From Macrostomum lignano (taxonomy: Eukaryota), in the NCBI GenBank assembly GCA_002269645.1, contig NIVC01000943.1, positions 1 through 64,000 on the forward strand: DNA of 64,000 nt, read 5' to 3'. Shown in pieces: positions 1 to 64,000 of this stretch (position 1 is the stretch's first letter; each line of letters starts with the position of its first letter). The position numbers and the translations under genes are program-made. The notes below the pieces were generated by a model. It searched no databases and was not told where the DNA came from. It saw only the letters and a program-made list of their open reading frames with translations.

Positions 1-329
1 TGCGTTGCTGCCTCGATGACCTCTTTGTGATTTGTGGTGAGCATCGATAACTCAGCTGTGGCACTTGCTTTGATGTACCGCATCCTGGCTCATGAGGAGT
101 TAAAAAAGATCTACTCAAAGTGATTAATAACTGTGCGGCTTGGTTTAACCATGAAATGCATTTAATTATCCTGCCTGAGGGATGGATTGGGGGTGCGGGT
201 GGAATTTGACTCAGCCCAAACTATAGCACTGGCTATTGCGTACAACGGTACATGTAGCACAAAATGGCATCAATCTGCGCAACTCCAGTCCACGCACCCT
301 CCCGCGCCCACAGCCCTAGCTTGACTTAC

Positions 330-715
330 TGGACTCAGCTGCATGGGGTTCCGGTGCATCCGGATACAGCGGAGAAGCGTCGCCGCCCATTTCGCCAGCC
401 CCTGGCGTCCACGGGCAGCTGTTGCTATGTGGTGTATCGCAGGGAGATCCTGCTGCCAGTGTCCGGTCTTCCAGACAGAGAACAGCCGCGCGGATTGCCG
501 ACAGTCAGTGACGTTAGCCCACCTCTCCTTGTGCTTTCAAGCCACCCACTGCATGGTTGATCCGAGTGGTGACAACGGCGGTGGGGGTGGGGTCCACGGC
601 AGGGGACCAGTGAAAGAACCGGTCGAGCCAGCCTTGGCCATGCGATTGGCCAACTCGTTGCCGGGGTGGCCCGAGTGCCCGGAGATCCACCTTTGGGACA
701 TCAATTGTTAGAGGG
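330..715 (-). mobile_element. Degenerate non-LTR retrotransposon relic (RNase H C-terminus and downstream region)
   Basis: The minus-strand translation gives WISGHSGHPGNELANRMAKAGSTGSFTGPLP...KHKERWANVTDCRQS. This matches the RNase H end motif W(V/I)PGHxGxxGNExADxLAK of RNH-bearing LINEs. There is an in-frame TGA, so it is a pseudogene. Confidence 0.6.
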
Positions 716-734
716 CGCCTAAGCGGAACCCCAC

Positions 735-1360
735 ACTAGCCCCTCCCCGCACAGACCCTCCCACCCCCAGCCCCTCCCCGCACAGACCCTCCCACCCCCA
801 GCCCCTCCCTTCCACAGACCCTCTCACCCTCCCGCCCTCAACCCCTCTTGCCCTCAGATCCTCTAGCTGTCAGATCCTCTCGCCCTCAGCCCCTCTTGCC
901 CTCAGATCCTCCAGCTGTCAGACCCTCCCGCCCTCAGCCCCTCCCGCATACAGAACCTCCCAACTCCCAGCCCCTCCCGCCGTCAGCCTCTCTCGCCCTC
1001 AGCCCCTCCCGGCCTCAGCCCCTCCCGCCCTCAGCCTCTCGCTCTCAGATCCTCCAGCTGTCAGACCCTCGCGCCCTCAGCCCCTCCCGCCCTCAGTCCT
1101 TCAAGCCCTCAGCCCTTCAAGCCCTCAGCCCCTCCCGCCCTCAGCCCTTCAAGCCCTCAGCCCCTCCAGCCCTCAGCCCTTCAAGCCCTCAGCCCCTCCA
1201 GCCCTCAGCCCTTCAAGCCCTCAGCCCCTCCCGCCCTCAGCCCTTCAAGCCCTCAGCCCCTCCAGCCCTCAGCCCTTCAAGCCCTCAGCCCCTCCCGCCC
1301 TCAGCCCTTCAAGCCCTCAGCCCCTCCCGCCCTCAGCCCTTCAAGCCCTCAGCCCCTCAA
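735..1360. repeat. C-rich minisatellite of ~16-bp units (CCCTCAGCCCCTCCCG / CCCTCAGCCCTTCAAG)
   Basis: Tandem units are visible directly and explain ORF 848..1555. Confidence 0.9.
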
Positions 1361-1831
1361 CCGTACCCGCACTCAGACTGTCAGAAACTGAAACAATCAG
1401 TGGTTGGAGCCCCTTGCTGTACTCGTACTGCGGACCCGGTCTGTAAGTTGTGCTTGAGCGCTATTGAAGCTCTTCAACCAATCAGGAGTTTGAAAGTCGT
1501 TTTCGCAAATTCTTGGCTACGGTGTGAAACAAACAGAAAGGCTTTTACCAACTAATTTGTATATTAATAAATATTTTGTCTATGAAGTACCAGATCATCT
1601 TGCAAGGAAAGTAACATCGAAACACGAAAACGTTTGAGCTTATATAGCATTATATCTTGGAAGTGAAGTGGGAACTGTTTAGGGTGTCAAAGCAGACAAA
1701 TAATTAATAAGAAGAGAACTGATGACTTTTTAAAGCAACGATATGTTAATTACTGCATTTGCTTTCATTGATATTCAGTCTGTAAAAATTTCAAAGAGCT
1801 GAGGCTGGGAACCTGCCGAGCGCTTATCAGG

Positions 1832-2630
1832 GGCAGGTAAGATGTCAGTCAAGGGTCAGGTAAGATGTCAGTCAAGGGTCAGGTAGGATGTCAGTCAAGG
1901 GTCAGGTAAGATGTCAGTCAAGGGTCAGGTAGGATGTCAGTCAAGGGTCAGGTAAGATGTCAGTCAAGGGTCAGGTAGGATGTCAGTCAAGGGCCAGGTA
2001 CTCGTAGGATGTCAGTGAGGTGGAATGTCGATCAGGTGGAATGTCGATCAGGTGGTATGTCGATCACGTGATGTCAGTCAGGTGGGATGTCAGTCAGGTG
2101 GGATGTCAGTCAGGTGGGGTGTCAGTCAGGTGGGATGTCAGTCAGGTGGGGTGTCAGTCAGGTGGGATGTCAGTCAGGTGGGATGTCAGTCAGGTGGGAT
2201 GTCAGTCAGGTGGGATGTCAGTCAGGTGGGATGTCAGTCAGGTGGGATGTCAGTCAGGTGGGATGTCAGTCAGGTGGGATGTCAGTCAGGTGGGATGTCA
2301 GTCAGGTGGGGTGTCAGTCAGGTGGGATGTCAGTCAGGTGGGATGTCAGTCAGGTGGGATGTCAGTCAGGTGGGATGTCAGTCAGGTGGGATGTCAGTCA
2401 GGTGGGATGTCAGTCAGGTGGGATGTCAGTCAGGTGGGATGTCAGTCAGGTGGGGTGTCAGTCAGGTGGGATGTCAGTCAGGTGGGATGTCAGTCAGGTG
2501 GGATGTCAGTCAGGTGGGATGTCAGTCAGGTGGGATGTCAGTCAGGTGGGATGCCAGTCAGGTGGGATGTCAGTCAGGTGGGATGTCAGTCAGGTGGGAT
2601 GTCAGTCAGGTGGGATGTCAGTCAGGTGAA
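1832..2630. repeat. Two adjacent minisatellites: 23-bp GTCAGTCAAGGGTCAGGTAAGAT, then 16-bp GTCAGTCAGGTGGGAT
   Basis: Tandem units are visible directly and explain ORFs 2020..2817, 2025..2636 and 2087..2629. Confidence 0.95.
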
Positions 2631-2675
2631 ATGTAAGTTTCAGCGGTCAGACGTGGACTTTCCGTCAGTCTCCCG

Positions 2676-5600
2676 TCAGGCGAGGTGCAGCTGCAGGTTG
2701 CGGCGGAGGTCGTCGGCGAGGCCAAGGAAGGCGGTGCGCAGGGGAAGGTCACGGCGCAGGCAGGCGGCCACCCGGCTGCGGTGCAGGAAGTGCCGCACCT
2801 CCACCAGCAGCTCCTGACAGGCCCTGGCGCTCTCCCAGGCCTCGGGGCTGGCCAGCAGAAGTCGGTTCAGGGCGTCCAGCGCCTCGAACAGCTGCACGGC
2901 CGTCTCCGGGCGCATCGCTGCTACCGGGGCGCCATCGCGGATTCGACCGTAGAAGTCGAAGTGGCGCGCGCAGTGGCGCAGGCAGTCCTTGACGAAGGCG
3001 AGAAAGCCCAGCTTGTTCACCGGCTCCACGGCGAGGCGGCAGAGCAAGGCTGGGGTCAGCTCCTCCTGTCTGCGGGGTGGGGATCGGTGGGATGGGGATC
3101 AGTGAGAATGGGGATCAGCTCCTCCTGTCTGCGGGGTGGGGATCGGTGGGATGGGGATCAGTGAGAATGGGGATCAGCTCCTCCTGTCTGCGGGGTGGGG
3201 ATCGGTGGGATGGGGATCAGCTCCTCCTGTCTGCGGGGTGGGGATCGGTGGGATGGGGATCAGCTCCTCCTGTCTGCGGGTGGGGATCGGTGGGATGGGG
3301 ATCAGTGAGAATGGGGGTCAGCTAGCTCCATGTGGGGATCAACTCCGTGTGGGGATCAACTCCGTGTGGGGATCAACTCCGTGTGGGAATCAGCTCCGTG
3401 TGGGGATCAGCTCCGTGTGGGGATCAGCTCCGTGTGGGGATCAGCTCCGTGTGGGGATCAGCTCCGTGCGGGGATCAGCTCCGTGTTACGCAACGCACAC
3501 AACAAGAGGCTAAGTGGCGGTCCACAAACATTCGCTACTCACGGGGCACTGAGTCATAACTGAGGGTTAAGGTAAAGGTTAACTAAGCGCATATTCGTGA
3601 GCAGAGGGCAGGGTGACAATTGCTACAATAAATTATCAGCATCAGTTATACGCGGCTGCAATCGGCGGTTAGGTTAGCTGCAGTGCCGATGGCTGACCAG
3701 CTCGAACTCAAGTTTCGCTGTTAATTCACGGTTAAATGAATAAATACAAGCGCACTGACTATTTATCAGTAGTATAGCTGAGCTATAACCGGATTAGTTC
3801 TGCATAAACAATTATAAAACTTGCGAACCGGTCAATTTGGTGCGAAAGTATTGAATTCTCACCTGCTAAACTGGCTTGGGCTGCAATTTGAGCAAATGAA
3901 AAGTTTGTTTGAAAAAAAGTTCAGTACAGCAATTGACATGCACCTCTCAGGTTTTTCCCTACTATTTTCAAGACCATTGATCAGGATGGCCGAAATATTT
4001 ATCTTATCAACCTGGATCCAATCAACATGGATCTAATCAACCTGGATCTACTCAATCTGGGTCTAATTTAACTGAATCTAATCAACCTGGATCTAATCAA
4101 CCTGGATCTAATCCACCTGGATCTAATCAACCTGGATCTAATCAACCTGGATCCAATCAACCTGGATCCAATCAACCTGGATCTAATCAACATGGATCTA
4201 ATCAACCTGGATCTAATCAACCTGGATCTAATCAACCTGGATCCAATCAACCTGGATCCAATCAACCTGGATCCAATCAACATGGATCTAATCAACCTGG
4301 ATCCAATCAACCTGGATCCAATCAACCTGGATCCAATCAACATGGATCTAATCAACCTGGATCTAATCAACCTGGATCTATCAACCTGGATCTACTCAAC
4401 CTGGATCTAATCAACCTGGATCTATCAACCTGGATCTAATCAACATGGATCTAATCAACCTGGATCTAATCAACCTGGATCTATCAACCTGGATCTACTC
4501 AACCTGGATCTAATCAACCTGGATCTACTCAACCTGGATCTAATCAACCTGGATCTAATCAACCAGGATCCAATCAACCTGGATCCAATCAACATGGATC
4601 CAATCAACCTGGATCCAATCAACCTGGATCTAATCAACATGGATCTAATCAACCTGGATCTAATCAACCTGGATCTATCAACCTGGATCTAATCAACCTG
4701 GATCTAATCAACCTGGATCTAGAACATAAAATAGGAACTGTTATGAATCTGGTATGAACGGAAGGAATAAATCTGAATAACAGCGGGAGCCTTCATCATC
4801 TGACACTTACCATCCGGCCATCAGGTGATAGAAGGTCCTCGCCCGCTCCAGCAGCAGGGCACGGTAGGTTGTCACCTGCTCCGTGACCATCTCTTGCTCG
4901 CCGTCGTCTCCCCAGGTGTGCCGGCCGTCAGCAATCACTATGAGAGAGCAGAGGGAGCTCAGCAGCAGCGGGATGAGGCGGCCCTCACCCTGGTGCAGCG
5001 AGCGCTGACGGCTGGACAGGGCCTCCGTTTCCTGCAAGGGGAATAATGAGTTTGGTAGAGGGCGGAGTTTGGTAGAGGGCGGAGTTTGGTAGAGGGCGGA
5101 GATGGTAGATGGCGGAGTTTGATAGAGGGCGGAGATGGTAGATGGCGGAGTTTGGTAGAGGGCGGAGGTGGTAAATAGCGGAGTTTGGTAGAGAGCGGAG
5201 GTGGTAAATAGCGGAGTTTGGTTGAGGGCGGAGATGGTAGATGGCGGAGTTTGATAGAGGGCGGAGATGGTAGATGGCGGAGTTTGATAGAGGGCGGAGA
5301 TGGTAGATGGCGGAGTTTGGTAGAGGGCGGAGGTGGTAAATAGCGGAGTTTGGTTGAGGGCGGAGGTGGTAAATAGCGGAGTTTGGTAGAGAGCGGAGGT
5401 GGTAAATAGCGGAGTTTGGTTGAGGGCGGAGATGGTAGATGGCGGAGTTTGATAGAGGGCGGAGATGGTAGATGGCGGAGTTTGATAGAGGGCGGAGATG
5501 GTAGATGGCGGAGTTTGGTAGAGGGCGGAGGTGGTAAATAGCGGAGTTTGGTTGAGGGCGGAGGTGGTAAATAGCGGAGTTTGATAGAGGGCGGAGATGG

Positions 5601-8600
5601 TAAATAGCGGAGTTTGATAGAGGGCGGAGATGGTAGATGGCGGAGTTTGGTAGAGGGCGGAGATGGTAGATGGCGGAGTTTGGTAGAGGGCGGAGATGGT
5701 AGATGGCGGAGTTTGGTAGAGGGCGGAGGTGGTAGATAGCGGAGTTTGGTAGGCAACTATGAGTGATGCCTGACTGATGAAAGAACTTGTAGCCAACTAC
5801 AGAGCTGTGGATGGTTTCGAATATGAAGTTTTCGGCCAGTGCCCCTGCCGCACCTCGAAGGAGCAGTTCAGGGCCTGCAGGGCGTGCAGCAGAACCCTCA
5901 GCTGGTTCCCGCGCTGCCGCCTCTCGATCTCCGTTAGAGCCTCGAATGAGCGCTGTTCCTTAGCAACAGTTTCCATGGTGATAACTAACAGCTCCAACAG
6001 TCTGGGCGTCTCCCAGAACAACTTCTTGACGATAAAGTAGCGCTTGAGGGAGATGAAGAGCTCCAGCAGGAGGTCGCTGAGGGCCTCCGAGTCCCCAACC
6101 GCGCGCCCCAGGTCGCCCACCAGGCCGTCGAACAGCAGGCGGAAGTCGGACTCGCCGAGCCGCACGGAGCTGCGCCGGGTGGTCAGCAGCAGGTAGTCGG
6201 CGTCGCACTCGAGCGTCCGCTTGAGCGCCTGCTTCCTCCAGGCAGCCTTCAGCTGCTGGTAGGGCCAGTCGCTGTCCGGGTGCGACTTGCGGAAATAGTT
6301 CAGGTAAATCCGGACGGTTCGGGTGGCCGGTGCGGCCTCTGGCGGCTTCCCGCCATTGCCGACTGCGTCCGCTGGGTCTGCAGCGGCAGCGGCGGCAGCT
6401 GAGCGTCGGGAGCCGCAGCAGCCACCAGCCTTCTGGGCATTTAAGCCGCCGTCAGCTGCACCAGTACCAAGCGCTGAGGTCACCTCGGCAGGAGCGCTTG
6501 ACGCTGCCGCCTGTGGTGGCGGTGCGGTGCCTGGAGCGGCCGCTGACGCCGGGCCTCTGCGAGAGCGTCGGGAGCCGCAGCAGCCCCCGCCATTCTGTGC
6601 AGTCGAACCGCCGTCAGCTGCGTCGGAGCCAAGCGCTGCAGTTGGCACGGCAGAGGCGCTTGATGCTGCCGCCTGCGATGGCGCCGCGAGGTTTGGAGCT
6701 GCTGCTGACGGTTGGTCAGATGCCTGGCCTCTGCCAGAGCGTCGGGAGCCGCAGCAGCCACCAGCCTTCTGGGCATTTGAGCCGCCGTCAGCTGCACCAG
6801 TACCAATCGCTGAGGTCGACTCGGCAGGAGCGCTTGACGCTGCCACCTGTGGTGGCAGTGCGGTGCCTGGAGCTGTCGCTGATGCCGGGCCTTTGCGTCG
6901 GGAGCCGCAGCAGCCTCCGCCGTTCTGGGCAGTTGAGCCACCGTCAGCTGCAACGGAGTCATGCGCTGCGGTTGGCGCGGCAGAAGCGTTTGAAGCCGTC
7001 GCCGCCTGGGGGACCTGTGACGGTCGGTCAGACGTTGACAAACCTCCACGAGAGCGTCGGGCACCGCAGCAGCCGCCTTCGCTCTTGGCAGCGGGGACGT
7101 CAGCTGCGCTGCCTTCGGCACCAAGCGCTTGGGTCGGTTGGGCAGGAGCGCTCGAGGCTGCCGCCTGCGGTGGCACCGCAGTGCCAGGCGCTGCCGCTGA
7201 CGCTTGGTCAGATGCCTGGCCTCTGCGAGGGCGCCGGGAGCCGCAGCCGCCACCAGCCTTCTGCGCAGTTGAGCCGTCGGCTGCGTCGGCGCCAAGCGCT
7301 TGGGTCGGCTCAGGAGTGCTCGAAGCTGCCGCCTGCGGTGGCGCTGCGGTGCCTGAGACCGCCGCTGACGGTCGGTCAGACGCCAAGCCTCTGTGATTTT
7401 AGTTGTGTAATTTCAGGTTATCTAAGCGATCTGCACCAGCTGTCACACTGCACAACAGCCGATCTGCACCAGCTGTCACACTGCACAACAGCCGATCTGC
7501 ACCAGCTGTCACACTGCACAACAGCCGATCTGCACCAGCTGTGACACTGCACAACAGCCGATCTGCACCAGCTGTCACACTGCACACCAGACGATCTGCA
7601 CCAGCTGTCACACTGCACAACAGCCGATCTGCACCAGCTGTCACACTGCACAACAGCTGATCTGCACCAGCTGTCACACTGCACAACAGCTGATCTGCAC
7701 CAGCTGTCACACTTCACAACAGCCGATCTGCACCAGCTGTCACACTGCACAACAGCCGATCTGCACCAGCTGTCACACTGCACAACAGCCGATCTGCACC
7801 AGCTGTCACACTGCACAACAGCCGATCTGCACCAGCTGTCACACTGCACAACAGCCGATCTGCACCAGCTGTCACACTGCACAACAGCCGATCTGCACCA
7901 GCTGTCACACTGCACAACAGCCGATCTGCACCAGCTGTCACACTGCACAACAGCCGATCTGCACCAGCTGTCACACTGCACAACAGCCGATCTGCACCAG
8001 CTGTGACACTGCACAACAGCCGATCTGCACCAGCTGTCACACTTCACAACAGCCAATCTGCACCAGCTGTCACACTGCACAACAGACGATCTGCACCAGC
8101 TGTCACACTGCACACCAGACGATCTGCACCAGCTGTCACACTGCACAACAGCCAATCTGCACCAGCTGTCACACTGCACACCAGACGATCTGCACCAGCT
8201 GTCACACTGCACAACAGCCGATCTGCACCAGCTGTCACACTGCACACCAGACGATCTGTACCAGCTGTCACACTGCACAACAGCCGATCTGCACCAGCTG
8301 TCACACTGCACAACAGCCGATCTGCACCAGCTGTCACACTGCACAACAGCCGATCTGCACCAGCTGTGACACTGCACAACAGCCGATCTGCACCAGCTGT
8401 CACACTGCACAACAGCCGATCTGCACCAGCTGTCACACTGCACAACAGCCGATCTGCACCAGCTGTCACACTGCACACCAGACGATCTGCACCAGCTGTC
8501 ACACTGCACAACAGCCGATCTGCACCAGCTGTGACACTGCACAACAGCCGATCTGCACCAGCTGTCACACTGCACACCAGACGATCTGCACCAGCTGTCA

Positions 8601-9835
8601 CACTGCACAACAGCCGATCTGCACCAGCTGTCACACTGCACACCAGACGATCTGCACCAGCTGTCACACTGCACAACAGCCGATCTGCACCAGCTGTCAC
8701 ACTGCACACCAGACGATCTGCACCAGCTGTCACACTGCACAACAGCCGATCTGCACCAGCTGTCACACTGCACACCAGACGATCTGCACCAGCTGTCACA
8801 CTGCACAACAGCCGATCTGCACCAGCTGTGACACTGCACAACAGCCGATCTGCACCAGCTGTCACACTGCACACCAGACGATCTGCACCAGCTGTCACAC
8901 TGCACAACAGCCGATCTGCACCAGCTGTCACACTGCACACCAGACGATCTGCACCAGCTGTCACACTGCACAACAGCCGATCTGCACCAGCTGTCACACT
9001 GCACACCAGACGATCTGCACCAGCTGTCACACTGCACAACAGCCAATCTGCACAAACTCACGTTAAATCCAGCCCCAGGTCGGTCTCCGTCGCTGTCACT
9101 GTGCCACTCAGTGTCCGCTGCCCCGTCAGTCCCTCGTCCGTCCCGGCTTCACCCCCTCCCGCTGGAGCCGTCTGAACTTCAATGACCATCGTGAGGATTT
9201 TCTCCACTAGAGGGATCACCAGCTTCGGTGGTCGCGTTTCCACGCGGATGGACTTGATGCTGTTCAGGTGGGCCAGGTGGTGCAGCACAATCTGTCGGGG
9301 CGGCTGCTTAGTTAACGAGGAGCCAACGGACATCTGCAGGCATCTCACGGGGACCAGATAGAGCCGCACGTCCACCAGGATGAGGTAGAATGGCTCGAGA
9401 ACTTGCTTGTCCCCAAAGAAATCGGTGAGCACCCGCTCTCTCAGCAGAACTCGCTCCCGAGCCGATAGGTCGAATGCTTCGTTGATGGCGCTGTCCAGCA
9501 CCTCCAGCTCCTGGATGTCCATTGGCAGCTGGCTGATGTTAACAGCTAGGACAGCAATGAGAAGGGTAGCTAACAAAATCAGTGACATAGTGGAGATAAA
9601 CAATAATGAAGCATTAGAAAGGAAATTTATTCGAATAGTAAAAATCGAAATGGTTTCTATGATTCATGACTATAACTATTTAACTAACAAGTTGTATTTT
9701 TTCATGTACAAGTAACAATTGACATTTAAACAACTTGACTTTCATATGCTATTTTTACCCTAACTTATAAAATTATCAATAAAAATTTATATTGATGTTT
9801 AGGATATGTATACCTGTGATGTAGGTTTTAAAATT
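2676..9835 (-). CDS. C12orf56/DUF4551-like protein, 5' end not located. Exons (-): 9835-9814 (tentative), 9545-9062, 7390-5854, 5031-4811, 3880-3863, 3069-2676
   Basis: All junctions are GT-AG with matching phases. Motifs LLELFISLKRYFIVKKLFWETPRLL, FEETEALSSRQRSL and RHFLHRSRVAACLRRDLPL resemble recalled human C12orf56 segments (LLMELKVAAQKNFILKRLFWKTSDLF; FRETETESSRLNTL; RYFIHMPALQKRLPL). Not database-verified. Confidence 0.7.
3055..3485. repeat. Intronic minisatellites: 59/43-bp units copying the splice acceptor, then ~17-bp GGGGATCAGCTCCGTGT units
   Basis: TCCTCCTGTCTGCGG recurs at 3061, 3120, 3179, 3222 and 3265. Confidence 0.9.
4005..4720. repeat. 15-bp intronic minisatellite ATCTAATCAACCTGG
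   Basis: Tandem units visible directly. Confidence 0.95.
5047..5752. repeat. 33-bp intronic minisatellite (AGAGGGCGGAGATGGTAGATGGCGGAGTTTGGT variants)
   Basis: Tandem units visible directly; 11-aa periodicity in the ORF track. Confidence 0.95.
7428..9052. repeat. 33-bp intronic minisatellite GATCTGCACCAGCTGTCACACTGCACAACAGCC (~49 copies)
   Basis: Tandem units fill almost the whole intron 7391-9061. Confidence 0.97.
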
Positions 9836-10044
9836 CTGAAACTATAAGTACAAAATTGAATATCAAATTAGCAAAAGAGGTTAAAAATTTGAGTTTAAAA
9901 ATTCACTAAAATATATAACAATATATTGCATTTTGGTAAAATGTCGTAATTTGATGATATACAACATTTCACACTCTATCTTTGACAAGTTAAAACCGAG
10001 TAGGTGTGGCATTGAGATATTGCTATGCTAAGCTAACATGTACA

Positions 10045-10120
10045 AAAACCTGAATTACAATTGTAATTCACGCGGCACAATGTCGACAATGTCGACAATT
10101 ACAATTGTAATTCAGGTTTT
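10045..10120. repeat. 76-bp inverted repeat with 24-bp arms, each containing the palindrome AATTACAATTGTAATT
   Basis: AAAACCTGAATTACAATTGTAATT...AATTACAATTGTAATTCAGGTTTT are perfect reverse complements. Confidence 0.85.
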
Positions 10121-11216
10121 ATTAATTGTGGTTTTTGTTGGCATTATCAGTATTCACGTTTACATTAAGCACCTATGTCCCATCACGTATCTCCTGGTAG
10201 TGGTACTTAACTGATTGACATGGAAAATCGTGTAATCGTGAAAAGTTATAATTTCAAGGTATATCATTTAATTCTAATCTAAACTATTACTAAAAATATA
10301 ATTTTAGATGTGGATTGGAACGTTAAATTGTTATTATCAGTTAAAAACCGTCTTTAAAAAGTTGTCGATCATGCCTAAACAAAGTCTTTCGATCCGATGG
10401 TTTTTTGTCTCTCTGCCTATGTCGAATACATAGCACAAAATACAATAAGACAGGTAGACAAGTACATTAAAATACCTTACAAATTTCCAAGTTAAATGTG
10501 AAACAAGCATATTAAGGAGCCTAAATACATATAAAAAATTGCAATTAGTTAGCATTAAAAAAATTGGACATTCATATGTAACCCAAAATCTGTTTTAGTC
10601 CTACACAAAAAATATAAGAAACTGGTATTCGCTTTACTAAGCATTGGCAAAACCGGAAAAAAACGTAGATGATATATTGACGTTGTAAGATGTAGGAGTA
10701 AATCTGCTAAAAAAGTATGCTATAAAAGAGAAGAAGATTAACAGAACATTAAGAGAACATTAGGAAGATTGAAGTAGATGTTAAAGACTGCTGTTGTTAC
10801 TAGTAATAAAAGATACAAGAGTGGTTTACTCTATAAGTTTCAAGCGCTCGGATTTTTGTTCCAGCGTTATAACAAAGTGAGAAATTTTACTACTAATAAA
10901 TTAAATGTGACCATTATACACTTAACGTTTCAATATTTTGCTCGTAGTAAAATTAAATACGTATATTATCGTAATGCTGGCATTGGAGTTACATTATACA
11001 ATATTTTTTAATTTTATTTTTCGTTTTCGTTTTTGCAATTAAATAATATTTCTTCTACAGCGAGTAAGTAGATATAGTAAAGATAGGCCAATATTCTAGT
11101 GCGAATCCAGATTCTAAACAGTGTCTTGAAGAATCCTTTTCTGTTTTTAGCTTAAATCCAGCTTGTTCTTTAATATTAGTTATATTTAGGTCTCCACTCC
11201 AAGTCATACAACTACA

Positions 11217-14200
11217 ATGCAAGAAAGAAAACGAACTATTTTAATAGGTGTAGCTGGAGGCAGCTCATCTGGAAAGGTAAAAATCACTTTTCTTGTTTTA
11301 AAAAATAAAAAAATATTTCTACTGGAATGACAGCTGAAATGGTAAGGTCTGGAGTGCATTAAGGACAAAACAAGGTCATTGCTAGGCCTCTATGCTGACT
11401 AGTGACTACATGCATATACAACAACAACAACAACAAAATACGCTGTCATGATGGTAAAAGTCAGCGTCACAGGGCGCGCTTCATGGCTTGGGCGCGAACA
11501 AAGGCCGCGCCACCGGCAGTGTCCGGGGCGCCGGCATCAGCCAGCAGACAGTCGACATAACGCCGAGTTCGCGCTTGACCTCGCCGGTAGGGTGCCTGCA
11601 GCGTGAGCAGCAGCACCTCCTGCACCGGCTGTGGGCAGTACGACTCGGCGCGGATGAGATGGCCTGCGAGCTGGAGTCGCCGACGGGGCAGTAGATCACT
11701 TGGACGTGGCAGGCCAGCGCGGCGATAGAGTGCCGCGTTGGTAACTCGCTCGACGCCGATGTTGAAGGCGGCGCGTAGCAGACCAGCGTGCGCCGCATCG
11801 ACTTGCTGTTCGAGTGAGTCCGTCAGCGTCCAGGTCTTGGCGTTGTACAGCAGGACGGTCTCGATTACCGCCTGGAACAGCGCCGCCCTCTGGCGGTCCG
11901 GTAGGGCCTCGGACTGCAGGACTGCCCTCACAGAACGAAAGGCAGCCCAGGCAAGCCCGCGGCGGCGTCGCAGGTCCTCGCGAGCGTCTGGAACCAGACC
12001 GCCGAGGTAGACGAACTGCTGACATCGCGGGAGTTCGGTCGCCTGCCCGTCAGCGCCTCGGCAAAATATTGCAGCCTCGATGTCATCCGGCATGCAGAGC
12101 ACAACGGTCTTCTGCGTGTTGACCACCAGGCCGACACTCGCTGCAACGGCAACCAGCCTGTCCAGCTGCCGTTGGGCGCCCTTGACGGTCGAGGACAGCA
12201 GGGCGAGGTCGTCGGCGTAGCCAAGCACGCTGAGCCGCTTCTCCGGTTGACGTCGACCCACGCGTCGCTGCAGCAGAAAACCGTCGTCGTCGGTAGGAAG
12301 AGCAGTCCGCAGCACCCAGTCAAGCACCAGGACGAACAGGAACGGCGCCAGCGTATCTCCCTGAAGCACTCCGGAGGATGTCTCAAAGGAGTCCGATAGG
12401 CCGTCCGGTGTTGTCACAGCAGCTGTCGTATCACGGTACATCGCCATGATGGCGGAGATCAGCTGCTCAGGCACGTTGTACGCGCGGAGCACCATTGGAA
12501 GCACGGCTCTGACAACCGAGTCGAATGCCTTCTTGAAATCAATAAAGATTAACATGCATATGTATATGCTATTGCTACCCCTATGCATCTGTCAAAGCTT
12601 ATCAATATGCACTTTGCACATTCAATGGCTGATAATAGAATGGCCACATCCAGGAAGATAGCCTGTATATACTCAAATTAATATTAGTAACCCAAATTTG
12701 TTTTAGGGCCTATACTAGGGCCTAGTCCAAGACCAATGTATGCCAATTTTTTTCATCCCATTATAAGCAATAATGGGCATTCTCAAATCATTCATTCAAC
12801 TCTCTTTTCAATATAACAATTATAAATCAGTATATAAATATACAAATATCTCAATTGACATAGCATAAATATACTTAGGAGCAAAGTGTCTCCAGGGTCT
12901 AGATTGTGTAGTCCATTTTGCGGATGGTGGGGTGTATGCTGGAAAATTCCGGTGTACACTTGATTTCTGTGGCGTACACCAGCGTACATTTCTTGGCTGT
13001 GTACAGTGTGGCATACAGTGTGGTATATGGGGACTGGCGTAAAAATTAATATAAAGAATTTTTGTGCTTTTTCTATGTTAAGTTATTTCAAAAACCATTT
13101 TTTCTGACAAGTATAACTTTGGCCGTCAACTTTTCCATCAACTTTTCTGTTAACTTTTCCGTTAACTATTCCGTCAACTATTCTGTCAACTTTTTGTGTT
13201 AGTAGAATAAATAACTTCCGTTAACTATTCCGTCAACTTTTCCGTCAACTTTTCCATCAACTTTTCCGTTAACTTTTCCGTTAACTATTCCGTCAAGTAT
13301 TCCGATAAATTCTTCCGTTAACTCTTCCGTCAACATTTCCGTTTACTATTCCATTAACTTTTCCACCAAATATCTCATCACTTTTCCATTAACTATTTCA
13401 TCAACATTTATGCAAGTCCGTAAAATATATTCTATCAAATTTTTTGTGTACTCTGAATGGAAAGTGTTAATTTTTTGCATAAGTGCAGTTTCCGTAGCAA
13501 TTTTTATACTGCTTTAAATTTGTTGAGTATATACACATGTACACGTATAAATTAGAAATAAAAAAAACACGCAAAAATTTCCAGCGCAACATGTTCCAGA
13601 ATTTAATTGGTATTGCTGCACTACCTGCACTATAACATCTGCACTTGTTCATTGATTTATCTTTGTGAAATAAAGCGCTGGTACTAGGGAAAATGGAAAA
13701 GATGTACGTTGTTACTAACACAGGCTTGTTTTTTCATTGATATATATAAGCATGCAAACACAATAAATGATCAAAGAGCTACTCGCATGATGATCCTATT
13801 TGAGAAAGTCACATATGTTTTTTCAGAACAATAAATTGTTGACGGAAAATTTGACGGAATACTTGACGGAAAAGTTGACGGAAAAGTTAACGGAAAAGTT
13901 GACGGAAAAGTTAACAGAAAAGTTAACGAAAAAGTTGATGGAAAAGTTAACGGGAAAGTTGACAGAAAAGTTGACGGCCAAAGTTATACTCGTTTTTTCT
14001 GCTACTATTTTCTCATTTACCAATCATTTTAATTATCAGAATTGTCACGACAATCGTCATATTGTTATCAATTTTTTGTAGTTTAAATTTAAATTTAAAT
14101 ATTTGTTGATTTTTTTACTGTTTTTTAAGTTGGCGCACATTTAAAATCTGTTGGCGTACAATTGAAAATTCAATAAAAATGTGTCTGGCATACACAGAAA

Positions 14201-17200
14201 ACCTTTCGCAATATGGTGTGTAATAGTATACACCAGAAAAAGAATCTTATCTCAGCTAAATGTATAACAGTATACACCAAAAGCAAAAAAATTCCTTAAA
14301 ATGTATATCAAAAAGTCCTCCTAAAAAAGGTCATTCAGTTTTCACAAGTATGTTTCCTAAGAAAGGCTTTTATATGAAAAGTCTTAAAATATTACAGATA
14401 TTTTCATTTTAAACCAACTTAAATTAAACCTACAGAAAAAATATTGCAAAATTTATTTTCTTAGCAATCATTTATACTAACTTTATTTATTGTTAATTTT
14501 AAAAGCTAAGTTTATTACTGACTTTCTAGACTATACAAATTTTCATTTATTTTATATAAAAATATTAATTTACATTACAATTTTTATGCACAGCATGAAT
14601 TTATTAACCAAAATTGGTATGCCAAAAAATTAGTATCAATTTGTGCTGAAATTGGTATGCCAAAAAATTGCATGAATTTGTATGCCAACTTTGAAAAGGG
14701 TCAGTTGTACGCCAGAATTTTCTGGCATATATGTAGGCCTAACCTTCTGGAGTCTAGGAGTGTCTATAATATGTAATTAATAATCATTGCTTCCCTCCAT
14801 TAAAAAGCCAACAAAAATAGATTAGCATAAAGTTTTTTAGTAAACTTTATTTAGCTTCCAATTGTACAAAAAGCAATGTAAACAAGGTTTGATAGGAAAA
14901 AGACCATATTCAACCTATGCAATACTGTAGAACTAGTTGCCTATGGTTGCTAAGTATTAGCAAAATAGATAACAATGCTTTTACTATATCCAAATGCATA
15001 AAGCCTTCTGCAGCTTAGTCAAATACTCAAGAATGTAGCCTGTATGCTAAAACTTTTTGGCATGCATTTGCTTAGATATACTTTGCCTAGTATTTATTTA
15101 AGATAGAAATAAATATATTAGTTTATAAAAATTAATTTTCTATTTTAATGACCTTTTAGTTAAGGTTAGATAGAATTGAAGTCATCAGGTAGAATTGATT
15201 AGGAAAGATTAATTAGAAAGAAATATTAGATTAGAAATAAATTAGAAAGATTAGGAATCTTTTTCTTGGGTTTGGGTATAGGATTTAGGAATCAAGATTT
15301 AGGTCTTTTGTCTTAATGTGTTATAATTTGTAAGTCTAAGTATAGTTATAAGACATAATATGATAAACAAAAAAAATTAGCTATTAAAGTACTAATAGGC
15401 ATAACTGGGCTTAGGCTAAAATTAAAGTAGCAATGTAAGATAAAAGAGGATAAGTAACAGATGTTAAAAATGTTGAACAATATCAAGATTGAAAGATAAA
15501 ACATAATAGAGTAGTTGCAAAGTTTTGTAACAAATGAAATAACTTGATGTATAACAATTACAAGTTAAAACAAAATGCATTCAATCAACTGAATCAAGTA
15601 ATCACAAATTCTACAAATTTTGAATCCAAAGGCCTATTCCTGATTCCCATTTTTAGGATTGGGACTAGCAATCTACGCCCCCCGTTGGGGAGCCAAAGAA
15701 ATGCAATACACGTTTTTTTAATAAGCTACATGTATCCTTGAAATCTTAAAAAATCTCCTGTCAAACCTTGTAAGCCTTGACATGTCAGTTATCCCCCCCA
15801 CAAGCTTTAACATATCAACTTCCCCCCTTGACATCTCAGCAATGCCCCCAATAAGCCTTGGAAATCTAAAAATATCTGTCAACCTTATAACCCTAACCCT
15901 AGCCTAACCCTAACCCTAACCCTAACCCTAACCTAACCCTAAAGCATTGAAATTTCAGTAATTCTCCCTAAGAGTCATTATAGCACTACTACAGCATTAT
16001 AGCGATTCCTTGCAAGCCTCAACATCGTAGGGATTCCCAAATGAATCTCTTAACTTCGACATGAAGCTTCTTTTATTTTTTACATTACGCTTTTTTATCA
16101 GCGATCCCTCCCCTGAGGAGGCATCAAATAATGTAATAAAAAGTTTTCAATAAACTACATGTAGCTTCTGACTTTAGCCTTGAAATCTCATTTATACCCC
16201 CGTGAGCCTTGACATCTCAGCTATTCCCCCGTAAGCCTTGACATGTCAGCAATGGCCCCCATAAACCTTGAAATCTAAAAAATCCCCTGTTAACCTTGAA
16301 ACCCAATAAAATATAACCCTCAACCCACACCTGACCTAAACCTAACTTTAACCCAACCTAAAGCCTTGAAATCTCAGCAATTCTTCTCCCCTAAGCCTTA
16401 ACATTTTAGTGATTCTTTCTTTAAGAATCACAGCACTATAACGATTTCCACCAAGCTTTGACATCGTAGCAATTCCCAAATGAATCTTTTAACTTCGACA
16501 TGACTTTTCTTTTATGTATACATAGTGCTACTTTTATTTTTTACATGACTTTTCTTCTATCAGCGCCCCCCCCCGTGACGAGCCAACAAAGAATGCAATA
16601 AAAAAATGGAGTAAAGTGCATGAACTTTGAAGTAGCTTCTGACTTTTGCTTTGACATCTCAGAACCCCCCCCCCCGTAATCTCAGTTATTCTCTGAGAGC
16701 CTTGACGTCTCAGTTTTTCTCCCCAGCACAGCATTATAGTTGCATTTAATTTTTACATGAACCCTTCATGTCTGACATGACGTTTCTTTTATTCTACCGT
16801 GACGCTTCCTAATTTTTTAAATGACACTTTCATTAGTTTTTAAATGAGGCTTCTATGATTTTTTCTTGACGCTTCTATGATTTTTTACATGACGCTTCTA
16901 TGATTGTTTACACGACGCTTCTATGATTTTTATATGACGTTTCTATGATTGTTTACATGACGCTTCTATGATTGTTTACATGACGCTTCTATGATTGTTT
17001 ACAGTACGCTTCTATGATTTTTTCTTGACGCTTCTATGATTTTTACATGACGCTTCTATGATTTTTTACATGACGCTTCTATGATTGTTTACATGACGCT
17101 TCTATGATTGTTTACATGACGCTTCTATGATTTTTTACATGACGCTTCTATGATTTTTTACATGACGCTTCTATGATTGTTTACATGACGCTTCTATGAT

Positions 17201-20200
17201 TTTTATATGACGTTTCTATGATTGTTTACATGACGCTTCTATGATTGTTTACATGACGCTTCTATGATTGTTTACAGTACGCTTCTATGATTTTTTACAT
17301 GACGCTTCTATGATTGTTTACATGACGCTTCTATGATTGTTTACATGACGCTTCTATGATTTTTTACATGACGCTTCTATGATTTTTTACATGACGCTTC
17401 TATGATTGTTTGCATGACGCTTCTATGATTGTTTACATGACGCTTCTATGATTGTTTACATGACGCCTCTACGATTTTTTACATGACGCTTCTATGATTG
17501 TTTACATGACGCTTCTATGATTGTTTACATGACGCTTCTATGATTGTTTACATGACGCTTCTAAGATTTTTTACATGACGCTTCTATGATTGTTTACATG
17601 ACGCTTTTATGACTTTTTACATGACGCTTCTAAGATTTTTTACATGACGCTTCTAAGATTTTTTACATGACGCTTCTACGACTTTTTACATGACGCTTCT
17701 ATGATTTTTTACATGACGCTTCTATGATTTTTTACATGACGCTTCTATGATTGTTTACATGACGCTTCTATGATTGTTTCGTGACGCTTCTATGATTGTT
17801 TACATTACGTTTCTATGATTGTTTACATGACGCTTCTATGATTGTTTACATGACGCTTCTATGATTTTTTACATGACGCTTCTAGGATTGTTTACATGAC
17901 GCTTCTATGATTGTTTACATGACGCTTCTATGATTGTTTACATGACGCTTCTATGATTGTTTACATGACGCTTTTATGATTTTTACATGACGCTTCTATG
18001 ATTGCTTCATGACGCTTCTATGATTTTTACATGACGCTTCTATGATTTTTACATGACGCTTCTATGATTGTTTACATGACGCTTCTATGATTGTTTCGTG
18101 ACGCTTCTATGATTGTTTACATTACGTTTCTATGATTGTTTACATTACGTTTCTATGATTGTTTACATGACGCTTCTATGATTGTTTACATGACGCTTCT
18201 ATGATTGTTTACATGACGCTTCTATGATTGTTTACATGACGCTTCTATGATTTTTTAAAAATGACGCTTCTATGATTGTTTACATGACGCTTCTATGACT
18301 GTTTACACAACGCTTCTATGATTTTTTAAAAATGACGCTTCTATGATTTTTATATAACGCTTCTACGATTTTTTACATGGCGCTTCTATGATTTTTTAAA
18401 TGACGCTTCTATGATTGTTTACATGACGCTTCTATGATTGTTTACATGACGCTTCTATGATTTTTTACATGACGCTTCTATGATTTTTTACATGACGCTT
18501 CTATGATTGTTTACATGACACTTCTATGATTTTTTACATGACGCTTCTATGATTTTTATATGACGCTTCTATGATTTTTTACATGATGCTTCTTTTTAAA
18601 AAGTCTTTTAGTTTTCCTGACGTTGAAAAGCTTTAATTAAAAAAATTGTACTCTATGAAAATTCGAACCATCGTCGCTGCATTTGGCAGTTCAGTTTGTT
18701 CACCTCTAGGCTAGCTCTCATCGTTTTGATAACATCAAATTTTGCACTTATATAATTCAACACTTTAAAATCCAAGCATAGAGTAAATCACACGAAGCAG
18801 TTATGACATAATCAGTTTCTCAGTCAGTCAGTATCAGTTAACAATATGGTTACGCAATTTAAATCAAGTCTGGTGCTACGCTTCCACACTGTATTTTCAA
18901 TTCAAGTCGGAGGTACAATTCAGTTATGATGCAATCTATTTCAGAATCAGAATTCAACCAGTCAGTTTTTTCTCTAGCATTCTTACAATGCATTTCAAGT
19001 CGAAAGAGCTGCTTGACCTTTGCAAGAAAGCATGTTTTTCGAATATTTAATGCCTTTAGCATCGAGCAATTTCTTAGCCACGATGCATGTACAGTCACGG
19101 GAAAATTTCTGATCGAACAGTGCAAGTTCGAACAAAATCGGTCCAGCCATTTTTTCTCTAATCGATTACAAGCAAGCAAGATTTTCATTTTTAGTATATT
19201 GGATGGGATCCCAATCTTGCAGTAATCCAACTTTCCATGCAATCCTAAGACTGCAATTAGGATCAGGATCTTGTGTAACATCTATTTTTTAGTAAACATC
19301 CATTCAAATAAAGGGAACTTTGTAAAGTAAGCATAAAAGAAGAGTATAATAATTGCATATTATCTACTCTAGATCAAAATTACTACCTGCCCTTTCATGT
19401 CAAATCTATTGTACTTGAGGTGGCCTGTCTGTGTGCTTCACCCATTCCTCAGATAAACTAAATTCAGTTCTCATCTCACCCTTTCAAGGAATGACACCCT
19501 TGAAACCAACCACTCGTTTTTTTTCAGATTTTATCATGGCAACCCACAAATCAAACACCATTTTTCTACATTTTAGACTTCAGTCTGCGAGCAGATCATG
19601 AAGCAGATTTCCGAGGTGGAGTCGCAGCAGAACCGAGTGGATGTGATCAGCATGAGCTCATTTTACCGCGAGCTGACCAGCGAGGAGCAGCTGAAAGCCA
19701 AGGAGGGCCTTTTTGACTTCGATCATCCTGGTGAGACTCTTGAAGCTGCGAATTTCACTGCTAATTTGCTTCAATTTGCATGCTAGTTTAGTTTAAAACT
19801 ACTAAGACCTGAAATTAACATGAGTAGTATTTCGTTAACATTACAGACGCATTCGACTTTGACCAGCTGCACCAGACTCTCAGCGATGTCCGCTCGGGCA
19901 AGACCGTCTCTGTGCCGCTGTACAACAAGGCCGCCAACCAGCAGGACCCAGCCAAGCAGAAGGATTTGGCGCTGGTTGACGTGCTGCTGGTTGAGGGCAT
20001 CCTGCTGTTCTACTGCTCAAAGGTGCGCTGTGGCTGCTGGGCAGACATAGACAGACACAGACAGGCAGGCAGGCAGGCAGGCAGACAGACAGGCAGGCAG
20101 GCAGGCAGGCAGACAGACAGACAGGCAGGCAGGCAGACACAAACAGACGGACAGACAGACTGACAGATAGACAGACAGACAGACAGACAGACAGGCAGAC

Positions 20201-21512
20201 ACTAAGACAGACAGACAGACACTAAGACAGACAGACAGGCAGACAGACACAGACAGACTGACAGACAGACACAGACAGACAGAAAGACAGACAGACACTA
20301 AGACAGACAGACAGACACTAAGACAGACAGACAGGCAGACAGACACTAAGACAGACAGACACAGACTGACAGACAGACACAGACAAACAGAAAGACAGAC
20401 ACAGACAAACAGAAAGACAGACTTTAACTCAGAAAAAGTTATTTTCCATATTAATTTAAGTGACACTACGCAGACAAACTACTGAAAAAGTAGACGCTCT
20501 GCTTTTTATTAGCTTTAATCGTGATTGGCACATCTGATTACTCGAGCATATAGTTTCCCTTTGCATTTATTGTACACCTGCTTAGGTTAATGTTGAAGCT
20601 TCACCATCGCCAACTGCAACTCCGCTTGTTAGGTTCGCGATCTGCTGGACGTGAAACTGTTTGTTGACTGCGACTCCGACACTCGACTGGCCCGAAGAGT
20701 CCGAACCGACCTGAATCAGGGCAGGTAATGGCAGGGTCCGCGCTATTTTCGTTGATGTTATAAATTTGCTACCGTCACGTGTTAATAGCTAGCAGGCTTA
20801 GAGCGGTGACCTGCGCGTGTACTCCCACAACGGCCTTAATGTGTACACCAAACACCACATAGGATAGTGACCTTAATGTGTTCACCTAACACCACACAGG
20901 ATAGTGGCAATGTGTTCACCTAAAACACAGGGTAGTGACCTTCATGTGTACACCGAACAGCACATGGGCAGTAACCTTCATTTGTACACCGAAAACCATG
21001 GGCAGTGACCTTCATTTTTACTCCGGGCCGAACACACTTGGTCAGTGATTTTCATTTTTACACAAAAAACAACGGGCAATTGACCTTCATTTGTACACCG
21101 AACAGCACATAGAATAGTAGAAGACTTCATGAGTACAACAAACAGCACATTGGGCAGTGATCTTCATGTGTACACCAACGCTACAAGGGCAGTGACCTTC
21201 ATGTGTACCCTCTACCGTCGCAGAGACCTGGAGACGGTACTGCAGAGCTACACCAGATTCGTGAAGCCGGCCTTCGAAGAGTTTTGCCAGCCAACTAAAA
21301 AGTACGCGGACCTCATACTGCCCCGCGGCGCGGACAACTCAGTCGCCGTGGACATCATGGCGTTGCACGTCCGCGACTGTGTCCAAGGCGCTGGCGCCTC
21401 CGGACAGCCGGGAGGGCTCGGCGGCGGCGGACAGCCCGGCCGGAGACAGCGCTCGCTTCAGCGGCACCTGTCCGAGTCAACGAACAAGCTGCAAGCGGCC
21501 CGGCCGCACTGA
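11217..21512 (+). CDS. UCK: Uridine-cytidine kinase-like protein. Exons: (11190)11217-11276, 19577-19730, 19847-20022, 20633-20724, 21224-21512
   Basis: P-loop [13 protein letters not shown]|[14 protein letters not shown]|[55 protein letters not shown]. Phases are consistent (0,1,0,2). The exon may extend 5' to the acceptor at 11189. Confidence 0.92.
11418..12551 (-). mobile_element. 5'-truncated RTE-like non-LTR retrotransposon (RT C-terminal half) inserted antisense in UCK intron 1
   Basis: Open frame with [32 protein letters not shown] and GLVVNTQKT. It has a (TTG)n 3' tail and a 10-bp TSD ACATGCATAT at 11408-11417 and 12552-12561. The element is GC-rich within AT-rich flanks. Confidence 0.92.
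13107..13980. repeat. Two oppositely oriented arrays of a ~12-bp unit (AACTTTTCCGTC at 13107-13420; GACGGAAAAGTT at 13840-13980)
   Basis: The second array is the reverse complement of the first. Confidence 0.8.
15888..15942. repeat. Interstitial telomere-type repeat (CCCTAA)n inside Helitron A
   Basis: TAACCCTAACCCTAGCCTAACCCTAACCCTAACCCTAACCCTAACCTAACCCTAA; a degenerate paralog lies at ~16314-16361. Confidence 0.85.
16790..18595. repeat. ~22-23-bp satellite ACATGACGCTTCTATGATTGTTT, internal cargo of Helitron A
   Basis: Tandem units visible directly. Confidence 0.95.
18650..18718 (-). other. tRNA-like module (A box, anticodon-like loop, B box) in Helitron A
   Basis: TAGCCTAGAGGTG...CTGAA-CTGCCAA-ATGCAG...GGTTCGAAT, followed by a T run. 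Confidence 0.5.
20050..20422. repeat. (GACA/GGCA)n microsatellite in a UCK intron
   Basis: Visible directly. Confidence 0.95.
20860..21205. repeat. Degenerate ~30-bp repeat (GGGCAGTGACCTTCATGTGTACACC...) in the last UCK intron
   Basis: The motif GTGACCTTCAT(G/T)TGTACAC recurs up to the acceptor. Confidence 0.7.
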
Positions 21513-21937
21513 CCGTGACCTGACTTGACCTCACGCGGCAATGTACAGAGTCAGAGTCTGAACATGCTTTGCTAAGTTTAGCCAAGGATTCGACCCGTCA
21601 GCAATGTTCTGAAAAAAATTTGAAGGCTCAAATCTCGTTCACAATGCACGAAAGCGAGACAAGAAAATTCAGTTTTTTATGCCGTGACCTGCACATTAAG
21701 TATGTGTGTGTTTTGAGGCACATGTACCAGTTTGACAAATTATATCGACTAAACTAGGATAAGCAGATATGTCACCCGATTGGAGATGTGAAAAGCAGAG
21801 CGTATACCCATTTCTTTTCAGTAGTTTGTCTGATCTGTGTCACTCAAATTTAATGTGGTAGCTAAAATTTCCTTTCCTTCCTTGGGGTTTGGTGGCCTTA
21901 GAAGCATACGGGGTTAAGATTGAACAACAAGCATTTA

Positions 21938-22348
21938 AGTTAGACGGACGAGACTCAGCCTAGAGAGGGGCAGGCCCAATCTGGCTCAGCCAATGAGAGA
22001 GCAGTAAGCAGAGAGGTCAAAGTCAGACGGACGAAACTCAGTCTAGGGGGCAGGCCCAATCTGGCTCAGCCAATGAGAGAGCAGTAAGGAGAGAGGTCAA
22101 AGTCAGACGGACGAAACTCAGTCTAGGGGGCAGGCCCAATCTGGCTCAGCCAATGAGAGAGCAGTAAGGAGAGAGGTCAAAGTCAGACGGACGAAACTCA
22201 GTCTAGGGGGCAGGCCCAATCTGGCTCAGCCAATGAGAGAGCAGTAAGGAGAGAGGTCAAAGTCAGACGGACGAAACTCAGTCTAGGGGGCAGGCCCAAT
22301 CTGGCTCAGCCAATGAGAGAGCAGTAAGGAGAGAAGTCGAAGTCAGAC
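21938..22348. repeat. 80-bp tandem repeat, 5 copies, with two CCAAT motifs per unit
   Basis: Units start at 21938 (variant), 22021, 22101, 22181 and 22261. Confidence 0.95.
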
Positions 22349-23279
22349 ACAAGCGGGCAAGAGGAAAGCCAAACTGTTTATCGACTGGCTGAGTGCCAGT
22401 TTAAAAAAATTCTTTTTACATAATTTCGAGTCTGAGACAGTTTGGAGTCGGTAACAGGATGAAGATACTAATTTAATTGGTCTGATTTTGGAAAGCTAGA
22501 GGTGTTTTTTAGAGCTTATAAACGGTAAATGTCTTGAAAATTTTAATGGGTTTTCATTCATACTATTGTAAAGACAAACAACGCCAATTATGCTATTGAA
22601 AATAGACTAAGAAGTAGAGAAGGAAATTTTTGCTAGTTACATATCTACTTATTCTGGCATCTAATTTTGCCGCGATATTCGGGCCTTCAATTGAATTTGA
22701 ATGTTTCTGCGGTGCTGCGCGTCCTTGGATTTCATAGTTTTCTCGGCTTTGCAAAAATGTCTTATGAGAGTCATCGGGTTTTACAGATGCCATTCTGTAG
22801 CGGATTTTTCAGAAATGGATTCGCAATGTATGCATATTCATAGCGGGCCGCTGGGCCCTCAAAAAATGTTTTTTTAAGCTCAGCTTGCTGACGTTATCTG
22901 ATTATAAGTAGCAGATTTGTCTATAGTGAAATAGAAATTGTGGTTTATCTTGTAGCTTATTAAAATTTGTTGTTTTACGAGTACTGAACTGCTTAAGCAG
23001 CATATACTAATTACAGGATTAAACGCACTTGGCTCTAATATAATAGCTTTATTAAAAAAATTCGAACTGAATAGTCATGCCTTTGTATTGCTTTTTTTAT
23101 AGTGTTCTGTTGTATGGAAGACGCTGGAGATAGCAGAGAGGTTTCTGAAGACTTAACGACCGAATTGGGCCTTTACGTCGTGGAAGCAATTTGCATAACC
23201 TTTTTGAACTTCGAAGAGCTTATGAAGCTTTTATGTATGCTCTTGATCTAGGGGTTTCCAAAAGGCTATTGGCATAAGG

Positions 23280-24240
23280 CGATTGTCAAATCGTTAAACA
23301 ATTGTCAGGCGATTGTCAAACAATGGTCAGGCGATTGTCAAACAATGGTCAGGCGAGTGTCAAACAATAGTCAGGCAATTGTCAAACAATTGTCAGGCGA
23401 GTGTCAAACAATGGTCAGGCAATTGTCAAACAATTGTCAGGCGAGTGTCAACAATGGTCAGGCAATTGTCAAACAATTGTCAGGCGAGTGTCAAACAATG
23501 GTCAGGCAATTGTCAAACAATTGTCAGGCGAGTGTCAAACAATTGTCAGGCGATTGTCAAACAATGGTCAGGCGAGTGTCAAACAATGGTCAGGCGAGTG
23601 TCAACAATGGTCAGGCAATTGTCAAACAATGGTCAGGCGAGTGTCAAACAATGGTCAGGCAATTGTCAAACAATGGTCAGACGAGTGTCAAACAATGGTC
23701 AGGCGAGTGTCAAACAATGGTCAGGCGAGTGTCAAACAATGGTCAGGCGAGTGTCAAACAATTGTCAGGCGATTGTTAAACAATTGTCAGGCGATTGTCA
23801 AACAATGGTCAGGCAATTGTTAAACAATGGTCAGGCGAGTGTCAAACAATGGTCAGGCGAGTGTCAAACAATGGTCAGGCGATTGTTAAACAATTGTCAG
23901 GCGAGTGTCAAACAATGGTCAGGCAATTGTCAAACAATGGTCAGGCAATTGTCAAACAATGGTCAGGCAATTGTCAAACAATGGTCAGGTGATTGTCAAA
24001 CAATGGTCAGGTGATTGTCAAACAATGGTCAGGTGATTGTCAAACAATGGTCAGATTGTCAAAAAATGGTCAGGTGATTGTCAAACAATTGTCACGAGAT
24101 TGTCAAACAATTGTCAAGCGATTGTCAAAAAATTGTCAGGAGATTGTCAAACAATTGTCACGAGATTGTCAAACAATTGTCACGAGATTGTCAAACAATT
24201 GTCAGGCGATTGTCAAACAATTGTCAGGCGATTGTCAAAC
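23280..24240. repeat. 20-bp minisatellite GTCAAACAATGGTCAGGCGA variants
   Basis: Visible directly; explains seven ORFs in the track. Confidence 0.95.
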
Positions 24241-25616
24241 AGCGCGGGGGAGCTAACTCAAGAGCTCGAAACTTCGCAGCGTCGATCGAGTTCACTCAAG
24301 TTGTGAGGCCGCCTCAAATTAAACAAGACAATTTTTAAGCGATGCTGCTAATCCAGGAATTTGATGAGGAATGTTTTGTTTAAGCTCACGAGTACATTTT
24401 AGAAGATTTTTATCGGCACAACTGCAAGTCGGCGGGAGGAAAATAACTTTGAACTCGGCTGGTCGCTTGCACGCGGTTCCCGCAGGTCTGCGGTAGACAG
24501 TTGAATCACGAAACTCATTGCGAGCGATCATTTCGCTTCACTTCGTTTGGGGACGGAAATGAATAAGATCGTTGGCTGTCTGTTTCATAACAGCACGATG
24601 AGGAGACACTTTTTTCAACTTTCTACACAATCGCACATTTGGCTCCTACATGCAATATTGGACTACTGGCAGTAGGCCACCTGCGTTTTTTGACAATAAT
24701 CTTTTTCTTGTAGATTTGAGAATTATTATTACTAATTGTGGAAATATTTTTTTCCATAAATTCGTCTTGTACTTTGGTTTTAACTTTTTGGGTTGTAGAT
24801 CATTTTCCTGACAGAATTTGAACTCTTATTCTGCAGTGCCAGACAATCTGAGAGAGTCACGTGCTCCATTTCGAGATTGGAGATCTCATGCAGCCAATCA
24901 GAATCGAGCTAGCCAGCCCGGGCCCGTCCAATCAGAAAATTCTTGGCAATTGTTATTGTATATCAAAATAGTTTCGCAAATATTATCTTCTATCTGGGCC
25001 ATCCTATCTGGGCATTCCCACAGATTTACGTAAAAATTGTGAACTAAAAGATTTTCATGATGAAAATAATTTCTTCCTCACGTGTGGCTGGGACGTCATG
25101 GTTTAGTGCAGTGACTGTCAGGCTCATCAGCTTTTAATTCCCAATTTGACAGTGCCAAATTACTAGGTAGGTTACTAGCGCATTTTAGATAAGGATTACA
25201 ATCACTAAGAACAAAAAAATCCGATCTAACTGGCAGCGCCTTTTGCTGTGCATGTGCGATGAAAACAAGCCAACTCATAAAAGTGGGTCAAGAACACTTG
25301 CCCAAGAGGTGTGTTGAGCGGCAGAGCTTCAGGTGCACCTCCATACTCTTCGGGACTGGGGGCGGGCAGCAGACGAGAAGAGAAGCTGCGCACCCCGCGG
25401 CTCTCCCCCCAAGCTAAAACTGAGCCTTGGCTGGCCGTGCAGCGGAAGACTGGGGGGGGGGGGGGTCAGAGAAGCAGAGAAACGAGACACGGTGCTGGAA
25501 GCAGCACTTGGCAAACTCTTGCATTTAAGCCTGTACTCAGCAAGCCAGCTCAGCACAGCCGCAGACTCTACGCCTCATCTTCCAATTTGCACTGCCGGCT
25601 CTCTTGTCGCTGCTGC

Positions 25617-26771
<1,155 letters not shown>

Positions 26772-27610
26772 CGGCGCATTCCACGTAATTAATCGATCCA
26801 TTCTATGAACTGTGATGATATTTAACTTGCTAGTACACTGAATTCTAAATATAATTTTAAGACGATCGAGTATTTACGAAAATAGCATCTATGTAGGCTC
26901 AAATCTTGTCGCTTCGTTGTTGCTTTTAATATCTTAACTTTGTACATGTACACAATTCGAGCGTCTGCATACATGTACATGTACATATTGTCTGTCAGAG
27001 ATCAGAATCTGCGGCTTTGGTTTAACTGGAGAACCATGTTGCGAATATATAAATACACGAATGCTATATACACAAATGACTCTGGGCCCACTGGGTCCGA
27101 GTCTTGGGTGGTTATGTACGACCTAATTACATGTCATAGGTTACATGTACATGTAACTGATTTAAATGGATTATAGCGTAGCCGGCCTGCTGCTACTAAT
27201 TGTATACATGCAGTTAGCGCTATAGGGTCTGACAACTGTAGTAGCTAGGATCAGACACTTTCAATACTGCAAGTACGATTGAGCAAAAATGCCGAGCATG
27301 AACTTACTGCAGGTACAGCTTATGTATAGAATGTATAATGTACATGTACATATGTATGATATAGACACTCGTTAAAATTGCAAATCTGGGAAAAGATCGA
27401 ATCTGCAGTCCAAGAAAAACGCAGTCTCGCGCAGTCCAGTCGGTGCATCGCTTGAACCACTTGCATGTAAATTCCAATTGTAATATTATGGTCCGCAAAT
27501 TTTGTCATGACTAGCGATGACTAGCGATAGCGATTGCATTCAGCATTTTGCAGATGGCTTGCCGAGATTTGTGAAAGTTAATTCTCATGCATGTTGCTTT
27601 ATAGTATAGA

Positions 27611-29300
27611 CTAGCAATCTTCGCCCCCCGATGGGGGACATCTAGATAGAATCTCTGTTCTCTACAAGTATCAATAAGATGGCCAAACAAAGCCTTCACA
27701 TAGTCAATAGAAAAACTGCTCAGATGAAGTGCAATGCAAAAAGAAAACATCCTAAGACAGCAAGCATCCCCCCAGTTAGCAAGCACCCCCAGATAGCAAG
27801 CACCCCCCAGATAGCAGGCATCCCCAGTTAGCAAGCACCCCCAGATAGCAAGCATCCCCCAGATAGCAAGCACCCCAGATAGCAAGCACCCCCAGATAGC
27901 AAGCACCCCAGATAGCAAGCATCCCAGATAGCAAGCACCCCCAGATAGCAAGCACCCCCAGATAGCAAGCAACCAATTGATAGCAAGTATTGATCTTTAA
28001 ATAGCAAGCATCCACCGAACAATAAGTAGCAAGTGCAACAATTTCCTTAGCTTTATAATGGCTCCTTTGTGATTGGCATGACGCTTCTTTTTACGTTTAA
28101 AACTGCGTCTCCTATGTTCGACATGGCGGCTTTTTATTGTTAGACATGGTGGCTCTTCTATGTTTGACATGGTGGCTCTTCTATTTTTGACATGGTGGCT
28201 CTTTAATGTTCGACATGGTGGATCTTTAATGTTTGACATGGTGGCTCTTTAATGTTCGACATGGTGGCTCTTTAATGTTCTACAAGGTGGCCCTTTATTG
28301 TTCGACATGGTGGATCTTTTTTGTTCTACATGGTAACTCTTTTATGTTTGATACGGTGGCTTTTTAATGTCTTACATGTTGGCTCTTTTATGTTTGACAT
28401 GGTGGCTCTTTAATGTTCGACAAAGTGGCTCTTTTATGTTTGACATGGTGGCTCTTAATTGTTTGACATAGTGGCTCTTTAATGTTCAAAATGGTGGCGC
28501 TTTAATGTTCGAAATGGTGGCTCTTTAATGTTCGAAATGGTGGCTGTTTTATGTTTGACATGGTGGCTCTTTTACGTTTGACATGGTGGCTCTTTAATGT
28601 TCGACATGGTAGCTCTTTAATGTTCGACATGGTAGCTCTTTTATGTTTGACATAGTAACTCTTTTATGTTCGATATGTTGGCTCTTTTATGTTTGACATT
28701 GCGCTTCTTTGATGTTTAGCAGTTTTGTTGTTTTTTTAAGGTGTTTTAATAAAAAAAAATCTTTTTTGCACTACTAAGATTCGAACCCAGGTCGCTACAT
28801 TAGCATTCCAGTCTGTTCGCATCAGGGCTATCTTTTTTCAATTGGAGAACATGAATTGTGGCCCTTATAATTCAATTCTTACAGCAAGTCAATTGGAGTA
28901 AAAAGTTATGACATAATCAATTTCTCAGTCAGCCAGAAACAGTCTCAATTTAAGTTGGCAATATGGTTACGCAATTTCATTCAAGTCGTGTGTGCATTGC
29001 TTTGACACTGTTTTCAACTTGTTGTGATGCAATCTTTAGCACAATCGGAATTCAGTCAGTCAGTTTTTTCTCTAGCATTCTTACAATGCATTTCAAGTCG
29101 AAAATTTGGCTTGACCTTTGCAAAAAAGCATGTTTTTCGAATATTTAATCCCTTTAACATTGAGCAATTTCTTAGCCAGGATGCATGTACCGTGCCAGGA
29201 AAATTTCTGATCAAATGGTGCAAGTTTGAAGAAAATCGGTTGAGCCATTTTTTCTGAAATCTATCGCATACCCACAGACAACTCATTTTTAGTATATAGG
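27611..29300 (-). mobile_element. Non-autonomous Helitron-like element, copy B
   Basis: The 5' end TCCTATATACTAAAAATG is at 29300. The 3' end is CCCCCATCGGGGGG-CGAAGATTG-CTAG|T at 27611. Internal arrays: GATAGCAAGCACCCCC (27755-28010) and ACATGGTGGCTCTTT (28120-28710). Confidence 0.82.
28768..28835 (-). other. tRNA-like module in Helitron B
   Basis: TAGCCCTGATGCG...CTGGAATGCTAATGTAG...CTGGGTTCGAATCTTAG. Confidence 0.5.
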
Positions 29301-32300
29301 ACTAGCAATCTTTGCCCCCCGATGGGGGACATCTGGATAGAATCCTTGTTTTTTACAAATAACAAATAGACAGCGAAATAAAGCCTTCAGAAAAAACAAC
29401 AGACATTCCCTCTTAAAAACAAAACATCCCAAGACAGCAAGCATCCTCAGACAACATTCAAGCATTGATCCCCAAATAGCAAGCATCCCCCAGACTGCAA
29501 GCATCCCCCAGATAGCAAGCATCCCCAGATAGCAAGCATCCCTCAGACTGCAAGCATCCCCCCGATAGCAAGCATTCCCCCAGACCCCAGATAGCAAGCA
29601 TCCCCCAGATAGCAAGCATCCCGCAGATAGCAAGCATCCCCCAGATCGCAAGCATCCCCAGATAGCAAGCATTCCCCCAGACCCCAGATAGCAAGCGTCC
29701 CCCAGATAGCAAGCATCCCGCAGATAGCAAGCATCCCCCAGATAGCAAGCATCCCGCAGATAGCAAGCATCCCCCAGATAGCAAGCATCCCCCCCCCAGA
29801 TAGCAAGCATCCCCCAGACAGCAAGCAACCCCTGATAGCAAGCATAACCTGGATACAAAGATACCTTATAGATATCTAGCAACCCCCTCTCAGATAGCAA
29901 GTACTCTCCACCCCCAAGAGCAAGCATCCCCCTGATAGCAAGTATCCATCCTTAAATAGCAAGCATCCACCAGAGAACAAGTAGCTAGTGCAACAATTTC
30001 CTTAGCTTTATAATGGTTTCATTTTGTTTGGCATGACACTTCTTTTATGTTTGAAATAGGGTCTCTTTTTTGTTTAAAAAAGTGGCTTTTTAATGTTTGA
30101 CATGGTAGCTCTTTTGTGTTTGACATGATAGCTCTTTAATGTTGGACGTGGTGGCCCTTTTGTGTTTGACATGGTAGCTCTTTAATGTTTGACATGGTGG
30201 CTCTTCTATGTTTGCCATGGCGGCCCTTTTACGTTTGAAATGGTGTCTCTGTTATGTTTGACATGGTGGCTTAGTTGTTTGACATGGTGGCTCTTCTATG
30301 TTTGACATGGTGGCTCTTCTATGTTTGACATGGCGGCCCTTTTACATTTGAAATTGTGTCTTTTTATATTGGGCATAATGGCTCAATAATGTTTTGACAT
30401 GGTAGCTCTTTTATGTTTGATATGGTGGCTCCCTTATGTGTGACATGGTGTCTTTTTTATTTTTAATGTTTGACATGGAGTCATATATGTTTGACATGGA
30501 GTCATATATGTTTGACATGGAGTCATATATGTTTGACATGGTGGCTCTTTAATGTTTGACATGGAGTCACGTATATGTTTGACATGGTGGCTCTTTAATG
30601 TTTGACATTGAGTCACGTATATGTTTCACATGATGGCTCTTTTATATTTTACATGGTGGCTCTTTTATGTTCGACATGGCTGATCTTGAATGTTTGACAT
30701 GGTGGCTCTTTAATGTTTGACATGGTGGCTCTTTAATGTTTGACATGGTGGCTCTTTTATGTTTGATATGGTGGCTCCTTAATGTTGAACATGGTGGCTC
30801 TTTAATGTTCGACATGGTGGCTCTTTTATGTTTGACATGATGGCTCTTTTATGTTTGACATGGTAGATCTTTTATGTTTGACATGGTGGCTCTTAAATGT
30901 TTGAAATGTTGTCTCTGTTATGTTCGACATGGTGTCTCTTGAATGTTTGACATGGTGGCTCTTTAATGTTTGACATGGTGGCTCTTTTATGTTCGACATG
31001 GTGGCTCTTTTATGCTCGACATGGTGGCTCTTTAATGTTTGACATGGTGGCTCTTTAATGTTCAACATGGTGGCTATTTTATGCTCGACATGGTGGCTCT
31101 TTTATGTTTGACATGGTGGCTCTTAAATGTTTGAAATGTTGTCTCTGTTATGTTCGACATGGTTTCTCTTGAATGTTTGACATGGTGGCTCTTTAATGTT
31201 TGACATGGTGGCTCTTTTATGTTTGACATGGTGGCTCTTTTATGCTCGACATGGTCGCTCTTTTATGTTTGACATGGTGGCTCTTAAATGTTTGAAATGT
31301 TGTCTCTGTTATGTTCGACATGGTGGCTCTTTTATTTTTGACATGGTAGCTCTTTTATATTTTACTTGGTGGCTCTTTAATGTTTGACATGGTGGCTCTT
31401 CAATGTTCAAAATGGTGGCTCTTTAATGTTCGACATGGTGGCTCTTTAATGTTTGACATGATGGCTCTTTTATGTTTGAAATGTTGTCTCTGTTATGTTT
31501 GACATAGTGGCTCTTTAATGTTCGACATGGTGGCTCTTTTATGTTTGACATGATGGCTCTTTTATGTTTGAAATGTTGTCTCTGTTATGTTCGACATGGT
31601 GGCTCTTTAATGTTTGACATGGTGGCTCTTTAATGTTTGACATTGAGTCACGTATATGTTTCACATGGTGGCTCTTTTATGTTTGAAATGGTGGCTCTTT
31701 TATGTTTGACATGGTGTCTCTTCTGTGTTCTACATGGTGGCACTTTTTTTGTTTGGCATGGTGGCTCTTTTATATTTGACATTGCGCTTCTTTTATGTTT
31801 AGCATTTTGTGTTTTAAAGTGTTTTAATAAAAAAATGTTTTTGCACTACTAAGATTCGAACCCAGGTCGCTACATTAGCAGTCCAGTCTGTTCGCATCTT
31901 GGCTATCTCTTTTCAATTGGAGAACATGTATTGTGGCCCTTATAATTCAATTCTTATAGCAAGTCAGTTAGAGTAAAAAGTTATGACATAATCAATTTCT
32001 CAGTCAGCCAGTATCAGTCTCAATTCAAGTTAGCAATATGGTTACGCAATTACAATCAAGTCTTGTGTGCATTTTTTCGACACTGTTTTCATCTTGTTGT
32101 GATGCAATCTTTATCACAATTGAAATTCAGTCAGTCAGTTTTTTCTTTCGCATTTTTACAATTCATTTCAGGTCGAAAGAGCTGCTTGACCTTTGCAAAA
32201 AAGCATGTTTTTCGAATATTTAATCCCTTTAAAATTGAGCAATTTCTTAGCCAAGATGCATGTACCGTCCCAGGAAAATTTCTGATCAAATGGTGCAAGT

Positions 32301-32384
32301 TTGAAGAAAATCGGTTGAGCCACTTTTTCTGAAATCTATCGCATAGCTAGTTAGTTACAGACATTTCATTTTTAGTATATATGA
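29301..32384 (-). mobile_element. Non-autonomous Helitron-like element, copy C, head-to-tail with copy B
   Basis: The 5' end A|TCATATATACTAAAAATG is at 32384. The 3' hairpin plus CTAG at 29301-29304 abuts the TC of copy B. Arrays lie at 29430-29965 and 30085-31790. Confidence 0.82.
31843..31910 (-). other. tRNA-like module in Helitron C (Ser-GCT-like loop)
   Basis: TAGCCAAGATGCG (A box), CTGGA-CTGCTAA-TGTAG, CTGGG-TTCGAAT-CTTAG (B box/T arm), then a T7 run. The acceptor stem does not pair. Confidence 0.55.
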
Positions 32385-33275
32385 TGCAGTAATAGCGATA
32401 CGAGCGTAATTGATATGGTCGGCGTAAGAGTATTTTTCTATGGTTTGTCGCGCACAGAGGAATGCAGAATTATTTTAATGGGGCCGATCCAGAAAACTCT
32501 TGGGAGGGGGGGCGATTACACACACAGTCTATTATTATACAGGCATACATTATGCAGCCGTTTTCCAAAATCAGTTTAAATTTCGTCAAAACAAGCCAAA
32601 AGATATGATTTTTTTGGCCACACTGGATTTACCATTGCTATGTGTCCTATCCCATTGGCAATTTGTCAACTCCCCTTTAACATGTTCATTGCAAAACTAA
32701 AAGTAGACTATTCAATATTTCTACTCTACGGAGTGGTTACGCAAACATAGGTTAACAAGCATTCGGTATGTAACCGGGACTAGTTTAGTTTGTAAATAAT
32801 TTTATACGTATACTTAAATTTATTTTCTATAAATTATAATAGTATTTTGTGTCATGTAACTTGGTAAAATTGTGCTTGCAAACAAACATTGTTTTTAAAT
32901 AAGAAAAAAGTGCGTGCTCCAAACACGTACGTTAAGTCGGCCTCGCAAAGCGTCAAGTTAACAGCTGACCGTATACAGGCAAGAATTAAACACTCGCGTC
33001 GCACCCACGCACGAGCTAATTCGTTCGGCATTGGACTTGTTAAATTGAGGGTTTCTTTCTTTGGAATTTTTATATTTCCTTTAAGGTTCCTTTTCAGATA
33101 CGAACTATACTAATTCTATTGATCGCATCGTAATCGTGGCATTTAACTTGACTGACATAGTTCTAGAAATTCAAGCTTTAAACGAAGATAAGTAAAGCTG
33201 CTCGTCGCCTTTCGCGTCATCATTTAACTTTTTCCACTAAATTAATATTTACTGACTCTCAGCTGTGAGCACAAC

Positions 33276-36200
33276 ATGTTTCGTGGAAGTAAATTTTCAT
33301 CTCTTCTCAGAGCAGTTCAGTCTCAAGGTGTAAGTTTTCTAACTGGAAAAAAACTTGAAATGTTTGATACATATTTTGTGCTTTAATAAAATATATGATT
33401 TCAGTCAATTCAAATACATTTTTGGATTGTGTTAATTCAGTATAGGTCAACCATTATAGGCCTATGTTGACCAAAATAAAAAATTCCAAGTTTTGAAGAT
33501 TTATAACATTTTTATCTCTTGTTCTACCAATGTAAAAGTTTATTATCAAAGCAGTACAGTAGTCTTAGTTTTAATATTAAGGTCTAAAGAAAATTAAAAA
33601 TGCTTAGCCTATTATCAAATATTAATATTAGGCCTAGGCCCTTTAACACTTATTTTTATTATATTTTTAAAATTCAAAAGTAGCCTTAATAGGTCTATGC
33701 AAAATGAATTTGCAATTGCATAACAATTTATTTAATATTTGGTAAGTATCTATAATCTGAGTTCACTTATAAATTTGTTTATAAAAAATAGATAAATACT
33801 ATTTTACTATATTATAGCTATATTATATAGCTTGGAAGGTGGGTAATGGACCAAGGTGGCCACAGACCAATGTAGCCACAAGGCAAAGCCTACTTCTTAT
33901 TGGTTTTGGAGGGAGAGAAAGGGTAGGGTATGGGAATAGAAGCTCTCTTACCAATCTCCCCCCAGGCCCCATCTCAACTTTCCCACTTCATATTTGCCTA
34001 ACTGTCCAATAAAAATTTCCAAAAGTGAATTTTCTATTGAAATCAAAATTGAAATCCAAATTTACTACTTTTTGAAATAAAAATAAAAATAGAAATTTTC
34101 CAAAATCAAAATTTAGAAAAACAATGCTTAGCGTAACCAACACTCACTTTTTACTTTTGATTTACTGCTCAAACAAAACAAAATATATGTATATATAGCA
34201 GAAATTAGTTTATTTTCAGTCACTAAATAAGCAGGGCCTAGAATCCCTCATTGTCACTTTGAATGCAAAAACTTTTTTCAATACAGAAACTATGTATACT
34301 CCTTGCCATGCTCCTAGTTTGTATGCCATGTACATATAAAGTAGTCTTGGTATATAGTAGTGGTAACTGTATAAAAAGGATAATTCAAAAAATACTTCCA
34401 GGACTCAGGCAAGAGATTCAGCTACATCCTACATGTACATATTATGTATATATTGAAAAAGATGAATGCATTATCATGCCGTTACAATATCATGTAAGCA
34501 AGTGTACTAGTGGTAACTTCTTCCCTACAAATGATTCCCCAGCTGTCACTAAAGTTGTGCTAGGCCTTTCAGCTCTCTCTAGAAAATCTCAACCGCTGAC
34601 ACCAAGCTGTGCTAGTGGTGTTTCCTATACACTGAGAATCCCACCGCTGAGACACCAAGCTGTGCTAGGCCTCTTGGCTCTGTCTTATAAAGTCCTAATT
34701 CTGAGCCTCTGCCTAGTCCTTATCTTGCCACCAAGTTGTCACAGGGGTGTCTCCTTTTACTGAAATTGTCAAAGGGCTAAACTTCCTACACTAATCTTTA
34801 AGTTGGTAGCTGCCACCAGGATTATCCTATTAATAAATTATGAGTTTATCAATCTTAGAATAATCCGAGAAATGTTTCTTAGAATTGATCTGAGTATATA
34901 TCTTAGTATTTAGTCTGAGTATTTAATCTGAGTATTTAGTCTGAGTATTTAATCTGAGTATTTAGTCTGAGTATATTGTTCTTAGAATATTATTTAGCCC
35001 TTACAATTGTTATCGTTCTCCTGTTATTCCGGTAGCATTTACTATTGTTCTAGTAGCGTTTATTATTATTCTGGCCTGAGTGGTCTATTGGCTATACTGG
35101 TATATGTATTTCATGTACTTTGCAAGTCCTTGGGCGTTACCGAGATCAGAGGGTCACAGCCTCGGGTTATTCTTACACTTATACTTTGGAACTACTTTGT
35201 ATTTCTTACTACTCAATTCTCTCCCTCTCAGTTGTATATACTGTATATATTCTCGTCTACTTCACTCTTATGTCTGCAAATGAATAACTCGGAAAACGGC
35301 TCCTCTTATATTTATTTGGAACACTCCTTTCTTTCTATGCTCACTTCTTTCATAGGAACTGCACGAAAGCAAGTTGCTCTCTCTTCGGCTCTGATCGCGT
35401 CTATTTATACTAAATTATTCTATTGTTTTAAACAAAAATTAATTCGCAAAAATATTTTGGAAAACACGTACATTAAAACAAATTGTTTGCTTAGTATTTT
35501 GGCACGAGTTTAAAAGTATTGAATCATAAAAAATATAGATCGCCCTGCACACAAGCAATAATTATACATGTATAAATCAATGCATGACTAGCACTAATCA
35601 TAATTGTATAAACTGTATTGCATGTACATGTATATATATATACTATAATATACACAAAATATACAATATATCAGCAAATGCTTTTACAACTCTTTAAAGT
35701 TCTACAAAATTTTACAAAAAATTTTAGTTCCAAATTCCAAAAAACTACATATATACACTTACATTTATAAAAAAAGTTTTATCCAAAATTTTGACTTTTG
35801 AATTTTTTTTAAAATCAAAGTTTGCTCTAAAAATTCTGAATTTTGAAAAATCAAAATGGAAATTGAAATTTTGGAACATCTCTATTATCCAGTTTTGGAT
35901 AGCTTTTGAATAGTAACCAATGCATACTACTAGCAATATATAGATAGTTATTGTGAAACTAATGATGGACTGAATGTAGATTTTTGCAAGGTTCCAAAAC
36001 CCAAATCCAAATGTACAAAAAAAATCCGAATCTAAATCATAATATCTGAGTATGTTTCTGAATATAGAAAAAAATAAAAGGTAAATGACAAAAGTAACTA
36101 TGACACTTTTCAGTCACAAAAATGCCTCATCATCTAATTAGTAATTGTATTAGTGGTGTACTATATTAATTTACTAACAAGATTCAATTTATCTCTGGCT

Positions 36201-39200
36201 TATATAATACTAAATCTATCTAGTATCTGAATTGAATTGAACTTAGAATTGAACTTGATTCATATATATCTAATTTAACTAATTTTTTCAATTACTAATA
36301 CTAGAACTGACATTATATTTGTGCAATTTTATAACTTTACCATGTACAGTGCACATTCAAAAGTCCATTGCATTTGCATTTTGAAAAAAAACAAAGTAAT
36401 GATTACACTTAAACAATGATTACCTTAAAATGTTTCTGCAACTTTAAGTTTAATGTCTCAAAGGGCCTGAAGTTAAGTAACTTTACTTATTAACACTTTT
36501 AAACATGTTACTGCAAAAACAAACAATTGTAGAAATGAACAATATGACATTAAATTTTGCTGATCCATCTGATCCATCACTATGTGAAACACATTATTTT
36601 AAAACAAGATTTAAGATTGCAGGCTTTATTAGGAGGCATCGCTTATCTCTTATCTCTTACAATTTAAAGGTCAATTTCATAGGCATCTAAGCTATTGGAG
36701 GTCAAAACCTTAACTTGATTGTCTATTAAGTTAAAGTTTAATTAAGCTGTTAACCTGTAGACAGGCAGGCAGCACCACATCTTGCAGTGCTGTATCACCC
36801 TATCCTTTGCCTTGGCAGCCAGGGTGTCAGAGGTTGCATAGTGGAGCAAGATCAGTGGGATAGCCGGGTGGTGCAGTACACTGGCAAGTTTGTTGGTGCC
36901 TATACCAAGGATTAGAGGAGAAAGGATTGAGAGATGAGAGAATAGAATAGAATAGAAGAGATAAGAAAGAAAAGAGGAAAAAAGAAAGGAGTGACAATAT
37001 AGAAGTGGTATGAGAATAGAGAAGTAGGAAGAGATCAGAAGAGAGAAAACACAATACATGATAGATAAGAAAGGAAAGAGAAGAGATACATATAACAGGA
37101 GAGAGGATATAGAAAAGAAGAGTGTGGGTTAGAAGAGATAATAGAACAGAGAAGTTTCAATGGACTTTAGTGACAGAGAAGATAAGCAGAGGCCAGTGAC
37201 ATATGCGTTAGATATCTAGAAGACTTTGCACGCCTGTCATTCTATATAGCATCCCAGCATCCCAGCTGCTGATAAGATCAATGCTTGCCTCTAATTCTAA
37301 TTTAACATGAATTCACTCTACTTTTTGTTTACCTCTATCTTATTGGCTTATAAGCTTTTGTATGAGTATGACTTCAGATTTAAGAATGCATGCAAAAATA
37401 GTTCTGATGATTAGAATTCAATAGGTTCAAAATCTATGCATTTCAATAGCTTGTATTCATATAAAGCAAAGTACTTCAATTCCATTAAATGATTGATATA
37501 TTTTCACTGCATATCAAATGAGTTCTGATAATAGATTTAGTACCCTCTTTAAATTTGTTAGAACTTGTTAAATATACAATGTGAAAATCTCAATTAGGTC
37601 AGTCAGGTCAAGAAAATTACTAGTGCCCAATGCAATGATGCACATATTGCTATCAGTAACATAAATAGTTTCATCTGAAAAAAATTAAAGTTAAACTTGA
37701 GGGACATACACAATGGTCCTCTCTTTGTCTCTATACTCTAGGAGCTACAATAGAACAGCCAATAGTCATTGAGGGAGTTGATAGCTTCATGGACCAATTA
37801 GAGCTGTGGCCACCTTAGTGTGTGGCCACCTTAGACATGTGCCAGAAGGTGACATGTACGCTGGGATTTCCTGGCATACAATGAGGGTATTTGCCATTTT
37901 CAGCATATATATATATATAGGCATACATCTGATTACAAGTGTACAGGACATACTAAAAAAAATTCCACTTATATCTATGCATACATGTGTGTATTTTAGG
38001 ATTAAATAAAGTAACTTTACATAAGATATGCTATATCCAACACTGTCAACAACATAGAACACATGAAATAAAAAATATTTTTAAACTTCCTGCCAAAAAA
38101 ATTTTCCTCAATTTTTAGCAAATAAAAAGTTTTTAAAATATTTTATATAATTGTCTTTCTCAGTATATGTTGCAAAAGTGCATAATTTTCAAGTTTGTTA
38201 TTATGCGCAAATAAGGAATTCAAGAATGAAAAAATTGTACAATTTCAGCATGCATAAAAAAACATTTTTTGCCCTGGCATACAAATGTGTTCCTGTACTT
38301 TTTCTCCCACCAGACCTGGCATACACAGTCCAAACCTTGGTAGCTATAGTTATGGTAAAATTTAGGGTGGCACTTTTTGAGCCAAATTTGATTAGATTTC
38401 AGCTATAGAGTTCTTGCCTAGTGGCAGTTATAGTTAAAGATCATGGAGATTTGGAGCACCTTATATAATTTCCCCTAATAATATAAATCTTATATTAAAT
38501 TCTTGTTGAATCACAAAAAATCCTTGCTAGAACATTTTATTCTGATTTGCTTTGTCAGAAAGTTATTATTGAAATCTTATTCTTACCCTTATTTTGCTTA
38601 ATCAGCATTAATGATTCATACTGATCCACTGATACATAGTAACAGCTCTCCAATACCGCCTCATCAACACTCCAGGATGCATTCTCACAGGCCAAGCGGC
38701 TGTTCTCTATTCACGAATACATGGCCATGGGCCTGCTGCAGAAGAGCGGCATTGCTGTGCCAAAGTTTGGCGTGGCCAAGACCAGTGCCCAGGTCTACCA
38801 GATGGCTCAGGATCTGGGTGAGCTGCCTCTGGGGTTGATTGGCTCTGCGAATTCTTAAATGTATTATTGTGCTCTTTTACTAAATGCATCTCTGCCGCTG
38901 CTGCCCTCCCATTTCTCAGTGGACTCGCAGACATGTAATGCAAAATGTTTCCAGTTGGTTACTGCTGTGATTGTTTGTTGTTTTGCACTAGTTAGTTTTT
39001 TCGTTTCAATGCTTGTGCCATTGGATTTTTGTGTGTTTAGTAACTACCTAGGAATATTTTTATGTGAGTTGCTTTCGCTTCTCTTACCCGTTTTAATGCA
39101 AGCGCTAATTGCTGCAATAGTTTGATCTGAAGCAGTAAGTGGAGCTTTATGAGACAGTTAAGTCTGATGAACATGCTTTGTTTAGGAAACAGGAAAATGT

Positions 39201-42200
39201 GTGGTGACAACCAATCAGAGAGCTGGTATGGTGGCATGTGGCAACCAATCAGACAGCTAATATGGTGGCAACCAATCAGAGAGCTGACATGGTGGCAACC
39301 AATCAGAGAGCTGGTATGGTGGCAACCAATCAGAGAGCTGATATGGTGGCAACCAATCAGAGAGCTGATATGGTGGCAACCAATCAGAGAGCTGATATGG
39401 TGGCAACCAATCAGAGAGCTGGTATGCTGGTAACCAATCAGAGAGCTAGTATGGTGACAACCAATCAGAGAGCTAGTATGGTGACAACCAATCAGAGAGC
39501 TCGTATGGTGGCAACCAATCAAAAGGCTGGTTTGGTGACAACCAATCAGAGAGCTAGTATGGTGGCAACCAATCAGAGAGCTAGTATGGTGGCAACCAAT
39601 CAGAGAGCTGGTATGGTGGCAACCAATCAGAGCTAGTATGGTGGCAACCAATCAGAGAGCTAGTATGGTGACAACCAATCAGAGAGCTCGTATGGTGGCA
39701 ACCAATCAAAAGGCTGGTTTGGTGACAACCAATCAGAGAGCTAGTATGGTGGCAACCAATCAGAGAGCTAGTATGGTGGCAACCAATCAGAGAGCTGGTA
39801 TGGTGGCAACCAATCAGAGAGCTAGTATGCTGGTAACCAATCAGACACAAGCAGTTATATTTGCAGAAGGGCTGTAGGCACCCTGGCGCAACGCCTTCGG
39901 CGAAAGCGTCCCACAAACAGCGCTAAGCAATTCTTTCCTTTCCCCTGACTCCTGAGAGCATACAAGTGCACGGATATTTTACAAATCTGTAACATCTGTG
40001 ACTACCTGTAATTTGTAGAGCACACCCGTTTTCGTTTAGCATTTACCTACTAGATCATATGTTGTGAATTATATTTTTAATTTCCATAAATTGGACCAAA
40101 CTAAAGATACTACTGACTTTGTTATTAATAAGTAGTAATCTGTACGCTTAACAGAAAAAAGCTTAAATAAATTTTGCAAATAATTTTTGTATCACATCTA
40201 ACCATTGACTAATGATATGCTCAGTGCCTACTGATGTGAGTAGTTTAAATGTGCATTGAGCTTAAACTAACTCTCATAAATGGCAGCGTGCGCAATTGCC
40301 AACAGACCATAAATCTTCTACATCGTTCAAGCAGCAAAACGTAATCATTAGTAATCGTAGGCAATCAAGGCCCATTCCCCTTGAGCCCGCACTCACTCGG
40401 GTGTATATGTACAGCGTCTACTGATAGTAGTCTCTGTGCCTTGATCACCGGGTTGGTCGTTGGTTGCTCTCGCGGGCGAGGACCGCCCAACAAGCTCCAG
40501 GCCAATAGTCAGCGGAACGGGCACTGGCTGAAGCCCCCCTGGGACTATCCAAAGCCCCTGGGACTGGCCGAAGCCCTCTGGGACTGACCGAAGCCCCCTG
40601 GGACTGGCCGAAGCCCCCTGGGACTGGCCGAAATCCCCTGCGACTAGCCGAAGCCCCCTGGGACTGGCCGAAGCCCCCTGGGACTGGCCGAAGCCCCCTT
40701 GGGACTGGCCGAAGCCCCCTGCGACTGGCCGAAGCCCCCTGGGACTGGCCGAAGCCCCCTGGGACTGGCCGAAGCCCCCTTGGGACTGGCCGAAGCCCCC
40801 TGGGACTGGCCGAAGCCCCCTGGGACTGGCCGAAGCCCCCTGGGACTGGCAAGCAGCACCACCGCCTTCAACTGATCCCCTCGCACCCCTCCTCCCTTCC
40901 GGCTAGCCAAAGACCAGAAGCAGGGCGACGTGGTGGTGAAGGCCCAGGTGCTGGCCGGAGGCCGCGGCAAAGGCTTCTGGAACAGCGGCCTGAAGGGCGG
41001 CGTGAAGATCGTCTTCAATCCCGAGGAGGCTCGCGACGTGTCCTCAAAGATGCTGGGCCACAAGATCTTCACCAAGCAGACTGGCGATGCCGGCCAGACC
41101 TGCTCCACCGTGATGGTGTGCGAGCGCAAGTACTCCAGACGGGAGTTCTACTTCGCCATCACCATGGACAGGAAGCACCGCGGCCCGGTGCTCATCGGCA
41201 GCTCGCAGGGCGGCGTCAACATCGAGCAGGTCGCCAAGGAGAATCCCGAGGCCATCATCGCTGTGCCGGTGGACATCGAGACCGGCATCACTGAGGAGGT
41301 CGCCACCGAGATGGCCAAGAAAATCGGCTTCACTGGCGACAAGCAGAGCAAGGAGGCCGGCCAGTACATCGTGAAGATGTACGACTTGTTCATCAAGTCC
41401 GACGCCACGCTTATTGAGATTAACCCCATTGCTGAGGACACCGAGGGCAGGGGTAAGTCAGCGGCTTGGGCCTTCTGAGTTCCCTTTTATAGGCATCTTC
41501 TGATCTACCTTCCTGATCTCACCTCACTAATCTCCCCTCCCCCGATCTCCCCTCCCAATCTCCCCTCTCCGATCTCTCCTCCCCAATCTCCCCTCTCCGA
41601 TCTCTCCTCCCCAATCTCCCCTCCCTGATCGCCCCTCCCTGATCTCCCCTCCTCAATCTCCCCTCTCCAATCCCCTCCCGATCTCCCCTCCCCAATCTCC
41701 CCTCGCTGATCTCCCCTCCCCAATCTCCCCTCGCTGATCTCCCCTCCCCAATCTCCCCTCGCTGATCTCCCCTCCCCAATCTCCCCTCGCTGATCTCCCC
41801 TCCCCAATCTCCCCTCGCTGATCTCCCCTCCCCAATCTCCCCTCGCTGATCTCCCCTCCCCAATCTCCCCTCGCTGATCTCCCCTCCCCAATCTCCCCTC
41901 TCCAATCCCCTCCCGATCTCCCCTCCCGATCTCCCCTCCCCATTCTCCCCTTTCCCATCTCTCCTCCCCATTCTCCCCTCCCCAATCTCCCCTCGCTGAT
42001 CTCCCCTCCCCAATCTCCCCTCGCTGATCTCTCCTCCCTGATCTTCCCTCCTTGGTTGCACTTCAACTCCCCTCACACCTGAGTTGCCGCCGCCCGCTGG
42101 CCCGCAGTTCTGTGCATGGACTGCAAGATGAACTTCGACGCCAATTCGGAGTTCCGCCAGCCGGAGATTTTCTCCCTGCGCGACTGGAGCCAGGAAGACG

Positions 42201-44182
42201 AGCGCGACGTCGCCGCCGAGAAGGCCGGCCTGAACTACATTGCCCTGGATGGCAACATCGGCTGCCTGGTGAACGGCGCGGGCCTGGCCATGGCCACCAT
42301 GGACATCATCAAGCTGCACGGCGGCTCCCCCGCCAACTTCCTGGACGTTGGCGGTGGCGCCACGGCCAATCAGGTGGGTAGCCTGGTGGATAGGGGTGGG
42401 AATTCAGGCAGGGTAGAAGGGAATTCAGGCAGGATAAGGGAAAATTCAGACAGGGTAGAAGGGAATTCAGGCATGGTATGCTAGAGGGGAATTCAGACAG
42501 GGCATGCTAGAGGGGAATTCAGACAGGGTAAATAATTTAGGTAGGGTAGAGGGAAATTCAGGCAGGTTAGAGGGGAATTCAGACAGGGTAAAGGGGAATT
42601 CAGACAGGGTAGAGGGGAATTCAGGCAGGTTAAAGGGGAATTCAGACAGGGTATATATAAAGAAAGCGCTGCCGTCACAGGTCACGGAGGCCTTCCGCAT
42701 CATCACAAGCGACCCGGCGGTGAACGCCATCCTGGTGAACATCTTTGGCGGCATCATGCGCTGCGACGTGATCGCCCAGGGCATCATCACGGCCGCCAAG
42801 GAGCTGAAGCTGCGCATGCCCATCGTGGTGCGGCTGCAGGGCACCCAGGTGGAGGACGCCAAGGCGCTGATCTCCTCCAGCGGCATGCGCATTCTCGCCT
42901 GCGACAACCTCGACGACGCCGCCCAGATGGTGAGCTGCCGAGTAGCGCATTGGGGGGATGCTCAAATATTTATCAATAAAATTACTCCAGAGGCTGTCGA
43001 TAATTGCAGCGCAATCCTTGGCATTGTTGCCGAGCGCCCAGTTCGATCCCCGCGTGTTGCCAGGGCCCGCTGTTTAATTATTTACCTAAGCCCAATCAAT
43101 ACCCGCCTCTCTTCTTTGCTCCGCCGCCGCCTCGCTACCCAACACTGGCGTTCGTTTCCAGACTCGCCTGCCTCTCCATCGCTCAGTTGGTTTGGCACTC
43201 CAAACTCTCTCTTGTCTTGCCGTGCTTCAAGGGAGCCGTGGGCCAGCAATCTGGAGCCAGACAGCAACTTCCCTCTCCAGTGTTACCAGATTCTGAGAAA
43301 TCAAATCATTTTGTGTATTTTGCACGAGAACGATTGCAGCAGTGCAGTCGCTATTTGTCAGTTTCTTTGGGGTGAAACAGCTGTTTATAGCGTATTGGCA
43401 TCTCAGAGTTGCTCAATCCAGATTCTGCCTCGATGTCTCCCCGGCTGCAGGCGGGAGCCCTGGAGGCCATGAATTATTTATTGATCCGGGCTCTGCCCTA
43501 CTCAGCTCAAGGCGCCGCAGGAAAATATCGAATACCTGCAGAAGTAGCTGGAGTGCGACTTTAGGCAAGCTTTAATTAACCTGGCCAGGTGGACTGGCAG
43601 TTTCTGGCTCCTTGGGCTGGTTAGGGCTGCTGCACTTTAAATCATATGAAAATGATCTTCCCGACTGCTTGGCTTCTGTTATTGTTACGATATCGCATAC
43701 TGGCGAATTCTTTACGTAGCATTAAGCCTTTAAAGGACAGTCATGTTACTCCTGCCGTTTACCAAAAGTTGTGGTAATTTTTGCTTTAGGGCTTCTTTCA
43801 CAGGTAAGTCGCATTTTTGGTCAAAAATTAAGTCGCGTGGCCAGTGTAAATCAGGGGGGGTTGCGCATGTATGGTCTCAACAGAGCGAACCTCGGGCGCT
43901 CACTCGGGGTGCAGGCATGCGGAGCTGCTCGACGATAATTCCGTCTGACTCTCGTGCCGCCACCCCCGGTTCCATTCGAGCCGGGTACATGTCAGAGCGT
44001 GTACATGTCTGATGGCGCTGTGCACCCCGTGTGCTCAAGGCGGGCCAGCGGAATGGGCAGTATCTCAGCTGACTAACTAATACAAACCCCCCCCCACCCC
44101 GCCGCAGGTGGTGAAGCTGGCCAACATCGTGGTGCTCGCCAAGGACGCCGCCGTGGACGTGAAATTTGAGCTGCCCATCTGA
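33276..44182 (+). CDS. SUCLA2: Succinyl-CoA ligase [ADP-forming] subunit beta, mitochondrial. Exons: 33276-33329, 38646-38817, 40907-41452, 42108-42373, 42681-42929, 44108-44182
   Basis: Transit peptide [18 protein letters not shown], then [63 protein letters not shown] and the C-terminus VDVKFELPI typical of the ADP-forming beta. All phases are consistent. The exon 2 acceptor could be 38646 or a nearby in-frame alternative. Confidence 0.95.
39201..39844. repeat. 27-bp intronic minisatellite GGTGGCAACCAATCAGAGAGCTAGTAT (~24 copies)
   Basis: Visible directly. Confidence 0.95.
40530..40850. repeat. 20-bp intronic minisatellite GGGACTGGCCGAAGCCCCCT
   Basis: Visible directly. Confidence 0.95.
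41500..42045. repeat. 28-bp C/T-rich intronic minisatellite GATCTCCCCTCCCCAATCTCCCCTCGCT
   Basis: Visible directly. Confidence 0.93.
42385..42650. repeat. 21-bp intronic minisatellite GGGGAATTCAGACAGGGTAGA
   Basis: Visible directly. Confidence 0.9.
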
Positions 44183-44529
44183 GTCGCCTGTGTGCGCAAT
44201 TGTGTCAGTTCACAATTGGAAATCAGAGCCTGTAAATTGGTGTGCTGGGCAGGCAGATCTGCATAGAAACTCTCCCTAGGACATCTTGACAATTCCTGTT
44301 TATTTATTTAGCCCATATTTTGTTAAATTAGTTGCAGTTTGTGTGCCTCCCAGAACCCCTGAAATCTGATACACGCAAAATTTTCTCCCTTCATCAGCAC
44401 GGCTCGCCGCTTAACTCGCTGCATAGATTTTTATTTCACCTGCTGCCGCCCTCGTGCTAATTAGAGCCGGCAATAATTAGCGGTCTCTTGGCGGCCTGGG
44501 CCTTGAGGGGACTTCCGGTTTCTCTTACG

Positions 44530-44910
44530 GATAGATTGACAGGTATTTAATTGATTGACAGGTGAGAAGCTAGGTACTAGATTGATTGACAGGTGAGAAG
44601 CTAGGTACTAGATTGATTGACAGGTGAGAAGCTAGGTACTAGATTGATTGGCAGGTGAGAAGCTAGGTACTAGATTGATTGGCAGGTGAGAAGTTAGGTA
44701 CTAGATTGATTGGCAGGTGAGAAGCTGGGTACTAGATTGATTGGCAGGTGAGAAGCTAGGTACTAGATTGATTGGCAGGTGAGAAGCTAGGTACTATATT
44801 GATTGACAGGTGTAAAGCTAGGTACTATATTGATTGACAGGTGAGAAGCTAGGTACTATATTGATTGACAGGTGTAAAGCTAGCTACTAGATTGATTGAT
44901 TAACAGGTGA
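44530..44910. repeat. 31-bp minisatellite GATTGATTGACAGGTGAGAAGCTAGGTACTA downstream of SUCLA2
   Basis: Visible directly. Confidence 0.93.
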
Positions 44911-45229
44911 GATATTAGAGTGTTTAGAAGGTGTACGGGAGTCCCCCCAAATGGCACGTAACGTCACGTGACCAGCAGTCGGCCAGTTTTCTGCCATTTC
45001 GTTTCCGTTATTTCTCTTCCCCTGCATCAGTTTTTTTTTCTGGCTCGACTCTTTCGGCAGGACGCGGGCCTGTAGAATATAACTAATGAATATAATATAA
45101 ATATAAATTATTTGATTAGCTGACACAGATTGCCGCCACTGTGCTTGGCTGGCGCTGAAACTCGCCATCTAAACACTGACAACTGGCTTTCGCTGCTGCG
45201 TTTGTCTCGTGTTCTTTCGCTGCTTTGTA

Positions 45230-45459
45230 GGGGGGGGGGGTTCACAAACTCGAAATTTCACAACGACGAAAGCAACTTCACAAGGTCGAACATTATGAGC
45301 TCGAAATTTCACAACGTAGAAAACTACTGCATGGTTCTTTTTATAATAACTTTTCGACGTTGTGAAATGTCGAGCTTATGAAGTTTCGACCTTGTGAAAG
45401 TGGCTGCTATTCAAGTTGTTTTCGATGTTGTGAATTTTCGACCTTGTGAAAACACCCCC
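45230..45459. mobile_element. Foldback/MITE-like element with ~100-bp inverted arms
   Basis: GGGG(G)TTCACAAACTCGAAATTTCACAAC... versus ...GTTGTGAATTTTCGACCTTGTGAAAACACCCCC, with internal TTCACAA..TCGAA subrepeats. No TSD identified. Confidence 0.65.
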
Positions 45460-45479
45460 TTTTTAGCTGGCTTTGTTGT

Positions 45480-45785
45480 ACTCGCCTTCATCTCTCCCCT
45501 CTCATCTCCTTTCTCTTCCTCTCCTCCCCTTTCTCTTCCTCTCCTCCCCTTTCTATTTCTCTTATCTCCCATCTATTCCCTCTCATCTCCTTTCTCTTCC
45601 TCATCTCCCTTCTCTTCCTCTCATCTCCCATCTCTCCCCTCTCATCTCCTTTATCTTCCTCTCCTCTCCCTTCTCTTCCTCTCCTCTCCCTTCTCTTCCT
45701 CTCCTCTCCCTTCTCTTCCTCTTATCTCCCATCTCTCCCCTCTCATTTTCTTTCTCTTCCTCATCTCATCTCTTCCCCTCCCTGG
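45480..45785. repeat. Polypyrimidine (CT-rich) low-complexity tract
   Basis: Visible directly. Confidence 0.85.
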
Positions 45786-46237
45786 TCCCCCTGAATCTCC
45801 CTGCGTATGCCGCGAAAAACAAGCGGGTTTTTCAGTTCTATTTGCCGTGTGCTCAGCCAAATGATGAAGCTGAGGGAGGGGCAGCATCCGGCCCGGCCGA
45901 GCTGCATGCCAATCAGGCAGACCAGGTGCGCTCAGCCTGTTTGAATTGGGCGTGGCCCCGCATTGATGAACTCTAAAGCCGGGTCTGAGTGGCCCTGCAA
46001 GTCTGTTTGCATTCCATTCCGAGTCTCCGGGCAGGAAATTCCAGTGTATTAGTACAGTATATGGCTGATAATCCTCTTGTTTGAGTGCGACTGACTCCGC
46101 AATGCACTGGTGCAGTGCAAATCTTAGTCGATATTTCTAATATGCAAAGTCATGCGCCTCATTTATATTAGACAATACTAAGCAAGCTTTTTACATGGTA
46201 TGTTTTGTGGTCACAAACTCTCATATGATTGTGTCGA

Positions 46238-46595
46238 CACCTTGATGAGATCGCTACCTTGATGATGTCGCCACCTTGAGGATGTCGCCACCTTGATGAT
46301 GTCGCCACATTGAGGATGTCGCCACCTTGATGATGTCGCCACCTTGATGATGTCGCCACCTTGATGATGTCGCCACATTGAGGATGTCGCCACCTTGATG
46401 ATGTCGCCACCTTGATGATGTCGCCACATTGAGGATGTCGCCACCTTGATGATGTCGCCACCTTGATGATGTCGCCACCTTGATAATGTCGCCACATTGA
46501 GGATGTCGCCACCTTGAGGATTTCGTCATCAGCTTGATGATGTCGCCACCTTGATAATGTCGCCACATTGAGGATGTCGCCACCTTGATGATGTC
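46238..46595. repeat. 18-bp minisatellite CCTTGATGATGTCGCCAC
   Basis: Visible directly. Confidence 0.93.
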
Positions 46596-46614
46596 GATCT
46601 CAGACCCGGTTTGG

Positions 46615-46743
46615 TCACCACCAGGACCTGAAAACGTCGCCCATGGCCAGGATGATGAAGATGGTGATGGCCATGGCCAGGCAGGTGATTATCGCGATGA
46701 AGATTTGAAACTTGGTCTCGCAGCAGCACTTGATCCAGGCCAT
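46615..46743 (-). CDS. 42-aa single-pass membrane ORF MAWIKCCCETKFQIFIAIITCLAMAITIFIILAMGDVFRSWW (not in the ORF track)
   Basis: Strongly GC3-biased codons like the real exons nearby, a ~21-aa hydrophobic span and a juxtamembrane CCC. Confidence 0.55.
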   Translation of the reverse strand: MAWIKCCCETKFQIFIAIITCLAMAITIFIILAMGDVFRSWW

Positions 46744-46804
46744 GATGCAGCCAGCAGCCTCAGTGAGTCACAGGAGGCGCATTCTCTCTGCTCACCAGGC
46801 GCTC

Positions 46805-48235
46805 TTAGATAATGCTGGACGGAATGAAGTTCCAGCCAAGTTTGTGAAGGCGGCTTCGGAAGCAATCCATGCAGCCTGAGCTAATGCCGGACCGAGCTCG
46901 CGCTATTGGCCCGACGTCGCAGCCAATCAGGAAGCGGCTACTGCTCGAATAGCTGCTGCTATTATTTTGATTTTTTATTAGAGTTTCAAGAAAGTGTTTT
47001 AAAAATTTTTAATTTAATTCGATTCCAGTCTTGCAAAGCAGGGTTTATTTGTTTCGAATTAAACTGTTATTTAAGTCACAAAAATCGATGAGAGTTACGA
47101 GTAGTTTGGAGCTGCCATCAGCATCAAGTAATTGCATCAGTCAAGGATGGAATTTGGCGCACCAGACCCGACCAGCGCACTGCTTGTTGCTGTGTGAGGG
47201 GATGCAGTAGTCCCTGCAGTTCCTGCAGTGCTTAGACAGCACCCTGCCGGTGTACACCGTCCGCTTCAGCTGGCCGTCGATGCCGCGGTGCATGATGTTT
47301 CGGTGGAACCGGCAGACCCGGCAGACCTCGCAGCTGGCCTGGCAGAAGGAGAATCTCGAATAGCGGCGGCAGGAGACGGGCAAGCAGTTGCGCTCCTCCT
47401 CGCACTTCTGGCTGGAAGGATTTCGGCCCCTTGAAATTGCGAGCTTGACCCACCGGAGTGCTTGACCCGTGGGAGTGCTTGACCCACGGGAGTGCTTTAC
47501 CCACAGGAGTGCTTTACCCACGGGAGTGCTTTACCCACGGGAGTGCTTGACCCACGGGAGTGCTTGACCCACGGGAGTGCTTGACCCACGGGAGTGCTTT
47601 ACCCACAGGAGTGCTTTACCCACGGGAGTGCTTTACCCACGGGAGTGCTTGACCCACGGAGTGCTTGACCCACGGAGTGCTTGACCCACGGGAGTGCTTG
47701 ACCCTCCGGAGTGCTTGACCCACGGGATGACCCACGGGAGTGCTTGACCCACGGAGTGCTTGACCCTCCGGAGTGCTTGACCCACGGGATGACCCACGGG
47801 AGTGCTTGACTCTCCCGTGCTTGACCCATGGGTGCTTTACCCACGGGAATGCTTGACCCATGGGTGCTTTACCCACGGGAATGCTTGACCCACTGGATTG
47901 CTTGACCCACACGGGATTGCTTGACCCACACGGGATTGCTTGACCCACTGTTTACCTATGAAGCTGCGTATCACATCTACTGGGGCCTATCAGCATACAG
48001 GTGGCCCCCAACTCAGCCCGCACTCACCTGGGTCCCGACCCGCCTTTCAGTGCCGAACCTGCAAAGAAAAAGCAGTCGGGCAGTCACGCTAGTCTGCAAC
48101 AATCCCCGTCAAGCCTCAATTTCCTAGAATTTCCCGCAATTTGAAGCGGCTCTCACTGAGATCGAAGCCGGAGCTGCTGGCGACAGCGCAGGCCAGGAGG
48201 GCCACCACTATCAGCTGGAGGACTGCAGCGCGCAT
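46805..48235 (-). CDS. Secreted cysteine-rich protein with an ShK-like segment. Exons (-): 48235-48157, 48058-48028, 47979-47956, 47411(or 47429)-47173, 46875-46805
   Basis: Signal peptide MRAAVLQLIVVALLACAVASSS. Phases are consistent (1,2,2,1). The mature part has CEEERNCLPVSCRRYSRFSFCQASCEVC and CRNCRDYC...CAGCMDC. The last donor (GTCGGG) is weak. Confidence 0.6.
47443..47948. repeat. 17-bp intronic minisatellite GGGAGTGCTTGACCCAC
   Basis: Visible directly. Confidence 0.93.
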
Positions 48236-48627
48236 TTTGCTGAGTTGACTTTTTGTAGCGAAGCTTTCTAGGAGCAGAAGGAGAACGTTTCCCTCCCGCA
48301 GCAGCAGCGGCCTGTATTTATGCCCCTGAGGGCTCGGGGTTTACCCGCCACCCTGCCAAGCGTGTGGGCAGCTCACAACAATGCGACAGCCGTACTCGCC
48401 ACTGCCACCCCTGGCCGCCCTCAACAGCACCGAGTCCCGGAGGTGACGATCAAAGCCCCACGCCCTCTGGCTGCCAGAATGACGCAGCGCATGTTTTGCG
48501 GGTTCACTTGAGCAACGAGAAGTGAGGGTCGAATCGATGCCCCCGTGAGACAAGGACTCCTAAACAAAGTGGGTGGACTGGGGAGAGCTGACCTTTTAAA
48601 ATTTTTCAAAATGGATTAAATATTGCA

Positions 48628-49990
48628 TGGTGTCAGTGTCAGGGACTCGGGTGTCAGGGACCTGAGTGTCACTAGTTTGGGTGTCATTAGCTTGGGTGTC
48701 AGTAGCTTGAGTGTCAGAAGCTTGGGTGTCAGAAGCTTGGGTGTCAGTAGCTTGGGTGTCAGTAACTTGGGTGTCAGAAGCTTGGGTGTCAGTAACTTGG
48801 GTGTCAGAAGCTTGGGTGTCAGAAGCTTGGGTGTCAGTAGCTTGGGTGTCAGAAGCTTGTGTGTCAGAAGCTTGTGTGTCAGTAGCTTGGGTGTCAGAAG
48901 CTTGGGTGTCAGAAGCTTGGGTGTCAGTAGCTTGGGTGTCAGAAGCTTGGGTGTCAGAAGCTTGGGTGTCAGAAGCTTGGGTGTCAGAAGTTTGGGTGTC
49001 AGAAGCTTGGGTGTCAGAAGCTTGGGTGTCAGAAGATTAAGTGTCATTAATTTGGGTGTCAGTAACTTGGGTGTCAGAAGCTTGGGTGTCAGAAGCTTGG
49101 GTGTCAGTAGCTTGGTGTCAGAAGCTTGGGTGTCAGTAGCTTGGGTGTCAGAAGCTTGGGTGTCGGAAGATTAAGTGTCATTAATTTGGGTGTCAGTAAC
49201 CTGGGTGTCAGTAACCTGGGTGTCAGAAGCTTGGGTGTCAGTAGCTTGGTGTCAGTAACTTGGGTGTCAGAAGCTTGGGTGTCAGAAGCATGGGTGTCAG
49301 TAGCTTGGGTGTCAGAAGCTTGGGTGTCAGTAACTTGGGTGTCAGAAGCTTAAGTGTCATTCATTTGGGTGTCAGTAGCTTGGGTGTAAGAAGCTTGGGT
49401 GTCAGAAGCTTGGGTGTCAGTAGCTTAGTGTCAGTAACTTGGGTGTCAGAAGCTTGGGTGTCAGAAGCATGGGTGTCAGTAGCTTGGGTGTCAGAAGCTT
49501 GGGTGTCAGTAGCTTGGGTGTCAGTAGCTTGGGTGTCATTAATTTGGGTGTCAGAAGCTTGGGTGTCAGTAGCTTGGGTGTCAGAAGTTGGTTGTCAGAA
49601 CCTTGGGTGTCAGTAGCTTGGGTGTCAGTAACTTGGGTGTCAGAAGCTTGGGTGTCAGAAGCTTGGGCGCCAGAAGCTTGGGTGTCATTAGTTTCGGTGT
49701 CAGTAGCTTGGGTGTCAGAGGCTTGGCTGTCAGAAGCTTGGGTGTCAGAAGCTTGGGTGTCAGTAACTTGGGTGTCAGAGGCTTGGCTGTCAGAAGCTTG
49801 GGTGTCAGAAGCTTGGGTGTCAGTAACTTGGGTGTCAGAAGCTTGGGTGTCAGTAGCTTGGGTGTCAGTAACTTGGGTGTCAGAAGCTTGGGTGTCAGAA
49901 GCTTGGGTGCCAGAAGCTTGGGTGTCATTAGTTTGGGTGTCAGTAGCTTGGGTGTCAGAGGCTTGGCTGTCAGAAGCTTGGGTGTCAGTT
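48628..49990. repeat. 15-bp minisatellite GTGTCAGAAGCTTGG
   Basis: Visible directly. Confidence 0.96.
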
Positions 49991-50454
49991 GATTTGGTGT
50001 CACGGACACGCTTTTCCAACTGGTTACTCGCACTTGGCCAGTCCAGCTGCGACCTCTAAGAGGTCCCTGCGCACAGCGGGCTAAGAGTCTCCAACTCTGA
50101 GGCAAGCGAGCAGGTGGCGCTGGCCAGCATGAGTCACGTGTTTTGTTTGCCCTTCGCTTGGCCGGCCTCACCACAGCAGGCTTTTACGAAGGCTTATTTT
50201 GGCAATTCTCTCACGACTGCCAAGTTTGACCTCAGCGCCACACACGTGGCGAAGTGGTTTCATAAGTTTTTTTACAACTGGAATCCGGAAAGTTTGCTGG
50301 TCTTCATAGTGTACTCGCAGTTTTATTAGCAATAATAATGAGAACGCATGAACAAATTGTCTCCAAACAAAACGACGGATTTATTACTTCGTTTTAAGTT
50401 AACGAAAATTTGCATTTCGAAATTCTAATGTGGCGCATTTGCATCATGCGCCAG

Positions 50455-50804
50455 TCTGACTGTCTAATATTCTGCCTGTCTACTTTCTGCCAGTCTACCA
50501 ATATTCTGCCTGTCTACTAATATTCTGCCAGTCTATCCACCAATATTCCGCCAGTCTATCCACCAATATTCTGCCAGTCTATCCACCAATATTCTGCCTG
50601 TCTACTAATATTCTGCCAGTCTATCCACCAATATTCTGCCAGTCTATTCACCAATATTCTGCCAGTCTATCTACCAATATTCTGCCAGTCTATCCACCAA
50701 TATTCTGCCAGTCTATCCACCAATATTCTGCCAGTCTATCTACCAATATTCTGCCAATCTATCTACCAATATTCTGCCAGTCTATCCACCAATATTCTGC
50801 CAGT

Positions 50805-50808
<4 letters not shown>
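50455..50808. repeat. 23-bp minisatellite CTATCCACCAATATTCTGCCAGT beginning at the GPCR stop codon
   Basis: Visible directly. Confidence 0.93.
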
Positions 50809-53320
<2,512 letters not shown>

Positions 53321-54040
53321 CTGACTGACTGACTGACTGACTGACTGACTGACTGACTGACTGACTGACTGACTGACTGACTGACTGACTGACTGACTGA
53401 CTGACTGACTGACTGACTGACTGACTGACTGACTGACTGACTGACTGACTGACTGACTGACTGACTGACTGACTGACTGACTGACTGACTGACTGACTGA
53501 CTGACTGACTGACTGACTGACTGACTGACTGACTGACTGACTGACTGACTGACTGACTGACTGACTGACTGACTGACTGACTGACTGACTGACTGACTGA
53601 CTGACTGACTGACTGACTGACTGACTGACTGACTGACTGACTGACTGACTGACTGACTGACTGACTGACTGACTGACTGACTGACTGACTGACTGACTGA
53701 CTGACTGACTGACTGACTGACTGACTGACTGACTGACTGACTGACTGACTGACTGACTGACTGACTGACTGACTGACTGACTGACTGACTGACTGACTGA
53801 CTGACTGACTGACTGACTGACTGACTGACTGACTGACTGACTGACTGACTGACTGACTGACTGACTGACTGACTGACTGACTGACTGACTGACTGACTGA
53901 CTGACTGACTGACTGACTGACTGACTGACTGACTGACTGACTGACTGACTGACTGACTGACTGACTGACTGACTGACTGACTGACTGACTGACTGACTGA
54001 CTGACTGACTGACTGACTGACTGACTGACTGACTGACTGA
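53321..54040. repeat. Perfect (GACT)n / (TCAG)n microsatellite, 720 bp (~180 units), abutting the GPCR ATG
   Basis: Visible directly. Confidence 0.98.
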
Positions 54041-54053
54041 CACAGACGGGAGC

Positions 54054-54083
54054 ACTGAACACCAAAGATGGCCGCCTTATATA
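54054..54083 (-). promoter_or_regulatory. Candidate TATA box (TATATAAG) plus Inr-like TCAGT for the GPCR gene
   Basis: TATATAAG at 54083-54076 and TCAGT at 54058-54054, about 27 nt apart, on the coding strand. Confidence 0.45.
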
Positions 54084-55347
54084 CAGAAGCATTCCTGTGG
54101 ACTCGGGGGAGCGGATGGTATTATGAAGAGTTGGAAATCCCAGTCTGATAAAGCAAAATTTCTGCTCGCCATCGCTGCTGGCTAATTGCCCTGCCGTCTG
54201 CTGGCTTCCTGCTGTGCATTTCATCGAAAATGTAATTGGATAATCCGGCAGCTTGCAATAATAAGCAGCGCTCATCTAATTATGAGCCGGGATTGTTTGA
54301 TCAAATTATTTTTTAAAAGCCTTTGAGCTCAGTCAGCTGGTGTTTACTTTTTTCAGTATCTGGGCGGATTAAAAGCAGCAGCTCTGTATGTGGGTATTGA
54401 TACATTATTATGTTTGCATTGGCATGCAGTCAGTAGCCAACTGCTTTTATAAATATAAGTCGCTAAAGTTGTATGCGCAATATCTACTACAACTACTAAT
54501 TGGTATCAACAAACATTTCTAATATGGTTTGAAGAAACCCACTTTGTTCATTTATTTAATTGAGTAGAAAATCGACCATGCATTATATGTCGTATCATTA
54601 AAAATATTTGTTATTCTCATTCATGAATTAATAATATTTTTAGTATTTTTACTATTTTAAAAATACTATTGTTGATTGAATGCTAATATTATTATTGCTA
54701 TTAATATAATTATTTTTATTATTATTCCTAATATTCTTACTTTAAAAACCATTTTTCAATAATTTATCGGTAATAGTATAATTGCTATAAATACTGCTAT
54801 TCTCATTAATAAAGTCCTTCCTATCTAACATTTCTTATAAATGAAAATAGGGAACAGTTTCACGATTCGCAGCTTTATTAGAAAAGAAATAAATATTGCA
54901 ATCATGCAGCTGTTTTTTTATAGTTTCTACATGTATATACTGTAATTCATATTCTTAACAGATAAAAAATTTATTCACACGTGTATTTTATTGTGTAAAT
55001 AATAAAAAAAGTAGCAAAAGGGAATGTTTTCCAACAAAAAATTCTGAAATTATCAGTCAATTTTATTGAAGTTCATCGTCTTTGATGCTTCAAGTTTTTG
55101 ATACGAGAAATGACGACTAGAATTTACGTGCATTCTAATAGTAATATTTCTAGTTCTTTTATTTGTGCGCTACAAAAAATAACAGCTTTTCCGTTAAAAA
55201 TATCATTTAGCGCTTTGTTGTTTTGATTTCTCCGACAAAGTTTTGTTATAATAATTATATCTATAGAAGCCAAGCGACACATATTCAAAATGTTGCGAAA
55301 AAACGAATTCTAAAATACCCAGTGTACATTGCTCAAAGCCGACAAAC

Positions 55348-58300
55348 ATGCCTTCGTTTAATACACATGAACCACAGATCGCCAAGAAAAAGCAGTCTAG
55401 AGTTATACTGAAGCGAAGGTACATTTCTGATGTAGTCGAAGTCGAAGAAAAACCACCGCCAAAGCCTCCAAAAGTACACGATACTGGAGTTAGCGATGAA
55501 GTACTGGAAGGTCTTACAGATGCATTTGAACTACTGTACAATCCAAACTACTTTGGACACCTAGAATTTGAAGAGCAAATAAAAAAGTTCAAAAGTCGAG
55601 ATCTCCTTGAAGCAAAATTGTACAAAACTGCCCTTAAAGCATTCGGCAATCAGCGATTTGTTCGGGAGCGCCTAGCGAAAGACAATGGAAGAAAACGAGT
55701 ATTCGTTGCTCAGCCACTGTCTGAACTCCGCGGCTTTGATTCATTTTCATCAGTGTCTTGCCTTCCTAAAATCAGCAGTGACTCTAGGAACGCAGACTCT
55801 TCAGAATCCGATGCAGCCACGGCAGAGCTCGAGGATCCGGCGGCACAAGAGATGTCAAGATATCAACAGTGGCTGAAGAAGCGCCAAGTGCAACATCGGG
55901 ACTTGGAGCGCATGGGAGACGTTGAGCGCTACCTCCGAGGCAAGGGCGGCCAGCTGTCCAGCATGGAGAGGGCCACCCTTCACAAAATCGAGGAGAGCCG
56001 TCGGCCAAAAGAAGTTGAGCAGGTGGTCGAGGAGGCGGCCGAGGTCCGCACGCGCCCGCCCTCCAAAGTGTCGGTAAAGCGGCCGTCCCCGCTGGCGCTC
56101 TTTATCATCGATGGCGAGCTACGCAAGCGGAAGCTGCGCCTGTCGGACCTGTTCACCAGCATCGACAAGGACAAGGACTGGCTGCTGACCCGGGACGAGT
56201 TCCGCAAGGCGATGCGGCAGAACCGCGTGCCACTGCCGGAGCCGCTGCTGGAGGACATGATCATCACCCTGGACCAGGACAACAACAACCAGCTGGACTA
56301 CCGGGAGCTCGCCCAGGGACTCGAGCAGTACAGGCGCGAACGGCGCTCGCCGGAGTTTCTAGCGCTGCTGTCGGAGGAGTCGAACCAGTTCCTGCTAGCC
56401 AGGGGCGCCGACACCACCGGCGCCTCGTCGCCGTCCGAAGGCGACGCTGCCGAGTCGCCAAGCGGCGACGGCGCCGGCGCCCGCAGCCCAGACTCGGCAA
56501 CCGCCGGCGGCCCCGCCGGTTCCGCCACTGCAGCAACCGCGTCCGGTGCCGAGTCGCAGTTGTCAACCCTGCGGCCTGGTGAATTCGACACCTCGCAGGT
56601 GCGCGCCGACATGGCGTGGGAATACCCCTGTTAGGCATGGGATACCCCTGTTAGGCATGGGATACCCCTGTTAGGCATGGGATACCCCTGTTAGGCATGG
56701 AATACCCCTGTTAGGCATGGAATACCCCTGTTAGGCATGGGATACCCCTGTTAGGCATGGAATACCCCTGTTAAGGCATAGAATACCCCTGTTAGGCATG
56801 GAATACCCCTGTTAGGCATGGAATACCCCTGTTAGGCATGGAATACCCCTGTTAAGGCATGGAATACCCCTGTTAAGGCATGGAATACCCCTGTTAAGGC
56901 ATGGAATACCCCTGTTAGACATGGAAATAGCTATCATCTCCTATTAGATATGACGCCTCCAAAGACTCAGCTGAACCAACTCTCAATGTCTCAGCAAAGA
57001 TTCAAACCCTGAACCACTCCAGGAGCGCTACTCGGTGAACAACGCGGAGGCCTCGGCGGAGCTGCGCAGGCGGGACCGGGTCGCCCTGCGCTACATGCGC
57101 AAAGGCCGCCATCGGGGCGAGGAATTCCGCTCGATGGTGAAAACCTTCGACCGCGACATCGACGATCACGTGACACCGTCCAGCCTGCCGGAGCGCCCGC
57201 TGGCCGAGCAGGTGGACGCCTACAGGCAGCGGCAGCTGCGCGAGTTCATGTCCATTGTGGAGGCGTGCAAGGAGCGGGGCGTGGTGTTCTCCGAGCGGCT
57301 CTGCCGGCGGGTCTTCCTGCACCCGGCGGACCGCACCAGGAAGCAGATCGGCCAGCAGGTGAGTCCGCCTGGGAGCTGCTGAGCTGCGCATGGCTTTGAG
57401 CACACTGCTCAGGAATCTCGTCTCCTGTTTACATTAATTTAGTTCTCGCCTCACCATGAAACCATCCGTAGATTTCGAATCGACAGTGAAGGTAAACTTT
57501 TTTCGTTTTAACAAAAACGACTTCACAGTAAGCTAAGAAGACTCACAAAACACTTTTAAAAACGGTCCCAGCTTCACGACCCCTATCACCCCTCACCCTT
57601 CATCCTAAGCTCACTCCTCACCCTCCGTCACCCAAAGCTCACATCTCACCCTCCATCATCAAGCTCACATCTCACCCTCCATCATCAAGCTCACTTCTCA
57701 CCCTCCATCATCAAGCTCACATCTCACCCTCCATCATCAAGCTCACCTCGCACCCTCCATCATCAAGCTCACTTCTCACCCTCCATCATCAAGCTCACTT
57801 CTCACCCTCCATCATCTCAAGCTCACCTCGCACCCTCCATCATCTCAAGCTCACCTCGCACCCTCCATCATCTCAAGCTCACATCTCACCTTCCATCACC
57901 CCAAGCTCACTTCTCACCCTCGGTTACCTAAACCTCACCCTCGGCCTTTCTCAACTCAACTTTATTCCAACTTCCAAACGTTCCTCAGGTGGCGCCCCCG
58001 GGTTCGAATCCCAGCGAGCTGCCGTCCAGCGCTGTGCTGCCGCCCGGCCAGCGGGCCACCCTCGCCGCTGCTGCTGGAGGTCGTCGAGGCGGCGACCCTG
58101 GCGTGGTCGGAGTCGCAAGCGGCGGCGCTATCGGCAGCGGCGCGCCATGGTGGCGCCAGGGCGGAGGCAGCAGCGGTGGCGGAGGCGGCGGTGGAGGCGG
58201 CGGTGGAGGCGGCGGCGGCGGCGGTCGCGCCAGCAATATGGCGCGGCTCAGACGGGCTTTGCCGACCCAGCGCGACCTGCTGGTTGACGACGACGACGCC

Positions 58301-59345
58301 GAAGTCGAGCTGCCGACCGGCACGGCGATGGTGCGGCGGAAAGTCGACTGTTGGCTGACGTTTGAGGAGTTCCAGCGACTCACCGACAAGATCGACTATT
58401 CGAGACAGGTGGGAAAGCCGGGTGACCCTGTCTAACAGCCGTGATGACCCTGTCTAACAGTGTGATGACCCTGTCTAACAGTGTGATGACCCTGTCTAAC
58501 AGTGTGATGACCCTGTCTAACAGTGTGATGACCCTGTCTAACAGCCGTGATGACCCTGTCTAACAGCCGTGATGACCCTGTCTAACAGCCGTGATGACCC
58601 TGTCTAACAGTGTGATGACCCTGTCTAACAGTGTGATGACCCTGTCTAACAGCCGTGATGACCCTGTCTAACAGTATGATGACCCTGTCTAACAGTGTGA
58701 TGACCCTGTCTAACAGCCGTGATGACCCTGTCTAACAGTGTGATGACCATGTTTAACAGTGTGATGACCCTGTCTAACAGTGTGATGACCATGTTTAACA
58801 GTGTGATGACCCTGTCTAACAGTGTGATGACCCTGTCTAACAGTATGATGACCCTGTCTAACAGTGTGATGACCATGTTTAACAGTGTGATGACCCTGTC
58901 TAACAGTCGTGATGACCCTGTCTAACAGTGTGATGACCCTGTCTAACAGTGTGATGACCATGTTTAACAGTGTGATGACCCTGTCTAACAGCCGTTTAAA
59001 CAGCAGTTTAATCAGCTAGGGGGGTTCCAATCCAAGAACTGTCGACAGTCCTTGTCCAACTCCGCAGGCGCATCTCCGTGGACCCCGCAAGGATGCTTTC
59101 TGGCCGGGCCGCCTGGAAGGCCGGGTCCGCCGTTTCCTAGAAAGCGGACTGGACGGCGCCTCCGCCTACGGGCCGCAGCTGATGTTCCAGGCCACCCAGC
59201 CCGCGCGGGGCGGGCGCAGCCACCCCTACCTGCCCAAAGAGAGCTGGCCGGTGGTCGGGGTCACGTGACCTACGGCTCCATCGACCCGACGCTGGCGCAC
59301 GAGATCACGGGGCCTCGGCGGCTGCAGCAGAAACTGGCGCACTAG
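55348..59345 (+). CDS. EFCAB12: EFCAB12-like EF-hand protein. Exons: 55348-56598, 57023-57358, 57989-58408, 59068-59268 (or to 59345 if the G-run frameshift is corrected)
   Basis: EF-hand pair LFTSIDKDKDWLLTRDEF / TLDQDNNNQLDYREL. QWLKKRQVQHRDLERMGDVERYL, DDHVTPSSL...CKERGVVFSERLCRRVFLHPAD and AFWPGRL match recalled EFCAB12 blocks. Phase-0 GT-AG junctions. Confidence 0.75.
56618..56925. repeat. 20-bp intronic minisatellite GGAATACCCCTGTTAGGCAT
   Basis: Visible directly. Confidence 0.95.
57590..57915. repeat. 26-bp intronic minisatellite AAGCTCACATCTCACCCTCCATCATC
   Basis: Visible directly. Confidence 0.9.
58421..58992. repeat. 21-bp intronic minisatellite GTGATGACCCTGTCTAACAGT
   Basis: Visible directly. 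Confidence 0.95.
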
Positions 59346-59584
59346 ACTGACTGGAGACTCCAGAAAATTTTGTGCTGCTCAGCCATCATGCTGCTGCCAA
59401 TCTCGCTTTCACTTAATTTGCATGTTTCACTCAAGTGTTTTCATCGAATTTTCGGATGATCTGCTTTGATTCCGTGCATGCCTTCCCATTGTACACATGC
59501 TCTAATATATTGCAACAATCAGCTTTAATCTGTAAGTGGCAACTCAGACTTAATAAAGTCATTACCTACGAAGCAAAACTGTGA

Positions 59585-60390
59585 ATGAGCAGGATGGGGC
59601 ATGAGCAGGATGGGGCATGAGCAGGATGGGGCATGAGCAGGATGGGGAATGAGCAGGATGGGGAATGAGCAGGATGGGGCATGAGCAGGATGGGGCATGA
59701 GCAGGATGGGGAATGAGCAGGATGGGGAATGAGCAGGATGGGGAATGAGCAGGATGGGGAATGAGCAGGATGGGGAATGAGCAGGATGGGGAATAAGCAG
59801 GATGGGGAATGAGCAGGCTGGGGAATGAGCAGGATGGGGAATGAGCAGGATGGGGAATGAGCAGGATGGGGAATAAGCAGGATGAGGAATGAGCAGTGGG
59901 ATAGGCCGGGGATGAGCAGGGAATGAGTAGGGGGATGAGTAGGGGAATGAGCATGGGAAGGAGCAGGGGAATGAGCAGGGGAATTATCAGGGGAATGAGC
60001 ATGGGAAGGAGCAGGGGAATGAGCAGGGAAAATATCAGGGGAATGAGCAGGGCAATGAGCAGGGGAATGAGCAGGGGAATGATCAGGGGAATGAGCAGAG
60101 AAATGAGCAGGGTGAATAGCAGGGGAATGAACAGGGGAATGATCAGGGGAATGAGCAGGGGAATGAGCAGGGGAATGAGCAGGGCAAATATCAGGGGAAT
60201 GAGCAGGGGAATGAGCAGGGGAATGAGCAGGGCAAATATCAGGGCAATGAGCAGGGGAATGAGCAGGGGAATGATCAGGGGAATGATCAGGGGAATGAGC
60301 AGAGAAATGTGCAGGGTGAATAGCAGGGGAATGAACAGGGGAATGATCAGGGGAATGAGCAGAGAAATGAGCAAGGTGAATAGCAGGGTG
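59585..60390. repeat. Purine-rich minisatellites: 15-bp GAGCAGGATGGGAAT-like grading into 12-bp GAGCAGGGGAAT
   Basis: Visible directly. Confidence 0.93.
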
Positions 60391-60687
60391 ACAAGAAGGG
60401 TTATGAACATGAAGTGCTGGAGTTGTTATGCCCATGGATGAATAATATAACTGGATCGCCAGAAGCTCGATTTTTTGGTCCTAGCCATAGACAAGCAGCA
60501 GCATCACAAGAAGCTCAGAATGCCGTACTTTCACACATGTTCTGTAAATTGCCCGTGATCAGTGCTTCGTAAAATTGGCCCTGCAGCTAAATGACAACTG
60601 AAAATAGACTTTTTTGCCTTTTGTGATAAAAGTTCTATGAACAAATTGTATTGTTATTCATTGTATATATACATATACGTAAGAGTA

Positions 60688-62234
60688 TTGGTTTTGACAA
60701 TTAATATGAGAAGATGGACAATCAAAATGAAAACAGCCGTAGATCTGCATGCAGAAGCTCAGCGCAGCTTTGCAGCAGCTGCGGCTTAGGCCATAGACTT
60801 TTTTGACGATCGAAATGAGAATTGGTCAATCAAAATGGCAACGCGCAGTTAGTTTAGCGAGGCAGCACATTTAAGCATTAGCCAGCCATCTTTCTCAGCC
60901 ATCTCTCTAGTTTGCTGGTAATAGCACCACATGTGAGTCCAGAGGACCGACGTCGGCTCATCGAGGCAATAGATCGAGGCACACCGGTTAAGGACGCAGC
61001 AATAATCCTTCAGCTATCAAGTTCAACTGCTCATCGCATCGTGAGGCTGTACAGGAATGAGGGAAGGATAGACAGTATGCCTCGTGGAGGCCGAAAAAAA
61101 GCAAGGTGCAAGGTGGATGAGGAGATTCGTGAATTTCTGGAAGCAGAGGTGAACCGCAACCCCTTCCTCACCCTGAGCGAGATGGCACAGCGGGTCAACA
61201 ACCATTTCTTCGACAAACTGGACATCTCGTACAGAAGTGTGGACAGAATTCTACAGGGATTGATGTACACAGTTAAGCTGGCCACCAAGGGCACGGATGT
61301 GCGCTCGAGAACGAACAGCCAGGAGAACATTGAGGCTCGGTGAGAGTACGCATAGTTCGTGCTGAACTTGGACCCTGCAGTACGATTGGTATTTCTCCAT
61401 GAAACGGGCTTCAATTTGTGGACCAGACGATCGCAGGGTCGCAGCCTGAAGAGGTGAGGCGAAGGGTCACAACGCAGCGCGGACCAAATGTGATTGTTTG
61501 CATGGCGATAGCCGATGAGTTTGGCCTCGTGCACTCGTCGGTGTTCCGAGGAGGCCAGACGAACGCCAGATTTCAGATCTTCATCGACGAACTGAACTGT
61601 GGCTTCGTGGCTTGTCGTGATGGACGGTCCGCATTTCCATCGAGCAGCGCGCATTCCGCAACATCTGCAGCACGCTGTGTCCATCCGCATTCTTCTGGGA
61701 TATTCACCTTTTCTGAACCCTTCGGAATTCGCCAACAGTTGCCTCAAGGCCAAGATCAAAAGCAGACTGGCGCAGCCTGACATCGTTGAGGAAGAGGCAG
61801 TTGCCCCAGAAGGCATGAACCAGGAAGAGTGGCGTTACATGCTGCTGGAGAGAGTGGCACGTGAGTCACTGCCTGAAGCCGTGACTCCGGACAAGGCAGC
61901 TGCGTAGGAATTGCGCTGCTTCCGTCATCTTGGACGCTGCCTTGCTGGGCAGGAGTTCTGAACCTATGCTGTTGGACTGCTGTGTTTCCATCTTTTTTCT
62001 GACTGTGTTGCCATTTCTGTTGTTAATTTCTTGCTTCTATTGTTAAATTTTCATTTAAATAAACGTTCACACTGCTCCCGTTGCCATTTTGATTGACCAA
62101 TTCTCATTTCGATCGTCAAAAAAGTCTATCGCCTAAGCCGCAGCTGCTGCGAAGCTGAGCTGAGCTGCTGCATGCAGATCTACGGCTGTTTTCATTTTGA
62201 TTGTCCATCTTCTCATATTGATTGTCAAAACGAA
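60688..62234 (+). mobile_element. Defective Tc1/mariner (IS630-family) DNA transposon with 156-bp TIRs and a TA TSD
   Basis: TIRs at 60688-60843 and 62079-62234, with TA at 60686-87 and 62235-36. The transposase remnant has an N-terminal HTH (LSSSTAHRIV), LVFLHETGF (first D changed to H), VVMDGPHFH and YSPFLNPSE. It contains stops and frameshifts. Confidence 0.9.
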
Positions 62235-62353
62235 TATTATAATGACAGGCACCATTTTTTATTGTTTAAATCAGAAAATACTTTTCGACCATAGACAATT
62301 TATTTTCATATGTTTCTAAACATATCGGCACACCTAATTACATATATTCCCAG

Positions 62354-64000
62354 GCTCTACTGGTCCGGTGCTTGTGTTCGAATCCATCATTAACAAATTT
62401 TGCAAGGGACTGCTCGGCTGGGATTATCTATCATTCAGACTGTGGATTGGAATCTGGATATTTGTCATATTGCTGCTGTTTGTGGCATTCGACTTGAGCG
62501 CCCTGGTTAAGTGAGTCGCTGGCACTTTAAGTCAGATTGCGTCACATGATCCAGTCAGATTGCGTCACATGATCCAGTCAGGTTGTGTCAGACAATCCAG
62601 TCAGGTTGTGTCAGACAATCCAGTCAGGTTGTGTCAGACAATCCAGTCAGGTTGTGTCAGACAATCCAGTCAGGTTGTGTCAGACAATCCAGTCAGGTTG
62701 TGTCAGACAATCCAGTCAGGTTGTGTCAGACAATCCAGTCAGATTGTGTCAGACAGTCTAGTCAGATATTGTGTCAGACAGTCCAGTCAGATTGTGTCAG
62801 ACAGTCCAGTCAGATTGTGTCAGACAGTGCAGTCAGATTGTGTCAGACAGTGCAGTCAGATATTGTGTCAGACAGTGCAGTCAGATATTGTGTCAGACAA
62901 TCCAGTCAGGTTGTGTCAGACAATCCAGTTAGATTGTGTCAGACAGTCCAGTCAGGTTGTGTCAGACAATCCAGTCAGGTTGTGTCAGACAATCCAGTCA
63001 GGTTGTGTCAGACAATCCAGTCAGATTGTGTCAGACAGTCTAGTCAGATATTGTGTCAGACAGTCCAGTCAGATATTGTGTCAGACAGTCCAGTCAGATA
63101 TTGTGTCAGACAATCCAGTCAGATTGTGTCAGACAATCCAGTCAGGTTGTGTCAGACAATCCAGTCAGGTTGTGTCAGACAGTCCAGTCAGATTGTGTTA
63201 GACAATCCAGTCAGATATTGTGTCAGACAATCCAGTCAGGTTGTGTCAGACAGTCCAGTCAGATTGTGTCAGACAGTCCAGTCAGATATTGTGTCAGACA
63301 GTCCAGTCAGATATTGTGTCAGACAGTCCAGTCAGATTGTGTCAGACAATGGAGCAGGCCCTATTCTAATCCTCAGGTACATCACCCGTTTCACGGAGGA
63401 GTCCTTCGCCAGCCTGATAGCTCTAATCTTCATCATCGAGGCCTTCAAGAAGCTGAGCAACATTCTGAAAGCCTACCCAGTGAATTCCAATTGGCATCCC
63501 ACTTACACGCCGAGCCTGACTTGCACCTGCGAGCTGAAGCCCGGATTCAACAGGTCGCAGCCGCTATCGCAGGGTCAGCACCTGCGCATTCCCAGCTACT
63601 ACGACTCGGACGGGCTCTACTACGTGAACCACTCTGCCATCCCCTACTATGACTGGGGCTGGTACGAGAACAAGAAGCTGTGCAGCTCGCATGATGGCCA
63701 GTGGGTTGGCAGCGGCTGCAATCAATTCGCTGTGCCCGACGTATTCTTCTTCTCCTGCCTGCTCAGCATTGGCATTTTTGTGCTCAGCTACGGACTCAAG
63801 CTAATGAGAAACTCGCCATTCTTTCCTAATCGAGTTCGAGCGCTTATTAGCGATTTCACCGTCATGCTGGCCATTGTCGCCATGACTGTCCTCGACCTGC
63901 TTGTCGGCTTGCAGACGCCGAAGCTGCACGTGCCTGAGACCTTCTCGCCAACGCTGGGCTACGAGACTTGGGGCTGGATTGTGCCAGGAACCAGAATCCC
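62354..64000 (+). CDS. SLC4: SLC4 family bicarbonate transporter (Na-driven/NBC-like), internal TM exons only: 62354-62510 and 63377->64000
   Basis: GSTGPVLVFE...FRLWIGIW...DLSALVK|YITRFTEESFASLIALIFIIEAF...PDVFFFS...FFPNRVRALISDFTV...TPKLHVP. Phase-2 junction AA|GTGAGT...CCTCAG|G. The gene runs off the window. Confidence 0.92.
62540..63348. repeat. 23-bp intronic minisatellite GTGTCAGACAATCCAGTCAGGTT variants
   Basis: Fills the SLC4 intron. Confidence 0.95.

What the first reader, a model, noticed from the sequence alone, without database searches (positions are those of the whole stretch)
46615..46875. A membrane-anchor ORF sits in frame behind the stop codon of the secreted Cys-rich gene: readthrough, dicistron or recent truncation
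After ...SSII-TAA come GAG CGC CTG, then a 37-nt GTGAGC...GAG segment (46795-46759), then GCT GCT GGC TGC ATC ATG GCC TGG.... Removing that segment puts the GC3-rich 42-aa TM ORF (CCC + hydrophobic helix + FRSWW) exactly in frame with the upstream protein, separated only by the TAA. Options are (i) stop readthrough giving secreted and membrane-tethered forms, (ii) a dicistronic or trans-spliced microprotein 60 nt downstream, or (iii) a nonsense allele or sequencing error in a type-I membrane protein. Neither ORF is correctly shown in the ORF track.
Basis: partly seen in the sequence, partly recalled or inferred. Interest (0 to 1): 0.7.

Follow-up and report, generated by a model that had tools for sequence, protein, structure and literature searches.

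The report
Unannotated 42-residue membrane microprotein gene candidate
In this flatworm (Macrostomum lignano) sequence, the small membrane-helix reading frame is most likely a separate, unannotated 42-residue microprotein gene next to a secreted cysteine-rich gene, not a hidden membrane anchor reached by reading through that gene's stop codon.

Summary
The window is Macrostomum lignano contig NIVC01000943.1. The TAA does not belong to the secreted Cys-rich gene. That gene (Mlig020678.g2, PAA74511.1) ends at TGA 47143-47141 and is followed by a conserved AATAAA. The '...SSII' frame is a 21-codon ATG ORF with no coding signature. It can be joined to the Cys-rich CDS only through a non-consensus GTCGGG donor.

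The 42-codon ORF looks like real coding sequence. It has GC3 0.90 and the strongest third-position periodicity of 307 ATG ORFs in the window. Its synonymous-codon log-odds is +28 bits, in the top 0.1% of windows. It encodes a 23-residue hydrophobic helix with a KCCC motif before it. A second genomic copy carries an identical ORF and the same TAA, which rules out sequencing error.

No homologue was found and no RNA data could be reached. The best reading is a stand-alone smORF, transcribed from its own CCAAT-box promoter or SL-trans-spliced in a two-gene operon. Readthrough and the nonsense-allele idea are rejected. The finding is of modest interest.

The parts
46615..46743 (-). 42-codon smORF (MAWIKCCCETKFQIFIAIITCLAMAITIFIILAMGDVFRSWW, stop TGA 46617-46615). 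The start context is A at -3 and G at +4. It predicts a single-pass membrane microprotein.
   Evidence: Sequence. GC1/2/3 = 0.29/0.43/0.90, rank 1 of 307 ATG ORFs for GC3 periodicity. Codon log-odds +26.3 bits, top 0.4% of windows. Synonymous-only log-odds +28.3 bits, top 0.11%. Maximum 19-residue hydropathy 3.03, rank 2 of 307. 100% identical in paralogue L002.
46759..46795 (-). 37-nt GTGAGC...CTGAG segment. It is a candidate 5'-leader microintron. Alternatively, its 3' AG (exon start 46758) is a candidate spliced-leader acceptor.
   Evidence: The donor matches the M. lignano GT[G/A]AG consensus (PMC8629364) and is one of three such sites on this strand in 48235-46600, with about 3 expected by chance. 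The acceptor is GAG, not the preferred CAG or YTNCAG. It has the best pyrimidine tract of the local AGs and is the only one that puts the SL's terminal AUG in frame with the ORF. Flatworm microintrons peak at about 37 nt and are biased to the 5' end of genes (PMC6530080). Splicing is not shown.
46805..46870 (-). 21-codon upstream ORF (MDCFRSRLHKLGWNFIPSSII, TAA 46807-46805).
   Evidence: Sequence. Codon log-odds is only 0.08 bits per codon, or 0.19 synonymous-only. The only substitution between the two genomic copies across 46940-46600 is a non-synonymous change in it (46863 G>C, Cys3Ser). The ATG has T at -3.
46768..46782 (-). Four-codon mini-uORF (ATG CGC CTC CTG TGA, MRLL*) inside the 37-nt segment, in the frame of the 42-aa ORF. 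It would be removed if the segment is spliced out.
   Evidence: Frame translation (...ERMRLL*LTEAAGCIMAW...).
46903..46930 (-). Promoter-like block: an inverted CCAAT box (CTGATTGGCTG, which reads CAGCCAATCAG on the other strand), the palindrome CGACGTCG, and a forward CCAAT box (GGCCAATAG).
   Evidence: Read directly. 100% conserved in L002. Function is inferred from general knowledge of NF-Y sites and was not tested.
47044..47049 (-). AATAAA poly(A) signal that closes the Cys-rich gene, about 90 nt after its TGA.
   Evidence: It is conserved with its context in L002, whereas the second AATAAA at 46979 is mutated to AATGAA in L002.
47141..48235 (-). Secreted Cys-rich gene Mlig020678.g2 (PAA74511.1; UniRef name 'ShKT domain-containing protein'). 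Exons are 48235-48157, 48058-48028 and 47411-47141. Introns are 98 and 616 nt (GTGAG...CAG). Stop is TGA 47143-47141.
   Evidence: 100% match to P0001/P0002. Locus identity. Exon reconstruction translates exactly to P0002.
46232..46596 (.). 17-nt minisatellite (21.3 copies) starting 19 nt after the smORF stop, within the presumed 3' UTR.
   Evidence: TRF. Only about 3 copies in paralogue L002. No significant similarity to the ORF.

Best explanation
The 42-codon frame at 46743-46615 is most likely a stand-alone small ORF gene of Macrostomum lignano that was never annotated. It lies immediately downstream of the secreted Cys-rich gene Mlig020678.g2 and on the same strand, but it is not part of that gene.

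Shown: the Cys-rich CDS ends at TGA 47141 with its own conserved AATAAA. The small ORF has the codon usage of genuine M. lignano exons. It encodes one strongly hydrophobic 23-residue helix. It is identical in a second genomic copy.

Inferred: its mRNA starts in one of two ways. Either transcription starts at a TATA-less promoter marked by the twin CCAAT boxes at 46930-46903, or the spliced leader is trans-spliced at the AG ending at 46759. The second route would make it the downstream gene of a two-gene operon and could add six residues (MAAGCI) from the leader's own AUG. The 21-codon 'SSII' frame and the 4-codon MRLL frame are upstream ORFs or outron sequence, not protein ends. The 37-nt segment may be a flatworm-type 5' microintron, and its removal would delete the second upstream AUG.

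The peptide is too short for co-translational targeting. It would insert post-translationally with the N-terminus in the cytosol (Lys5 and Lys11 precede the helix, and only 8 residues follow it), be S-acylated on Cys6-8, and act as a small membrane-embedded regulatory subunit. The frame coincidence with the upstream TAA is chance.
For: Organism and locus. Cys-rich CDS end and exon structure. Conserved AATAAA at 47049.

Coding signature of the ORF: GC3 0.90 against GC1 0.29 and GC2 0.43, rank 1 of 307 ATG ORFs. Codon log-odds is +26.3 bits (0.63 per codon, against 0.42 for the neighbouring CDS). All five other frames score lower or contain stops. Only 0.4% of 42-codon windows reach this score, and those lie in other evident exons. 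Synonymous-only log-odds is +28.3 bits, top 0.11%.

Hydrophobic helix: 19-residue hydropathy 3.03, rank 2 of 307. The ORF is not a tandem repeat and is not related to the adjacent minisatellite. The start codon has A at -3 and G at +4. The ORF is identical in L002.

The annotation pipeline used TransDecoder, and non-coding transcripts were dropped from the GenBank submission (PMC5730564). TransDecoder's default minimum ORF length, about 100 residues (my knowledge), would exclude a 42-aa ORF, so its absence from the annotation is uninformative. Same-strand spacing of about 150-270 nt from the upstream poly(A) signal fits M. lignano operons, where 18% start with a non-trans-spliced gene (PMC8629364).
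Against: There is no transcript, ribosome or peptide evidence, and none could be reached with these tools. No homologue was found anywhere: word search, exhaustive phmmer of 1.84 billion representatives with only a chance WD40-repeat match, and Pfam.

The two genomic copies are almost identical across the whole block 48640-46600, introns and UTR included (0.15-0.6%, against 2.5-5% in the flanks). The ORF's identity therefore says nothing about purifying selection. No canonical poly(A) signal follows the ORF until 44435; the nearest variants either are not conserved in L002 or are weak. No local acceptor matches the YTNCAG trans-splice motif, and the 37-nt segment ends in GAG.
Confidence: 0.6

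Rival explanations
1. Chance ORF in non-coding DNA. The region is intergenic, or the 3' or outron part of a non-coding transcript. The 42-codon frame is never translated, and its codon-like periodicity and hydrophobicity are accidents of local composition in a very repeat-rich genome.
For: No homologues. Not annotated. No canonical poly(A) signal nearby. ORFs of 30-60 codons are common in this window, with 307 starting at ATG. A weak 12-nt periodicity sits inside the ORF (TRF score 33).
Against: The ORF ranks first of 307 for GC3 periodicity and second for hydropathy at the same time. Its synonymous codon choice is in the top 0.11% of windows, and the few equal-scoring windows fall in other evident exons. 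It has an optimal start context. It is not a tandem repeat and does not resemble the adjacent minisatellite.
Confidence: 0.25
2. Alternative last exon of the Cys-rich gene. A phase-0 donor inside exon 3 (for example GTCTGG at 47167) would splice to the AG at 46759, giving ...NKQCAGR-AAGCIMAWIKCCC...RSWW. This would be a membrane-tethered isoform made by alternative splicing, with no readthrough.
For: The frames are compatible: 47167 is a phase-0 GT, and the exon starting at 46758 is in the ORF frame. The gene has a signal peptide.
Against: None of the 13 GT sites in exon 3 matches GT[G/A]AG, and six of them are phase 0, so compatibility is expected by chance. The acceptor is a disfavoured GAG. 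The intron would contain the conserved AATAAA and the CCAAT boxes. The isoform would lose the twelfth Cys, leaving an odd number of cysteines in the ectodomain. The Lys- and Cys-rich flank would face the lumen, against the positive-inside rule and against S-acylation. Both deposited protein models end in FHP.
Confidence: 0.05
3. The Cys-rich gene splices from GTCGGG (47172) to 46876 and ends ...SSII-TAA, the 37-nt intron is removed, and ribosomes occasionally read through the TAA to add the membrane helix.
For: The arithmetic works: a phase-1 donor at 47172, an acceptor CAG at 46876, and 24 nt between the TAA and the ATG after removal of the 37 nt.
Against: The annotated CDS stops at 47141. 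The donor is non-consensus. The 'SSII' exon has no coding signature and carries the only substitution in the region, which is non-synonymous. UAA followed by G is the least leaky stop context (established knowledge). No stimulatory RNA structure is present. The route needs two unproven introns plus readthrough.
Confidence: 0.02
4. The TAA is a sequencing error or a recent nonsense allele that truncates a type-I membrane protein.
For: None beyond the frame coincidence.
Against: The same TAA and identical flanks are present on a second, independently assembled contig (L002) that differs elsewhere by substitutions, indels and minisatellite copy number. No relative with a continuous ORF exists in 5.8 billion clusters. 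The upstream frame is not coding-like.
Confidence: 0.01

Closest known systems
smORF-encoded single-pass membrane microproteins (animal SMIM proteins; sarcolipin, phospholamban and sarcolamban type regulators)
   Same: Size (42 aa), with one central hydrophobic helix filling most of the peptide. Short charged N-flank and very short C-tail, implying tail-anchor-like post-translational insertion. Missed by annotation pipelines that apply ORF length cut-offs.
   Different: No sequence similarity to any of them or to anything else. The KCCC juxtamembrane cluster and the terminal WW are not features of those families. Expression and function are untested.
Spliced-leader-resolved operons of Macrostomum lignano (Ustyantsev and Berezikov 2021, PMC8629364)
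   Same: Two same-strand genes with about 150-270 nt between the upstream poly(A) signal and candidate acceptors. The upstream gene has its own TATA-like promoter, as in the 18% of operons that start with a non-trans-spliced gene. The SL ends in AUG, which would be in frame at the 46758 acceptor.
   Different: No YTNCAG acceptor motif. No SL-read evidence is available here. A twin CCAAT-box block just upstream suggests an independent promoter instead.
uORF-bearing mRNAs with leaky scanning or reinitiation
   Same: One or two short upstream ORFs (21 and 4 codons) precede a main ORF. The first uAUG is in a weak context (T at -3) and the main AUG in a strong one.
   Different: It is unknown whether the transcription start lies upstream of the uAUGs at all.
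Programmed stop-codon readthrough extensions (for example C-terminal extensions after UGA-CUAG in animals)
   Same: Only the formal layout: an ORF, a stop, and an in-frame hydrophobic extension.
   Different: The stop is UAA-G rather than a leaky UGA or UAG context. The extension is in frame only after a hypothetical splice. The upstream ORF is 21 codons long and not coding-like. No stimulatory structure is present.
Flatworm microintrons (Ershov et al. 2019, PMC6530080)
   Same: Length of 37 nt, equal to the reported peak. [quoted passage not shown] Consensus GTGAG donor. No polypyrimidine tract required.
   Different: The acceptor is GAG rather than the consensus CAG, whereas microintrons are reported to have splice sites closer to consensus than other introns. 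Splicing has not been observed.

Membership tests
smORF-encoded transmembrane microprotein | ATG-initiated ORF under 100 codons with a favourable start context | tested here: met
   42 codons, with A at -3 and G at +4. It is the first ATG after an in-frame stop.
smORF-encoded transmembrane microprotein | A hydrophobic segment long enough to span a bilayer | tested here: met
   Residues 12-34 (FQIFIAIITCLAMAITIFIILAM). The maximum 19-residue Kyte-Doolittle mean is 3.03, rank 2 of 307 ORFs. No dedicated TM predictor was available.
smORF-encoded transmembrane microprotein | Coding signature (species codon usage, 3-nt periodicity) in that frame only | tested here: met
   rank 1 of 307 for GC3 periodicity, log-odds of +26 to +28 bits, and the other frames negative or interrupted by stops.
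smORF-encoded transmembrane microprotein | Conservation of the reading frame in other species, or purifying selection | tested here: inconclusive
   The only comparator is a 99.4%-identical paralogous copy in which neutral sequence is equally conserved. No orthologue could be reached.
smORF-encoded transmembrane microprotein | Evidence of transcription and translation | not testable with these tools
   Exact-product look-ups found nothing. No RNA-seq, Ribo-seq or proteomics access.
Programmed stop-codon readthrough | Leaky stop context (UGA or UAG with C or CUAG, or CARYYA) or a stimulatory downstream RNA structure | tested here: not met
   The stop is UAA followed by GAG. The fold of the following 83 nt has z = -0.29.
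Programmed stop-codon readthrough | The upstream ORF is a genuine coding sequence that is continuous in frame with the extension in the mature mRNA | tested here: not met
   The upstream frame scores 0.08-0.19 bits per codon. It is out of frame by 1 nt unless a hypothetical 37-nt intron is removed. The Cys-rich CDS ends 334 nt earlier.
Type-I membrane protein (signal peptide, ectodomain, TM helix, cytosolic tail) | One continuous ORF from signal peptide to TM helix, with the basic or acylated flank on the cytosolic (C-terminal) side | tested here: not met
   TGA at 47141 and TAA at 46805 intervene, and both are present in two genomic copies. Lys5, Lys11 and Cys6-8 precede the helix, and the tail GDVFRSWW is net neutral.
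M. lignano SL trans-spliced operon | Adjacent same-strand genes with a repeat-adjusted intergenic distance under 1 kb | tested here: met
   AATAAA at 47049 to candidate acceptors at 46876-46759 is about 170-290 nt. Criterion from PMC8629364.
M. lignano SL trans-spliced operon | SL acceptor at the 5' end of the downstream gene (YTNCAG in 44% of sites; SL-containing reads) | tested here: inconclusive
   No YTNCAG among 21 AG sites. The best pyrimidine tract and the in-frame SL-AUG are at 46759/46758.
Flatworm microintron | [quoted passage not shown] | tested here: inconclusive
   37 nt, 5' leader position and a GTGAG donor are met. The acceptor GAG is off-consensus (PMC6530080). Splicing has not been observed.
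ShKT domain (for the neighbouring Cys-rich gene) | Six-cysteine ShK-like pattern recognised by a family model | tested here: inconclusive
   UniRef names the protein 'ShKT domain-containing', and by eye the spacing C-x5-C-x4-C-x9-C-x3-C-x2-C fits. Pfam gave no hit at E<=10, PDB sequences gave none, and the AF2 model was too poor to use (pLDDT 48).

The most novel reading that the evidence does not exclude
The secreted ShKT-like peptide gene and the 42-aa membrane microprotein form a two-gene operon resolved by spliced-leader trans-splicing at 46759/46758. The leader's own terminal AUG would start translation and add MAAGCI to the microprotein. The pair would be functionally coupled, for example a secreted channel-blocker-like peptide co-expressed with a palmitoylated membrane partner that protects or tunes the producing cell.
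Probability: 0.08. Interest if true: 0.55.

Novelty: new member of a known kind. Interest (0 to 1): 0.25.

Why it matters
If the ORF is translated, it is an orphan flatworm membrane microprotein that an ORF-length cut-off in annotation (TransDecoder, PMC5730564) would have missed. This suggests that the gene set of this model organism under-counts small membrane proteins. The locus is also a compact test case for how M. lignano expresses a gene packed about 200 nt behind another one. The candidate routes are an own promoter, a spliced-leader operon, a 37-nt microintron, upstream ORFs, and a leader-donated AUG. The more striking idea, one gene giving secreted and tethered forms by readthrough, is not supported, so the finding does not touch any long-standing open question.

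Tried and rejected
1. Homology for the 42-aa peptide. The word-indexed search found nothing. Exhaustive phmmer gave one hit (E = 2.9e-6), which is a bacterial TIR/NACHT-WD40 protein matched on its repeat 'ITCLAxAGDIxxSGSxDxTLRSW'. I rejected it as a compositional or repeat coincidence. Pfam gave nothing.

2. Transcript evidence through exact-product look-ups. I tried the 42-aa ORF, the SL-AUG 48-aa version, the antisense 75-aa ORF, the overlapping 66-aa ORF, and the older ML2-assembly protein. All were absent.

3. Orthologue by synteny. I searched with the neighbouring succinyl-CoA ligase exon to reach other Macrostomum genomes. The best hits were 65% identical vertebrate or annelid proteins, with no Macrostomum entries and not even the window's own protein.

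4. Using paralogue identity as evidence of constraint. I rejected this because the introns and UTR of the neighbouring gene are just as identical.

5. Origin of the ORF from the adjacent minisatellite. The local alignment was not significant (p = 0.15).

6. Readthrough-stimulating RNA structure. None was found.

7. Structure of the Cys-rich protein, to judge whether its C-terminus is integral. The single-sequence AF2 model had pLDDT 48 and was unusable, so no fold search was run. The PDB sequence search was empty.

8. Further exons of the small gene downstream. No minus-strand window between 46600 and 44200 reaches the coding score.

9. Literature. No paper mentions Mlig020678.
Full report
WHAT THE WINDOW IS. 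A search with the spliced Cys-rich protein returned a 100% identical GenBank protein of the free-living flatworm Macrostomum lignano, 'hypothetical protein BOX15_Mlig020678g2' (PAA74511.1). The contig that encodes it, NIVC01000943.1 of assembly GCA_002269645.1 (Mlig_3_7), is base-for-base identical to the reverse complement of window 37141-58268. The species matters for three reasons. About 30% of its genes receive a 35-nt spliced leader that ends in ATG. About 15% sit in operons with about 100-nt spacers (PMC8629364). More than half the genome is repetitive, and much of the DV1-line assembly is duplicated (PMC5730564).

CHECK OF THE OBSERVATION. ATG at 46870 opens MDCFRSRLHKLGWNFIPSSII, which ends in TAA at 46807-46805. 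GAGCGCCTG follows. GTGAGC...CTGAG occupies 46795-46759 (37 nt). GCT GCT GGC TGC ATC precedes ATG at 46743, which opens MAWIKCCCETKFQIFIAIITCLAMAITIFIILAMGDVFRSWW, ending in TGA at 46617-46615. Removing the 37 nt leaves 24 nt between the TAA and the ATG, so the frames coincide. Unspliced, the gap is 61 nt and they do not.

The attribution is wrong. The secreted Cys-rich gene has exons 48235-48157, 48058-48028 and 47411-47141, with GTGAG...CAG introns of 98 and 616 nt. My reconstruction translates exactly to the deposited protein and stops at TGA 47143-47141 (...CAKFHP). About 90 nt further on there is an AATAAA (47049) that is conserved, with its context, in the paralogous copy. The 'SSII' frame can be attached to this CDS only through a GTCGGG donor at 47172 and the CAG ending at 46876. 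Neither that GT nor any other GT in exon 3 matches the species' GT[G/A]AG donor consensus (PMC8629364).

IS THE UPSTREAM FRAME CODING? I trained a codon table on 893 codons of secure coding sequence from this same window: the Cys-rich gene, three succinyl-CoA ligase exons and the first exon of an EF-hand protein. On that table the 'SSII' ORF scores 0.08 bits per codon (0.19 with synonymous choice only). The Cys-rich CDS scores 0.42. The single substitution between the two genomic copies anywhere in 46940-46600 falls in this ORF and changes Cys3 to Ser. Its ATG has T at -3. It behaves as leader or outron sequence, not as a protein end.

IS THE 42-CODON FRAME CODING? The evidence here points the other way.
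- GC content at codon positions 1/2/3 is 0.29/0.43/0.90. This is the strongest third-position excess of all 307 ATG ORFs of 30 codons or more on both strands of the 64-kb window.
- The codon log-odds is +26.3 bits (0.63 per codon). The other five frames score lower or contain stops. Only 0.4% of 42-codon windows outside the training genes reach this value, and they cluster in other evident exons.
- Restricting the score to synonymous choice, which removes any effect of the hydrophobic amino-acid composition, gives +28.3 bits and the top 0.11% of windows. The codons include 8 ATC against 1 ATA, 4 GCC, 4 TGC, 3 ACC and 3 TTC against 1 TTT.
- The peptide has one 23-residue hydrophobic stretch. 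Its 19-residue Kyte-Doolittle maximum is 3.03, second of 307, and the first is a minisatellite artefact.
- Trp residues sit at both ends, and Lys5, Cys6-8 and Lys11 lie on the N-terminal side.
- The ATG has A at -3 and G at +4.
- The ORF is not a tandem repeat, has no paralogue in the window, and does not resemble the 17-nt minisatellite that begins 19 nt after its stop.

SECOND GENOMIC COPY. The duplicate gene Mlig020678.g1 lies on contig NIVC01001315.1 (L002). There the TAA, the 37-nt segment and the whole 42-codon ORF are identical. This copy differs from the window elsewhere: five substitutions and three indels between 47445 and 46600, and about 3 rather than 21 minisatellite copies after the ORF. 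The TAA is therefore not a sequencing error or a private nonsense allele.

The identity is not evidence of selection on the ORF. The whole block 48640-46600, introns and 3' UTR included, differs by only 0.15-0.6%, while the flanks differ by 2.5-5%. That pattern looks like a young duplication or a conversion tract.

(i) Readthrough. This needs two unproven introns, one with a non-consensus donor. It needs a coding exon that does not look coding. It needs suppression of UAA-G, the tightest stop context by established knowledge, and there is no stimulatory structure (83-nt fold, z = -0.29). The Lys- and Cys-rich flank also precedes the helix. In a type-I anchor that flank would face the lumen, against the positive-inside rule and out of reach of cytosolic S-acylation. 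This option is rejected.
(iii) Nonsense allele or sequencing error. This is rejected by the second copy and by the absence of any relative with a continuous frame.
(ii) A separate microprotein. This is what the evidence favours, with the correction that the ORF 60 nt upstream is a 21-codon uORF, not the Cys-rich protein.

HOW THE SMALL GENE MAY BE EXPRESSED (INFERENCE). Two routes are open.
- Own promoter. At 46930-46903 there is an inverted CCAAT box in a perfect CAGCCAATCAG context, the palindrome CGACGTCG, and a forward CCAAT box. All are conserved in the second copy. This layout is typical of a TATA-less promoter, with a start somewhere around 46880-46810.
- Operon. The Cys-rich gene has its own TATA-like box (ATAAATA at about 48321). 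The distance from its poly(A) signal to candidate acceptors is about 170-290 nt, within the range used to call M. lignano operons, 18% of which begin with a non-trans-spliced gene (PMC8629364). None of the 21 AG sites matches YTNCAG. The AG ending at 46759 has the best pyrimidine tract and is the only one that puts the leader's terminal AUG in frame, which would give MAAGCI plus the ORF, 48 residues.

The 37-nt segment could also be a genuine microintron. Flatworm microintrons peak at about 37 nt, favour gene 5' ends and often lack a pyrimidine tract, and they were also seen in M. lignano (PMC6530080). Its donor is consensus but its GAG acceptor is not. GT[G/A]AG occurs three times on this strand between 48235 and 46600, namely the two real donors and this site, but about three are expected by chance. 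Splicing would remove a second upstream AUG (MRLL*, 46782-46768). A weakness of the stand-alone model is that no canonical poly(A) signal follows the ORF before 44435.

LIKELY FUNCTION (INFERENCE). A 42-residue peptide is released from the ribosome before its helix emerges. Insertion would therefore be post-translational and tail-anchor-like, with the N-terminus cytosolic, Cys6-8 S-acylated at the membrane interface, and only eight residues on the far side. Such peptides usually act as small subunits or regulators of larger membrane proteins. Nothing here identifies the partner.

A RESIDUAL FUSION MODEL. A phase-0 GT at 47167 could in principle splice to 46759 and give a tethered isoform without readthrough. 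Six of the 13 GTs in exon 3 are phase 0, so this compatibility is expected by chance. The donor and acceptor are poor, the intron would contain the poly(A) signal and the CCAAT block, and the twelfth cysteine would be lost. I give it 5%.

WHAT COULD NOT BE DONE. No homologue was found in 5.8 billion clusters or 1.84 billion representatives. The one hit is a WD40-repeat coincidence. No Pfam family matched. No transcript-derived product is on record. No route to other Macrostomum genomes worked. The annotation pipeline used TransDecoder, and non-coding transcripts were dropped from GenBank (PMC5730564). TransDecoder's default minimum ORF length, about 100 residues (my knowledge), would exclude a 42-aa ORF, so the lack of annotation says nothing either way.

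VERDICT. The best explanation is an unannotated, orphan 42-aa single-pass membrane microprotein gene (confidence 0.6), against a chance ORF (0.25). It would be a new member of a known kind, of modest interest.

Noticed in passing
window 48640-46600 versus 46262-45620 and other blocks; L002: The two duplicated loci (NIVC01000943.1 and NIVC01001315.1) differ by only 0.15-0.6% across the Cys-rich gene plus the small ORF, introns and UTR included. They differ by 2.5-5% in the flanking non-repetitive blocks. The low-divergence tract ends at the minisatellite after the ORF, which suggests a gene-conversion tract or uneven coalescence.
   Followed up: partly
window 47948-47443, 46596-46232, 49196-48666 and many others: Dense minisatellites. 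A 17-nt unit x 30.6 fills intron 2 of the Cys-rich gene. A different 17-nt unit x 21.3 sits just after the small ORF, against about 3 copies in the paralogue. A 15-nt unit x 35 lies upstream of the Cys-rich gene. They generate many long spurious ORFs in the ORF list.
   Followed up: partly
window 54055-50805, minus strand: Long ORFs (732 aa with an (SQSV)n run and a Cys-rich stretch; 282 aa with several hydrophobic segments) reach exon-level codon scores at 53275-52670 and 51479-50853. No gene is listed here in the GenBank record. This may be a multi-exon membrane-protein gene dropped because it overlaps repeats. Pfam gave only repeat-driven hits.
   Followed up: partly
window 40930-44182 (+) and 55348 onward (+): The neighbours are a succinyl-CoA ligase beta-subunit gene (448 aa; ATP-grasp_2 and Ligase_CoA), convergent with the small ORF, and a 770-aa protein whose first exon carries an EF-hand pair.
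   Followed up: partly
window 11467-12588 (-) and 60912-61343 (+): A reverse-transcriptase ORF (PF00078, E = 2e-17) looks like a non-LTR retroelement fragment. A helix-turn-helix ORF (HTH_32/HTH_23) is of the kind found in DNA-transposon transposases.
   Followed up: no
P0004 (bacterial protein, not in the window): The only database hit to the 42-aa peptide is a TIR/NACHT-WD40 protein. Its repeated unit 'ITCLAIAGDILISGS...LRSW' mimics 'IITCLAMAITIFIILAMGDVFRSW'. This shows how a short hydrophobic query can reach E = 3e-6 against a repeat protein.
   Followed up: yes
The word-indexed protein search with the window's own succinyl-CoA ligase exon did not return the M. lignano protein that the window encodes. 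All listed hits were about 305 aa or shorter. Negative results from that tool for this species should therefore be read with care.
   Followed up: no
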